Positions 1 through 64,000 of a DNA stretch of 64,000 nucleotides are shown piece by piece; position 1 is the first letter of the stretch, and each line of letters starts with the position of its first letter. Both the position numbers and the translations under genes were made by a program. Below the pieces are notes generated by a model that did not search any database, had not been told where the DNA came from, and saw only the letters and a program-made list of their open reading frames with translations. The stretch covers positions 19,220,001 through 19,284,000 of the forward strand of contig NC_043017.1 of the NCBI RefSeq assembly GCF_006345805.1. The letters are read 5' to 3'. This DNA comes from Octopus sinensis (lineage: Eukaryota).

Positions 1-329
1 AACCCACTTGAGTTTTAGTTATTTATTGTAAGTAATCATGTTACTGACATTCCAGAAGTGTTCTAAATCGCGAGTATGAATCCATTAAACCCAAAACCTT
101 TTACATCCACCCTTTACCGGCGGACGTAAAGAATATGGACCGCACCCCCTTTCGTTAGTTTCGTTATAGTAGGATGGCATGGCTGTTTGTTAATTAAACT
201 ATTATAAGAAAGAAATTTCGATGGAGAACATTGTCGTAATTTGTCGACAAAACAGTCATTAAAAATGTTCGTAAACACCTACCCGTAACTGCACTGTTTT
301 TTATTTTTAAAGTTTGTTTTAACCATTTG

Positions 330-525
330 TCCTTTTTATCTTTTACTCGCAGCCAAACTGAGGCCCCACCCGAAGGGTTTAGTCAGACAAATCGACCCCT
401 ACTTACTTTTAAGCTTAGTACTTATTCTATCAGTCACTTTTGTCGAACCTCTAAGTTACGGGGGCGTTTAATAAACCGACACCGGTTTCGATCAGTGGTA
501 GGGACAAAGACACACACTCACATAC
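330..525 (-). mobile_element. SINE family A, 3' part, split by the hAT insertion (other part at ~2084-2215)
   Basis: Matches the 3' half of intact family A copies (e.g. 61312-61697). The matching 5' half resumes immediately after the hAT right end. Confidence 0.7.
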
Positions 526-829
526 TAAAGGTGGGTACCGTTAATCGAAAAGTTCACTTCGTTAACCGTTAATCCGATAACCAAAAAGTTAACTTCGATA
601 ACCGTTAATCAGTTAACTCTTTAAAAATGTAACAGACGTTATCGATAAACCGTTAACGCTAATTTTTATTATAGATAAAAGACAAACAAAAAAGTCAGTT
701 TTTGCTCTAAAACCACCTAACAACACATTTAAAAAGTGCCAAAATTATAAAATCAGCCTTTTAAAAAATGTTTAAAAGGGCTTTAGAACCCCAAAACTGT
801 AGTTTTCTAGCTTTAGAGTTAAAGCTAGC

Positions 830-1195
830 AAAAACGTTAGCACGCCGGGCGAAATGCTTAGCTACCTTCTGAGTTCAAATTCCGCCGAGGTAGACTTTGC
901 CTTTCATCCCTTTCGGGGTCGATTAAATAAGTACCAGTTACGCACTGGGGTCGATATAATCGACTTAGTCCGTTTGTCTGTCCTTGTTTGTCCTCTCTGT
1001 GTTTAGCCCCTTGTGGGTAGTAAAGAAATAGGTATTTCGTCTGTCTCTACGTTCTGAGTTCAAATTCCGCCGAGGTCGACTTTGCCTGTCATCCTTTCGG
1101 GGTTGATCAATTAAGTACCAGTTGCGTACTGGGGTCGATCTAATCGACTGGTCCCCTCACCAAAAATTTCGGGCCTTGTGCCCAGAGTAGTAAAG
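830..1195 (+). mobile_element. Two tandem SINE family B copies inserted inside the hAT element
   Basis: Repeated GTTCTGAGTTCAAATTCCGCCGAGGTCGACTTTGCCTTTCATCC core, as in the other family B copies. Confidence 0.85.
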
Positions 1196-1411
1196 AAAAA
1201 GAGTTTTAAAAAATGCTGATTTCATAGTTTTGACCTTTTTAAGGTTTATAACAGCTTTTAGAGCCAGAAAAGGGTAAAGAAACTCAAATGAAACACAATA
1301 TTAGTATTAAACTAAAAAAAGTTATTGATAAAGTGACCCTAAAAAAAAAAAATAAAAGACGAAAAACATGATGTATACATAATTTAATTTTTCCTCTTTT
1401 TCTCGTTCTCC

Positions 1412-1900
1412 ATTTTGTTTATGAGATGTATGTTGCCCTTCATGAAAGTTAGCATGTCAAAGTTTTCATCAGACAAGGATGATCTCTTGGCCCTCAAGAT
1501 GTCCTTGCCCAGAGAGAGCAAACACTCCTCTGCAGCACTAAAGGGGATGGCTGTGTTGAACTTGACGAAACAAGTTCATCAACAGTTGTTCACCCAAGAA
1601 GGCAGCGTCTGTGAGCAAGTCTTTGGAGTTGGTCTCCAATCAGGTCTTCACCAAATTCTAGGCCTTGTCCTTTAGTGACCTGTAGGCTACTGCTACTCTC
1701 TTTTGGCTGGGTGACACCACCGTGAAGTCATTCTCATCCTCCTCGACCTTACTCTCCATGTTTTTCTTCACCTTGGCGACTTTGGTGTTGTCATACTTAT
1801 TCAACCAGATGAAGCGAAATCTGGGGTGGAAGGCAGCAACCAGCTGGCATTCCTCATCTTGCAGGAGGGTCCTAAACCTTTTGTCGATGCCTGTCAAGGC
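1412..1900 (-). pseudogene. hAT transposase C-terminal remnant, frameshifted
   Basis: Minus-strand translation gives LVAAFHPRFR (hAT 'AxxLDPRFK'-like motif) and, in another frame, FVKFNTAIPFSAAEECLLSLGKDILRAKRSSLSDENFDMLTFMKGN, which resembles the hAT C-terminal dimerisation domain. Confidence 0.85.
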
Positions 1901-2199
1901 CCTTGGACTTCAAGTCCCCGAGCCTAAAGATCATCGCAGCATCTGTTGGCAGCAAAGTTAACTTCTGTTAAATGGAAGTTAAATTAGTCCGATAATGATT
2001 TCCAAAGTTAACTTACAGGTTAAGTCGTTAACGAAAATGTTAACTTCGTTAATGAACGATTAACGGTTTGGTGCCCAGGTTTGACACACACACACACATA
2101 CATACATAAACGCACGTAACTTATTTAAGTTTCCGTCTACCAAATCCAATCACAAGGCTTTGGTCTGTCCGAAGCTACAGTTGAAGACACTTGCTCAAG

Positions 2200-3120
2200 G
2201 TGCCGTACAGTGGACGTATTCTGTTATTTGTATACTTCTGTTGTTAAAATCCCTCCCTATCTCTCGCTACGTCTCGAAAGCTGCATTTCTGATGCCGTTT
2301 CATTCCCGCAATCGGTAGAGGGATAATTTTGCTTGTAATTGCAGTGTGGAAGACATATTAACCATCCAAAAATACACAAAAACTGTTAAATATTTATCAT
2401 GCGGTGTTTTAATGAAGTGAAGTGGTTTACATAATTGTGATCTTATTTAAGCAACAAGTAAACAGCATTGCTCAGAATTTCAGTTACCTCACATCAAATT
2501 ACCTGCTTGACAAATACACATCAGAAATTCAGATAGCTTCGACTAGGTTACTTAAGTCTTGAGGAACACCGTTAATTGTTGCCTAAATAACATCCACGCA
2601 GCAACTTAACTTTATAGAAACACTGCATAAATAAATGTTTAAGTGAAGTTAACTGTCTTTGTGGGTAGCAAGTGTTTAGCATGTTGTAATCGTTTTAGCT
2701 TCAACACACGGTCTCAGATCAAATCACTTAGCTAGTAAGTACGTCTCCGAAATTTGTAATGTCACCTTCGTATTTCGCACAAGCGAAAATACGACAGGGG
2801 ATTTATTTTAAAAGATAGTGTTAAAACGAAAGGGGAATTATTCAAAATGAAACCAACACAAATGGAAAAATATACGAAAATAGCTGTTCTTTTCTGAATT
2901 ACCGAGGCGAATAAGTATTATCTTCAAAATATGGTTATAATTATTATGATAGATAAGGTTTGTTAATTGAAGTTACTGTTTTCATTTCTCCCACACTTCG
3001 TTGAGTTTGCTTATTACGCGTGCATCGTTGAAAAGAGACTGTCTTTGTTAAGACGACACACTTTGAAAAGTAAACAAATATATTTGTTAATTTCAAAGTT
3101 TTTGGAATAGAAATTATCGT
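2200..3120 (+). promoter_or_regulatory. CpG-retaining unique sequence; candidate promoter / non-coding first exon
   Basis: Visibly more CG dinucleotides than unique DNA downstream. Consensus donor GTAAGT at 2735-2740. Assignment to IST1 is inference only. Confidence 0.35.
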
Positions 3121-4559
3121 TAAGAAGCTTTCTTCTCAACCTTGTGGTTTCGGGTTTAGTTCCACTCAGTGGCATCTTGAGCGAATGTCTTCTAAAGTCT
3201 TGTGAGTGGATGTGATAGACGGAAACTGAAGGAAGCCAGTCGTGTGTGTGTGTGTCTTGGCATCACACAATAGTTGTAAAAACAAGCATCACTGTCAGGC
3301 AAGTGATCTTCTTCGTTTCCACTCGTATGTTCTAGTTTTGACGTGTTTCTACAGCTGGATGCCTTTCCTAACACCAGCCACTGTACACCGACATGAAAGA
3401 GATTGTCATGTCCTTGACAGGACTAAAGAGTTCTTTTTGCAATGTTATAAATATGTGGCCTCGATAAAGGATCGTAAGTCATGTTGTTTAACCCCCTTGT
3501 CAGCCCTGAAAATCCAACCATAACAATCCTGTCTTTTTATATATGAAGGTCTATACTATCAAATGTATCTATCTTTTTTTTTTCAAAGAGTTGGAGATGA
3601 TTTGAGGGTGATTAAACTACTATATCTAGCAGGTTAAGCAACCACATTAATGCTCTCAAATTAGTTGGGGTGTTTCTTGTGCCATACATGATTGGTCAGT
3701 CAATCAGCTGGACACTTTGCTGGGGGCAAGGGCAACACTAGCAAAAAGACAAAAACAAAATCCAGCTCCCCCCTCCCCCCATCAAAAAATAAAAACACCC
3801 CCCCCCTCTTCAAAAGAAAAAAATAATTGCTCTCACTAATTAGGTTACTCTGTACTCCACAAAAAAAGAAAAAATTACAAAGAACCTCATTGCTCAATAT
3901 TGGCACCGATTGTTCTAGGCAACCTGATCAATAGAGTGATTGATAAGAGACATTCTATTAAGAACATGTTTTTACAGGAAGGAAAGAAAGGAGAGAAATT
4001 AAAAGTATAAAGGATCAGATTATTGACAGAAAATAACAAACTCCATAACAACTTCACCAAGGGGAAAAAAAAGAAGAAAAATGGGGAGGGGGTATTAAGC
4101 AGCAGAAGATGGGGAAGAGGGAGTAATGGGCTGTACATTCCAGAACAAATGGTGTGTTCAGCTGTGCCTCGCAGACATGATTGTAAAAGTATTTCTGCAG
4201 AGAATGGCCAGTGATATTCACTACAACAGTCATCCTACCTTGTGTGGTTCATTTCTCAGACAGGCTGCAGTTATCGTGATTTTGCAGAGGTAATCAGCAA
4301 TGTGGGGCCCAAGAACATCTGAGGTCTCAATGGCGAACAGTACAAACTAATAGTTGTTGGTCAGTCTCCTGTAGTTGTTTATCTTCCCCCTCCTCTCCTC
4401 TGCATTATGGGTGGCGTACCCATTTGGAAAAGAAGATGGAGTCTTTTGCACCTTACAATGAGACAACAAAATAGAGTTTGCATCCATTTTATTTTTCTAT
4501 CTTTGCCATGGTGTTGTACAAGTTTTAAAAAAATCTAGAAACTATTTTAATTTCATTAA

Positions 4560-4779
4560 CCCTTTAGCATTCAAATTAATATGTCAATAGTAATCTTTAT
4601 TCATTTACATTTTAAAAAATTAATCTGGTATTATCTTGTAGCTTCAAAATTTAAAAGATGTAATTGTTTATTTTTAGAATGACATTGCAGGGTAGGTGTG
4701 AGATACTGGTTCTGGCCAGTTTGAGCATAAATGAGTAGAATATTTGGGCCGGATATAGCCGGTTTAAACACTAAAAGGG
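4560..4779. mobile_element. piggyBac-type MITE, family P1
   Basis: TTAA|CCCTTTAGCATT...CTAAAAGGG|TTAA: TTAA target duplication on both sides, CCC/GGG termini, ~220 bp. Confidence 0.8.
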
Positions 4780-6164
4780 TTAAACATGACAATTCACTCG
4801 CCCCTTTCCTCCCCTTTTCAAGTTTCGCAGTCTCTGCTTCTCACCCCCCTCCAACTTGCCCTGAGAAATTCTGGGCTATCATCATCATCACCATCATTGT
4901 TTTAACACCCACTTCTTCATGATTGCATGGGTCAAACAGAATTCACTGAAGTGGATTTTCCATGGCTGGTATGTCCTTTCTGTCACCAACTCCTCACTTA
5001 TTTCTATCATCATTACCATCTAACATTCATTTTCCATGCTGGCATGGGTTGGACAGCTCGACAGGAACTGGTAAGGCTAGGGAATGCATCAGGTTCCATA
5101 GTCTATTTTGGCAAGATTTCTATGGCTGGATGCACTTCCTAATGCCAGCCACTCCACAGAGTGTACTGGTTGCTTTTTATGTGGCACCGTCATAGGTGCT
5201 TTTTAAGTGGCATCAACACCTGTGTTTTTTTACATGACACCTTGGCTTTAGGATCTCAAAGGTGATATTACCCCATGGCCAGCCCTGCTTCCATGGAAGT
5301 TTGCAAATGAACAAGACTGCTTGTATGACTGTTGACACTCATTTATAACCATTGAGCAATGTTGAGACAAGGTGACCTAAACGCATACAAAGGTCGCCCT
5401 TCGGTCATGAATGATCATGAATTTGCTCCTAGAAACGTTACCCTCTTAATATAAATACCCCTTAATATAAATAAATATATTTAAAGGGAATAAGTAAAAA
5501 TTTTCCCCTATGAGGTTTTTCACGCTGACTACTTAATAAATTCTTATAGAGATTTTATCCTATTTTTAAATATATATATATATATACATACACACAAACA
5601 TGTACACATACCATATACAAACATGAGTTTTTAGGAAAATATATAAATATATGATAGTATGCAAATACAGACTGAACATTAGTGGGGGTCTCGTTCATCA
5701 ATAAATCATATTAATACAAAACACTTAACCAGATAACTGAATAGAAATAAACATGAACTGTATAATGATTTCTCATGACTAAGTACAAAGACATGTTAGG
5801 ATTTTTTTTTATCATTTTCATTGTGTGAATGGGTAGAGAAGGAGGGAAGTGGTGGCAGTAAATAGTTGGTTACCTCCATCGACCTCATCTCCACCATGAC
5901 CACCTCCAAGTAATGTTAGTGGAGTTTATTTTATAGATCTCTGAGGAATGCAGGAATATGTGATATATGTTAGGATCTGAGAGCAACAAGCTGTTTATAT
6001 AGATACAGTGTGTGATTAAGAAAAGTAGTTTTTGGTTCACACCCACTGCTTGGCATTTTGGACATATATCTTCTACTATATAACTGGGCCAACTGAATCC
6101 TTGTGAACGGATTTGGTCGATGGAAAGTGAAAGAAACTGGTTGCATATTTGCATCATCATTACC

Positions 6165-6400
6165 TATTTCTTCACTACCCACAAGGGGCTAAACACAGAG
6201 AGGACAAACAAGGACAGACAAACGGATTAAGTCGATTATATCAACCCCAGTGCGTAACTGGTACTTATTTAATCGATCCCCGAAAGGATCAAAGGCAAAG
6301 TCGACCTCAACGGAATTTGAACTCAGAACGTAGTGGCAGACGAAATACCGCTAAGTATTTCGCCCAGTGTGCTAACGTTTCTGCCAGCTTGCTGCCTTAT
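6165..6400 (-). mobile_element. SINE family B (tRNA-like head)
   Basis: Near-identical to copies at ~9742-9976, 11204-11430, 25600-25828, 43188-43418, 51631-51863 and 62408-62630. Confidence 0.85.
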
Positions 6401-7200
6401 TGCATCATCATTACCATTTAATGTCTCCTTTTCTTGATGGCATGACTGGATGGTTTCACCAGATCCAACAATCTACAGGACTGTGTCAAGCTTCAATGTC
6501 TGTTTGGCATGGCTTCTGCAGCTGGATGTCTGCTGTTCCTACAAGGGTGTACTGAGTGCTTTTCTCACGGCACCAGCACTAGTGAGGTCACCAAGTAACT
6601 TGCAAGACAGAAAAAAGCCTTCTCATTTGAGTAAGGGTGTAGCAGAGAGCAGAGTAGCTGTGTGCCAGGTGTTGAGAGGAAAAGATGTCTTGCTGTGTTG
6701 GGGAAATCAATACGTAACTATATCAATGAAGAAATAATTTGGGTATAAATTAAGTGTTCTGTTATTATTTGTTAACAAAAATCTCATCATAATACCCCTC
6801 TGATGAGTAGGGTAAGGCCAATTCCAATCCTTCAACTTAATTGGTCCACTAATATTTGAAAACAGTGGCATTGTGAGAGTCCATTAAGTCTATCAATAAA
6901 ATACAAAACAAATATAAGAAAATATTCAAGGAATGAATTGTCTAAGGGGCCTTAAATACTAAGAGAGGTAATAAATGATATGTGCGGTTAGGGATATGTT
7001 ATTCTGTTATGAATACATTCAAGATACGATGTATAATATTGGTATGATGTGCCAACTTTGACAGGATGGACCGTCAAAGTAGAAACAACTGTAAGAGTAT
7101 AGTATTATTCACCCATTTATTCTTATTTATTTATACATAGATTGTAATTAATAAATAGATCGAATTGATGTTTGTCAATTATCTTCTACATTTTCTTCTT

Positions 7201-7233
<33 letters not shown>

Positions 7234-7235
<2 letters not shown>

Positions 7236-7420
7236 CCGGTGGCACGTAAAAAACACCCACCACACTCACGGAGTGGTTGGCGTTAGGAAGGGCATCCAGC
7301 TGTAGAAACACTGCCAAATCAGACTGGAGCCTGGTGCAGCCTCCATGGCTTACCGGACCCCGGTCGAACTGTCCAACCCATGCTAGCATGGAAAACAGAC
7401 GGTAAATGATGATGATGATA
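7234..7420 (+). mobile_element. SINE/LINE-tail family C ending in (GAT)n
   Basis: Core GGAGTGGTTGGCGTTAGGAAGGGCATCCAGCTGTAGAAAC...CCAACCCATGCTAGCATGG followed by a (GAT)n tail; many copies in the window. Confidence 0.8.
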
Positions 7421-8659
7421 ATTAAGAGTCAGTTGAATTTGGTACTTTAATTAAGGTACCTTGTAGGTCAGTATAATCTGCACACCCAAACAATATTAAT
7501 GCAATATTGAATATCAAAACTCTGTGCAGGGGTGTTTGTACCTGATATTCCTGCCATGTGTGCAGACAATGCAACCCACCGAAGCCAAGATATTCACTCT
7601 TGGTAATTCAGACGTACTTTTTATAAAAAGGTAGCTTCTGTGGTATTTCCGAAGTACAAATTCCAAGTCAGGTGAATAAAATACAAATGAGTAGCAAAGA
7701 CATACAGGTGTCAATTCATTACGGTCATTTCAAGCGACTCCTTTAATTGATTAATGAAAACATTACGTCATTTGAAAGAAACCATTCTTGTCAGATGACT
7801 GCATAGACTTTAAACATAAAGGATACAAAACCATTTCCTTAACATTTTCTCATCAATAACGGAACTCAAATTATTTACATTGTTACTTTTGTCATATCTG
7901 TGGAAGAATCTGTCACAGTTATGACAAAATATAAGATATATATATATATATATTTGTTTCAGTCATTTGACTGTGGCCATGCTAGAGCTCTGCCTTCAGT
8001 CGAACAAATCAAGCCCAGGGTTTATTCTTTGTAAGCCTAGTACTTATTCCATCAGGCTCTTTTGTCGAACTGCCAAGTTATGGGGACATAAACACACCCA
8101 CATCGGTTGTCAACACACACACACACATACATACATACAGATATATTTACATACATATACACATATATACGCATACATATATATATATATATATATATAA
8201 ATGTACATACATACATATTTATATAGAGATATAGATAGATATACATACACACACACACATATACACACACATATATATATATACATACACATATATGTAT
8301 TTATGCGTATATTAGAATAAATACATAATGAGAACGAAGATTATTTCTGTAATGAACAAAGGCAAAAATAACTGTTTGTGATTGTAAAGTTAGACAACAG
8401 GCTCCACAACTCCCTTTCTCTGTCTCCCCACCGCTCCCCACAAAATATAGGAGAAAATATATTAAAAAAATGGAGAAAAATGGAAAAAAGAACGAAATCA
8501 ATACAAGTTCTTGTTTCCCACCCCTCCTCTAAGTTAATTCTCTCTATTCATATCAACATTGACTCTGTTATGTAAATAGATTTTCAGACTGTTTCTATAC
8601 AGTCCATTACTGAACTAATTATAAACACTCGTTTACAGCCTTACCAAAATTATTGTTGC

Positions 8660-9350
8660 ATTTTTTTAGCTGAAGACTAATCATAATTTTTTATATGTTT
8701 GTTTATTTTAGCTGAAACTTAATCGTAGATTTTTAACTGAAGATTATTGCAATTTTCAGCCCTAACCTAATTGTTAATTTTTATACCTTAGCTGATGGTA
8801 ATTTTCACCTGAAGCTAATCATGATATTAGCTCTCAGTAATTATAACTTTTAGCCCTAATCTGATCATAACTTTTAACACTGTGCTAATCATAACTTTAT
8901 CCATGAGCTACTCATAACTTTTAGCCCTGAACTAATCATAACTTAGTCCTTAGCTAATCATAACTTAGTCCTTAAGCTAGTCTTATCTTTTAGACCTAAG
9001 CTATTCACAACTTTTAGTCCTGAACTAATTATAACTTTCTAACCCTCAGCTAGTCATTAATTTTATAAATTTAAAGCTGCTACCTGTAAGTTAGTCACAG
9101 TTAATTATAACTTTTTACCTAGCTAATTAGTCGTAACTTTAGTCCCATGCTAATTATAACTTTTATCCCTGAGTTAATCGTAACTATTAGCTGTGAGCCG
9201 ATCACAACTTTTAGCCCCGAGCAGTCTTAACTTTAGCCCTGTGATAATCATAACTTAGCAATAAGCTAATTATAATTTCAAAGTTGAAGAATCTGATCAT
9301 AATCTTGTAATGGAAATTAATTAAAATTTTTCTGCCCTAAAATTAATTGT
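8660..9350. repeat. Degenerate ~23-24 bp minisatellite
   Basis: Successive units such as CCCTGAACTAATCATAACTTAG, TCCTTAGCTAATCATAACTTAG and TCCTGAACTAATTATAACTTTC; consensus about CCCTRAGCTAATCATAACTTTTAG. Confidence 0.85.
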
Positions 9351-9741
9351 AATTTTTCTATAGATGAATCATTACTAATTAAGATTTGTACCCATAGTTA
9401 CAGTGCAATGGTATTTATTTAGATTTTTATCTTTATTGTTGTTATGCTCTTTCTCATTAATCTTATGATATGCAATCATTTTGCCATCTGACATGTAGTA
9501 CCCAGTTGCACCTGTACAGCTATGTCGATTTGATAGAGGGAGTGTGCTTATGTGTACACAAACATTTGAACACTTTAAACAAATCATCATTAAGGTTGTT
9601 CGGCCAGAAATTGCTGAACTCTCATGTGTTGTCTAATAATTGGAGAGTCCATGACATATATATATGTATATCTGCCAATAGAGATTAGCACTTATTGACT
9701 CTGTAGGGCCTATTGAGATAATGAGCCAATGGTATGAGAAA

Positions 9742-9976
9742 TACCTATTTCTTTACTACCCACAAGGGGTTAAACACAGAGGGGACAAACAAGGACAGAC
9801 AAACGGATTAAGTCGATTACATCGACCCCAGTGCGTAACTGGTACTTAGTTTATCGACCCCGAAAGGATGAAAGGCAAAGTTGACCTCGGCGGAATTTGA
9901 ACTCAGAACGTAACGGCAGACGAAATACGGCTACGCATTTCGCCCGGTGTGCTAACGTTTCTGCCAGCTCGCCGCC
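9742..9976 (-). mobile_element. SINE family B, near full length
   Basis: TATTTCTTTACTACCCACAAGGGG...CTGCCAGCTCGCCGCC, the reverse complement of the copy at 11204-11430. Confidence 0.9.
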
Positions 9977-10094
9977 TTTTATATATTAATATATATATCA
10001 TATTTTATATATTAATGAGAAATACCACTATGCAGTTAACCAGTCTGCTAGAAACAGTAACCAATTTCTTTCAATTCACACCCCACTGTCTTAA

Positions 10095-10317
10095 CCCTTT
10101 TGTTACCGTATTTATTTTGAGATGCTCTGTGTTTCCTTTCAATTAATTTTAAATATAACAAAGAATTTAGTAAAATGATTTAGTTATCACTAAGCTGGTG
10201 TGAGGAGCATAAATTGTAACTAAGGTTTGGTGGAAGATTTTAATTCAAAACTTATGAAAACAAGACATTTATACTACAGAACCAGTGGTGGTTTCAGCCA
10301 GGTTGGTATCAAAAGGG
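10095..10317. mobile_element. piggyBac-type MITE, family P2
   Basis: TTAA|CCCTTTTGTTACC...ATCAAAAGGG; homologous to 23217-23437, 31215-31434 and ~15030-15265. Confidence 0.75.
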
Positions 10318-10472
10318 ATAAAGAGAGAAGCTCTGGCAACGATCACGCTCGGATGGTGCTCTTAGTGCTCCACTAGCACGGATGCCAGTCATCGAATTTG
10401 ATGGTCACAGCTGGAATACTGTTGATCATTGGTCTGCTTAATTATGGAACTGACCTGTGGTTAAACAACATC

Positions 10473-10860
10473 GTGGCTGTGTGGTAAGTAGCTTGTTTAC
10501 CAACCACATAGTTCCGGGTTCAGTCCCACTGCGTGGAACCTTGGGCAAATGTCTTCTTCTATAGCCTCGGGCCAACCAAAGCCTTGTGAGTGGATTTGGT
10601 AGACGGAAACTGAAAGAAGCCCATTGTATATATGTATATATCTATATATATATATATGTGTGTGTGTGTGTTTGTCCCCCTAGCATTGCTTGACAACCGA
10701 TGCTGGTGTGTTTATGTCCCCGTTACTTAGCGGTTCTGCAAAAGGGACTGATAGAATAAGTACTGGGCTTACAAAAGAATAAGTCCCGGGGTTGAGTTGC
10801 TCGACTAAAGGCGGTGCCCCAGCATGGCCGCAGTCAAATGACTGAAACAAGTAAAAGAGT
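10473..10860 (+). mobile_element. SINE family A with internal (TA)/(TG) microsatellite
   Basis: GTGGCTGTGTGGTAAGTAGCTTG...GGTTCAGTCCCACTGCG head (tRNA A/B-box-like) and ...ACAAGTAAAAGAGT tail; near-identical to 22509-22893, 40958-41360 and 63022-63500. Confidence 0.9.
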
Positions 10861-11203
10861 AATGTATGAGTGTGAAAATCGTAAACATAATCAGCATCAG
10901 CATCTTCATTTAAATGGCCACTCCTCCATGCTTGAATAGGTTGGACAGAATTTATTTGGGGTAGATTTTCTACAGCCCGGTGCTCTTCCTGTCACTGACC
11001 CTCACCTGTTACCAAGCAAGGTGATATATTTCCCCATGGCCAGACATGATTTTGCAGAATATTGGAAATGGATGATGATGGCACTCATTTGCATCTTACA
11101 CACAATGTCAAGACACGGAGACACAAACACACTCATATACATTCATATATGTATGCGTATGTGTGTGTGTGTGTGTGTGTGTGTATGCATATATATATAT
11201 ATA

Positions 11204-11430
11204 GGCGAGCTGGCAGACACGTTAGCGCGCCGGGCGAAATGCTTAGCGGTATTTTGTCTGTCGTTATGTTCTGAGTTCAAATTCCGCTGAGGTCAACTTT
11301 GCCTTTTATCCTTTCGGGATCGATAAATAAAGTACCAGTTTCGCAATGGGGTCGATATAATCGACTCAATCCCTTCGTCTGTCCTTGTTTGTCCCCTCTA
11401 TGTTTAGCCCCTTGTGGGCAGTAAAGAAAT
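11204..11430 (+). mobile_element. SINE family B
   Basis: GGCGAGCTGGCAGACACGTTAGC...GTTCTGAGTTCAAATTCCGC...GCCCCTTGTGGGCAGTAAAGAAAT. Confidence 0.9.
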
Positions 11431-13967
11431 ATATATATACACACACTCACATAAGCATATATATATACATACACACATATACAACGAGCTTGTTTCAGTT
11501 TCGGTTAACGAAATCCATTCAAAAGGTTTTGGTTGGCCCAGGACTATAGTAGAAAGCATTTGCCTAAGGTGCATGTAGTGGAACTGAACCCAGGACCATG
11601 TGGTTGGGAGAAAATTTACTACACAGCCATGTCTACACTTATCTCTCTCTCTCTCTCTGTATATATATAACTTATTTGGAAAAGGATGCATGGCGTTCGA
11701 GGCATCCAGCCAAAACTGACTGGAACTTGGTGCAGTTCCAGTTAAACCATCTAACCCATGCCATCATGGAAAGCTGATGCTAAGTGATGATGATGATATA
11801 TATATTAATCAAAGTTTACTGTTTTATATATCCACTAGCACTGTGACCCAGCATTGCATGCATATACAGCTGCATGCGTGCGCACATACACGCGAGTACT
11901 GTCCAAATCTCTGACCAATCACATACAGCTAGCTGGCATTTAATTGGCGTATCAAGTTTCGGGCATTTTGATTGGGCTTTGGATACAAAATTCACAAAAA
12001 AGTCACTTCTATTGATTTTTTAATGGCTTTGCAGGGTGACTGGGGAAATGTAAAGATGTGCACAACCACCCTTGGACGGTTTTGAATGACCATAGAAAGT
12101 GCGAGCCCTCTAACTGGAAAATTGTGGATTTGTATAAAGGACACAGACATTTTGCCGTTTATATATATATCCATTATGGGTGATCTCACCAATTGGTTTT
12201 GCTATAGGGGTTAGGTAAGAGTCCAATTATGTAACCCTGCATTCTTCAGAGGTAGCCATTATGGAAGGAAATATGGTGACAATATATTTATATAGTGTTA
12301 GCAGAAGTTACAAAGTGACTCACGGGCCAAGAGTTTTGCACTTCTTAACACCTTTCAAGCTGGCTTCAAAGTAGAAGACTTTTTTCAATAAGCCTGACAT
12401 ATAATCCAGTTATGCTCTTTCTGCTGTGACTTGACCTAACTGAACACCCTAATACACACCCTGACATGTAGAAATAAATCATATCGAGTGCAGGGTGCAT
12501 ATATATTGCACCCTTCCTCTGTTCTCTCCACTATCCGCTCTTTTTCAGTTCATTCCCAATATGTTTATGTGTGTGTATGTAAATGTTTTGTCTGGTTTGA
12601 CTGACAGGAATTCAAAATATTGGGTGCACTAATGTTGGTAACAATTTACCTCCAAGTGCACTGGTGTAGGTCATTGTTTCAACTGCCCTAAGTGTTTTTT
12701 AAGATAGTGTGCTTTGATACGAAGGAGATTTGGCTGCTATTTTTAGCACATTAAATGAGCATGTAGAAGCTTGTTATCCAGAACAGATGATAGTATAGGG
12801 GATAAGGTATTTAATATGGCTCTTGTCTTCTTTGTTGGATAGTTTAATAGAAATAGTGTTGGCCCTGATGAAGTAAGTCTATGATCAGAGCCATTCCAAT
12901 TTTGACCATCCCACCTTTTTAGACAATGTATCTTGAATTACATCATCTAATGTTTTCTTTTTTTTAAGACAGTAGGGTGGTGGTTCTCAAACTCTTTTTT
13001 TTTGTTTTGGAATCCTTGTACAAATTCCAAAAGTCATGGTAACTGTATATGATTTTCCAAGAATCACAGAAACCCTTATACCTACATTTCTCAGACCCCC
13101 CCGCCACATCCCAACCATCACTTTAATTTTAACAAGATATTAAAATGAAACAGAACTGTGTTATAAAAAAAATTTATTCATACAAAAAAAATTTCCATAA
13201 TAATTTTGAAAATAGTGAACACCATTCATTGTTGTCATCATCATCATTTAACATCCATTTTTGATGCTGGCATGGATTGGATGGTTTGACAGAAGCTGAC
13301 AAGTCAGAAGATTGTGCCAAGCTCCACTGTCTATTTTGGTATGGTTTTTATGAATGGATGCCCTTCCTTACACCAACCACTTCAAAGAGTGGACTGGATG
13401 CTTTTTCTGTGGCACCAGCAGCAGTGAGATCATCGAATAATTTGCAAGACAAAGACCTCTTAACTGGGTGTGGGGTAGTATTGAAGAAGGTGGCTTTGTA
13501 CTGGATGAGAGGTTCAAGTATGAGTAGAAGGACAAAGATAGATACTTTTTTCATTGACCCTTGAAAGGGTGAAAGGCAAAGTTGACCTTAGTGGGAATTG
13601 AACTCAGATTGTTGAGTATCAGAACAAATACTGTGAAGTGTTCTATTCAACATTGCCACAACTTGGTTGATTCAACATAGTCCCCTTCAACTACTCCCCT
13701 AAACCTCTACAAACAATCTTGGGTATCTCTCTCTGAAGGCTTGTTCTTTAATGATGGCCCAGCATATGGGACATCACTAAAGCTTACGAGACTCTCTGCT
13801 GAGTATGACTGCAATCATGATTATGGTGATGATTTGTTAGACATCCGATGTAAATTAGTGAAAAATAAATAAATAATGTAGATTGAGTGTGGATGAGTTG
13901 AGGATGTGAGAAGATATGGTTGTTATGTAAATGAGATAATGACAACTGTTTAGGCATCATCATCATT

Positions 13968-14036
13968 TAAGTTCAATTCCTGATGGTGCATTGTGTCCCT
14001 GAGCAAGACACAATGCACCATCAGGAATTGAACTTA
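13968..14036. repeat. Perfect 30-bp inverted repeat with 9-nt loop inside a SINE remnant
   Basis: TAAGTTCAATTCCTGATGGTGCATTGTGTC-CCTGAGCAA-GACACAATGCACCATCAGGAATTGAACTTA. Confidence 0.95.
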
Positions 14037-15323
14037 CAACCTTATGATCTTGAGCTGAATGCCCCTAACCACTCAGCCACATGTCAGCATGGATAATCAA
14101 ATGGTAAAAACAAACAACAGTGAAGACGGTGATACTGATAACAACTCCAACGACAACAATGACTATGACAATAATGATGATGATGATGATGTGGGGGAGG
14201 AGGAAGAGAAGGAAGATTACTTAACAGAGAAAACAAAGACTGTGAGAGCTACAGAAACTGCACACCTGAAGGAGATTTTTTTAGAGGTAGACATAGCTTC
14301 ATAACAATATGGCATGCAGCAATTAAAGTCTTCATATCTGATACTGTTTTTTTTTGTTTTGTTTAGTTTTGTCATTTACTTTAATGGTATTACTTTGACC
14401 TGGTTAAACAAGATGTACCTGGCTTAATGAGTCAACTGACACCTGACAGGTATTTATTATTTGTTTTAGAAGATGGCTGTGTTGTTATTGGTTATGAAGT
14501 TTACTTTGAGTTCATGTGGTTTTGGGTTCAATCCCATTGTGTGGCATTTTGAACGAGTGTCTTCTACTTTAGCCCAGGGACAATCAAAGCCTTGTGAGTG
14601 GATTTGGTAGACAGAAACTGAAAGAAGCCCATATATAGATGTGTGTGTTTGTGTGTGTATCTGTCTATCTTGTCCTGTGATGGTTTACGGTGGTGAGCTG
14701 GCAGAATTGTTAGCATGCCGATCGAAATGCTTTGCAGTATTTCATCTGTCTGTACGTTCTGAGTTCAAATTCTGCCGAGGTCAACTTTGACTTTCATCCT
14801 TTGACAGGGTCGATAAATTAAGTACCAGTGAAAACACTGGGGTCAATGTAATCAACTAGTCCCCTCCCCCCCCACATTTGAGACCTCATGTGATGGTTTT
14901 TAAACAAGCTTTCCCTATTATACAAGTAATGTCCTTTGCCTCCAATCTTCCATGAGAAAAAACACCTGGTCAAGGAAATCAGTGAGGGTTGGCAACAGAA
15001 AGGGCATCCCGTCATAGTAAAGCTATGTTAACCCTTTCAATATTGTATTCAATATTGTATTTATTTTGAGATGCTCTGTGTTACTTTCAGTTACTTAAAT
15101 ATAACAAAGAATTTAGTAAAATAACTTGGTTATCATTCAGCTAGTGTTAGGAACATAGATTGTGACTGAGGTTTGGTGGAAGATTCTAATTCAAAACTTA
15201 TGAAAGCAAGACATTTGTACTCAGAGCCAAAGCTGATTTCAGCCGGGTTAGTAACAAAAGGGTTCATGGATTGTCTGACCCATGCAAGCATGGAAAAATG
15301 GTCATTAAAATGATGATGAAGTT

Positions 15324-15480
<157 letters not shown>

Positions 15481-16026
15481 ACCAAGGATGATTTTAGAGT
15501 CAGTTTAGCTGTCTTGAGAATATTCAATTGAGACAATGGCATGGGTTAAACAGGTTTGATGTCCAACATGTTTTTTCCCCCTTCCCTGCAAAATAACTTC
15601 TAATGAGCAAACTTTTCTTTTAGTTCTTCTTAGTTGCCAATACAGGCCAAGACTAGTTTCACTTTAGTTATGAAGTTAACTTCCTCTGTTTTATAGATTT
15701 TTCTTTCTTCCGTAAAAACTTATTTTTCAGAATGAAATATATTTATATATCGTAGGATGGGCAATCAAAGTAAAGATTGGCTTTAAGTAAAAGCCAAAAA
15801 AAAAAAGGCAAAAAAAGCAACCTGCAGCTGTTTTGCTTTTATGACTTTGCTACTATGCTGCAAATGTGAATTGGTACAGGTTTGGCTCTGTGGTTCAGAA
15901 GTTCATTTTCCAACCCTGCGGTTTTGGGCTCAGTCCTACTGTCTGGCACGTTGGGCATTTGTCTTGTACTATATAACCCCAGACTGACCAATTCCTTGTG
16001 AGTAGACAAACTGAAAGAAGCCTATA

Positions 16027-16058
<32 letters not shown>

Positions 16059-16678
16059 CAAGAAAATAAATTTCTAATGTAAGTATAGCTGTGAAAACAG
16101 CCAAGAAAATGGGAAAAACTTGCTAGCAGGTGGCTATAGAGAAGCTGTCTGTTGGCAATGTTTTTCCCATCTTCTTAGGATGAATATCCAATCTTTCTTA
16201 GCCGTTTTCAGGGTTATACTGCATTCAAAATTTACTTTCTAGTTTGTGAAATACCACCACACTTGGCTCTTATAAAGTTGAGAAGACCCGGCAAGCCAAG
16301 TGAGACCGCAACTGTGGCCTATGCCAGTACAGCATAAGCTGCCCGTTTAAGACTACCCTTCAGTCAATGGGCAATAAACTGTGCTTGCGAAGACCTGTTG
16401 AGGTAAGTGAAGTTGTCATGGCTGATGACAGTGCCATCTGATTGGCACCCGTGCCAGTGGCATGTAAAAAGCACCCACTCCACTCTCAGAGTGGTTGGTG
16501 TTAGGAAGGGCATCCAGCTGTAGAAACTTTTATCTCTCATTGTATTGAGAGGGCTGGGAGTGAATGGGGGTGGGGGTGGGGTGGAGAATGATTAATAGGT
16601 GACAATGTGAATGAATTTCATATATATGAATTTCCAAGTATATGCATATGCAAATGTCTCTCTCTCTCTCTCATATAC

Positions 16679-16719
<41 letters not shown>

Positions 16720-18689
16720 GGCACAGGTGTGGGTATGGGTTAAGAACCTTGCTGCCCAACCACATGGCTCCAAGTTCAGTCCTACTGGGTGGCACCTTGG
16801 GCAAGTGTCTCCCTACTATAGCTTCAGCTTGACCAAAGCCTTGTGAGTGGATTTGGTAGATGAAAACTGAAAGAAGCCTGTCATATATATATATATATAT
16901 ACGACAGGCTTCTTTCATATATGTCTGTGTGTGTTACTGTATGTGTCTTTGTGTGTGTGTTAGTGTGTTTACATCCCTGTAACTTTGGCTAAAAAGAATG
17001 ATAGAATAAGTACTAGGTTTTAAAAAAATACTGGTATTGATTTATTTGATTAAAAAATCTTCAAGGAGGTGCCCCAGCATAGCAGCACTCTAATAAATGA
17101 AACACGTTAAAAAAAAATAAAAGATATGTGTGTGTATGTATATATTTATTGTATCGCATTTAACTTTGTTTATATATATATATATTTATATGTTTGTGTG
17201 TATGTGTGTATACATACAAACATACTCACACGTATGAACATGACATATAATGTATTATTAATGCTAGAGTGCATGTCTGTTTTAACTAAATTCTGATGAT
17301 AATACTAATAATTATAGTCACTAAAAAAAAACCACATTAAGGTGCTTATCTGTTTTATCCAATTTACCATGTCTCTGATAAAATTTCTATTTTCAACTCT
17401 TTTTGTCATCATGTTGAAAATAAAAACCACTTTTTGAAAAATCAATGATTTGACAGGATTTAATAAAATTACTTAACCTAACCAAAATTACAACCATTGC
17501 TTGGAATTGTGAATAGCTTGGTAACTTGTACAATAATTACTTAACCATTTACCATTTAAACTGGCTGCAAAAGGTCCAAATATTCTGCTGGGTTTTATGT
17601 TCAACTTAGTCAGATCTAGCCTCACACTGTCATTCTAAAAATAGTGAATCAGATAATAAAATTCTCAAAGTTATAAGATAATGCATGACTAATTCAAAAC
17701 AGTGTGACTAAATAAACATTACATTTGATAATGTAATCTGAGTACTTACAGGTGAAACCCTTCACTCCCCATGGAGCAGAGGCCTTGGATGAATTTTCTT
17801 CCCTTGGATGAATTGTTTCTGGGTTGTGTTTTTTACTTCTGTCAAGTTGGTTCCCTGTAATTTCAGTTCTACCTCAGTATCCTGTTTTCAGCTATTTTTA
17901 GGGCATTCTCTCTTCTGTTTCCTATGTGGGTTCCAGGTCAGGGCCTAATATGTAATGCAGGATGTTGGTTTCTTTAATTCTTTTGCATTCATATTATTCT
18001 ATCAAACATAACACTTATTTGCATTGTTTTGAATTTTTCTTGCATTATCTTGTAGCCTTGAGATTTCAATTATGTGGCTGTATATTTTTTAGGCTAACAT
18101 TGTAGGGTAGGTGTGAGAGGTTGGATCTAGCCAGTTTGAGGATAAAACGGGGAGACTATTTTGGCCAGATATGGCCAGTTTAAATGCTGAAGGGTTAAGG
18201 TGTGGAGTCCTTTTAATTTTGCTGCACCTCATCATGTTTCCCTGAAAGAAGGCCTTCCTCTTCCAGATCTTGATGTTTTGAACTGCCATCAATGCATGAG
18301 TAACTTGTTGGGGGTGTTGACTGTTTGCAAGTTCATTTTTATCACTGGAAAGAGGTGGTCCATACTAGTTTGGCCTCTGTGCTTTGACCTGTCCAACATG
18401 CGAGACTCTATCAGGAGCTTCTGTTCCACTGATATAGCTCTTAGGGTCATTGGGGTGCATAAGCCACTACACCACAGCAAGGACTGGACCTTGTGTTAGT
18501 CACGTGTTCTATGCTTTTTATAATTGTTTTTAGGTACAAGGTGCATTTCATAAGCTTCTGTTGTGGTTTTGGCTCAAAGACACAATACAAACCATTAATC
18601 AAAGAATGTTTTGTAGGAATCTTTCATTATGTTATCGTCATTATTACCAGCATCGCCATCATTACCATCGTTGCCTTACTGTCACGTGA

Positions 18690-19195
18690 AAAAACATTCG
18701 AGTGAGGTCATTGCCAGTGCTGCTGGACTGGCTTGTACAGGTGGCTCGTAAAAAACACCATTTGAGTGTGGCTGTTGCCAGTACCGCCTGACTGGCACTC
18801 ATGCCGGTGGCATGCAAAAAGCACCCACTACACTCTCAGAGTGGTTGGCGTTAGGAAGGGCATCCAGCTGTAGAAACTCTGCCAGATCAAGATTGGAGCC
18901 TGGTGCAGCCATCTGGTTCGCCAGTTCTCAGTCAAATCGTCCAATCCATGCTAGCATGGAAAGTGGGCGTTAAATAAGTCAGTACTAGCTGACTGGCCCT
19001 CATGCCGGTGGCACGTAAAAAGCACCCACTACACTCGCGGAGTGGTTGGCATTAGGAAGGGAATCCAGCTGTAGAAACACTGCCAGATCAGACTGGGCCT
19101 GGTGCAGCCTTCTGGCTTCCCAGACCCCATTTGAACCGTCCAACCCATGCTAGCATGGAATGTGGACGTTAAATGATGATGATAATGATGATGAT
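18690..19195 (+). mobile_element. Two tandem family C copies
   Basis: The family C core occurs twice; the second copy ends in (GAT)n at ~19175-19195. Confidence 0.8.
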
Positions 19196-19313
19196 CTTCT
19201 TCTTCTTCTTCTTCTTCTTCTTCTTCTTCTTCTTCTTCTTCTTCTTCTCTTCTTCTTCTTCTTCTTCTTCTTCTTCTTCTTCTTCTTCTTCTTTCTTCTT
19301 CTTCTTCTTCTTC

Positions 19314-19348
<35 letters not shown>

Positions 19349-19395
19349 AACATTGGAGAATCTAGTTATTTTAAATAATAATAATAATAATAATA
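19176..19395. repeat. Compound microsatellite (TGA)n-(TTC)n-(TTA)n...(AAT)n
   Basis: Read directly from the sequence; it explains the poly-F/S/L/K/E ORFs in the track. Confidence 0.95.
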
Positions 19396-19635
19396 ATTGT
19401 GTACAGTGCTCAGGTGCACTACAACTCATCTAAAGTGTATATATAATCAGGTGTAGTTTCGACGGATTTCGGGAAGCATGAGGGCCTTAAAGGATGCAGT
19501 GTCATGGCAGTCAACAACTGATGCAGGCAGTTTATTCCACGCTTCAGCAACCCTGAGCGTGAAAAAATGTTTCCGAAAGTCATGGGAGCTGTGCTGTTTT
19601 CTGACTTTGTAGGCATGTCCACGTGTGTTAGACAC
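19372..19635 (-). mobile_element. CR1-clade LINE 3' end
   Basis: ORF 19447-19635 reads SNTRGHAYKVRKQHSSHDFRKHFFTLRVAEAWNKLPASVV...FK, matching the CR1 ORF2 C-terminal TRGH...FFSxRVxxxWNxLP pattern, followed by a 3' UTR and (ATT)n tail. A shorter copy of the same tail is at ~44135-44258 (+). Confidence 0.9.
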
Positions 19636-20651
19636 TGCTAAATCCCTTCAAATCCTGGATTTTGATAATTATATATTTAAGATGAAAATGTACAGACAGA
19701 CAGACGGAGTATTTTGTATGAAATATGGTAACAAAGGGATTAATAAGATATCTCACATATTCTTTCTGTCATACCAAAGTAGTAGATCAACGCCTTAGTA
19801 TGTCTTTCTTTTTTTTTCTTAATAACTACTATTAGGTTTTAGATAAAATAAGACAAGCAATTTGCCATTTAGAGTATATAATTAAGAAAAAAAAGCTAAC
19901 TTTGCTTTTTGTCCAGAAGGATGACAATTAATTAGGTCATGTTCAATGCATCTCACCAGAAACGGAGAGCTGAAACTGGTGAGATCAACGTGGTTGGTTA
20001 ATGTTCCATTTGGAAAGTTCCAAGGGTAATGTATGTGAGACATCTAAGGATAGAGAAGGGCTACAGTGGGGAGAAGACAAGTGGAATGCTCTATAAATTG
20101 TGTGTGTGTATGTATGTATGTCTATATAATTAGGTTTTCCTTTTAAGGTTCCATAGTGATGACCACTTAAAGCCAACCATCAGGAGAGACCCTCCCCTCT
20201 CACCATCCAGTTTTGGATTGCTCTGAATGCCAAGGCCAAGTACATACAGTCATGTTCAATGACCAATACCCACCCCTCTTATTCACATTCCAAAGGAGCA
20301 GGAGCTTCTATGAGGTCACTCAGCATGCTAGAAATATCAGCCAAAATTTCTTCAAATCAGGTCCTAGTATTTTAAGAAAAGAAGGGACGCATTAAGCAAT
20401 GTAGTCCTACAAACCCTGAAAAAATGGACAGGATGGTAGGATGGTAATGGCTAGGATGACTTTGATCATAGATCTACTTGATCGAGGTCGGCCTGGGGCT
20501 AAACAACATCAACCTCGACAAACACATACACTTCTCTGTAACATAACGCAATAACGAGCTCCTTTGATGATCCATTTTGGTTATGCATCCAATTGCATTT
20601 GGAATATCCAACGTAGAGATTCCAAACAACCACAACGGTGAAAGGCATGCA

Positions 20652-20701
<50 letters not shown>

Positions 20702-22033
20702 CATGATGGGCTTCTTTTAGTCTTTGTTTACCAAATTCACTCACAAGGCTTTGGTTGGCCCTGGACCATAATAGAAGACACTTTTCTATGGTGCTGTGCA
20801 GTGGGACTGAACTCAAAACTACATGGTTGGGAAGCAAGTTTCTTAATCACATCATCACAATTTAAAGTTTGCATCCCAGTAATTCTTCTTTCTTTACCAT
20901 GTTGTCGGAGAAAAAAGCTTAAAACAATCTTAATTTTATTTTCATCATCATCATCATTACCGTCATCGTTGACATCATTATCATCATCATCGTCGTCTCA
21001 CCAGTACATCCACTTTCTGTACTGGCATAAGTTGGATAAATCAACTTGTCTGCCCCTTCCACCCTTCCCTTTCTCTCTCCCCTTTCAATTGTCTCAGCTC
21101 CCCCCCCACACACTTCCAAGGGCCACCCACCCCTATTTTTACGAGTAACACTGAACCCAGTGTAATAATTATTCAAACGTGACTTACTTACTGTTTGGCC
21201 ATAACAATTCCGACTTCCTTCCAAAGTTCACTTGGTATTTCTTTGTGTTCCCGACAATAAAAGTTTATTGTCAAAAGCGGGTTTTTGTCTTTCAATTTTA
21301 TGGTTATTGCTGCTGTTGTTGTTGTCGTCGTCGTCGTCCTTCATAATTCATGGCTTGAAATAAGGTCACAGGGAAACTAGTATTATTATGCATTGCATTA
21401 AAGTGGCAAGGTGGCAGAATCAGTCGCACGCTGGGAAAAATGCTTTGTGGCATGTCATCCATCTTTAACGTTCTGTGTTCAAATTCCGCTGTGGTCGACT
21501 TTGCCCTTCATCCTTTCAGGGTTGATGAAATAAGTACCAGTAAAATACTGGGGGAGGGATGTGACCAACTGGCCTCCTCCCCCAAAATTTCATGCCTTGT
21601 GCCTCTAGTAAAAGGATTATTACACATTGCATTGTTAAGATGGTGGCGGTGTGGTTAAGAAGTTTGCTTCACAGCCATGTGGTTTCTGGTTCAGTCCCAC
21701 TGCATGGCACTTTGGGCAAGTGTCTTCTATTATAGCTCCAGGTAAGACCAAAGCCTTGTGAGAGGATTTGGTTGGAAGAAACTGAAAGAAGCTCATTGTA
21801 TGGGCCTTTTATTTTTTACTTGTTTCAGTCGTTGGATTCTGGCCATGCTGGGGCACTGCCATGAAGAATTTGGTTTATCAAATCAACCCCAGTACTTATT
21901 TTTGTAAGTCTGGTACTTATTCCATTGGTTTCCTTTGCCAAACTGCTTGTTTACAGGGATGTAAACAAACCAACACTGATTGTCAAGTGGTTCTGGACAA
22001 AGATCCACACGCATGAGTGCGCACGCGCGCGCA

Positions 22034-22068
<35 letters not shown>

Positions 22069-22508
22069 ATATATGACAGGCTTTCACACGGGTAGAATAA
22101 ATTTTTGCCTCCAGATAATTCTTCTTTCTTCACCATGGTGTTGTACTAATTTAAAAAAATTTTAAGACCATCTTAGTTTTATGAAACATGGCAACTTGTC
22201 TGCCCCTCCTTCCCTGCACCATCACTGAATTAGAAATACTGATCTAATATATTTCTGTAACAACAGCTTTGTTTAAGGATTTACTTATCAAACTGATTTC
22301 TACCAGAAATATGTACTGGCCTACATTGCTTTCTATCTTTCTGTCCCTCATGTCACTACCACAGCTGAAACTGCTCTTGAGAACTATCTGTCCATGAATT
22401 TACATCTCAAATTGTCTTCTACCAAAAATATATACATGTTCTTTTGACAGGTTTTTTTTTTTAGTCCTGCTGGGTTGCTAGAATAAAAATGAGGCCCGTA
22501 AAAAGAAT

Positions 22509-22893
22509 GCGCAGGAGTGGCTGTGTGGTAAGTAGCTTGTTTACCAACCACATGGTTCCGGGTTCGGTCCCACTGCGCGGCACCTTGGGCAAGTGTCTTC
22601 TACTATAGCCTCGGGCCGACCAAAGCCTTGTTAGTGGATTTGGTAGACGGAAACTGAAAGAAGCCCGTTGTATATATGTATATATATATATGCGTGTGTG
22701 TGTTTGTCCCCCTAGCATTTCTTGACAACCGATGCTGGTGTGTTTATGTCCCCATTACTTAGCGGTTCGGCAAAAGAGACAGATAGAATAAGTACTGGGC
22801 TTACAAAAGAATAAGTCCCGGGGTCGAGTTGCTCGATTAAAGGCGGTGCTCCAGCGTGGCCGCAGTCAAATGACTGAAACAAGTAAAAGAGTA
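22509..22893 (+). mobile_element. SINE family A, full length
   Basis: GCGCAGGAGTGGCTGTGTGG head to ACAAGTAAAAGAGTA tail. Confidence 0.9.
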
Positions 22894-23216
22894 ATGGTGC
22901 AGGTTCAATGACTTTCAAGCAATAGCATGGGCTCTCGGATATTCTGGGTTGTTGTCCCACCTGTTGGAAGACCACTGGGAGTGAGGCATCCCTTAGCTTT
23001 TGTTAAAGCATGTCTTTAGAACCCGCTTCAAACCCAGGCTATGTTTACTCCAATATAACCGGCAGTGTCTTAGCGAATTCTCTGTGATGGTTGACAATCA
23101 ACAGCAAGATGTGCTGCTACGGATCAAACTTTCCCAAAAGAGTGTTTGCATGTGATCAGGGTCCACATGTAAACTTGTCTTCCTACAGAAACTCTGAAGA
23201 ATCAGAGTTGGCTTAA

Positions 23217-23437
23217 CCCTTACAATACCAACCTGGCTGGAACCGCCTCTGGCTCTGTAGTACTAAACTCTTGTTTTCATAAGTCCTAAATTAAAATCTT
23301 CCACCAAACCTTAGTCACAATTTATGTTCCTAACACCAACTTAATGGTAACTAAGTTATTTTACTAAATTCTGTGTTATATTTAAAATAATTGAAAGAAA
23401 CACAGAACATCTCAAAATAAATACAGTAACGAAAGGG
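23217..23437. mobile_element. piggyBac-type MITE, family P2
   Basis: TTAA|CCCTTAC...AACGAAAGGG|TTAA. Confidence 0.8.
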
Positions 23438-24039
23438 TTAACCCACCCCAGATGAATGCAGCTGCAGATGCCAGTAAGTAGTATATACAGGCCTGTGCTG
23501 TTTCCTATCTCTCTGTCCCTTCTATCCCTACTAAAACAGTAATTGCTCTTTGGAATGTCCAACTGCACATCACCACCTCCACCTTGATCCATCCCAACCA
23601 ATCAGTTCTTCTTCTCTCATTATCTTTATTGTGTTTCAACTCTGAGACCCCGCAGGAGAAAATAATTTTCTTTTTAGTCCCCAGTCCTTCCTCCCCAGGA
23701 CTACATTCCTCCTGAAATCACTCCACATTCATAGATTTTTTATTTCCTCTAGACATATATATATTCTCTTTCTCCCTCATACATACACACAAATGCACAC
23801 ACATTCTAAATACATCCATTCATGCATGCGCCTATCCATACATAACTTGCATCCATTCATTCATATATGCATCCATCCATCCGTCCGTCCGTCCGTCTGT
23901 CTGTCCATACATCCATCCATTCATATGCGCGCACATGCACATGCATGCACACATGTGCATTTTGCATTTTTGGAACAGTAAATAATGATTGAAAGTACAC
24001 ATAAAATAGACATGCACACACACGTTCACGTGCAAACGC

Positions 24040-24134
24040 ACACACATAAAATGATGCCCGTATACACACGCAGACACACACATACATAACGAGGCTCACA
24101 TATACATGCAGTCATATATACACACACATACATG

Positions 24135-24166
<32 letters not shown>

Positions 24167-24860
24167 TGCCCACATACACACGCAGACATATACACACACA
24201 TACACAAAACGATGCCTACATACACAGACATATACACACACACAAGCACACACAAAATGGTGCCCACATGCACACGCAGACATATATACACACACACACA
24301 CGTAATGATTCCCCCCACACATACACACACACAATGATGCCCACATACACATGCAGACATATACACACATACACAAAACGATGCCTACATACACAGACAT
24401 ATACACACATACAAACGCACACAAAATGATGCTCACATACACATGCAGACATATACACACACATACACAAAACAATGCCCACATACACAGACATATACAC
24501 ACACACAAACACACACAAAATGATGCCCATATACACAGACATATACACACATACAAACGCACACAAAATGATGCTCACATACACACGCAGACATATACAC
24601 ACACATACACAAAACGATGCCCACATACACAGTCATATACACACACACAAACACACACAAAATGATGCCCATATACACTGACATATACACACATATAAAC
24701 ACACACAAAATGATGCCCACATACACACGCAGACATATACACACACATACACAAAACGATGCCCACATACACAGACATATACACACACACACAAACACAC
24801 ACAAAATGATGGACACATACACACGCACACACACATGTAATGATTTCCCCCACACACACA
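24040..24860. repeat. ~47-bp CA-rich minisatellite
   Basis: About 15 units anchored on AAAATGATGCCC/AAAACGATGCC, spaced ~46-48 bp apart through most of the array. Confidence 0.9.
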
Positions 24861-24936
24861 CACAAACATAGATGCAAATATAAGAGAGAGTGTTGTATTT
24901 ACTGTTGCTGTTAATCTCTGTTTGGGTAATGTGCCA

Positions 24937-24970
<34 letters not shown>

Positions 24971-25277
24971 TGTCTGTCTGTCTGTGCGTGCTGCATTTAC
25001 TGAGATTTCTGCTTCAGTGAACTTCATGTATTCAGCCATTTTGTTGATTAATTTACTAAAGGGACCCTGAAGGGAATTGGTCGTTGTGGTGGTGGCAGTG
25101 GCAAAGGCGCGCGCGCGTGTGTTTGTGAGGGATTGCAATTGTATATGGCTGGGGGTGGTGTTATGGTTTAAACAGTTAATTGCCTTGTGTAGTATAGATA
25201 TATATGAAGGGCTGGAAATGGAAAGTGTGAAGCATTTCGGATAACTAATTAAGTGCATGCAGTGGAAGAAGTATATA

Positions 25278-25309
<32 letters not shown>

Positions 25310-26744
25310 ATGATATGAGTAGTCTGGCATTCAGAGATAATGATAGAGAGAAAGAAGCAGCATAAAGGATTTATTGTGAGGCATTAACCAAATATGAATG
25401 GAATAGTAGCAATGAGGACCTAATCCAACCAAAATTGGTTCAGTTTTCTAAAGTGCCAGTAATTCTGATTCCATAAACTGCGTCTGTGTGTTTCTCTCAG
25501 TGTATTTGTTTGTCTAGTTTAGTTTAGTGTGTGTGTGTGTGTGTACTCAGTACCCATGATTTCAATTTAAAATCTCAGCCATCAAGGGGACAGAAATGTA
25601 TTTCTTTACTACCCACAAGGGGCTAAACACAGAGGGGACAAACAAGGACAGACAAACGAATCAAGTCGATTACATTGACCCCAGTGCGTAACTGGTACTT
25701 AATTTATCGACCCCGAAAGGATGAAAGGCAAAGTCGACTTCGGCGGAATTTGAACTCAGAACGTAACGGCAGACGAAATACGGCTATGCATTTCACCTGG
25801 TGTGCTAACATTTCTGCCAGCTCGCCGCTGGGGACAGATATGGCAGCTGAAACCAGCTGAAGGTGGATGTAAGTGGAATCGTTCTGTAGGCAAATACTAA
25901 TTCAGTCCCCATTGTCCCACTCAGGCAATGTGTACAGGACGAGAGGCAAACCACTTGTGATCCTGAGATGTCTGCTAATGATACAGAAGACTTTCTGACA
26001 TTGCAATGGATTCAGAAGAAGATCTTGTAAAATCTCTGAGCAGCTCCTGCAGTTTCTGCATGGGGCAAAGCATCTCTGATGTCTCTGGATACTCAATGTG
26101 ACACTAAATTTTGGCACTAAGGCAGCAAGCTGGCAGAAACATTAGCACGCTGGGCAATATGCTTAGCAGTATTTCGTCTGTCTCTACATTCTGAGTTCAA
26201 ATTCTGCTGAGGTCAGTTTTTACCTTTCATTCTTTCAGGGGTTGATAAATTAAGTACCAGTTGCATACTGAGGTCGTTCTAATCGACTGGCTCTCTCCCC
26301 ACAAATTTCGGGCCTTGTGCCTAGTATAGAAAAGAATATATTTTGGCACTGGTGGCAAACACACACACACACAGCTGCATGCATAGAAATATACACATAC
26401 ATAGAGAGAGTGAGAGAGGAAAATAGAGATATTATAGGTACAAATGTATCTAGATGCTCCCAGACATAGAGAGATGGAGGAAGAGAACAAGAGAAACATT
26501 AACCCATTTGCATTTAAACCAGCCATATCTGGCTCAAATATTCTACTTGTTTTGTCTTCAAACCAGCCAGATCTGACCTCTCACGCCTATCCTACAATGT
26601 CGTTCTAAAACTAAACAATCACATCATTGAAATTTTGAAGTTACAAGATACTGCATGCTTAATTCAAAACAATGTGAAGAAACAAGCATGACATTTGACA
26701 TTGCTGAAGGGTCAAAACTTCTGATGTCAAATAAGTCAGTATTC

Positions 26745-27075
26745 AATTCAATTCAATTCAATTTCTATTGGCTCAAAAAGCAAAAGCAAGGCAATGTAGG
26801 GGGACAGGGAGTTATGTACAGGGAGGGTGGTCATACAAAGAGTTCAGGCCTTTGCTTGTCAAGAGAGACTTTGAACCGAGCGGTCGTATTGAACCACCAA
26901 CACCAAATAAGTGTCAAAACATTTCATACCCCTGGTACCTTGGGTGCCTTTAGGAGAGTCCACTGTTTTGCAAGCATTCAGGCCAGGGTCCCTAATTTGA
27001 GGGTCTTTCTTCCGTCCTTCCTTTCCACTTGCCAGGAAGTGGGCAGGCTGGTATCAAAAGAGTTTAAGGGTCTTT
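26745..27075 (-). mobile_element. Probable non-LTR retrotransposon 3' end with (AATTG)n tail
   Basis: The minus strand ends ...GAGCCAATAGAAATTGAATTGAATTGAATTG. I recognised no clear protein motif. Confidence 0.4.
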
Positions 27076-27559
27076 GAGTCTATAATAAATCTGAGATGAG
27101 TATTAGCTTGTGGTATCTTGATCTCTGAAAAGGGACACAAAAACAAAGAATATCCACCACCCCAACCCCTTTTCTCTTTCTTTTTTTTTATAGTTCTAGC
27201 TTATTTTATCTTCAATGTATGTGTCTATTTGTTATATTTAATTTAGAATTCACACCAAGAATTCCAATAATCTATTTCTGGAGAAGTGAAGCATTATTAT
27301 TATTGTTGTTGTTATTGTTTGTTTTTTTTTTGTCTTTTCCTGCTAAAGTTAATTAAAAAATTCCAGCTATACACACAGCAGAAAATTTATATGGAAACCA
27401 GAATTCTAGACATGTTCTGCTTTCAGACCAGTTCAAAAAACAATTTTAAAATTTTGCATTTGTGTGGTATAAATAAATAAATAAATAAATAAATAACTAA
27501 ATAAATAAAAGCTGTCAATGTAGTTGGATACTTAATGTGTCACTTACACAAAACCAGCA

Positions 27560-27601
<42 letters not shown>

Positions 27602-28240
27602 TTGTTCTGTTTTTATTACGTGCTTTTACTGCACTACTGAGCACAGCTCTGTGTGCCTTGGGCACGTGCTGTGGTTTGTTTTAGTGATGCTATTTTTACT
27701 GTGTTGAAAGTGCTTTGCAGAGGCTGTATGCAGTGCCTAGCAGTGCTATTTTCTCTATGTTATATATATTCATAAGTCCGGATGTTTTGGTTGTGTATTT
27801 GTCTGTATGTTTTTTAACTGTGCCTAATGCACCTATTATCATCAGGATTATTCCTATCTTCTGACCTCTACATTTGCATTTTCTCTGTTTCCAGATCTTT
27901 GTATTTTGAGAGTTTCTCCATTTCTTTTACAGATGCAGTGTTGCTTGTTAGGACTGATATGTCAGTTAGAAGGCATTCTTTTCTTGGGGTCCCTGACGAC
28001 AATATCTGGTCTACCAGCCTTGATCTCTCTATCTATATGCATCTGTATATCCTAGAGTATGGTTGCTTTGTCATTTTCTGAGACTTTTTCTGGTGTATGC
28101 CTATACCAACTTTTTCCTGTTGTCATTCCATAGTGCTGGCACAACTTCCAATGTATATAAGCACTAGCTCTGATATGTCTGTCGATATATAACTTTTTAA
28201 CCAGGACACGGTAACCAGAGATAATATTTATTGCCTCTTG
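27560..28240 (-). mobile_element. R4/Dong-type (RLE) non-LTR retrotransposon 3' fragment, degenerate
   Basis: Minus strand, with stops and frameshifts: IISG...RH...IHWKLCQHYGM...WYRHTPEKVSEND...RPDIVV...IGALG...KIALLGTA...stop at 27696-27698, then an (AAT)n tail. This is the restriction-like endonuclease C-terminus typical of R4-clade elements. Confidence 0.85.
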
Positions 28241-29319
28241 TTTATTATTATTATTGAGTGAGAGAGCAGTGCATACTATCAAAGTGACACTGGGGTATTA
28301 TCATTATTATTATAGACGTCACACAGTATACAATATTGTGAGGTTGTTGATTAAAGATATTGTGTCTACTGAGGGGTTTGTACTGTTTGTCAAGTCACAA
28401 CAAGGACCTCAGACAGTACTTTACGCAATATCTGTGCAGTTCCAAGTAATGCCAACGTTTGCAATACATCTAGATTGTAGGGTGTTTCTAAGGTTTTCAG
28501 ATGTTTTTTCAGGCCTTGTGCCAAATTTCAGGCCTTGTGCCTTTAGCAGAAAGGATTATTATTATTATTATTATTATCATTATTATTAAGGCAGTGAATT
28601 GTTAGCACACCAGGCAAAATGCTAAGCAGCATTTTCTCTGTCTTTTTATTCTGAATTCAAATTTTACTGAGGTAGACTTTGCCTTTCAGCTTTTTGGAGT
28701 TATTGCAATCAACTTGTCCTCCTCCTCAGAATTGCTCACTTTGTGCCAAAATTTGAAACTACTACTACTACTGCTGCTGCTGCTACTACCACCACTACTG
28801 CTGCTGCTGTTGTTGTTGTTGCCTGGTTATCTGCCAATATTGGAAAGTTGCCTCATCTCCCTTAGCCTCAACCAATAAGAAAACCTTTCCAGATGCTGAT
28901 AATGGTTCTCTTGGTCATTTCATAAAAGATTTCATTGTAATTTTATTATCTCTGGCAGAAATGGTTTGGCTGCCTATGATAGATAACTTTCAGATTGGCC
29001 ATTTTGTAGTGAGTGAAGTGTCAGGAGTGTACTTGCTGTGATTCCAACCATGACCATCCTGCAGCCCTCTTCTTATCTCTCCCCTGCTAAACATTGTGTA
29101 TCTAGGATTCGATTACATCATCTAACATTAATCATCTATCTCTTAATTTTACATGCTTAGGTATGATCCAATTGGTTGCTATTTCTAGTAGATCAAGCAA
29201 CCATGTGGACCCTTTCCTCCTTATACTGCCATGTTGTTGTCATTGTTGTTGTTTAGCTTCAGAGAAGACCCTTTTTATTAAAGTATAGTCTAGACGAGTG
29301 CTACTCAAAGTTGGTAGGC

Positions 29320-29515
29320 CTTTAATATGAACTTGCCACAGTCCTTAAATTGCAGCCTTGGTTTCTGTCAGGGTCTCTTTCCTCTAACAAGTTCCCCACA
29401 TAGCATCTGTTTAGAGATCCTCATATCCTTCATTCTAATATGATGTCCAGTCCAATATAACCAGTGCTTGTGCACCATCACCTCAATAATCAAGATATCA
29501 GCTTTCCTCAGGACC
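29320..29515 (-). mobile_element. RTE-clade LINE ORF fragment
   Basis: LRKADILIIEVMVHKHWLYWTGHHIRMKDMRISKQMLCGELVRGKRP*QKPRLQFKD resembles the RTE/BovB C-terminal motif LRWxGHxxRMxDxRxPKQLLYGELxxGxRxxGxPxxRxKD. Confidence 0.8.
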
Positions 29516-29628
29516 TGTGTGTCTGGTGCAGCCTTCTGGATCGCCAGCCCTCAGTCAAACTGTCCAGCCCATATCAGCATGGAAAGCGGACATTAAACAA
29601 CGACAATGATGATATATATATATATAAT

Positions 29629-29667
<39 letters not shown>

Positions 29668-29672
<5 letters not shown>

Positions 29673-29939
29673 TAGAAGAAATGAGGTAATCAGAAGATCG
29701 GATGGTTTATATTTACAGATATTTATTTATATATTACATTTTTTATATATATATCATATCACTTAGATCATTAGCGCTTTCTCCCATTCTAGTGGGGTTT
29801 TCAAATAACCCCACTAGAATGGGAGAAAGACGCTAATGATCTAAGTGATATGATATATATATAAAAAATGTAATATATAAATAAATATCTGTAAATATAA
29901 ACCATCCGATCTTCTGATTACCTCATTTCTTCTAATATA
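29668..29939. repeat. Near-perfect long palindrome (~132-bp arms, 7-nt loop)
   Basis: Left arm 29668-29799 is the reverse complement of 29807-29939 apart from one inserted A; loop TTCAAAT. Confidence 0.95.
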
Positions 29940-29966
29940 TAATACCTGTACATCATCTCCAAACCT

Positions 29967-30005
<39 letters not shown>

Positions 30006-30232
30006 CATACTTCTGTGCACGTGCACACATGCATACACACACATATATACATATATAAGAGAAAGGGAGAGAGAATGAGAGAGATTGCTGTCATTGTAAA
30101 ACCAAAGTTGGATTGTAAATAAAGAGGTTAATCTCTTAACCTTGTGATCGTGCACATCCATAATATCTCGTGCTAGCTATGACAAACCTAATATTGTCAT
30201 TGCCGTCTTTGTCACAACCACAACCACCACCA

Positions 30233-30268
<36 letters not shown>

Positions 30269-30709
30269 CTGCTTCTATCACCATATTCATCAGCATCATC
30301 ATCAGGTGCCATATGACCGTGAGGTTAAACTGTTTGGACTGGGAGGTTAAAAAAGTCATTTCACCAGCATTTGTGGTGGTAAGGCCATCAAGTAACTCCT
30401 CTCTCTCTCTCTCTCGCTCTCTCTCTCTCACTCTCTCTCCCCCTCTCTCTCTCTCACACACAACTTCCTTCTTTTAGTTTCTTGGTTTAGTGGTTAGGGT
30501 ATTTCGTTCATGATAATACGGTCATGAGTTCAATTTCTGAGCAAGTCAATTTTATTTCATGTCCCTCCAGACCATTCAGCTGGTAAAAAGGATTTGTATG
30601 TATGCATCCATGAAACTCTGGGTCATGTGGAGCTGAGTCCAAGTGTTATTAAAGATTCTATGTGACTTCTATCGAATGTGTCAGCTGCTACTTTTTGCTT
30701 GTTCACTCA

Positions 30710-30742
<33 letters not shown>

Positions 30743-30747
<5 letters not shown>

Positions 30748-31023
30748 CTGCCAGCCTTGTCTGGCACCTGTGTCGGTGGCACAAAAAAAAAAAAACACCA
30801 TCCGAGCGTGGCCGTCTGCCAGCCTCATCTGGCACCTGTGTCGGTGGCACATAAAATCACCCACTACACTCTCGGAGTGGTTGGCGTTAGGAAGGGCATC
30901 CAGCTGTAGAAACACTGCCAGATCTGACTGGCCTGGTGCAGCCTTCGGGCTTGCCAGACCCCAGTTGAACCGTCCAACCCATGCTAGCATGGAAAGCGGA
31001 CGTTAAACGATGATGATGATGAT
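30743..31023 (+). mobile_element. Family C copy (left member of an inverted pair)
   Basis: Family C core with (GAT)n tail. Confidence 0.85.
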
Positions 31024-31117
31024 ATATATATATATAGATGTGTGTGAATGTATGTATATGTATGTATATATGTATATCTATAGTTATATATGTATATATG
31101 TGTGTATGTATATATAC

Positions 31118-31152
<35 letters not shown>

Positions 31153-31214
31153 GCCCTCACCGTTTGTTTTTACCATTTTTTGTTTTTACTGTCCTGTTTT
31201 TGTTACCACTTTAA

Positions 31215-31434
31215 CCCTTTTGTTACCAACCTGGCTGAAACCGCCTCTGGCTCTAAGTACAAATGTCTTGTTTTCATGAATTTTGAATTAAAATCTTCCA
31301 CCAAACCTTAGTCACAATTTATGTTCCTAACACCAACTTAGTGATAACTAAGTGATTTTACTAAATTCTTTGTTATATTTGAAATAATTGAAAGAAACAC
31401 AGAGCATCTCAAAATAAATACAGTAACGAAAGGG
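31215..31434. mobile_element. piggyBac-type MITE, family P2
   Basis: TTAA|CCCTTTTGTTACC...GTAACGAAAGGG|TTAA. Confidence 0.85.
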
Positions 31435-31917
31435 TTAATCCTCCGCAAAAAATCCCAAATTTTATTTAACTTGCTTTACGGGAAGGACTGTTTTAACGAA
31501 GTCGCGTCTTGTCCCTACCATCGAAATGCAGAGTAGATAAAACAGGGGACAACTGATGAAGGGAATGTTCTTTATGTTATCTGTCTTGTTTCTCTATTTG
31601 TTTCTTTTGTTGTCTGAAAAAAAGTTCGTTTTCTTTGTTTTTGTTTTTTATGTTCTCGTTTCTCATTTTGTTGACGTTTTTTTTTATGTCCTGTACCCAT
31701 ATATACATACATACATACATACATATATATATATGAATATATATATATATACATACATACATATATACATATACATACATATATATACATATATATATAG
31801 GTATGTACATATATGTAGGTATATATATATATATATATTATATATACATACATATATATACATATATATATAGGTATGTACATATATGTAGGTATATATG
31901 CATATATTTATATATTA

Positions 31918-31962
<45 letters not shown>

Positions 31963-31982
31963 TATATAATATATATATATAT

Positions 31983-32420
31983 ATCATCATCATCATTCAA
32001 CGTCCGCTTTCCATGCTAGCATGGGTTGGACGGTTCAACTGGGGTCTGGGGAGCCCGAACGCTGCACCAGGCCAGTCAGATCTGGCAGTGTTTCTACAGC
32101 TGGATGCCCTTCCTAACGCCAACCACTCCGAGAGTGTAGTGGGTGATTTTATGTGCCACCGACACAGGTGCCAGACGAGGCTGGCGAACGGCCACGCTCA
32201 GATGGTGTTTTTTTTTTTTGTGCCACCGACACAGGTGCCAGACGAGGCTGGCAGACGGCCAGGCTCGGATGGTGTTTTTATGTGCCACCAACACAGGTGC
32301 CAGATGAGGCTGGCGAACGGCCACGATCGGATGGTGTTTGTTACGTGCCCCCAGCACGGAGGCCAGTCGATGCGGTACTGGCTACGGCCACGTTCGGATG
32401 GTTTTCTTGTATGCCACCGG
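31983..32420 (-). mobile_element. Family C copy with internal ~60-bp tandem repeats (right member of the inverted pair)
   Basis: Reverse complement of 30743-31023 over 31983-32259; the GTGCCACCGACACAGGTGCCAGACGAGGCTGG-like unit occurs three times. Confidence 0.85.
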
Positions 32421-32523
32421 CACTGGTACCACAAGATACAAATTCCATTGATGTTCATCTATTTTGATTTGTTTTGATTTGATTTGATTTGGTTTTAATT
32501 TATATATATATATAATATATATA

Positions 32524-32567
<44 letters not shown>

Positions 32568-32601
32568 CAAAGTGAAGTTGTAAGTACTGCACGAGTGGAA
32601 T

Positions 32602-32673
32602 TATATATGAAAGAAGGTTTGAAAATGCAATTTTAAAAGATTCTTTTAAAATTGCATTTTCAAACCTTCTTTC

Positions 32674-32680
<7 letters not shown>
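32602..32680. repeat. Perfect 39-bp-arm palindrome, 1-nt spacer
   Basis: TATATATGAAAGAAGGTTTGAAAATGCAATTTTAAAAGA-T-TCTTTTAAAATTGCATTTTCAAACCTTCTTTCATATATA. Confidence 0.95.
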
Positions 32681-32704
<24 letters not shown>

Positions 32705-32805
32705 GGGTATATTTGTGTCTCAATGATAACTGAAGTTACCCCAGTATAAAATTGGGATAATGAAGTCTGACATTTGGAGTCTCTCTTGCACACACACGCA
32801 CGCAT

Positions 32806-32839
<34 letters not shown>

Positions 32840-32878
32840 TCATGTATTTCTATTGAATTGTTTGTTTGTTTCTTTCAG

Positions 32879-33350
32879 AGAATTAGATTCTGGTCTTGAA
32901 GAAGCCATTGCAAGCCTGATATGGGTGACACCTCGACTTCAGAGTGACATTCAAGAATTCAAACAGATCTCTGAACAGTTTGGAGCAAAATATGGCAAGG
33001 AATTCGCACAAGCATGTCGGACAAACGCACTTAATAATGTCAGCGAGAAAGTGATGCACAAACTCAGCGTGCAGGCACCGCCTAAAATTTTAGTGGAACG
33101 GTACATGATTGAGATTGCTAAGACATACAATGTACCATTTGTTCCGGATGCTTCAGTAATGGCACAGTTTGAAGAAGGTTGCTCCGTAGACAATTTGATT
33201 GACTTTGACTTAAGCCACCCAGACATGGACAAGAACGACAAAATGTTTGGTCGGCCAGGCGGAAACATATCTGGTGGCAGTGGTGGTGGCGGTGGTGGCT
33301 CGACGATTCCTCCGGTTCAATCCTGTGGATCTCCTTTCAATTATCCTGCC
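32879..33350 (+). CDS. IST1: IST1 homolog (ESCRT-III-associated factor), penultimate coding exon
   Basis: Acceptor tttcag at 32873-32878, donor gtaagt at 33351. Encodes ELDSGLEEAIASLIWVTPRLQSDIQEFKQISEQFGAKYGKEFAQACRTN...KLSVQAPPKILVERYMIEIAKTYNVPF, which I recognise as the IST1 core (vertebrate ELDSGLAESVSTLIWAAPRLQSEV...KLSVEAPPKILVERYLIEIAKNYNVPY). Confidence 0.97.
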
Positions 33351-33902
33351 GTAAGTATTCTTGTTGCAAAATGGATGAGTAGATAAAGAATATGAAATTA
33401 GCCTGAGACATATGTATATTGAGTTCTATGCCAGGTTATTAGTGTGTTTGTGTGTGTGTGTGTGTGATGTTTGTTTGTAAACACTCTCTATTTTAAGTAG
33501 TGATTAACAAACTTTAAAATATCAATTTGAAAACTGCTTTTAAGCAAGGAACTCCTATCAAAGTCACTTTCTGTAAACACCTAATAATTTATAAACATCG
33601 AATTATTAAAGTGGAAAAATTATCAGCAAAGGCCATTTCTATTCATTTTATCATATATACAAACACACACACACACATGCATATACATATAGATAAATAG
33701 ATTTGTGTGTGTGAGTATCTTATGATGTGGGTTTAAGACCATGTGGTCAGTAAGTTCACCCTTCCATCTCACAGCTATTTAAATGTATATTTTCATCACC
33801 ATCATCATCGTCATTATCATCATCGTCATCGTCATCATCATCATCATCATCATTGTAAAACTCACTTTCCCATACAGGAATATTTTTTGTCCATTTTCAC
33901 AG

Positions 33903-34166
33903 GCATCGATATCTGCTGCTAATCAAAATGTCCCATCTGGAATTCCAACAAAGCCCTCAGAAAACAAGTACCCACCAGCACCTATCGGCTTTGTCATCAA
34001 TCAACCTAACCAACCAAAGCAAGTCGATATGTTCCCAGACTTACCAGCTGTTCCTTCAAACACTCTTCCAGACATTGGTAACCATGCGTCTGTACAAGAA
34101 TCAGGTGAAGATGTGGATTTTGATGATCTCACCAGACGATTTGAGGAACTGAAAAAGAAAAAATAA
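33903..34166 (+). CDS. IST1: IST1 homolog, terminal coding exon
   Basis: Acceptor cacag ends at 33902; phase 0 matches the previous donor. Contains FPDLPAVPSNTLP and the C-terminal DFDDLTRRFEELKKKK-stop, the two IST1 MIT-interacting motifs. Confidence 0.97.
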   Translation, partial: ASISAANQNVPSGIPTKPSENKYPPAPIGFVINQPNQPKQVDMFPDLPAVPSNTLPDIGNHASVQESGEDVDFDDLTRRFEELKKKK

Positions 34167-34214
34167 ACTGCTCTCTGTTCTAATTAAGGGGAATTTACTA
34201 ACAAAACCTGTCCA

Positions 34215-34258
34215 ATAACATATATATATTTATATATATATATATATATATATACATT

Positions 34259-34350
<92 letters not shown>

Positions 34351-34625
34351 CACACACTCATACACATACACATATAGATATATATAGATATATATATATA
34401 TATATACAACACACACTCATACACATACACACTATATAGATATATATAGATATATATATATATATATACGCACACACTCACACATAACACATATATAGAT
34501 ATATATATATATACACACACACTACATACACACATATATATATATATACATATATATATATATGTATAGACATATATATGTATATAGATATACACACACA
34601 CACACATATTACATATACAACACAT

Positions 34626-34679
<54 letters not shown>

Positions 34680-34779
34680 GAAAACACATATATATATGCC
34701 CATACATATTTATAACTAATATATAATGACATTATTTGAGTATGTGCATGTGTGTGTATATGTATGTGCATCTATAAGT

Positions 34780-34811
<32 letters not shown>

Positions 34812-34840
34812 GTATATGCATATATATATATATATTGTGT

Positions 34841-34897
<57 letters not shown>

Positions 34898-34900
34898 TAT
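34215..34900. repeat. Large (TA)n/(CA)n compound microsatellite directly after the IST1 stop codon
   Basis: Read directly from the sequence. Confidence 0.95.
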
Positions 34901-35070
34901 AAATATTATATTCTATTATTAAACTGCTGTTAAGGCATTATGTATCTATATGAAAATGATTACATCATTCTTGTTTTATTATATATTTATATTCTTCTTA
35001 TTTTCACTGATTGCGTTATAAGATCTTAATTAACTGGGCAGAATATTTATTATTATTATTATTATTTTTA

Positions 35071-35101
<31 letters not shown>

Positions 35102-35354
35102 CATTATTATAACTGTTATAATTATTAATATTTTTGTTGTTGTTATTTGTTGCTCTCTATCAAACACGAAGTGTTAGTGTACTAAAACACTTAACTGCAG
35201 GTACTATGAGAATGACCTATATATACATACATACATACGTATACATATATGTGTGTATATCTATATATATATGATTCGATTCGATTCATTTGGTTTGGTT
35301 TCGTTCTTCTTCTCTAAGCTGGATTTATATATATATATATATATGTATTTATAT

Positions 35355-35402
<48 letters not shown>

Positions 35403-35406
35403 TATA

Positions 35407-35573
35407 TACAGATAATTAATTCTCAAGTGCAGAATATACAAACAAAATTGCAGGAACATAATAAAATATCCATATATTTGCAGAAAAATTTTTCTGCAAT
35501 AATATGTATATTTTATCCTGTCCCTGCTGTTCTCTTAGTATTATTCTGCATTTGAGAATTAATTATTTCTGTA
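35407..35573. repeat. Imperfect foldback (MITE-like), centred at 35488/35489
   Basis: Outer arms TACAGATAATTAATTCTCAAGTGCAGAATA and TATTCTGCATTTGAGAATTAATTATTTCTGTA; perfect core TTGCAGAAAAA|TTTTTCTGCAA. Confidence 0.8.
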
Positions 35574-36122
35574 TTTTTCAATACATCTCAATGCTTCTAA
35601 AGCAAACTTTGTTTGTTTACTTTCATCGTAATTTACATGCATTCATACAATGTGTACATACACTCCAGGTACATTGAGCACCTATTTTTTTTAAGTACCA
35701 CAAAAAGAAATTTAGCTTTATATGCTTGCATTCAATTCTACAGCTGATACTTCAGTGTATATAATATATGGAACTTAAAAAGCATACCATTTATACGACT
35801 ACTGAGTGTATGTGTGTGTCATGAATATATACACATGTATGTGTGTGTATATGTATGTGTATATGCGTTTATACTTGCATACAGCTAAAATTCTGACTTT
35901 CATTTTTCATAAAGGCGGTGCTATTATTATGTGAACTATCTGCCTCCTGCTGTCTGGTTAAAATGTTTTGCTGTCTATCAGATCTAGATTCAAATTCTGC
36001 TTTGTCCTTTATCCTTCTGGTCACTGAGAGATAAAAACAAGTCCCTGTAGTGTAATGAGGAAGATGTGGTTCAATGAAAATTACTTTGCACCTTTGCCTC
36101 CATTATGTATACATTATATGTA

Positions 36123-36156
<34 letters not shown>

Positions 36157-36330
36157 TACATACATACATACAATCGCATATACAAGTGTGAGTTAGACGG
36201 TAAGGCAATTTTTATTTGCCTTACTTTTTGTCTTATCTTCAAAAAGTAATACAAATAAAAGTTGCATTAATTTCTGATTGACCTTGTGTGTGTAATGAAA
36301 TTGTATTTCTGATTCACCCTCATGTATGTA

Positions 36331-36363
<33 letters not shown>

Positions 36364-37386
36364 CTGTGTGTATGTATGTATGTATGTAATTAATTAATTA
36401 AATTGTGTATCTTTCTGACTTACTCTCGTGCATATCTATCTCTATATATATCTGTGTTTATATATATATATATATATATATAAAACATGAAACACATGCA
36501 TATATATGTCTAGACCCTATACCATGGTAAAATGCCAGTTCAAGGAATGAACTATATATATATCTCTGTGTGTATGTGTGTTTATAATCTGACAAAGCTG
36601 ACACACGGCAAAACTTTGCTGCCACTAACAGCTTTCATACATACATACATACATACATATATACATACATACATACATATATACATACATGCAGGGTGTT
36701 TGTAAAAATAACGCAACACACAAGAGCATTAAAATATATTTATGCTTGAACACAGTGAATGCTAATTTTCATGGGTTCCATGAGGCAAAGCACTTTAATA
36801 AACATTTAAATGATTTTTATTTTATAAAGCTAAAAGATATTCACCATTTTCAGAATAATAAAAATAAATTATTATGTGTTTTTCATTTTTTATGAATAAA
36901 TTCCCTCTCTAAAAGAATTTTTTTGGTTTCTTTTCATGTCAGGATTTGTTATTGTCTGAAACATATTGGTAAGGGGTCTGCGATCATGTTATAGGATCTG
37001 TGACAAAAATAACTTTGGAAAATGGTAGATAGGTTATCATCATCATCATCATCATCATCATCATAATATTCACTTTTCTAGACTTACGTGGGTAGGACAG
37101 AGTTTACTGAAGTAGGCTTTTCCACAACTGAATGCCCTTCCTGTTGCTAACCCTTACCCATTTCCATATATCGTAATATTTCTGCATGGCCAGATATGTT
37201 TTCACAGACTATAGGAAATGGATGACACCGCTTGTATGACAGTGACATTCATTTACAACTATCACATGATGTCAAGACGAGGACACAAGCATTCACACAC
37301 ACCCTTACATACATACATACATACATACATATGTATATACACATGTACATACATATATTAATATATATAGATACATACATATATAG

Positions 37387-37431
<45 letters not shown>

Positions 37432-37461
37432 ATGCCACTTTACCGTAGCAAATAAACTTTG

Positions 37462-37493
<32 letters not shown>

Positions 37494-37494
37494 G

Positions 37495-37790
37495 GTGGTT
37501 GTCTACTCCTTAGGCAGAGTTTGACCACCTCCTATACCTACACCTTGGAACCATCATGACATCTGATGTGGCTTTTTAAACCTGACAATGTGTTGAAAAG
37601 ACACCCGCATAGATTGCATATCTGATTTGGACCGACCACCAAGAGCTGCAGTTAAGTACTGATCTTTGTGGATCTTAAAATGTCTTTTGAGGCCTCCAAT
37701 AGATTTACAGACTTTCTGGCATACATTGCATCGAAAAGTGTGCATGGACATATTAGGCAGAACAGTTGGTAGAGGTTTGTTTCTCATGGG
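37495..37790 (-). mobile_element. RTE-clade LINE 3' end with terminal C2H2-like fingers
   Basis: FRCNVCQKVCKSIGGLKRHFKIH plus a broken second finger, then a short 3' UTR ending GAGTAGACAACCACC-(AT)n. This layout fits RTE ORF C-termini. Confidence 0.65.
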
Positions 37791-38544
37791 TTCACAAATG
37801 AAATTTTATATAAATATATATGTGTATGTATGTGTGTGTGTGTTGATACACTGGGCTTCTTTGAGTTTCCATCTACAAAATCTACGTACAAGGCTTTGAT
37901 CGACCCGGGGATGTAATTGAAGGCATTTGTCTAGTGTACTGTGCAGTGTGAGACTGAACCTGAAACCATGTAGTTGGGATGCGAGCATGTTAACCACACC
38001 TCCATGTCTCTGCGTAGTCAGTCGTCTTCACTCTCTTCTGAATTTGATTGATGCCTGATGTGACTTTTGCTGACTTGGTCTTAGTCTTCTTTATAATTCT
38101 ATTTACATCCAGGATGCATTGTAAGAATATATCGAAACTGTTGTAGAACCTGACAACTTGATTAATTTTTATCTTATCGACTATCCCAGAAGGATGATGA
38201 AAAAATAAAATAAAAAAAAGGAAAAAAAAAAACAACAACAAAAGCAAAACAAAGCAAAATCGACCTTGGAAGGAATTGAACTTAGAACATAAATGGCCGA
38301 AACTAAAGACCACAAGGTATTTTGTTTGTTGTTTTCATAATTCTACCAAATCCGTTTCCGTTTCTTTTGTTTGGAAATAAATCATACACAGTTTATTACA
38401 AGTTCTTGCGATATACTGTGGACGATAGGTTCAGCTCAACTAACCTCATAACACACTTTATTGTCATTATCATCAATCATCAATCAGCAGCAACAGCAGC
38501 ATTATAATTTCCCCTTTCCTATGCTTGTATGGATCAGATGGAAT

Positions 38545-38960
38545 TAAAAGGTAAAGGTGACATGTCCAAGATGTGGGCTGGACAATGAAACCGTCCAGCA
38601 CACTTTTGTACAATGTCGGGAGCTGTCAAGCTTGATAAGTTACGTAGTACACATGTTGTTTCATCTGGAATGAGTACAGCTGTTGGATTGATCTATAATA
38701 CAGATGGTGCCGCCAAATGGACTCTCAAAGGAAGGTGAGGCATGTTTTCACTGTACGGTGGCAGTATTGAAAGAGTGTGTATGGCAAACTAGAATGGAAG
38801 GTTTCATGACAGGATCCTTTGTCTGTGGCCCAGGTTTGATAACCTACTTCAGATACCATCTGAAGAGCAAGATGGGGTTAGAGAGGAAGACCCTGCTGCA
38901 GAGAGAGTATGAGAAACGTTGGAAGGATGTGATGAGATAGGTGGGTGTCAGCAACCCAGC
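38545..38960 (+). mobile_element. L1/Tx1-clade LINE ORF2 C-terminal fragment
   Basis: CPRCGLDNETVQHTFVQC zinc knuckle, followed by AVLKECVWQTR...LITYFRYHLKSK...KRW. Confidence 0.75.
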
Positions 38961-39199
38961 TTAATCATCAATGAAGGAAAAAAAATATGATAGTTGCTGG
39001 GCCATACAGGCTGCCAGGTATATAGTTTGAACTCGTTTGATTTATTTTAAAAAAAAATGGATACCAGGAAAGTCAAGTAAATCATAAACTATATTTAAAT
39101 TTCTAATGTTCATTCGAACTCATCTTAACATTTTTGTAATCATTTCATATTGTAATGTCCCATCTGTGTATTGAGTGTATAATCATAATAAAGAATCCA

Positions 39200-39470
39200 C
39201 CTCTAGCCAAACAATTATTCTGTGCTGATGAAGGGAAATAACCAAGAAATCGTGATACTCAGATATTGTTTTGAGCTGAGAGTGCTAGATTCCCTTGTTC
39301 GAAAATATAAGGACACAGATTGTGTCGTATAGCCAGTGGAGATGATGTCTCCTGGGGCTAAATTACTGCAACATTCGTCCTAAACCAGGACTGCCATGTT
39401 ATGTTGGAGAATAATCTTTACTCCAAAGTACTGTTGCTGAATATCTCTCATTGTGAGATTTACAAATAGA
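39200..39470. repeat. Unclassified dispersed repeat; second copy at ~56750-57040
   Basis: Both copies share CCACCTCT.GCCAAACAATT.TTCTGTGCTGATGAAGGG...GATGTCTCCTGGGGCTAAATTAC...AAACCAGGACTGCCATGTTATGTTGG. Confidence 0.8.
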
Positions 39471-40957
39471 AATTTTTCACCTTTTTAGTGTTTAAAACTT
39501 GCAGGTCAACTTGGTGGTAGTGGTGGTGTAGGGTGACTATGATTTTTATTTGTTTTCATTATTGCTGAAATGATTTTGTTTTGTTTTTAGTGTTTGAAAT
39601 AGTTTATGATAAAAATGGTTTCAAATTTTGCCACAAGGGCAGCCATTTTGGGGGAGGGGATGTGGTGGTAGCATCAACCCCAGTGTTTCACTGGCACTTA
39701 ATTTCTTGACCCCAAAAGGATGAAGGGCAAAGTCAACCTTGATGGAATTTGAACTCAGAACATAGTGACAGACGAAATACCAGTAAGCATTTTGCCTGGT
39801 TTGCTAATGATTCTGCCAGCTTGCCTAATCTCCATTTGATTTTGCTATTAAAAATGTCTTCTTGTTTTCTGTTTTGTTTTTTGTTTTCCTTTAGATGGGG
39901 GTGGCCAACTTTGGCAATGTGTTATATCCATTCATATGCTAAGAATTATTTATTTATTTTATTTTATTTATTTTTTTACTTTTTTGCAATCCCTGGCACT
40001 TCTCAGAGTGAAGTGTATTTTTAGCTCTGTTTTTTCTTTTGTGTATTTAATAAGTAATAATAATGATGATGATAATGATAATAATCATAATAATAATAAT
40101 AATAATAAATGCCCTAATGCAGTACAAAACAGTGGCTCTCATGGCTTCTGATCTTAACTGATTGGAAGCGTTATCATGTACATTGTTTTGTCTTGGTATA
40201 AAAGATGGGCTACAGCAAATATTCTGCTCAATATCACAGATTTGCTTGTCAGTTGTTTGACCTTAACCAGTTGAGAATGTCCCTTAGTGGCTGATGATAT
40301 GTGCATCTCTGATCATGAACAGAAGTAGTGGGGGAGCATCATAGCCATGTGTTGAAAGAATTCTTGGAGGTTTGGATAATTCACCTTTGGAAACATGGGT
40401 GGTTCGTTCAACATACTTAAACAATCCTTATTCAGGGACCTTTTGAGCAGGATGGGCTACTCGACCAGAAGAAAATTCTAACTGGGCTCCACCTGCAAGG
40501 TCATGCACTGTTTATCTTGATATGAGATCACCATGTCACGCACATATGGTTGTGATGCATGTGCCTAGTGTACCCTTATCAGCGGGTAGTCATAATAGGT
40601 ATACTGGGCTTCATATATTTTACTCCAGTGTCACTTTGGTGGCATGCACTGCTCTCTCACTCAATAATAATAATAATAATAATAATAATTCAAACAAACA
40701 ATTAAAATTAAAGAATTATCATGAAGGCTTTTATTTACTTTGTTAAATGTCTTCATCATGCTGTTCATGCATATGTTTTCTCTTTTAAAAAAATTTTTGT
40801 ATGAAATATATTTATCAATTACACAGATTTTTTTTTATACAGTTCATGTGTGATTTATGTTTAGTATTTAAAAAGATAAAAAAGGAAACAACAAAAAACT
40901 GACAATAAAAAGCAATTTCTGTTCAGGCTTATTTTTTTAAATAAATTCTCCACATCA

Positions 40958-41360
40958 TAGGCACAGGAGTGGCTGTGTGGTAAGTAGCTTGCTAACCAAC
41001 CACATGGTTCCGGGTTCAGTCCCACTGCGTGGCATCTTGGGCAAGTATCTTCTGCTATAGCCCCGGGCCAACCAGTGCCTTGTGAGTGAATTTGGTAGAC
41101 GGAAACTGAAAGAAGCCTGTCGTATATATGTATATATATGTATGTGTGTGTCTGTGTTTGTCCCCCTAGCATTGCTTGACAACTGATGCTGGTGTGTTTA
41201 CGTCCCCGTCATTTAGCAGTTTGGCAAAAGAGACCGATAGAACAAGTACTGGGCTTACAAAGAATAAGTCCCAGGGTCGAGTTGCTCGACTAAAGGTGGT
41301 GCTCCAGCATGGCCGCAGTCAAATGACTGAAACAAGTAAAAAAGTAAAAGAGAGAGTAAA
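40958..41360 (+). mobile_element. SINE family A; an inverted copy follows at ~41966-42350
   Basis: Same head, core and tail as 22509-22893. Confidence 0.9.
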
Positions 41361-42351
41361 GAGTATCATAGTCCAGGGTGTGGCAAAAAAAAAACCCCTC
41401 CCATATTCATCATTCATTCTTGATAAACATTTCAACAGCAAACACATAGTGTGCATCAACCCAAACCATGATGATGGCTGAAAGCATTATGGTAAAACAT
41501 TAGCTTTAAGAAGACACCACTATCACCTGCTTAACTTCCTTGGTGCCACAGCAACGGCTCTGCAAAAGATGGGAGGTTTTTCTGCTGCACTCTGTATTCA
41601 TTTTCAGTGTGTATATGTGCGCTCCACCACCTGTTCCCCCCCACCTCATCCAACATATCCAACAATCCCAAATTAGGCTCTACATCATTTAATTTTACAC
41701 TCATTTTTACCTGCTGGCAAGGATTAAATGAAACTTGTTGAGGCAAATTTTCTATTTCTCAATGTTCTTCTTTTTTTGCAAGTAAATTTTTTTCTGTTTC
41801 TTTTTCTCCATTTTTCTGGTCCCCGCACTTCAAAGGGTGACACTACAGAATCTTTCGATTATTGGAGATTGCAAACAAAGGCACCATTCCTCGCTGAAAC
41901 AGTGTTAATGAGGACACATGGAATGCCATTCCTGCACAGACTCACACTCACAAATATGTATGTGTGTGTGTGTGTGCATTCTTTTACTTGTTTCAGTCAT
42001 TTGACTGATGCCATGCTGGAGCACCGCTTTTTAGATGAAGAAATCAACCCTTGGACTTATTCTTTGTAAGCTTGGTACTTATTCTATCACTTATTTATGG
42101 GGACATAAACACACCAACATCAGTTGTCAAGTGATGTGGTAGGGGACAAACACAGACACGCATATACATACACACACACACATATATATATACATACGAT
42201 GGGCTTCTTTCAGTTTTCATCTACCAAATCCACTCACAAGGCTTTGGTTGGCCTGAGGCTATAGTAGAAGACACTTGTCCAAGGTGCCATGCAACAGGGT
42301 TGAACCTGGAACCATGTAGGTGGGAAGCAAGCTTCTTACCGCACAGCCGCT

Positions 42352-42612
42352 GAAAGATTGCGTTTCCATTCGGAAACAGTTCCACAACCAGAGGATGAAT
42401 TTGATCAGATAAAGTGCTTAAATAGTCTTGACTATTAATTCTGCCATGAAGGGAAACCATTGGGCTGACGGATTTCCAAGATATAGCTCCCCCAGATCAT
42501 CACAGATCTTCCTCCATGTTTAACTTTAAATGTTTGGCTTTAATCACTGCCATAATTCATCTTGGCATGGATTCCACAAGATTGTGACATTCTTCTGGTG
42601 CTTTGTTCTCCC
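42352..42612 (-). mobile_element. Tc1/mariner transposase fragments
   Basis: GGRSVMIWG...MVSLHGRINSQDYLSTLSDQIHPLVVELFPNGNAIFQ (Tc1 DDE-domain segment) and PEECHNLVESMPR*IMAVIKAK (Tc1 C-terminus). Confidence 0.8.
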
Positions 42613-43929
42613 ATACTGCTTGTAAAGTTCCAAATAATTGTGCTTTTCTGTTTTTTGTTTTGTGTGTGCCCCACAATACCACCTACCTTTACCACATCTA
42701 ATATACCCAACCATCCAAAAAGTAAGTGCCACAGTTTCTCATGAGTTGTTTGCTTGCTTGATTACTTCAGTGTCCAGTCTGCTATCTCAGAAGCCAAGGA
42801 GTCCAAACCGATTTCTTCTACGTCAACTTTGGTTGGTATGTCTCAGAAAGTACAGAAGCTAGCAACTCCACTTTGGTATCTCAAGAAGTCCAAACTGATT
42901 ATACTTCAGTGCACATTCTGGTATCTCAGAATCTACTGAAGCTATGATTACTGTGTTTTTAAACCTTGATTACTAAGAAAAGTAATAAAAAAATAGAACA
43001 AAACAATTTTCTTGATTTCCAAAAGTTTGTTGGCTGTTTAAGTGCACTGTCTTGTTTTCTTCAATTATCATAACTGGTTCTCTGTCAGCCGCAACGATGA
43101 ATGTTCCAGTTGATTTGATCAACCAAACAAACAGCCTGTCCATGCAATTAACATGCAAGTGGCCGAGCACTCCACAGACACATATATCTATTTCTTTATT
43201 ACCTACAAGGGGGCTAAACACAGAGGGGACAAACAAGGACAGACATAGGTATTAACTCGATTACATCGACCCCAGTGCGTAACTGGTACTTAATTTATCG
43301 ACCCCCGAAAGGATGAAAGGCAAAGTCGACCTCGGCGGAATTTGAACTCAGAACGTAACGGCTGACGAAATACCGCTAAGCATTTCGCCTGGCATGCTAA
43401 GGTTTCTGCCAGCTCACCATATACCCTTAACGTAGTTATCAGGGAGATTCAGCATGGCAGAAGGCTGGTCCCTTTGAATTACAGGTGCTATTCAGTTTTG
43501 CCAGCTGAGTGGATTGGAGCAACGTGAAATAAAGTGTCTTGTTCAAGGGCACAATGTATCACCAAAGAATTGAACTCATGACCTTATGATTGTCATGCAC
43601 CTTCACTTATTACTACTACTGTCATACTAAAGCCCTAAGGTGTGTCCTTGAGCAAGTCTCTTTATTTCACATTGACACCTTGCCAATTATTGAACTCCCA
43701 ACCTTACGATTGTGATCGGAATACCCAAACCACTAAGCCGTGTACCTTTGCTCAATTATTATAGAGTAAGAATGATGCCATGTGGCCGAGTGGTTAGGTT
43801 ATTCAGCTTACAATACGGTTCAATTCTCAGATCAAGCATTGTCCCTTTGAGCAGGAGACTTCATTTCCCATTATTCTTTTCGACTCAGCTGAAAAATAAA
43901 TACTGAGGGCAGTTGGAAGTTAACCCTTT

Positions 43930-45452
43930 ACTTACAGTTTTATTGATAACAATAAGGGTCTCAACAACAATCTACAGACACAGCAGCCAAATCTCCCTCA
44001 AATCTCTAATCACTATCTTAATCCTTTTGTTACCATATTTTTCCGAAATACACTAATTTTATTCCAGTTAATTTGTAAAATAATGAAGAGTTTAGTATGT
44101 TATTAATCTGATATTTAGAACATGAAATTTAGATGACACTGCATCCTTTAAGGCCCTCATGCTTTCCGAAATCCACTGAAACTACACCTGATTATATATA
44201 GACTTTAGATGAGTTGTAGTGCACCTGAGCACTGTACACAATTATTATTATTATTATATGGAAGGTTTTAAGTTAGATCCCTTTAAAGCAAGGAGTTTTG
44301 TATCGTAGTACCAGGGCTGGTGGTCTCAGTTGGATTAGTATCAAAAAGTTTAAGCTGGTGTTCAAACTTTATAAACATATCCAACCCATGGCAAGGAAAA
44401 CAGAAGAATTATAGGGATTCAATCTGTATTTTGTTTTATCATTAATAACAAAAGAGAGATTTCAACAATTACAACTACAAATATAGTAGCTAAATCTGCC
44501 TCGAATTCCAACTTGATGTATTAAATCTTTTTTTTACCATATTTCTTTTAAACAAACTGTCTTAGTTTCAATTCGTTTTGAAAATCATGAAGAATTTAAT
44601 AAAATAACTTTGTCAAAATTTAGTTGGAATCTGGAAAAAAACTCAACATGAAATTTTGATGGCTGATTTTAATTTAAATCCCTTTAAAACAGGAAGTCTG
44701 TATCATAACACCAGAGGTGGTCTCCGTTGGATTGGTACCAAAAGGTTTAAGAGAATTTTCAAACTTTTTTAACTTGTCCAACCCCATAGTGAGGAAGAAA
44801 GAAAACCTATATAAATGTAATCTGTGTTTTGTTTTCTCATTAATAACAAGCGATCCCAATAATAACATTCTTCAAACATAGCAGTCAAATCTCCCTCAAA
44901 TTCTAACTTACTATCTTAACCCTACAGTTAGCATATTTCTGTTGAAATACACTGTCTTTATTTCAATTAATTATAGAAAATAACGAAGAATTTAATTTAA
45001 TAACTTTGCCGTTATTAAGCTGGAGTTTAGAATAAAAATTAACACGAAATTTTGATGGAAGGTTTCTATAGAGATCACTTGAAAACAGGAAATTTATATC
45101 AAAGAACCAGGAGAAGTCTCAAGCAAGTTGGTACCAAAATCCTTAAGCTGATAAGTTGGAAGGCAGGGAACCACAGATCTGGTTCAACTGTTTGCCATTC
45201 TTAAAAAGCAAAGACGGATCCACTTAACTATTTTGTAATATTTCTGTTGAAATACTGTTCTTATTTCAATTAATTATGAAAAATAGTGAAGAATTTAATA
45301 AAATAACTTTGTCATTATTTAATCTGGTCTTTTGAATATAAATCAACATGAAATTTTGATGGAAGGTTTTAAGATAGACCACTTTTTAAAGCAGAAAGTT
45401 TGTATCACAGCACCAGGGGTGATCTGAGGTGGGTTGGTGTCAAAATGGTTAA
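43930..45452. repeat. Old tandem array of a composite unit (spacer plus P2-like MITE)
   Basis: Four related MITE copies (~44020, 44530, 44915, 45230); the first three are preceded by a shared AATAACAA...CAAATCTCCCTCAAAT-like spacer. Confidence 0.65.
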
Positions 45453-47344
45453 CCCCACAACAGACGGGCATCTTGTTCAGGAGAGATGAATGTTCAAACT
45501 AAATATTTTGAAAATTCAAACAAGTTTAACAGCAGTAGTTTACTTGTCTACCTTGAACTGTGTTGTTTGAAGGATATTTGGCTGCTATTTCTAAGCAGGT
45601 TGAGTGACCACATAGAGGGTCATTTAGCAGTGATGGTGGTGGAAGAGGAGGAGGAAGCTGTGCATCTTGGTAAGTAAGTTTTTGCCAATCAATGAGGTGG
45701 TCTTTTGGATGTGGTCCAGAATTTTTATGTATGTTGTAGAAATATCAGACCAGGTATACAGGAACAGGTGGGATGATGGTGGGGAGTTGGCAGACATGTC
45801 AAAGGCATTGGATGAAATATTTTGTAGTATTTATATTTTGGCTTCTTTCATTCTGAGTTCAAATCCCACCAAGGTTAGCTTTTGCTTTTTGTCCTCCTGG
45901 GGTTGATACATAAAATACCAGTCTAAGGTTGTGGAATTGTTAACAAACTGGACCAGGTGCCTTGTGGTATTTATTCTGGTCCCTTGCATTATGAGTTCAA
46001 ATCTCTCTCTGTGACCTGCCGGGGAGTGATAGACTGAACCCACTCCCTTGTTTCATACCATCATCACAACCTGGCAGCCCAGGGTGCCTGTTACAGAAGT
46101 AGTGGAAGAGGCTGAGAGATGAGACGGCACATCTGTAGAGCAGAGGTTGGAGTGACTTTATACCAGTCGGTTGGGTGGCCTTTTGCCACCCAATCTCAAT
46201 GTGATTTGCACTCAAGTGATGTGATGCAACCAAATACCACAAGGTATCTTTTATTATCTGACACAGCCATAGGTGCATGTGGACGCCTATATGTATATAT
46301 AAACACACACATAAATATATATATATATATGTATAAAAATACATACATGCATATATATATATTTAGCAGAAGCAACAGAGTGACTGAAGGGCACTTAGAT
46401 AAGTGCCAATGCATGAAACCCTCAGACCTTGAGTCACTTTTACAAGGCTCTGCACAGGCGTTTTTACGTGACATCACATGGGCGCTTTTATGTGGCACCA
46501 CCATGCTTTACACTACAAGAAAGATCAGTTTTAACACTTCTGCTGTGGTGTATATGTATATATATGTGTGTGTGTGATGGCAGTTCTTTGTAGTCCAAAG
46601 ACCATGAGAAAGAGTAGCAAGTCCTTATGTTGCTACGTAAACCAACCCCTGAGTAACAGGCACTGTTGCATCTGGGGGTAAACACTTAAGTTTTAGTTAG
46701 ATGGAGGTTGTGATGATGGCTTTTCTGCCTCATATGGTAGACACCCCCATTGCATGTTCACCAAATTTTTACAGATGTAGTTTTTCATGCTACGAAAATC
46801 ATAACGTAATTCATCTGTTGAATCAGTATTACATTGTGGCAATTATACTTAAGCGTATTTGATGGGCGGGCTTCTATACAGGTTTGGGTTGACTCAAGTC
46901 TATTGACATGCAGAAGGACCAAAGCCAGGACTTCATGGTTGCAAAGGAAACCTTTTTTACCATCTGGCTATGCCAGCGTGCATGTGTGTGTATATGCAAA
47001 CATGCATGGGTTAGTCGGGAGTTCTACTTTGAAATCGTAAACAAAATAAGTTTGAAAATTCTAATTAGTTTACGAGTTAAATTAATTATCTTTGGTTTCA
47101 GTCTGAAAATATCTTTCTCCCCAAAAATGAAACGGGGACAAAAAGGAAGATCGTGGCAAACTATTTAAAACCTGACTTAAAAAGCGACTATTTTTGACGC
47201 GTCCTTCTTATCACAGCAACAAAATCGACAGCAAACTGGTAAAAAAAAAAAAAAAGAAACTTGTTTTTTAATAAGGAATAAAATACACGAATCATAAGTA
47301 CAAAAAGGTTTAAATTAAATTATAATTTATGCTACAAATTTTGA

Positions 47345-48397
47345 TTATAAACTCTTTTTTTCTGTGGTTGAAAGTTCTTCGAAAACACTTTTCCCCGTGG
47401 TAGAAATTTCTTCGGAAACTGGTTTTTCACTGGTCGAAGGCTCATTGCAATCGTGTTTTTCTGTTGCAAGATCATCCTCCCAAACGTTTTTTTCCGTGGT
47501 AAAAATTTCCTGACAAACGACTTTTTCTTCGGTAGAAAGTTTCTCACAAATCCGTTTTTCTGTAGTAGAAAATTCCTTGTAACCGAATGTTGAAGTGGTA
47601 GGAATTTCTTCGCTAACGTTTTTCTCATTGGTAGGAAGTTTATTACAAAAATATTTTTCGTCAGTATAAAGTTCTCCACAATCGGATTTTTCAGTGGCAT
47701 AAAGTTCTTCGTAAATGTTCTTTTCATCTGTAGAAAGTTCTTTGCAAACGGTTTTTTCCATTGAATAAAATTCTTCGCAATCGTTTTCTTCAGAGGCAGG
47801 AAGTTCATCGCCAATTTTTTCGGTGGGAGAAAGTCTCTCAGATTCTTGTTTTTCACTGGAAGAAAGATCCTGACAAACATCTTTTTCACTAGGAGAAAAT
47901 TCTTCTAAAATAATGTCTTTTTCTGTGATAGAATTTTCATCACAATCGGTTTTTTCACTGATAGGAAATTCCTTACAGTTAATATTTTCCGTTGAAAGTT
48001 CGTCGCAAGCGTTTTTTCCACTGACAGATAATTCCATGCCAGCAGTATTTTTCAAGGAAAGTTCTTTGCAAATTTGGTAAATTCTCATAGTAGAATGTAA
48101 ATTCAAATTTCTTTCTTTTTCATATTTTTTTAAGGTATATTTTTGACGAATATTGTGTATTTTACACTCCAGATCGTAGATGTCATTAAGACAATTGTAA
48201 ATTTTGCGCGCTGAAGGCGAATTATTGGGTAATTTAACGTCCATTCTCAAAGGTGCAGTTTTTTCACGTAAGCGCTTATTTTTATCAATTAGTTCTTGTT
48301 TTTGTTGGCGTAATCTCTCGTGGATATTTAATAATAAGTCTAATTTACGTCGGTAAGTTTCTTTCTCTGTTGAAATTTTCGAATTCTCCAGTTCCAT
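47345..48397 (-). CDS. Uncharacterised intronless 350-aa protein: predicted coiled-coil N-terminus plus 22 x ~11-aa acidic Cys/Ser/Thr repeats
   Basis: Uninterrupted 1053-bp ORF from ATG (48397) to TAA (47345) in AT-rich DNA where other long ORFs are microsatellite artefacts. The track start at 48601 is a TTG. Repeat units are highly diverged at DNA level yet keep the frame and the E-L-S-T-x-E-K pattern. No homolog recognised. Confidence 0.75.
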   Translation of the reverse strand: MELENSKISTEKETYRRKLDLLLNIHERLRQQKQELIDKNKRLREKTAPLRMDVKLPNNSPSARKIYNCLNDIYDLECKIHNIRQKYTLKKYEKERNLNLHSTMRIYQICKELSLKNTAGMELSVSGKNACDELSTENINCKEFPISEKTDCDENSITEKDIILEEFSPSEKDVCQDLSSSEKQESERLSPTEKIGDELPASEENDCEEFYSMEKTVCKELSTDEKNIYEELYATEKSDCGELYTDEKYFCNKLPTNEKNVSEEIPTTSTFGYKEFSTTEKRICEKLSTEEKVVCQEIFTTEKNVWEDDLATEKHDCNEPSTSEKPVSEEISTTGKSVFEELSTTEKKSL

Positions 48398-48399
48398 AG

Positions 48400-49900
48400 T
48401 GCCGAACCAAGATGATACAAGTCTACGGAAACATGGAAGAAAATCAATGAAGTTTGAGAAAATCTGTGATGGTACGCATCTGCCTGAAACTATCCACAAA
48501 ATATGTATTACACGTGAGTGTTGATCAGAACGATAAGTTTTCGGTAAGTGCTTGACAAAAAGGGATAATACAAAGACATTTAGAGTTACCTCCCTTATCA
48601 ATAATTAAACAGGAAAGAAAATTGAGTGCCGGACCTCAAATCCGGCTTTCAAAACCCCGGAACTTCCAGAAATCCGATAATACCGTGCAATATCACGCAA
48701 CTTACTGTACCCTGTATTAAATAAACAGGACCTGTTGTAGAAGTTTGTTCATTTGCTTACGGAATGTTAACAATAGTTTAGATTTAATGTGGATTGATAA
48801 ACATTAAACATACTCTGCTTTAGAAGCGTATTAGTTTGTATCTGTTAAATAAAATCATGTTCTTTACTTTTCTTCCATTTAATTTTCCTTTTGTAAGCTT
48901 TTATACACGGTACAATATGATATATAAAAAAATAATAACTGGTTTAATAGATATCAAACGGATCCTGCGTTAGATGTATATTTATTTGAATGTGTTAAAT
49001 GCAATTTAGTTCTTTACTTTCCTAGTTTATTTCATATTTTACATTTATATTTAGACTTTCCAGAAACCAGGAAATAAAATTCTTTACTACCCACAAGGGG
49101 CTAAACACAGAGGGGACAAACAAGGACAGACAAACGGATTAAGTCGATTATATCGACCTCAGTGCGAAACTGGTACTTAATTTATTGACCCCGAAAGGAT
49201 GAAAGGCAAGAGAAATATAGGCCACTTCCGGTCAGAAGCTTGTCGGATATTTGGTGGGGTTCTATGTATATCTCGATATATATTAGAATTTGTGACTTAT
49301 TTATCTGCAGTTTTCCACATATTCTATTTAATTCTTGGTGGGTTTCCGAATATAACAATAGAAAGACACTTTTATAGGGAGGAAAAAAAATTGTAAATAA
49401 GTTGTTTTATTATCTTCTATTTTAAAGAGTTATTAAAGGAAGTTTCGACAATCCTTTGAAAATTACTCTGTATAAATGGAAACTTTTTCTCTTTATATTT
49501 CGAAGGCTAAAGTTTTTTTGAATCAATCTACGCAATTCCTATTAAACTAGGACGTGCATAGGGTCTCGAAAAGAAACTTTCGGAGCACGTGTGTGACGTA
49601 AGAGGCAGGCAACGATATGCAGGCTTTTAGAGTTACTTCCCTTATACTAAAAGTACCCCAAGAAGGAAATATAAATATCTAATATTAATATAGAAAAATC
49701 TAATTTATAAATATATAATATCTAGTAGAGAGAAAGATAAGAGGATCAAGTTAAATAGATCAAGGCAAATCAACTGCAAAGCACATTGCGTTATCTGGTA
49801 AGACAGAAAACTCGAAAAACTCAGGTAAACAAACCGTTCGGATTATCGGTTAAGGCTAAGTTGAACGGATATTTCCTTGGTATCCGGCATTCCGTAAATC
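48400..49900. promoter_or_regulatory. Candidate bidirectional promoter between the repeat-protein ORF (-) and BORCS5 (+)
   Basis: CpG-retaining DNA. ETS-type ACTTCCGG at 49224-49231 and TGACGTAA near 49594. Duplicated 20-mer at 48579-48598 and 49626-49645. Candidate + strand donors at 49798 (gtaaga), 49825 (gtaaac) and 50391 (gtaagt). Confidence 0.5.
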
Positions 49901-51034
49901 CAAGAGTATCCAAGGAATTATATATATTTATACTTATGTACAAGAATTTATAACTGTTGTTTATTTGATCTATTTCATATGTTTTCGCTAATTACGGACG
50001 TGATTGCTACTGGAAGTACTCTTTTATGCGAAGAGTACGAAAATGTACCTCAATGAGTTGTTTACACAAACTGTTGTTGATTTCATAACTTCTATTTTAG
50101 AGAGTAATTAATGGAGGCTTCAAGAATCATCTGATAGTGACTGTGTGTATATACACACACACATATATATAGTTACCGTGTATATATAAATTTATATATA
50201 TATAGTAACTGTGTGTGTATATACAATTACTCTATATTTATATATATATAAATAAGTATATTTAGTTACTGTGTGTATATATAGATATAGTTTTACTGCA
50301 TGTGTGTATAAGTTACTCTGTGTATGTATATATATACATATATATAGTTATTCTATTTGTATTTTAAAGACTAAAGGTGTATTTGTTTCGGTAAGTATTT
50401 ACTTCTTGATATTTAACGTTATCATAATATCCATATAATTAACTTCATTATTTGAGTCTAATTATTGTCTGTCCTTCATTTAGTCATTTGGTGATGACGC
50501 ACTTTCACACAACAAATCCTTCATTTCGCTATATTTCTATATTTTACCAAAGGTTCTTAAAATAACGAATTAGGGTTGGTTATGAAAAATATTTTACTTT
50601 GGGAAATATCTTGGTTTTGTAATTTTTATGCAAAAAAAACAAAAAAACTCAAAATTTCCTAACGGTGTTATTTACATCACGTTGTCGACTTCAACGCGGA
50701 ACACAAGGCCAAATGTACAAAGAACGAACAAAACGTTTCTACTTTTCTCCACTAAATGCTGTTATTATTATTTTAATCATTCCTTCATTGTCCATCTTCC
50801 TTAAATTGTGAAATTCATTGATGTAGTCTGTTATATTTTTTTGCAACTCAAGTAACCTCAGCCCATTTGGGATAATCACCTCTCGTAAATTCCACCCTAT
50901 TTAGAATTTCAAATATAAATAATATGACATTGGTGTAAGTTTTGTAAATAGAATAATCACATATTTCAGATTTCGTAAGCACTGTCTAACTAAATATTTA
51001 ATTTTAATCCCAGCGCGTTTGAATTTCAAATATA

Positions 51035-51167
51035 ATTGTTACACATTCATATCTATGTGTATACGTAGGTATACGTGTGTAGAATACATCCCCACTTTTG
51101 GCACAGGTCGTACTGTTTACTAATAAAATAGTGCCAAACGTATACACAGATATGAATGTGTAACAAT
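51035..51167. repeat. Small inverted-repeat (MITE-like) element, ~30-bp arms
   Basis: ATTGTTACACATTCATATCTATGTGTATACGT...ACGTATACACAGATATGAATGTGTAACAAT (one 2-nt indel), plus an inner TTTGGCAC/GTGCCAAA pair. Confidence 0.8.
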
Positions 51168-52752
51168 AATGGTTTCTGATTTCGGCAGAAGACCAGTAAA
51201 TTTCAGGTGAGTGGGGCTAGTCGACACCATAGATCCCATTACTTGATTGGTACTTTATTTTATATCGACTCCGAGAGAATTTAAAACAAAGTGGACCCGA
51301 GTAAGATCTGAGGTCAGAATGCAACGAGTCGGAACATATACAGCAAAGCGTTTTTTCTGATGCTCTAACGATGCTGTCAGCTCCACAAAACTTCTATATA
51401 TTCTATATATCAGAATAGTTGATATATTTTTTGGCATTCCTTCAGGGTTGGTCTACAGAGGGTCAGTGTAAAGAGACGACGTCATTCACCCTCTTTTTCA
51501 GCCCAACCTCTTTATCCATGTCATGAGGGAATGTTGTATGGGGAGGATGACGACGTGTACCAATATCGAAGGATTGCCATTTTCTGTGACCACTGAGTAA
51601 GCATTATCAGTAAATATTTGAAGTATATACCTATTTCTTTATTACCCACAAGGGGCTAAACACAGAAGGGACAAACAAGGACAGACAAATGGATTAAGTC
51701 GATTATATCGACCCCAGTGCATAGCTGGTACTTATTTAATCGACGCCGAAAGGATGAAAGGCAAAGTCGACCTCGGTGGAATTTGAACTCAGAATGTAGC
51801 GTCAGACGAAATACCGCTAAGCATTTCGCCAGGCGTGCTAACTTTTCTGCCAGCTCACTGCCTTTTGAAGTATATACCACCATGCCCCCCCCCCGCCCAA
51901 TTAGTTCATGTTTTAATACTAATTTGAATTATAAAAATTAATCTGCAACATCAGGTTCTTTGGTATAGACTGTTATGTCGTCTTCCAGTGATTGTTTTAG
52001 CGATCTCAGAAGGCTGAATTGTAAAGTAGGTATGGAGAGGATTTGAACTTGGAATGTAAATGCATAAACGAACCACAAATTATTATTTTCCAATACTCGG
52101 CCATCTACTTGCTTACCTATCAAAAAATTTATCCCAGACGCTGTTCATGTACCTAAAATAACAGTTTTCAGACACCATAGTCTTCGGTAGCAATTCTCGT
52201 TTGATTATTGTTTAAGAGTTGATTACAAATGGCTCCTTGCATAGCTCACCTTATTCTCAGTATACCTTGGGCTATTTTTTCCTGCTCTTTTACATTTTGA
52301 GTTTAACTCCTTCCAATGTAGACTTTTCCTTTCATTCGTTCAGGCTCGGTAATAGAAAATATTGGCCAAGCACTGGGATCAATGTAATTAACTTTCTCCT
52401 CACAAAATTGTCAGCTATGTGCATAAATTATTGCTAAGATGGTAAACTGGCAGAAATGCTAATCATCAGACAATAAGGCTTTAGCAGCATTTGTTCTGGC
52501 TCTATATGTTGCGAGTTCAAATCCCACACGGGTCAGCTTGTCTTTCATCCTTTTGCAATTGAATGCTGGGGTTGATGTAATCAACTTACACATTCATCTG
52601 AAAAGTTGCTGGCCTTGTAGCAAAATTTGAAACTAATATTATTATTATTGTTATAATAAAACATCTGACTAGTTACTGTTTGTAAAAAGAAAAATGTAAT
52701 TATGTATATTTGTCATTTACATTTTTTTTTCTTTCTGAATTTAGGGAACTGG

Positions 52753-52867
52753 ATGGGCTCTGAACAAAGTAGCCTCCCAGCTGGTGCCCCAGGCAGCAGT
52801 CTGCGATCCCAGCGTGATGAAGACATTCCATATACAACATATTCAATAAGCAAACCCATCGATGGAG
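52753..52867 (+). CDS. BORCS5: BORCS5 (LOH12CR1/myrlysin), first coding exon
   Basis: Acceptor ttag at 52741-52744, ATG at 52753. Encodes MGSEQSSLPAGAPGSSLRSQRDEDIPYTTYSISKPIDG; MGSEQS is the myristoylated N-terminus of vertebrate BORCS5. Phase-1 donor gtaaag at 52868. Confidence 0.9.
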
Positions 52868-53940
52868 GTAAAGCATTTTCCATCATTGTATTATTATCAT
52901 CATCATCATCATCATTATTATTATTATTATTATGGCAGCAAGCTGGCTGAATCATTAGCATGCTGGGCAAAACGCTTAGCGGTATTTTGTCTGCTGTTAT
53001 GTTCTTAGTTCAAATTCTGCCAGGGTTGACTTTGCCTTTCATCCTTTCGGAGAGTCGATAAAATAAGTACCAGTCAAGTACTGGGGTTGATGTGATCAAC
53101 TTATCCCCTCCTCCAAGATTTCAGGCCTTTTCCCAACAGTTGAAAGGATTATTAATATTAAGGTGGTGAGCTGGCCGAATCGTTAGCACACTGGGTGAAA
53201 TGCTTAGCAGTATTTCATCCGCTGCTATGTTTTGAGTTCAAATTCCACCAAGGTAAACTTTGCCTTTCATCCTTTTGGGATCAATAAGTACCAGTGAAAC
53301 ACAGGGGTTGATAATCAACTAGACCCCTCCCCACAAATGGCTGCCCTTGTGGAAGATTTTGAAACTATTATTATTATTGGGATTAAGCAAAATGCTTTGT
53401 TATGCTTAGTTGTGTCTGTTTATGTTCCTGCTTCTCACCTGTCAGAGTTGATAAAAGAAGTATCGGGGAAATATTGCAGGGACATGCCATCAGTAATTAC
53501 TCAGGGTAGTCAGTTGGTGACCTTTATGTAGTAAAAACACACAAAAATAAACAAAACACAGGCACGTAACTGAGTTGAAGGCAGATTTACTTCTGCCTTT
53601 TATAATACGTAAAGAAAACGTTGCTGTAGGAATGTACACAGCACATGTTGTACTACAGCAGTCCTATGTGTGGCTTAAATACTGAGATTGAAAGGCAGGG
53701 ACGAATTATGCCTACCTAATCTACAAAAAAAAAACATTTTGCATTTTATGCATAGTAGTCAGAGTAACCTTCATAATTTTATTGAATTAGGTGCATATTT
53801 TGCGATAAAAGGAAAATGTTGCTATCAATCTATTTTATTCAAGATAGGCACCTTGTCTACCTAGGCGGCACATCCCTGGAATATTGGATTGATTTAACAG
53901 ACTAGAACCATTCCTGTTAAGAAAAGAAACTAAACTAAGG

Positions 53941-54130
53941 TAGCAGAATAGCCTAAATTGCTAATGCTTGATACACCTTGCTGTATTAGACATTAGCAGT
54001 ATAGCCTCACTTGGTTATAGTTAGGGCATCTTGCTATAATGGACTTTAGCAGAATAGCCCAATTGCTAGTGCATAGGACACCTTGCTGTATTGGCTATTA
54101 GCAGAATAGCCTCATTTACTAGCACTAAGT
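53941..54130. repeat. 53-bp tandem repeat, ~3.5 copies
   Basis: TAGCAG(A/T)ATAGCC starts at 53941, 53994, 54047 and 54099. Confidence 0.85.
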
Positions 54131-54475
54131 GATTGACAGATCTTCTTGTTAAGATGAAACTATTTAACTAGAATAGTAAAAATATTTTAGAATATGTTTA
54201 GAAGATGGTGTGGCAGACATTCTGTAACATAATCAGGAATGTGGTTGCCCAGCAAGTGATAGAAACAAGGTTCCAGTCCCATCAATAGACCAGTTATTAT
54301 TTGTCTCAGACTTGGTGCTTATGTCACCTAATGTTATTTAGCTATTTAAATCACAGTTATTTCATCATTGGAATTGCTGTCCTTGTTTTAATTAAGAATT
54401 CAGAGGCCTTTTTTTAATTTGTTTTGTTTAAGTTTTCATGGTTGCTGATGCCAGTGTTTGGATTTTGTCATTTAA

Positions 54476-54696
54476 CCCTTTAGTATTCACATTATTCTGC
54501 CAAAATTAATGCTTCTTCATCCACATTGTTTTGAACAAATCATGCATTATCTTGTAGCTATGAAATTTTGATGAGGTAGCTGTTAATTTTTAAAACGATA
54601 TTGTAGGGTTGGTGTGAGAGACCAGATCTGGCCAGTTTGAACATAAAACAGGCAGAATACTTTTGGCCGGATATGGCCGGTTTAAATGCTAAAGGG
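54476..54696. mobile_element. piggyBac-type MITE, family P1
   Basis: TTAA|CCCTTTAGTATT...AATGCTAAAGGG|TTAA; homologous to 4560-4779. Confidence 0.85.
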
Positions 54697-57319
54697 TTAA
54701 AGTACAAACCATGAAAAATCCCTCGTCAAAAGCAGCCGCCTTCAAATATGAAGTAATTAAGCTGTAATTAATCAAATATGAAGAGCCATGATTCACATTT
54801 GAAATTGGGGAGATGCTAGATGGTTTTAAACATTGGTTGTTTATATGTATTGATCTCTTGAAAAGATTCGGGAAATATTTGTCCGTCATCATTGTCATTG
54901 AATCTCTCGATACAATTCAGCAAGTTGGTGGAGTGTTGAGCTCCAATATTTGCTCCAGCATGGTTTCTACAGCTAGATGCCTGATCCAACACCAACCACT
55001 TTACAGAGTGTGCTGGGTGCTTTTGTGGCACTAGCACTCGTGAGATCGCCATGTAGCTTGCAAGATGGCAAAAACAAGGTCTTCTGATTGAGTTGGGAGA
55101 GTATAGTAAAGAGTGAGCAAGTGTTGAGAGGTTTAAAGTATGATAAAGGGATAGGACATGGGTGTCTTGCTATAGAGGAGAGACACAGCTACCCACTGCA
55201 TTGCATAAGGGTGGCAAGCTGGCAAAATTGTTAGCACGCTGGACGAAATGCTCAGCGGTATTTCTCCCGTTGCTGCGATCTGAGTTCAAATTCCGCCAAG
55301 CTTGACTTTTACTTTCCTCCTTTGTGGGCCGATAAATTAAGCACCAGTTGAGCACTGGGGTTGATGTAATCGACTAGTCCCCTTCCCCCCCAAATTTCAG
55401 GCCTTGTGTCTATAGTAGAAAGGATTGTATAAGGGTGGATGGGAGTAGCCAGAAAGAGATGAATATAGTGGTGATGATGAGGTGTCAGGGCAAAGTCTTA
55501 AAATACAAGAAGATGAGAAGAAGAAAGAATAAGGACAGAGAGACAAGAATGATGAGTAGAATAGATTGCATGAAGAGAGTGACAGATGGTTAGAGATGAA
55601 TGGAGTGAATAGTGAACCTGGGTGGGGGGTATGGTCAATGGTTGATGTTGTTTTGAGGTGTGGGGAGTGAAAGTAAGAGGAGATAAGTGTTTACATTAAT
55701 GGTAAATCAATCTTTTATATGAACTCTTTGATACTTTAGCAGTTTTTTGTGTCCACCAAAATGTTTTATAAGGTTAATATTTACATTAAAATCTTCCATC
55801 ATAATTTTATCAAAACAAACCTTTTTGTTATGGTGTTCCAAATATCGTTTTAATATGAAATTTAAATAAAGGAAAAACTGTAATTATTGTAATAAATCAA
55901 TCATTTTAAAAATTAATGCAAAATCACGTAAATTAGTGTAGTTCATTAGAAATAGAGCCACAAAAGAGTTTTAAAACATGTTAGCAAAATCTCAGGTTTT
56001 ACAATTTTTATACTCTTATACTTTTTCAATATATTCTGTGTATCAAGATTTTGAAAAGATCTTGTCATGTTTCCAAAAGGTCCTCTCTAACTTTGAAAAT
56101 TTCCTTCCTACAAGTTTGCAAAAGAAACTGAAATTTGCCAAAAATACTGCAAGGTTTCTAGAACGGTATTGCAAAGTTTGCAAAAGGTACATATTGTAAA
56201 ATTTTCCAAAGGATCTGCAAGAGTTTCTAAAGTGCTCTGTGAAGTTTCCAAAAAATCCTTTGAAAATCTTACAAGATCTTGTAAGACATGTATATTGAAC
56301 AGTAGATGAGATTTAATGCAACAATGATTGATATATTACTGAATGAATAATGCCTCTTTTCACTGATTAGGTTTTACTGTATTTAGTGGCATAAAAGAAG
56401 CTTGGACGTATTAGACACACTCCAGTTTCAGTAGAGCACATTTAGAAAACGAAAGTTTTGAGTGCATTAAAGTTTCTAATATAAACCCAACTTCACAACA
56501 TAGGACCGAGGGTGATTTTTCTATTTTTTGAGACTTTTTTTTTAAGAATATGCTATCAATTATGGTAAGTCATGGATTTAAAATTGAAGGCTGAGTTACT
56601 GAGTAGTAAAGATTGTTTGCCAACATAACATGGCAGTCCTAGTTTAGGACGAATCTTGTTGTGAGATTTAAAAATAGTAATTTTCTAATTTATAGATCAG
56701 TGACTAGTTGTCACTTTGAAAACTATATATTTTGAATGGGAATTTGGCAGCACCACCTCTGGCCAAACAATTGTTCTGTGCTGATGAAGGGAGATAGCCT
56801 GGAAGTTGCGATACACAGATGTTGTTTTGAGCTGAATGGGGGTGCTGGATTCCCTTTTTTGAAAATATAAGGACATCGATCGTGTTGTGTAGCCAGCTGG
56901 AGACGATGTCTCCTGGGGCTAAATTACAGCATCATTTGTCGTAAACCAGGACTGCCATGTTATGTTGGCAAACAATCTTTACTACAAAGTACTGATGCTG
57001 AATATCTCTAATATCTCTCGTTGTGAGATTTATAAATAGTGAGTTACTGAGGTTTTTCATTGTAAAACATATTCACAATTGCTGTCTTAAGAGAGCGGGA
57101 GAGATCATCATCATTTAACGTCCGTTCTCCATGGGTTGGACGGTTCAACCAGGGATCTGGGAAGCCAGAAGGCTGCACCAGGCTCCAGTCTGATCTAGCA
57201 GTGTTTCTACAGCTGGATGCCCTTCCTAACGCCAACCACTCCGTGAGTGTAGTGGGTGCTTTTTACGTGCCACTGGCACAGGTGCCAGGTGAGGCTGTTA
57301 TATAAATGGATCCTGTTAT

Positions 57320-57605
57320 ATAAATGGAACAAGAGCTGGAAAATCAGGTAAAGATGACTGCAACTATCTACTCACTGCATGTGCCACCCTGAACTGGAAG
57401 CATCCAGATTAGTTTTGGGGGATCCACTTCATGGTGATGTAAGAAGAGGAAAATCTTATCACATTTACATCGACAACTTGATTGCAGACACTGGGTCGGA
57501 GTGTATGCAGGACCTAGAGGCAGTGATGACGGATGGAGAAATGTGGCAGGTGGGCCTTGTTGCTGCAGCCCTGGTTGGAACTCGGCCATAATAAAAGTAA
57601 TAATA
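57320..57605 (+). mobile_element. RTE-like LINE 3' end
   Basis: CMCHPELEASRLVLGDPLHGDVRRGKSYHIYIDNLIADTG...M.D..MW resembles the RTE-type C-terminus (GHCxRHxE...L.W.P.HG...RG....YID.L..DTG); (TAA)n-like tail. Confidence 0.7.
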
Positions 57606-57719
57606 AATAAGAACTGGCCTTGAAATCTTGAGTTATTCCTTTCTATAAGACAAACAAACTAAATACCAGTGATGAGGCTGAGTCGTTCATCATATGCTGT
57701 CACATGTTTTTACAAAGCA

Positions 57720-58107
57720 CCCCCTTTGCTTGCGAAGACATGTTGGGGCAAGCGAAATCGAAATCGAATTGAACCAGCCAGGATCCCTGGTCTGGTGGTA
57801 CGTAAAAAGCACTATCCGACTTGTGGCTGATGCCAGCGCCGCCTCGACTGGCTTCCGTGCCGGTGGCACATAAAATACACCAATCCGACCGTGTCCGTTG
57901 CCAGCCTCGCCTGGCACCTGTGCAGGTGGCACGTAAAAAGCACCCACTACACTCACGGAGTGATTGGCGTTAGGAAGGGCATCCAGCTGTAGAAACACTG
58001 CCAGATCAGACTGGAGCCTGGCGCAGCCTTCTGGCTTCCCAGATCCCCGGTCGAACCGTCCAACCCATGCCAGCATGGAGAACGGACGTTAAACGATGAT
58101 GATGATG
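57720..58107 (+). mobile_element. Family C element flanked by a ~111-bp direct repeat
   Basis: Family C core with (GAT)n tail; 57609-57719 is repeated at 58108-58219. Confidence 0.9.
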
Positions 58108-59519
58108 AAGAACTAGCCTTGAAGTCTTGAGTTATTCCTTTCTATAAGACCAACAAACTAAACCCCAGTGATGAGGCTGAGTCGTTCATCATATGCTGTC
58201 ACATGTTTTCTACAAAGCATACACACATGCACACACACAATGGTAGGCAGTACTTTTGTAACCAATTAACACCTGGTATAATTACTGTGGTTTATTATCT
58301 TCTATCTTACATTCTGAATTTAGTTGGATGATTTAGAATAAATTGAAACATTGTATATTCAACCAACAAATCACATCTTAATTAATTAACTCTGTCAAGC
58401 ACTTGTACTTTTCATATTGGTAAATATTTTTTCAGTGCCAAAATCTCCTAATTCTAGTGATGATGAAGGTAAGCAATAAAATATATTTTAGACATTGAAA
58501 AATTTAAAAAAAAAAAAAAATTTTTGGTGTAATTTTTATGGAAGAGAATAATTTTTTTTTTAAATCCACAAAAATACCCTTTTGTATTGAAATTTAATCT
58601 CTTTGCTATCCTAATCTATGAATGTCTTGGAGTAGGTAATTGAAATAGTTCTTTATTCTTCAGGACTGTCTTACAAACACTCTCTCTCTTTCTATAGTCC
58701 TTAGCATCTTTGTGTATGGCTCTACTGTAGATTCAGAACCTCTATAGTCTTTATCCATCTTGTGCCACTCAGCTCTACCAGTAGATACTTTCTCTCAACT
58801 CTGTGGCTGTTATAAACTCTGCAATTGTTACTTTAGAGGATCATTGTTAGTCTTAAATCTCCTTCATCAAAACTTTTCCCTCTAAACTTCAAGCATGTTC
58901 TATTGGTACTTCGGTTCTTTCTACCATTCTTGCAGCATCATCTTGGAAAGATTTCCAATTTCTATTTCAACTGGAATGGACTGACTACTAACCGTACTAA
59001 TAACGTATTTTTATGCTTTAACGAGTATTTCTAGGATGTTATATTAAACAATAACAAACTAACACTGCTTTGTATTTTCAGTATGAAATGAAAATTTTGT
59101 TGATTGCTTATTTTAATGTCCCTCTCCCAACATTTTTGTTCTAACTAACGACACAATTATTTTAATTTATTTGTTTTTGCTTTTAAACTAATATTAAAAT
59201 TTCTATTAACATATATTTAGTCATCAATGTATTGTCTTTTGTGTTTTTTTTTTTCATAAAAATTGTAAAAACAAACAAAATTTCTTTCCATTTTGTTTTT
59301 AACAACAAATATAATAATTGTTATAATTTTTGTTGAACAATTTTATTGTGAAAACTTAAATGGGGTTAGGGTTTCTATCAGTGAAGGGTTTATCACCTTA
59401 ATGGAATTTGCATTTAATTTGTTAGTCTGGAGAAGAAGGAGGATACTACTCCTCACCCTCTTAGTCCTTCCCAGACATTATGAACAGTGCCCATCTGTCT
59501 TTTCAGTTTCTTCCATACT

Positions 59520-59720
59520 GGGGAAAAGGCTATGGGATGTGCTCCTAGCCTTTGTAGTTCTTCTCAGGTTGGGAAAAGGCTATGGACTGGCCCTAGTTTT
59601 TTTTTTTTTTTTTTTTTTGTCCCTCTCAGGTTGGGGAAAAGGCTACGGAATATGCCCCCTAGCCTTCTTTAATCCCTCTCAGAGAAGGGAAAGTTTATGG
59701 ATAGTGCTCATAGCTTTTAC
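59520..59720. repeat. Four ~50-60 bp tandem units with an internal AAGGCTA...TAGCCTT-type hairpin
   Basis: GGGAAAAGGCTA(T/C)GG...CCTAG...CTCTCAG is repeated; the fourth unit is degenerate. Confidence 0.75.
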
Positions 59721-61311
59721 ACCTCCCCTACAATTTCATTCTGAAAACAATCACATCATTGAAATCTTGAAGCTTCAAGATAATTCCTGATTAATTCAAA
59801 ACAATGTGAATAAATAAGCATTAGATCTGACAGAGTAAACTGAATGCTAAGGGGTCGAACATGTGTATAGAATTTAGTTATAATTATTCTGAAAACAACT
59901 TTGAAAATATCTAACTTAACAAATCTCTGTTCATCTCGTTATAACATTTGTGTTGCTGTATTTTTTTTCCCTTTTTTTATCTTTTAATTTTCTTTTTCCT
60001 TTTTTTATTTTTTAATTTTCTTTTTACTTTTAAAAAAAATTCTTTTATTTCTACCTGCTTTCCATTTGGTTGTTAATTAATACAGCATCTTCCTGTCATT
60101 GCAACAACTTACTAAAAATTTACTGTCAGTTAAGTTGGTATTGCTTCAATAAAAAGTTGTGAGGTGAAATAATGTGTCTAGGAGAGGAGAGACTGTACTG
60201 AAGCTTTCACATTTAAATTACAATCTCTATCAAAATATAATTTTAAATATAATCGATATTGTGAGTATTTAGTTAATCATCATCATCATCATCATTTAAC
60301 ATTGATTTAACCCCTCCCTGAAATTGCCGGCCTTGTGCCATAATTTAAAATCATATTTTTAAGGTAGCAAACTGGCAGAATCGTTAGCTCTTTGGGCAAA
60401 ATGTTCAGTGGCTTTTTGTCCATCTTTACGTTCTGAGTTCAAATTCTGCCATGGTCAACTTTCATCCTTTTGGGCTTGATAAGATAAGTACCAGTTTGAA
60501 TACTGCCCCCTCCCCTCAAAATTGTTGGCCTATTGCCAAAATTATAAAGAATTATTATGATTGTTGTTGTTATTATTAAAAATGGGGGTAGCTCCAGAGT
60601 CTCAAACAAAATACCTTTTACAATTATCTCCTTTTGTTCTAAGTTCAAATCCCACCAGGCTCAACTTTTCCTTTCATCCTTATGGGCTTGTAAAACAAAG
60701 TGCCAGTCAAGTACTGGAGTGGCTGCAATCAGCAAGCCCCCCCCCCCCTCTACAAACCCAATTGCCTTGTGCCTAAATTAGAAACCCTCATTATTATTAT
60801 TGTTATTTATTATTATTAGTAGTATTTTTATTGTTATTGTTAATTTAGATTATTCTGCTTGTATCGATATAATGAAAATAATCTATACATCAAAATAATG
60901 TCTATTATTCTTTTTGTCAGTATTTGTATGTTCAGATGTTACACCTTAAGCAACCTTAACCATGGAACAGCATTGAAGACACCTAACCATAAATTTGTGG
61001 ACCAATCTTATGAAAGTCCATAAATTTATGCATCAAAATAGAAATGTAGACATGGAATTTCCGTGGGTTCCACTAATTATTATTTTGAAACTATTATTTT
61101 TAAAACTGTTTTTTAATTGGTGTTGTTTAACTCTTTGCCTGTCTTGTTTATTATATGTGATACACAGGACATATTTTCCAGACAGCTACCATTTGCATGG
61201 TACCAATATCTGCCACAACTACGATTTTAACTGGCTTGACCGGTCTTCTTCTCAAACACGGCATAATGCCAGAGGTCTCGGTCATTCATCATTGCCTCCA
61301 TACATTACTCT

Positions 61312-61697
61312 TTTACTTGTTTTAGTCATTTGACTGCGGCCATGCTGGAGCACCTCCTTTAGTCGAGCAACTCGACTAAAGGACTTATTCTTTGTAAGTC
61401 TAGTACTTATTCTATCGGTCTCTTTTGCCGAACTGCTAAGTTACGTAAACACATCACCATCGGTTGTCAAGCGATGTTGGAGGAACGAACACAGACACAC
61501 AAACTCACACACATATATATATACATATATATGATGGGCTTCTTTCAGTTTCCGTCTACCAAATCCACTCACAAGGCTTTGGTCAGCCCGAGGCTATAGT
61601 AGAAGACACTTGCCCAAGGTGCCACGCAGTGGGACTGAACCCGGAACCATGTGGTTGGTGAGCAAGCTACTTACCACACAGCCACTCCTGCGCCTAT
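61312..61697 (-). mobile_element. SINE family A, full length
   Basis: Reverse complement of the family A consensus seen at 22509-22893. Confidence 0.9.
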
Positions 61698-61926
61698 ATA
61701 CATTGTATATGATAGACATTCGAAATTTTTATCAACCACCAAATTAACTTGGGGCTTATGTAAGTAAGGCTTTATATCAATCAGAACATATGAAACAAGG
61801 ATTAACTAAAAGTCTGAACACAGACATGGACATTTTGGACAAATTTTTGAAAATGCTTTGGACAGGCAAAGGGTCAAGTATGTTTTTTTTTGTGTTTTTC
61901 CTAATTTTTGTGAATTCCAATTTTAG

Positions 61927-62261
61927 AGTCGCCACGATCTTCCCCTCGCTCTCTCAACAGACAGCGGCAGGTTCACAGGGGCGAACGTCAGAGTACACCG
62001 AAGCATGACATTGTAATTGTGGCTGAAGGTGGACCGCTACAGAAGGACCCTGATCCTGAACAGACCAAGCTGAATGCCATCCCTGTCTTTCAACCTGTGC
62101 TCAAGAGATCGATCAATGGGGGTCGAGGAGAAATGGAATACATTGACAAACTGGACCACCGCCAGGTGCTGTTGCTCTGTCTCCGTTACCAGCAGCACTT
62201 GAAGCAGTTGTCAGAAGCTGTTGCTTTTGATCAGAATGCTCTCTGTATCCGAGTTAAAGAG
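61927..62261 (+). CDS. BORCS5: BORCS5, second coding exon
   Basis: Acceptor ttttag at 61921-61926; phase 1 joins the exon ending at 52867 in frame (G|AG = Glu). Encodes SPRSSPRS...KHDIVIVAEGG...DPEQTKLNAIPVFQPVLK...[38 protein letters not shown] (vertebrate DIVVVAQG...DPDVIKLQEIPTFQPLLK...[38 protein letters not shown]). Donor gtaagt at 62262. Confidence 0.97.
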
Positions 62262-62407
62262 GTAAGTTTGGAGAGAGAGAGAGAGGGGAGTCGCAAAAAG
62301 AAATGGGAGGAGAGAGAGAGACTTTATAATTTGTTAGACTATAAGTGAAATCTGTGTGTGTGTGTGTGTGTGTAGTGGAGTAAGTTGTATATCTATAGTA
62401 TATATGT

Positions 62408-62630
62408 GGCAAGCTGGCAGAATCGTTAGCACGCCGGGCGAAATGCGTAGCCGTATTTCGTCTGCCGTTACGTTCTGAGTTCAAATTCCGCCGAGGTCGA
62501 CTTTGCCTTTCATCCTTTCGGGGTCGATAAAGTACCAGTTATGCACTGGGGTCGATGTAATCGACTTAATCCCTTTGTCTGTCTTTGTTTGTCTCCTCTC
62601 TGCTTAGCCCCTTGTGGGCAATAAAGAAAT
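62408..62630 (+). mobile_element. SINE family B
   Basis: Well-preserved copy of the family B consensus. Confidence 0.9.
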
Positions 62631-63021
62631 ATATAGTATGTATGTCTGATGTTTGTTTTACATATGTATGTATGTGGTAATGGTGTGTTTCCTATGGATG
62701 AATGTGTGTGCTGTATGTTCCTTTTCTGTTGTGTATTTCAACAGTAATATAAGCAAAGTGTTCAAGAAAATATCCGATGTTTGTTAGTGGAGACAGTGAC
62801 AGCACATGTTGTTGGATTTTGTCATCTAGATTTTCTTTAACCATTTCCAATAGCAACCTGCATGAGACTACTTCCTGGTTCTATGATACAAACTTTCAGT
62901 TTTAAAATGATTTAAATTTAAACCTGCCATCAAAATTCCATGTTAATTTATGTTCCAAACCTCAGTTTAAAATTGAGAAAGTTGTTTTACTAAACTCTTT
63001 GTTATATTAATTGAAACATAG

Positions 63022-63500
<479 letters not shown>

Positions 63501-64000
63501 ATAGGCAGTGTTTTACGGGAGAAATCTCGTAACAAAAGAGTTAACTGTATCCTTGTTTGCTTTGTTACAGAATGGCAAATATTTGAACCAGACTTTCTGG
63601 TTCCTGCTTACCAACTTAAAAACATAACTCTTTTGGTACCAACCCATCTGAGACTGCCTCAGGTTCTGTGATACAGATATATTTTAAAGCAGTGGTTCCC
63701 AAACTTTTTCAGGCTGCTGCCCCCTTGACATCCAGGCCCCATTCCTAGCACCCCCACCCCAACTAACCATCACAAACATAGAACCCCTTTGTGAAACAAA
63801 TTCGAAGCAACTGAATTTCACAAAATAACATTTCACCTGATGAACCCATTAATTTGTTTTTACATGAATCACTACCTCATTATACCCCCACCTTTCTTCA
63901 ACACTCCCTTGGAACTTTCCACCGCCCCACCACATCACCCCCAAGGGGTCCATAATGCCTACTTGGGGAACCACTGTTTTAAAGTGATTTAAATTAAAAC

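What the first reader, a model, noticed from the sequence alone, without database searches (positions are those of the whole stretch)
47345..48397. Orphan intronless gene encoding a coiled-coil head and 22 tandem 11-residue C-x-E-L-S-T-x-E-K repeats
Seen: a 350-codon ORF. Residues 1-109 are helix-like (ELENSKISTEKETYRRKLDLLLNIHERLRQQKQELIDKNKRLREK; LNDIYDLECKIHNIRQKY). Residues 110-349 (from 48070 downward) parse into 22 units, 18 of them exactly 11 aa, e.g. CKELSTDEKNI / YEELYATEKSD / CGELYTDEKYF / CNKLPTNEKNV / CEKLSTEEKVV / CQEIFTTEKNV / FEELSTTEKKS. Cys occupies position 1 in 12 units. All length variants are whole-codon indels, so the frame has survived heavy divergence. Inference: this suggests purifying selection on a lineage-specific protein. 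Established: S/T-x-x-E is the CK2 consensus, D/E-x-S/T the Polo-like kinase consensus, and S-pT the Polo-box docking core; these recur in many units. Hypothesis: a multisite phospho-scaffold or Cys-periodic metal-binding/cross-linking disordered tail on a dimerising coiled coil. I recognise no family with this repeat.
Basis: partly seen in the sequence, partly recalled or inferred. Interest (0 to 1): 0.75.

Follow-up and report, generated by a model that had tools for sequence, protein, structure and literature searches.

The report
Octopus orphan gene with 11-residue repeats
A 350-codon open reading frame in the Octopus sinensis genome really does encode a short helical head and 22 tandem 11-residue repeats; it looks like a genuine gene with no known relatives, but nothing here supports the proposed phospho-scaffold or cysteine-based function.

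Summary
Window 47345-48397 (-) is a 350-codon ORF. Residues 110-350 form 22 tandem units of a degenerate 33-nt repeat, 12 of them starting with Cys. The window is Octopus sinensis chromosome CM016879.1, and the public record calls exactly this single-exon CDS. It lies 4.36 kb from, and divergent to, BORCS5.

Frame 0 has no stops in the array, against 2.4-8.7 expected under three nulls (P = 0.012 to below 5e-5). All length variants are whole codons. No other copy of the unit occurs in the 64 kb. I therefore rate it a probable real coding gene.

The functional story is not supported. CK2 and Polo-type motifs occur at the frequency composition predicts (13 vs 13.1; 14 vs 13.2). Cys at position 1 is kept no better than an average site. 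Comparison between units gives pN/pS of 0.73, not significant. The conserved core is E3, a hydrophobic residue at 4, E8 and K9.

AlphaFold gives one confident helix (residues 2-50, with a leucine-zipper heptad pattern) and a low-confidence acidic tail.

No homolog turned up in Pfam, PDB or 1.84 billion representative proteins. Controls show those libraries hold no octopus proteomes, so orthology, dN/dS and expression remain untested. Interest is modest.

The parts
47345..48397 (-). Complete 350-codon CDS (ATG 48397-48395, TAA 47347-47345), called as a single-exon gene in the Octopus sinensis record
48260..48376 (-). Residues 8-46: leucine-zipper-like heptads. I8, Y15, L22, L29, L36 and L43 fall every 7th residue; L19, H26, K33 and N40 are offset by 4. 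It lies within a confident predicted helix.
   Evidence: sequence read directly; AlphaFold helix 2-50, pLDDT 88-91 over residues 10-40; hydrophobic moment peak at 102 degrees
48218..48259 (-). Residues 47-60: Pro-containing linker (TAPLRMDVKLPNNS), predicted non-helical
   Evidence: pLDDT <50 for residues 49-58
48071..48217 (-). Residues 61-109: second amphipathic helix of the basic head. The head as a whole has pI 9.75 and net charge +10.
   Evidence: helix 61-119, pLDDT 50-59
47348..48070 (-). Residues 110-350: 22 tandem units of a degenerate 33-nt repeat. The consensus is TGCGAAGAACTTTCTACCACTGAAAAAAACGTT, coding CEELSTTEKNV. The tail is acidic (pI 4.3, net -33) and predicted with low confidence. 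The conserved core is E3, a hydrophobic residue at 4 (L/F/I), E8 and K9.
48398..48601 (-). In-frame stop-free extension upstream of the ATG, with no ATG in it. It contains an acceptor-like polypyrimidine tract plus AG at 48423-48440, so a 5'UTR intron is possible but unverified.
   Evidence: read directly
47267..47272 (-). ATTAAA, a possible polyadenylation signal 73-78 nt after the stop codon (weak evidence: AT-rich context)
   Evidence: read directly
47332..47889 (-). Overlapping 185-codon ORF in the +1 frame of the same array (KNFLPxKK units). It is a by-product of the conserved GAAAAA core and shows no depletion of stops.
47001..52000 (.). CpG-undepleted domain (o/e 0.86-1.24 against a window mean of 0.46). 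It covers the ORF and the spacer up to about 0.7 kb before the divergent BORCS5 start (ATG 52753).

Best explanation
This is a real protein-coding gene of Octopus, restricted to some part of the cephalopods, and made of two parts. The first is a short basic head (residues 1-109) of two amphipathic helices. Its first helix has a leucine-zipper heptad pattern and most likely pairs two chains. The second is a 241-residue acidic tail created by expansion of a 33-bp minisatellite. The array is old: its units are about 60% identical to each other with no higher-order pattern. The reading frame has been kept open. Only four of the eleven positions (E3, hydrophobic 4, E8, K9) are retained above the average-site rate. 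The most likely mode of action is therefore a dimeric carrier of two long, flexible, polyanionic tails. Each tail would present about 20 copies of a short linear motif, E-[L/F/I]-[S/P/Y]-[T/S]-x-E-K, for multivalent low-affinity binding to a basic or motif-specific partner. Shown: the ORF, the repeat anatomy, stop avoidance, the charge dipole, the confident first helix, and the lack of any detectable family. Inferred: dimerisation, disorder of the tail, and multivalent binding. The partner, tissue and process are unknown.
For: The public record calls exactly this 350-aa CDS. It is the longest stop-free stretch in the window, 419 codons against a mean of 17. There are no stops in frame 0 of the array, against 8.7, 6.2 and 2.35 expected under three increasingly conservative nulls (P<5e-5, 0.0016, 0.012), whereas the +1 frame is not depleted. 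The only T at column 22 and the only A at column 3 each occur with a second change that avoids a stop. All four internal length variants are multiples of 3 nt. Conservation varies strongly between columns (chi2=110.7, df 32, P=1e-10) even though the units are equally, star-like, divergent. E3 is kept in 17/22 units, hydrophobic-4 in 19/22, E8 in 18/22 and K9 in 18/22, all above the 0.49 expectation. At codon 4 the first base varies (C/T/A) while the residue stays L/F/I. The start context is good (A at -3, G at +4). The head has pI 9.75 and the tail pI 4.3. AlphaFold gives helix 2-50 at pLDDT about 90 and a tail mostly below 50. No second copy of the unit occurs in the 64 kb, and no transposon domain or flanking terminal repeats were found.
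Against: No transcript, peptide or ortholog evidence could be obtained. Inter-unit pN/pS (0.73) does not differ from the other frames or from the permutation null. Third positions of GAA, GAA, AAA, CTT, TCT and GTT are as conserved as first and second positions. That fits codon preference or nucleotide-level constraint as well as protein selection. Head codons lack the usual G-rich first position. The ORF was chosen because it is open, which is ascertainment bias. Dimerisation and disorder rest on a single-sequence AlphaFold model (mean pLDDT 47, pTM 0.22) and on heptad reading only.
Confidence: 0.45

Rival explanations
1. It is not a functional protein. An old 33-bp minisatellite lies next to an A-rich unique stretch, happens to be open, and was picked up by an automatic gene predictor. 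Any transcript would be non-coding or noise.
For: Other arrays in this window also give long open frames: 246, 187 and 182 codons. A second frame of the same array is open for 185 codons. pN/pS between units is not significant. Conserved third positions suggest nucleotide-level conservation. No homolog was found anywhere. The head has weak three-base periodicity. A perfect 33-bp minisatellite ORF from an unrelated genome (P0004) shows that such artefacts are called as proteins.
Against: The units are only about 60% identical, yet frame 0 has no stops under all three nulls. All indels are whole codons. The array is fused in frame to a 109-codon unique head with a good start context. The head's first helix has six consecutive hydrophobic residues at 7-residue spacing.
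Confidence: 0.3
2. The tail is a multisite CK2/Polo phospho-scaffold, or a Cys-periodic metal-binding or cross-linking tail, on a dimerising coiled coil.
For: The tail is rich in S, T and E (12%, 10% and 20%). S[ST] and [ST]xE are slightly over composition (10 vs 6.0 and 15 vs 10.1, each P about 0.05). A coiled-coil head is plausible.
Against: CK2 [ST]xx[DE] occurs 13 times against 13.1 expected, [DE]x[ST] 14 against 13.2, and S[ST]P never. S5 and T6 are kept no better than average (13/22 each). Cys1 is kept in 12/20 units, no better than average, and is replaced by S, Y, F, W or L. Cys is only 5% of the tail and has no CxC or CC clusters.
Confidence: 0.1
3. The 11-residue repeats form a 3-11 amphipathic helix that binds membranes or lipid droplets, or protects against desiccation, as in perilipins, apolipoproteins, alpha-synuclein or group 3 LEA proteins.
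For: The 11-residue period is strict. Hydrophobic residues fall at positions 11, 1 and 4, which lie on one helical face. The hydrophobic moment shows a secondary peak at 98 degrees (0.47-0.52). AlphaFold draws helices over parts of the tail.
Against: The dominant harmonic is 66 degrees (0.97), not 98-100. There are eight Pro residues in the tail and a high S/T content. Tail pLDDT is mostly below 50. No Pfam hit was found to perilipin, apolipoprotein, synuclein or LEA families. A net charge of -33 is unfavourable for binding anionic membranes.
Confidence: 0.07
4. The ORF is the large terminal exon of a longer spliced gene, or carries an upstream coding exon, so the 350-aa model is incomplete.
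For: The frame stays open for 68 codons upstream of the ATG, and an acceptor-like tract ending in AG lies at 48423-48440.
Against: The record's model starts at ATG 48397. That ATG has a good context. No conserved exon was recognised in 48.6-52.7 kb.
Confidence: 0.08

Closest known systems
Nopp140 (NOLC1) and treacle (TCOF1): repeat-built CK2 phospho-scaffolds (from established knowledge)
   Same: A small N-terminal self-association element is followed by many tandem, charged, low-complexity repeats that act multivalently. The composition is acidic and S/T-rich.
   Different: Those proteins have runs of Ser flanked by Asp/Glu, alternating with Lys/Pro/Ala blocks. Here CK2-type sites are no commoner than composition predicts, there is no LisH motif or Pfam hit, and the unit is a fixed 11-mer with an E-hydrophobic...E-K core.
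Involucrin, trichohyalin and other fused-type cornified-envelope proteins (from established knowledge)
   Same: A short head plus a long tail of short, lineage-specific, charged tandem repeats. The whole coding sequence lies in a single exon, and the repeats arose by minisatellite-like expansion.
   Different: Those are vertebrate proteins, Gln/Lys-rich for transglutaminase cross-linking, and some have an S100 EF-hand head. Here the tail is poor in Gln, no S100 domain is present, and no homology was found.
11-mer amphipathic-helix repeat proteins (perilipins, apolipoproteins A/E, alpha-synuclein, group 3 LEA; from established knowledge)
   Same: An exact 11-residue period and a charged Glu/Lys-rich composition.
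   Different: The amphipathic signal at about 98-100 degrees is weak, Pro and S/T are frequent, the net charge is strongly negative, and there is no family match.
P0001 (UniParc UPI0004EA9D07): Ig-domain protein with about 20 IKELPTKNKSI repeats, the best database hit
   Same: An 11-residue unit sharing E3, L4, T6 and K9 with this array. Individual units are close (CNKLPTNEKNV here, INKLPTKNKII there). phmmer E=3.8e-13.
   Different: The match is confined to the repeats, is 31% identical and is inflated by repetition. The architecture differs (Ig domains, hydrophobic C-terminal segment) and the repeats are basic rather than acidic. The source organism is unknown and no DNA is on record. It is probably convergence of low-complexity sequence.

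Membership tests
Any curated protein family (Pfam-A) or solved structure | Significant profile or sequence match | tested here: not met
   The best Pfam E-value is 0.0063 (WhiA_N, 17 bits, below its 23.4 cutoff). PDB gives nothing below E=0.7 for the whole protein, the head alone or a 3-unit profile.
CK2/Polo multisite phospho-scaffold (Nopp140/treacle-like) | Kinase consensus sites enriched beyond amino-acid composition | tested here: not met
   [ST]xx[DE] 13 against a shuffle mean of 13.1; [DE]x[ST] 14 against 13.2; [DE]x[ST]-hydrophobic 4; S[ST]P 0.
CK2/Polo multisite phospho-scaffold (Nopp140/treacle-like) | Actual phosphorylation of the repeats | not testable with these tools
   Needs phosphoproteomics or in vitro kinase assays.
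Cys-periodic metal-binding or cross-linking proteins (metallothionein-like, sperm-tail Cys-repeat proteins) | High Cys content with CxC/CC clusters, and Cys conserved above other positions | tested here: not met
   Cys is 5% of the tail, occurs once per 11 residues at most, and is retained in 12/20 units (P=0.22 against the average-site expectation). It is replaced by S, Y, F, W or L.
11-mer amphipathic helix repeat proteins (perilipin, apolipoprotein, synuclein, LEA group 3) | 11-residue periodicity | tested here: met
   Autocorrelation is 0.31, 0.28 and 0.32 at lags 11, 22 and 33.
11-mer amphipathic helix repeat proteins (perilipin, apolipoprotein, synuclein, LEA group 3) | Dominant amphipathic moment near 98-100 degrees, helix-compatible sequence, and a family profile match | tested here: not met
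   The moment is 0.97 at 66 degrees against 0.47-0.52 at 98 degrees. There are 8 Pro residues. Tail pLDDT is mostly below 50. No Pfam match.
bZIP transcription factors | Leucine heptads | tested here: met
   Y15, L22, L29, L36 and L43 fall at 7-residue spacing, with N40 at an 'a' position.
bZIP transcription factors | Basic DNA-binding region immediately N-terminal to the zipper; bZIP profile match | tested here: not met
   Residues 1-14 (MELENSKISTEKET) are acidic to neutral. There is no bZIP Pfam hit at E up to 10.
Transposon-borne or dispersed-repeat ORF | Multiple dispersed copies, a transposon protein domain, and terminal repeats | tested here: inconclusive
   No other unit copy occurs in the 64 kb (maximum 8.5 bits against 12-37 in the array). 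No TE domain. No LTR or TIR flanks the ORF. The rest of the genome could not be searched.
Taxonomically restricted (orphan) gene | No homolog outside a narrow clade, but intact orthologs within it | tested here: inconclusive
   No homolog of the head was found among 1.84 billion representatives, or in a cephalopod-like ENA assembly, ERZ21867824, that does carry IST1 and BORCS5. Octopus proteomes are absent from the libraries, so the within-clade half is untested.

The most novel reading that the evidence does not exclude
This is a cephalopod- or octopod-restricted gene born from a 33-bp minisatellite and kept under selection. Its product is a zipper-dimerised, polyanionic scaffold that displays about 20 copies per chain of a previously undescribed linear motif (E-hydrophobic-S/P-T-x-E-K). 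The gene sits in its own germline-unmethylated domain shared with the BORCS5 promoter region.
Probability: 0.3. Interest if true: 0.45.

Novelty: new member of a known kind. Interest (0 to 1): 0.3.

Why it matters
If orthologs and expression confirm it, this would be a clean example of a taxon-restricted animal gene assembled from a minisatellite plus a coiled-coil head. It would have a defined four-residue conserved core that could be used to look for a binding partner. That is useful for studies of gene birth and of cephalopod-specific biology, but it does not bear on a long-standing open question. Many eukaryotic genomes carry such repeat-built, disordered, lineage-specific proteins. In practical terms, the kinase-site and Cys-periodicity arguments do not survive simple composition controls, so they should not guide experiments.

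Tried and rejected
1. Homology searches found no family. I tried Pfam, PDB with the whole protein, the head alone and a 3-unit profile, the word-indexed 5.8-billion search, the exhaustive 1.84-billion search and a JGI metagenome scan.

2. The four weak exhaustive-search hits were rejected as homologs.
   - P0002 is a chiton mucin-like protein and P0003 is a bacterial-type ASTGSKEVANQ repeat.
   - P0004 is a near-perfect 33-bp minisatellite in an unrelated 42% GC genome, with no DNA similarity to this window.
   - P0001 matches in the repeats only, and its source could not be traced.

3. I tried to reach syntenic DNA of a relative through neighbouring genes. The only cephalopod-like source in the collections is ENA sample ERZ21867824, with 74-79% exon identity. 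Its BORCS5 and IST1 pieces lie on separate contigs, and the 10-kb flanks hold no relative of the ORF. BORCS5 exon 1 was not reached either, so this is uninformative.

4. The exact-sequence look-up found only the source chromosome. The protein is not in the 15-billion-protein collection.

5. No 3-unit or other higher-order repeat exists: identity is flat at 0.59-0.63 for lags 1-10.

6. Inter-unit pN/pS was not discriminating as a test of selection.

7. Two literature searches found nothing on this gene or motif.

8. My first column-shuffle run mishandled gapped units (second part). I repeated it on gap-free units.

9. I did not run a fold search, because the model confidence (mean pLDDT 47) would make the matches meaningless.
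Full report
**Source and context**

An exact-sequence look-up places the 350-aa product on Octopus sinensis assembly GCA_006345805.1, chromosome CM016879.1. There it is called as a gene of exactly 1053 nt, that is, a single coding exon.

The nearest called gene carries PF10158 (LOH1CR12, i.e. BORCS5). Its first exon starts at window 52753 on the + strand and reads MGSEQSS.... A second exon lies at about 62007-62268. The two genes are therefore divergent, with 4.36 kb between their ATGs. IST1 exons lie at 32847-33166 and 33969-34166 on the + strand.

**The observation**

The ORF at 47345-48397 (-) is present as described.
- ATG 48397 is the first ATG in a 419-codon stop-free stretch. That is by far the longest in the window; the mean stretch is 17 codons, and the next longest (246 codons) is a simple repeat.
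- The start context is good: A at -3 and G at +4.
- From residue 110 (48070) the protein shows sharp 11-residue periodicity, with autocorrelation of 0.31, 0.28 and 0.32 at lags 11, 22 and 33.
- TRF reports a 33-nt period with 62% matches.
- I parse 22 units of 30, 33 or 36 nt. Seventeen are exactly 11 residues, and 12 start with Cys.

**Is it more than a chance-open minisatellite?**

The units are about 60% identical to one another, with no dependence on distance and no higher-order repeat. The array is therefore old and has not been recently homogenised.

Starting from the consensus (TGCGAAGAACTTTCTACCACTGAAAAAAACGTT, coding CEELSTTEKNV), I compared observed stops in frame 0 (none) with three nulls:

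| Null model | Expected stops, frame 0 | P(0 stops) |
|---|---|---|
| Uniform divergence at the observed 27% | 8.7 | <5e-5 |
| Observed per-column rates with a pooled mutation spectrum | 6.2 | 0.0016 |
| Exact column composition, bases shuffled among 19 gap-free units | 2.35 | 0.012 |

The +1 frame carries a 185-codon ORF but is not depleted: it has 2 stops against 1.6-4.4 expected. Its openness is a by-product of the conserved GAAAAA core.

Two details point the same way. The only T at column 22 comes with the only C at column 23, giving TCA rather than TAA. The only A at column 3 comes with a T at column 2, giving TTA rather than TGA. All four internal length variants are multiples of three.

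Conservation also varies strongly by column (chi2=110.7, df 32, P=1e-10), which neutral decay of a star-like array does not predict.

I conclude that the frame has probably been maintained by selection. The ascertainment caveat applies, because the ORF was noticed for being open.

**What is not shown**

Comparison between units gives pN/pS of 0.73 in the annotated frame, against 0.77 and 0.87 in the other two. That lies inside a column-permutation null, with 33% of permutations lower.

Third positions of the conserved codons (GAA, GAA, AAA, CTT, TCT, GTT) are themselves 82-95% conserved. Part of the conservation may therefore be codon preference or a constraint at the nucleotide level. I cannot explain this.

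The most variable columns include the two consensus CpG sites (columns 3/4 and 30/31), where transitions dominate.

**Which residues matter**

| Position | Retained | P vs 0.49 average-codon expectation |
|---|---|---|
| E3 | 17/22 | 0.0065 |
| Hydrophobic 4 (L/F/I) | 19/22 | 0.0003 |
| E8 | 18/22 | 0.0016 |
| K9 | 18/22 | 0.0016 |
| Cys1 | 12/20 | 0.22 |
| S5 | 13/22 | 0.23 |
| S/T6 | 13/22 | 0.23 |

- At codon 4 the first base varies (C 12, T 5, A 4) while the residue stays L, F or I. This is the clearest protein-level signature.
- The last three positions are retained no better than average.
- Cys is replaced by single-step neighbours (S, Y, F, W).

- CK2-type [ST]xx[DE] sites number 13, against 13.1 ± 2.8 in composition shuffles.
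- [DE]x[ST] sites number 14, against 13.2.
- S[ST]P is absent.
- Only S[ST] (10 vs 6.0) and [ST]xE (15 vs 10.1) are marginally high. TEK (7 vs 0.5) merely restates the repeat.
- Cys is 5% of the tail, with no CxC or CC clusters.

Neither the phospho-scaffold idea nor the Cys-periodic idea gains support.

**Physical character**

- The head (residues 1-109) is basic: pI 9.75, net charge +10.
- The tail is acidic: pI 4.3, net charge -33. It is 20% Glu, 12% Ser, 11% Lys and 10% Thr.
- Single-sequence AlphaFold gives helix 2-50 with pLDDT about 88-91 over residues 10-40. Helix 61-119 has pLDDT 50-59, and the tail is mostly below 50. Mean pLDDT is 47 and pTM 0.22.
- I8, Y15, L22, L29, L36 and L43 fall at exact 7-residue spacing, with L19, H26, K33 and N40 four residues after. 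This is a leucine-zipper pattern with an Asn at an 'a' position.
- There is no basic region N-terminal to the zipper and no bZIP profile hit.
- The tail's strongest hydrophobic harmonic is 66 degrees (0.97), not the 98-100 degrees of an amphipathic 3-11 helix (0.47-0.52). It also contains 8 Pro residues. A perilipin, apolipoprotein or LEA-type helix is therefore not favoured.

**Relatives**

There are no significant Pfam or PDB matches. The 5.8-billion word search found nothing.

The exhaustive search of 1.84 billion representatives returned four hits, all confined to the repeats:
- an Ig-domain protein of unknown source with IKELPTKNKSI 11-mers (E=3.8e-13, 31% identity);
- a chiton mucin-like protein;
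- a bacterial-type repeat protein;
- a translated perfect minisatellite from an unrelated genome.

Nothing matches the head.

Control searches change how this negative result should be read. The BORCS5 and IST1 exons of this same window find best hits of only 67% (one 89% partial) and 83% identity. The libraries therefore contain no octopus proteomes or transcriptomes. The protein itself is also absent from the 15-billion collection.

The only cephalopod-like source is ENA sample ERZ21867824. It carries IST1 and BORCS5 on separate contigs, at 74-79% exon identity, and shows no relative of the ORF in the reachable flanks.

So the gene has no detectable relative outside cephalopods. Whether it is conserved among octopuses could not be tested.

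**Mobile-element check**

A position matrix of the 33-nt unit finds no other copy in the 64 kb: the maximum is 8.5 bits, against 12-37 within the array. No LTR or TIR pair brackets the ORF. The surrounding repeats are tRNA-derived SINE-like fragments and microsatellites. Genome-wide copy number is untested.

**Epigenomic context (seen in passing)**

CpG observed/expected is 0.46 for the window, and 0.12-0.6 in most 1-kb bins. In every bin from 47001 to 52000 it is 0.86-1.24. This domain begins at the 3' end of the ORF and ends about 0.7 kb before the BORCS5 ATG.

In mosaic-methylated invertebrate genomes (established knowledge), this pattern marks DNA that is unmethylated in the germline. That is typical of promoters and of tissue-restricted rather than housekeeping genes. 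It fits a discrete transcription unit next to the BORCS5 promoter region, but it does not prove one.

**Verdict**

The feature is real and is probably a genuine, taxonomically restricted coding gene. It combines a zipper-type coiled-coil head with a minisatellite-derived, acidic, probably disordered tail whose conserved core is E-hydrophobic-x-x-x-E-K.

The most likely mode of action is a dimeric, multivalent polyanionic scaffold. This is an inference, and I give the overall explanation a confidence of about 0.45. The main rival, an annotation artefact over an open minisatellite, stands at about 0.3.

The decisive tests are orthologs with dN/dS, RNA-seq and proteomics, and all need resources not available here. 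Interest is modest at 0.3.

Noticed in passing
window 47001-52000: This is the only long CpG-undepleted stretch in the window (o/e 0.86-1.24 per kb against a window mean of 0.46). It is not GC-rich. It spans the ORF and the spacer up to just before the divergent BORCS5 start, which suggests a germline-unmethylated domain.
   Followed up: partly
window 47332-47889 (-): A second open frame (185 codons, KNFLPxKK units) overlaps the repeat array in the +1 frame. Its stops are not depleted relative to the nulls, so it is a by-product of the conserved GAAAAA core.
   Followed up: yes
window 47348-48070 (-), columns 9, 12, 15, 24, 27, 33 of the 33-nt unit: Third codon positions of the conserved codons (GAA, CTT, TCT, GAA, AAA, GTT) are 82-95% conserved, although several are four-fold or two-fold degenerate. 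Protein-level selection alone does not explain this.
   Followed up: partly
window 52753-52869 (+) and about 61990-62268 (+): These are BORCS5 (LOH1CR12/myrlysin) exon 1 (MGSEQSS..., a myristoylation-type start) and exon 2. The gene continues beyond the window end. Its body is CpG-depleted.
   Followed up: partly
window 32847-33166 and 33969-34166 (+): These are IST1 (ESCRT-III-associated) exons, including the C-terminal DVDFDDLTRRFEELKKKK MIM-type end. A 67-bp tandem repeat (32142-32418) lies just upstream in the same gene region.
   Followed up: no
window 45836-45881, 45972-46003, 51757-51796, 52494-52539; 49080-49209 vs 51635-51764: Several fragments contain the tRNA T-arm-like motif GAGTTCAAATCCCAC. 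There is also a 130-nt direct repeat pair at 92% identity. These are probably tRNA-derived SINE copies. ARAGORN finds no intact tRNA gene in the window.
   Followed up: partly
window 32142-32418 (+), 57690-58076 (-), about 15133-15300 (-): A dispersed repeat family shares a translated 'MLAWVGRF...[19 protein letters not shown]' segment. At 32.1-32.4 kb it includes 67-bp tandem sub-repeats. It looks like an octopus interspersed element.
   Followed up: no
window 44028-45385: A tandem repeat with a 396-bp unit, about 2-3 copies at about 74% identity, lies 2 kb downstream of the ORF.
   Followed up: no
window 48628-48646 (-): A perfect 6-bp hairpin (GCCGGA-N7-TCCGGC) and a GGAAGTTCC palindrome sit 230-270 nt upstream of the ATG, in a locally CpG-rich patch. 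This is a possible promoter element, untested.
   Followed up: no
L002 and L004 (ENA ERZ21867824 contigs ctg102731l, ctg84880l): An ENA 'metagenome' assembly contains cephalopod-like nuclear contigs. They carry BORCS5 and IST1 exons at 74-79% nucleotide identity, with the same TA/CA microsatellite texture. This looks like host DNA assembled as metagenome.
   Followed up: partly
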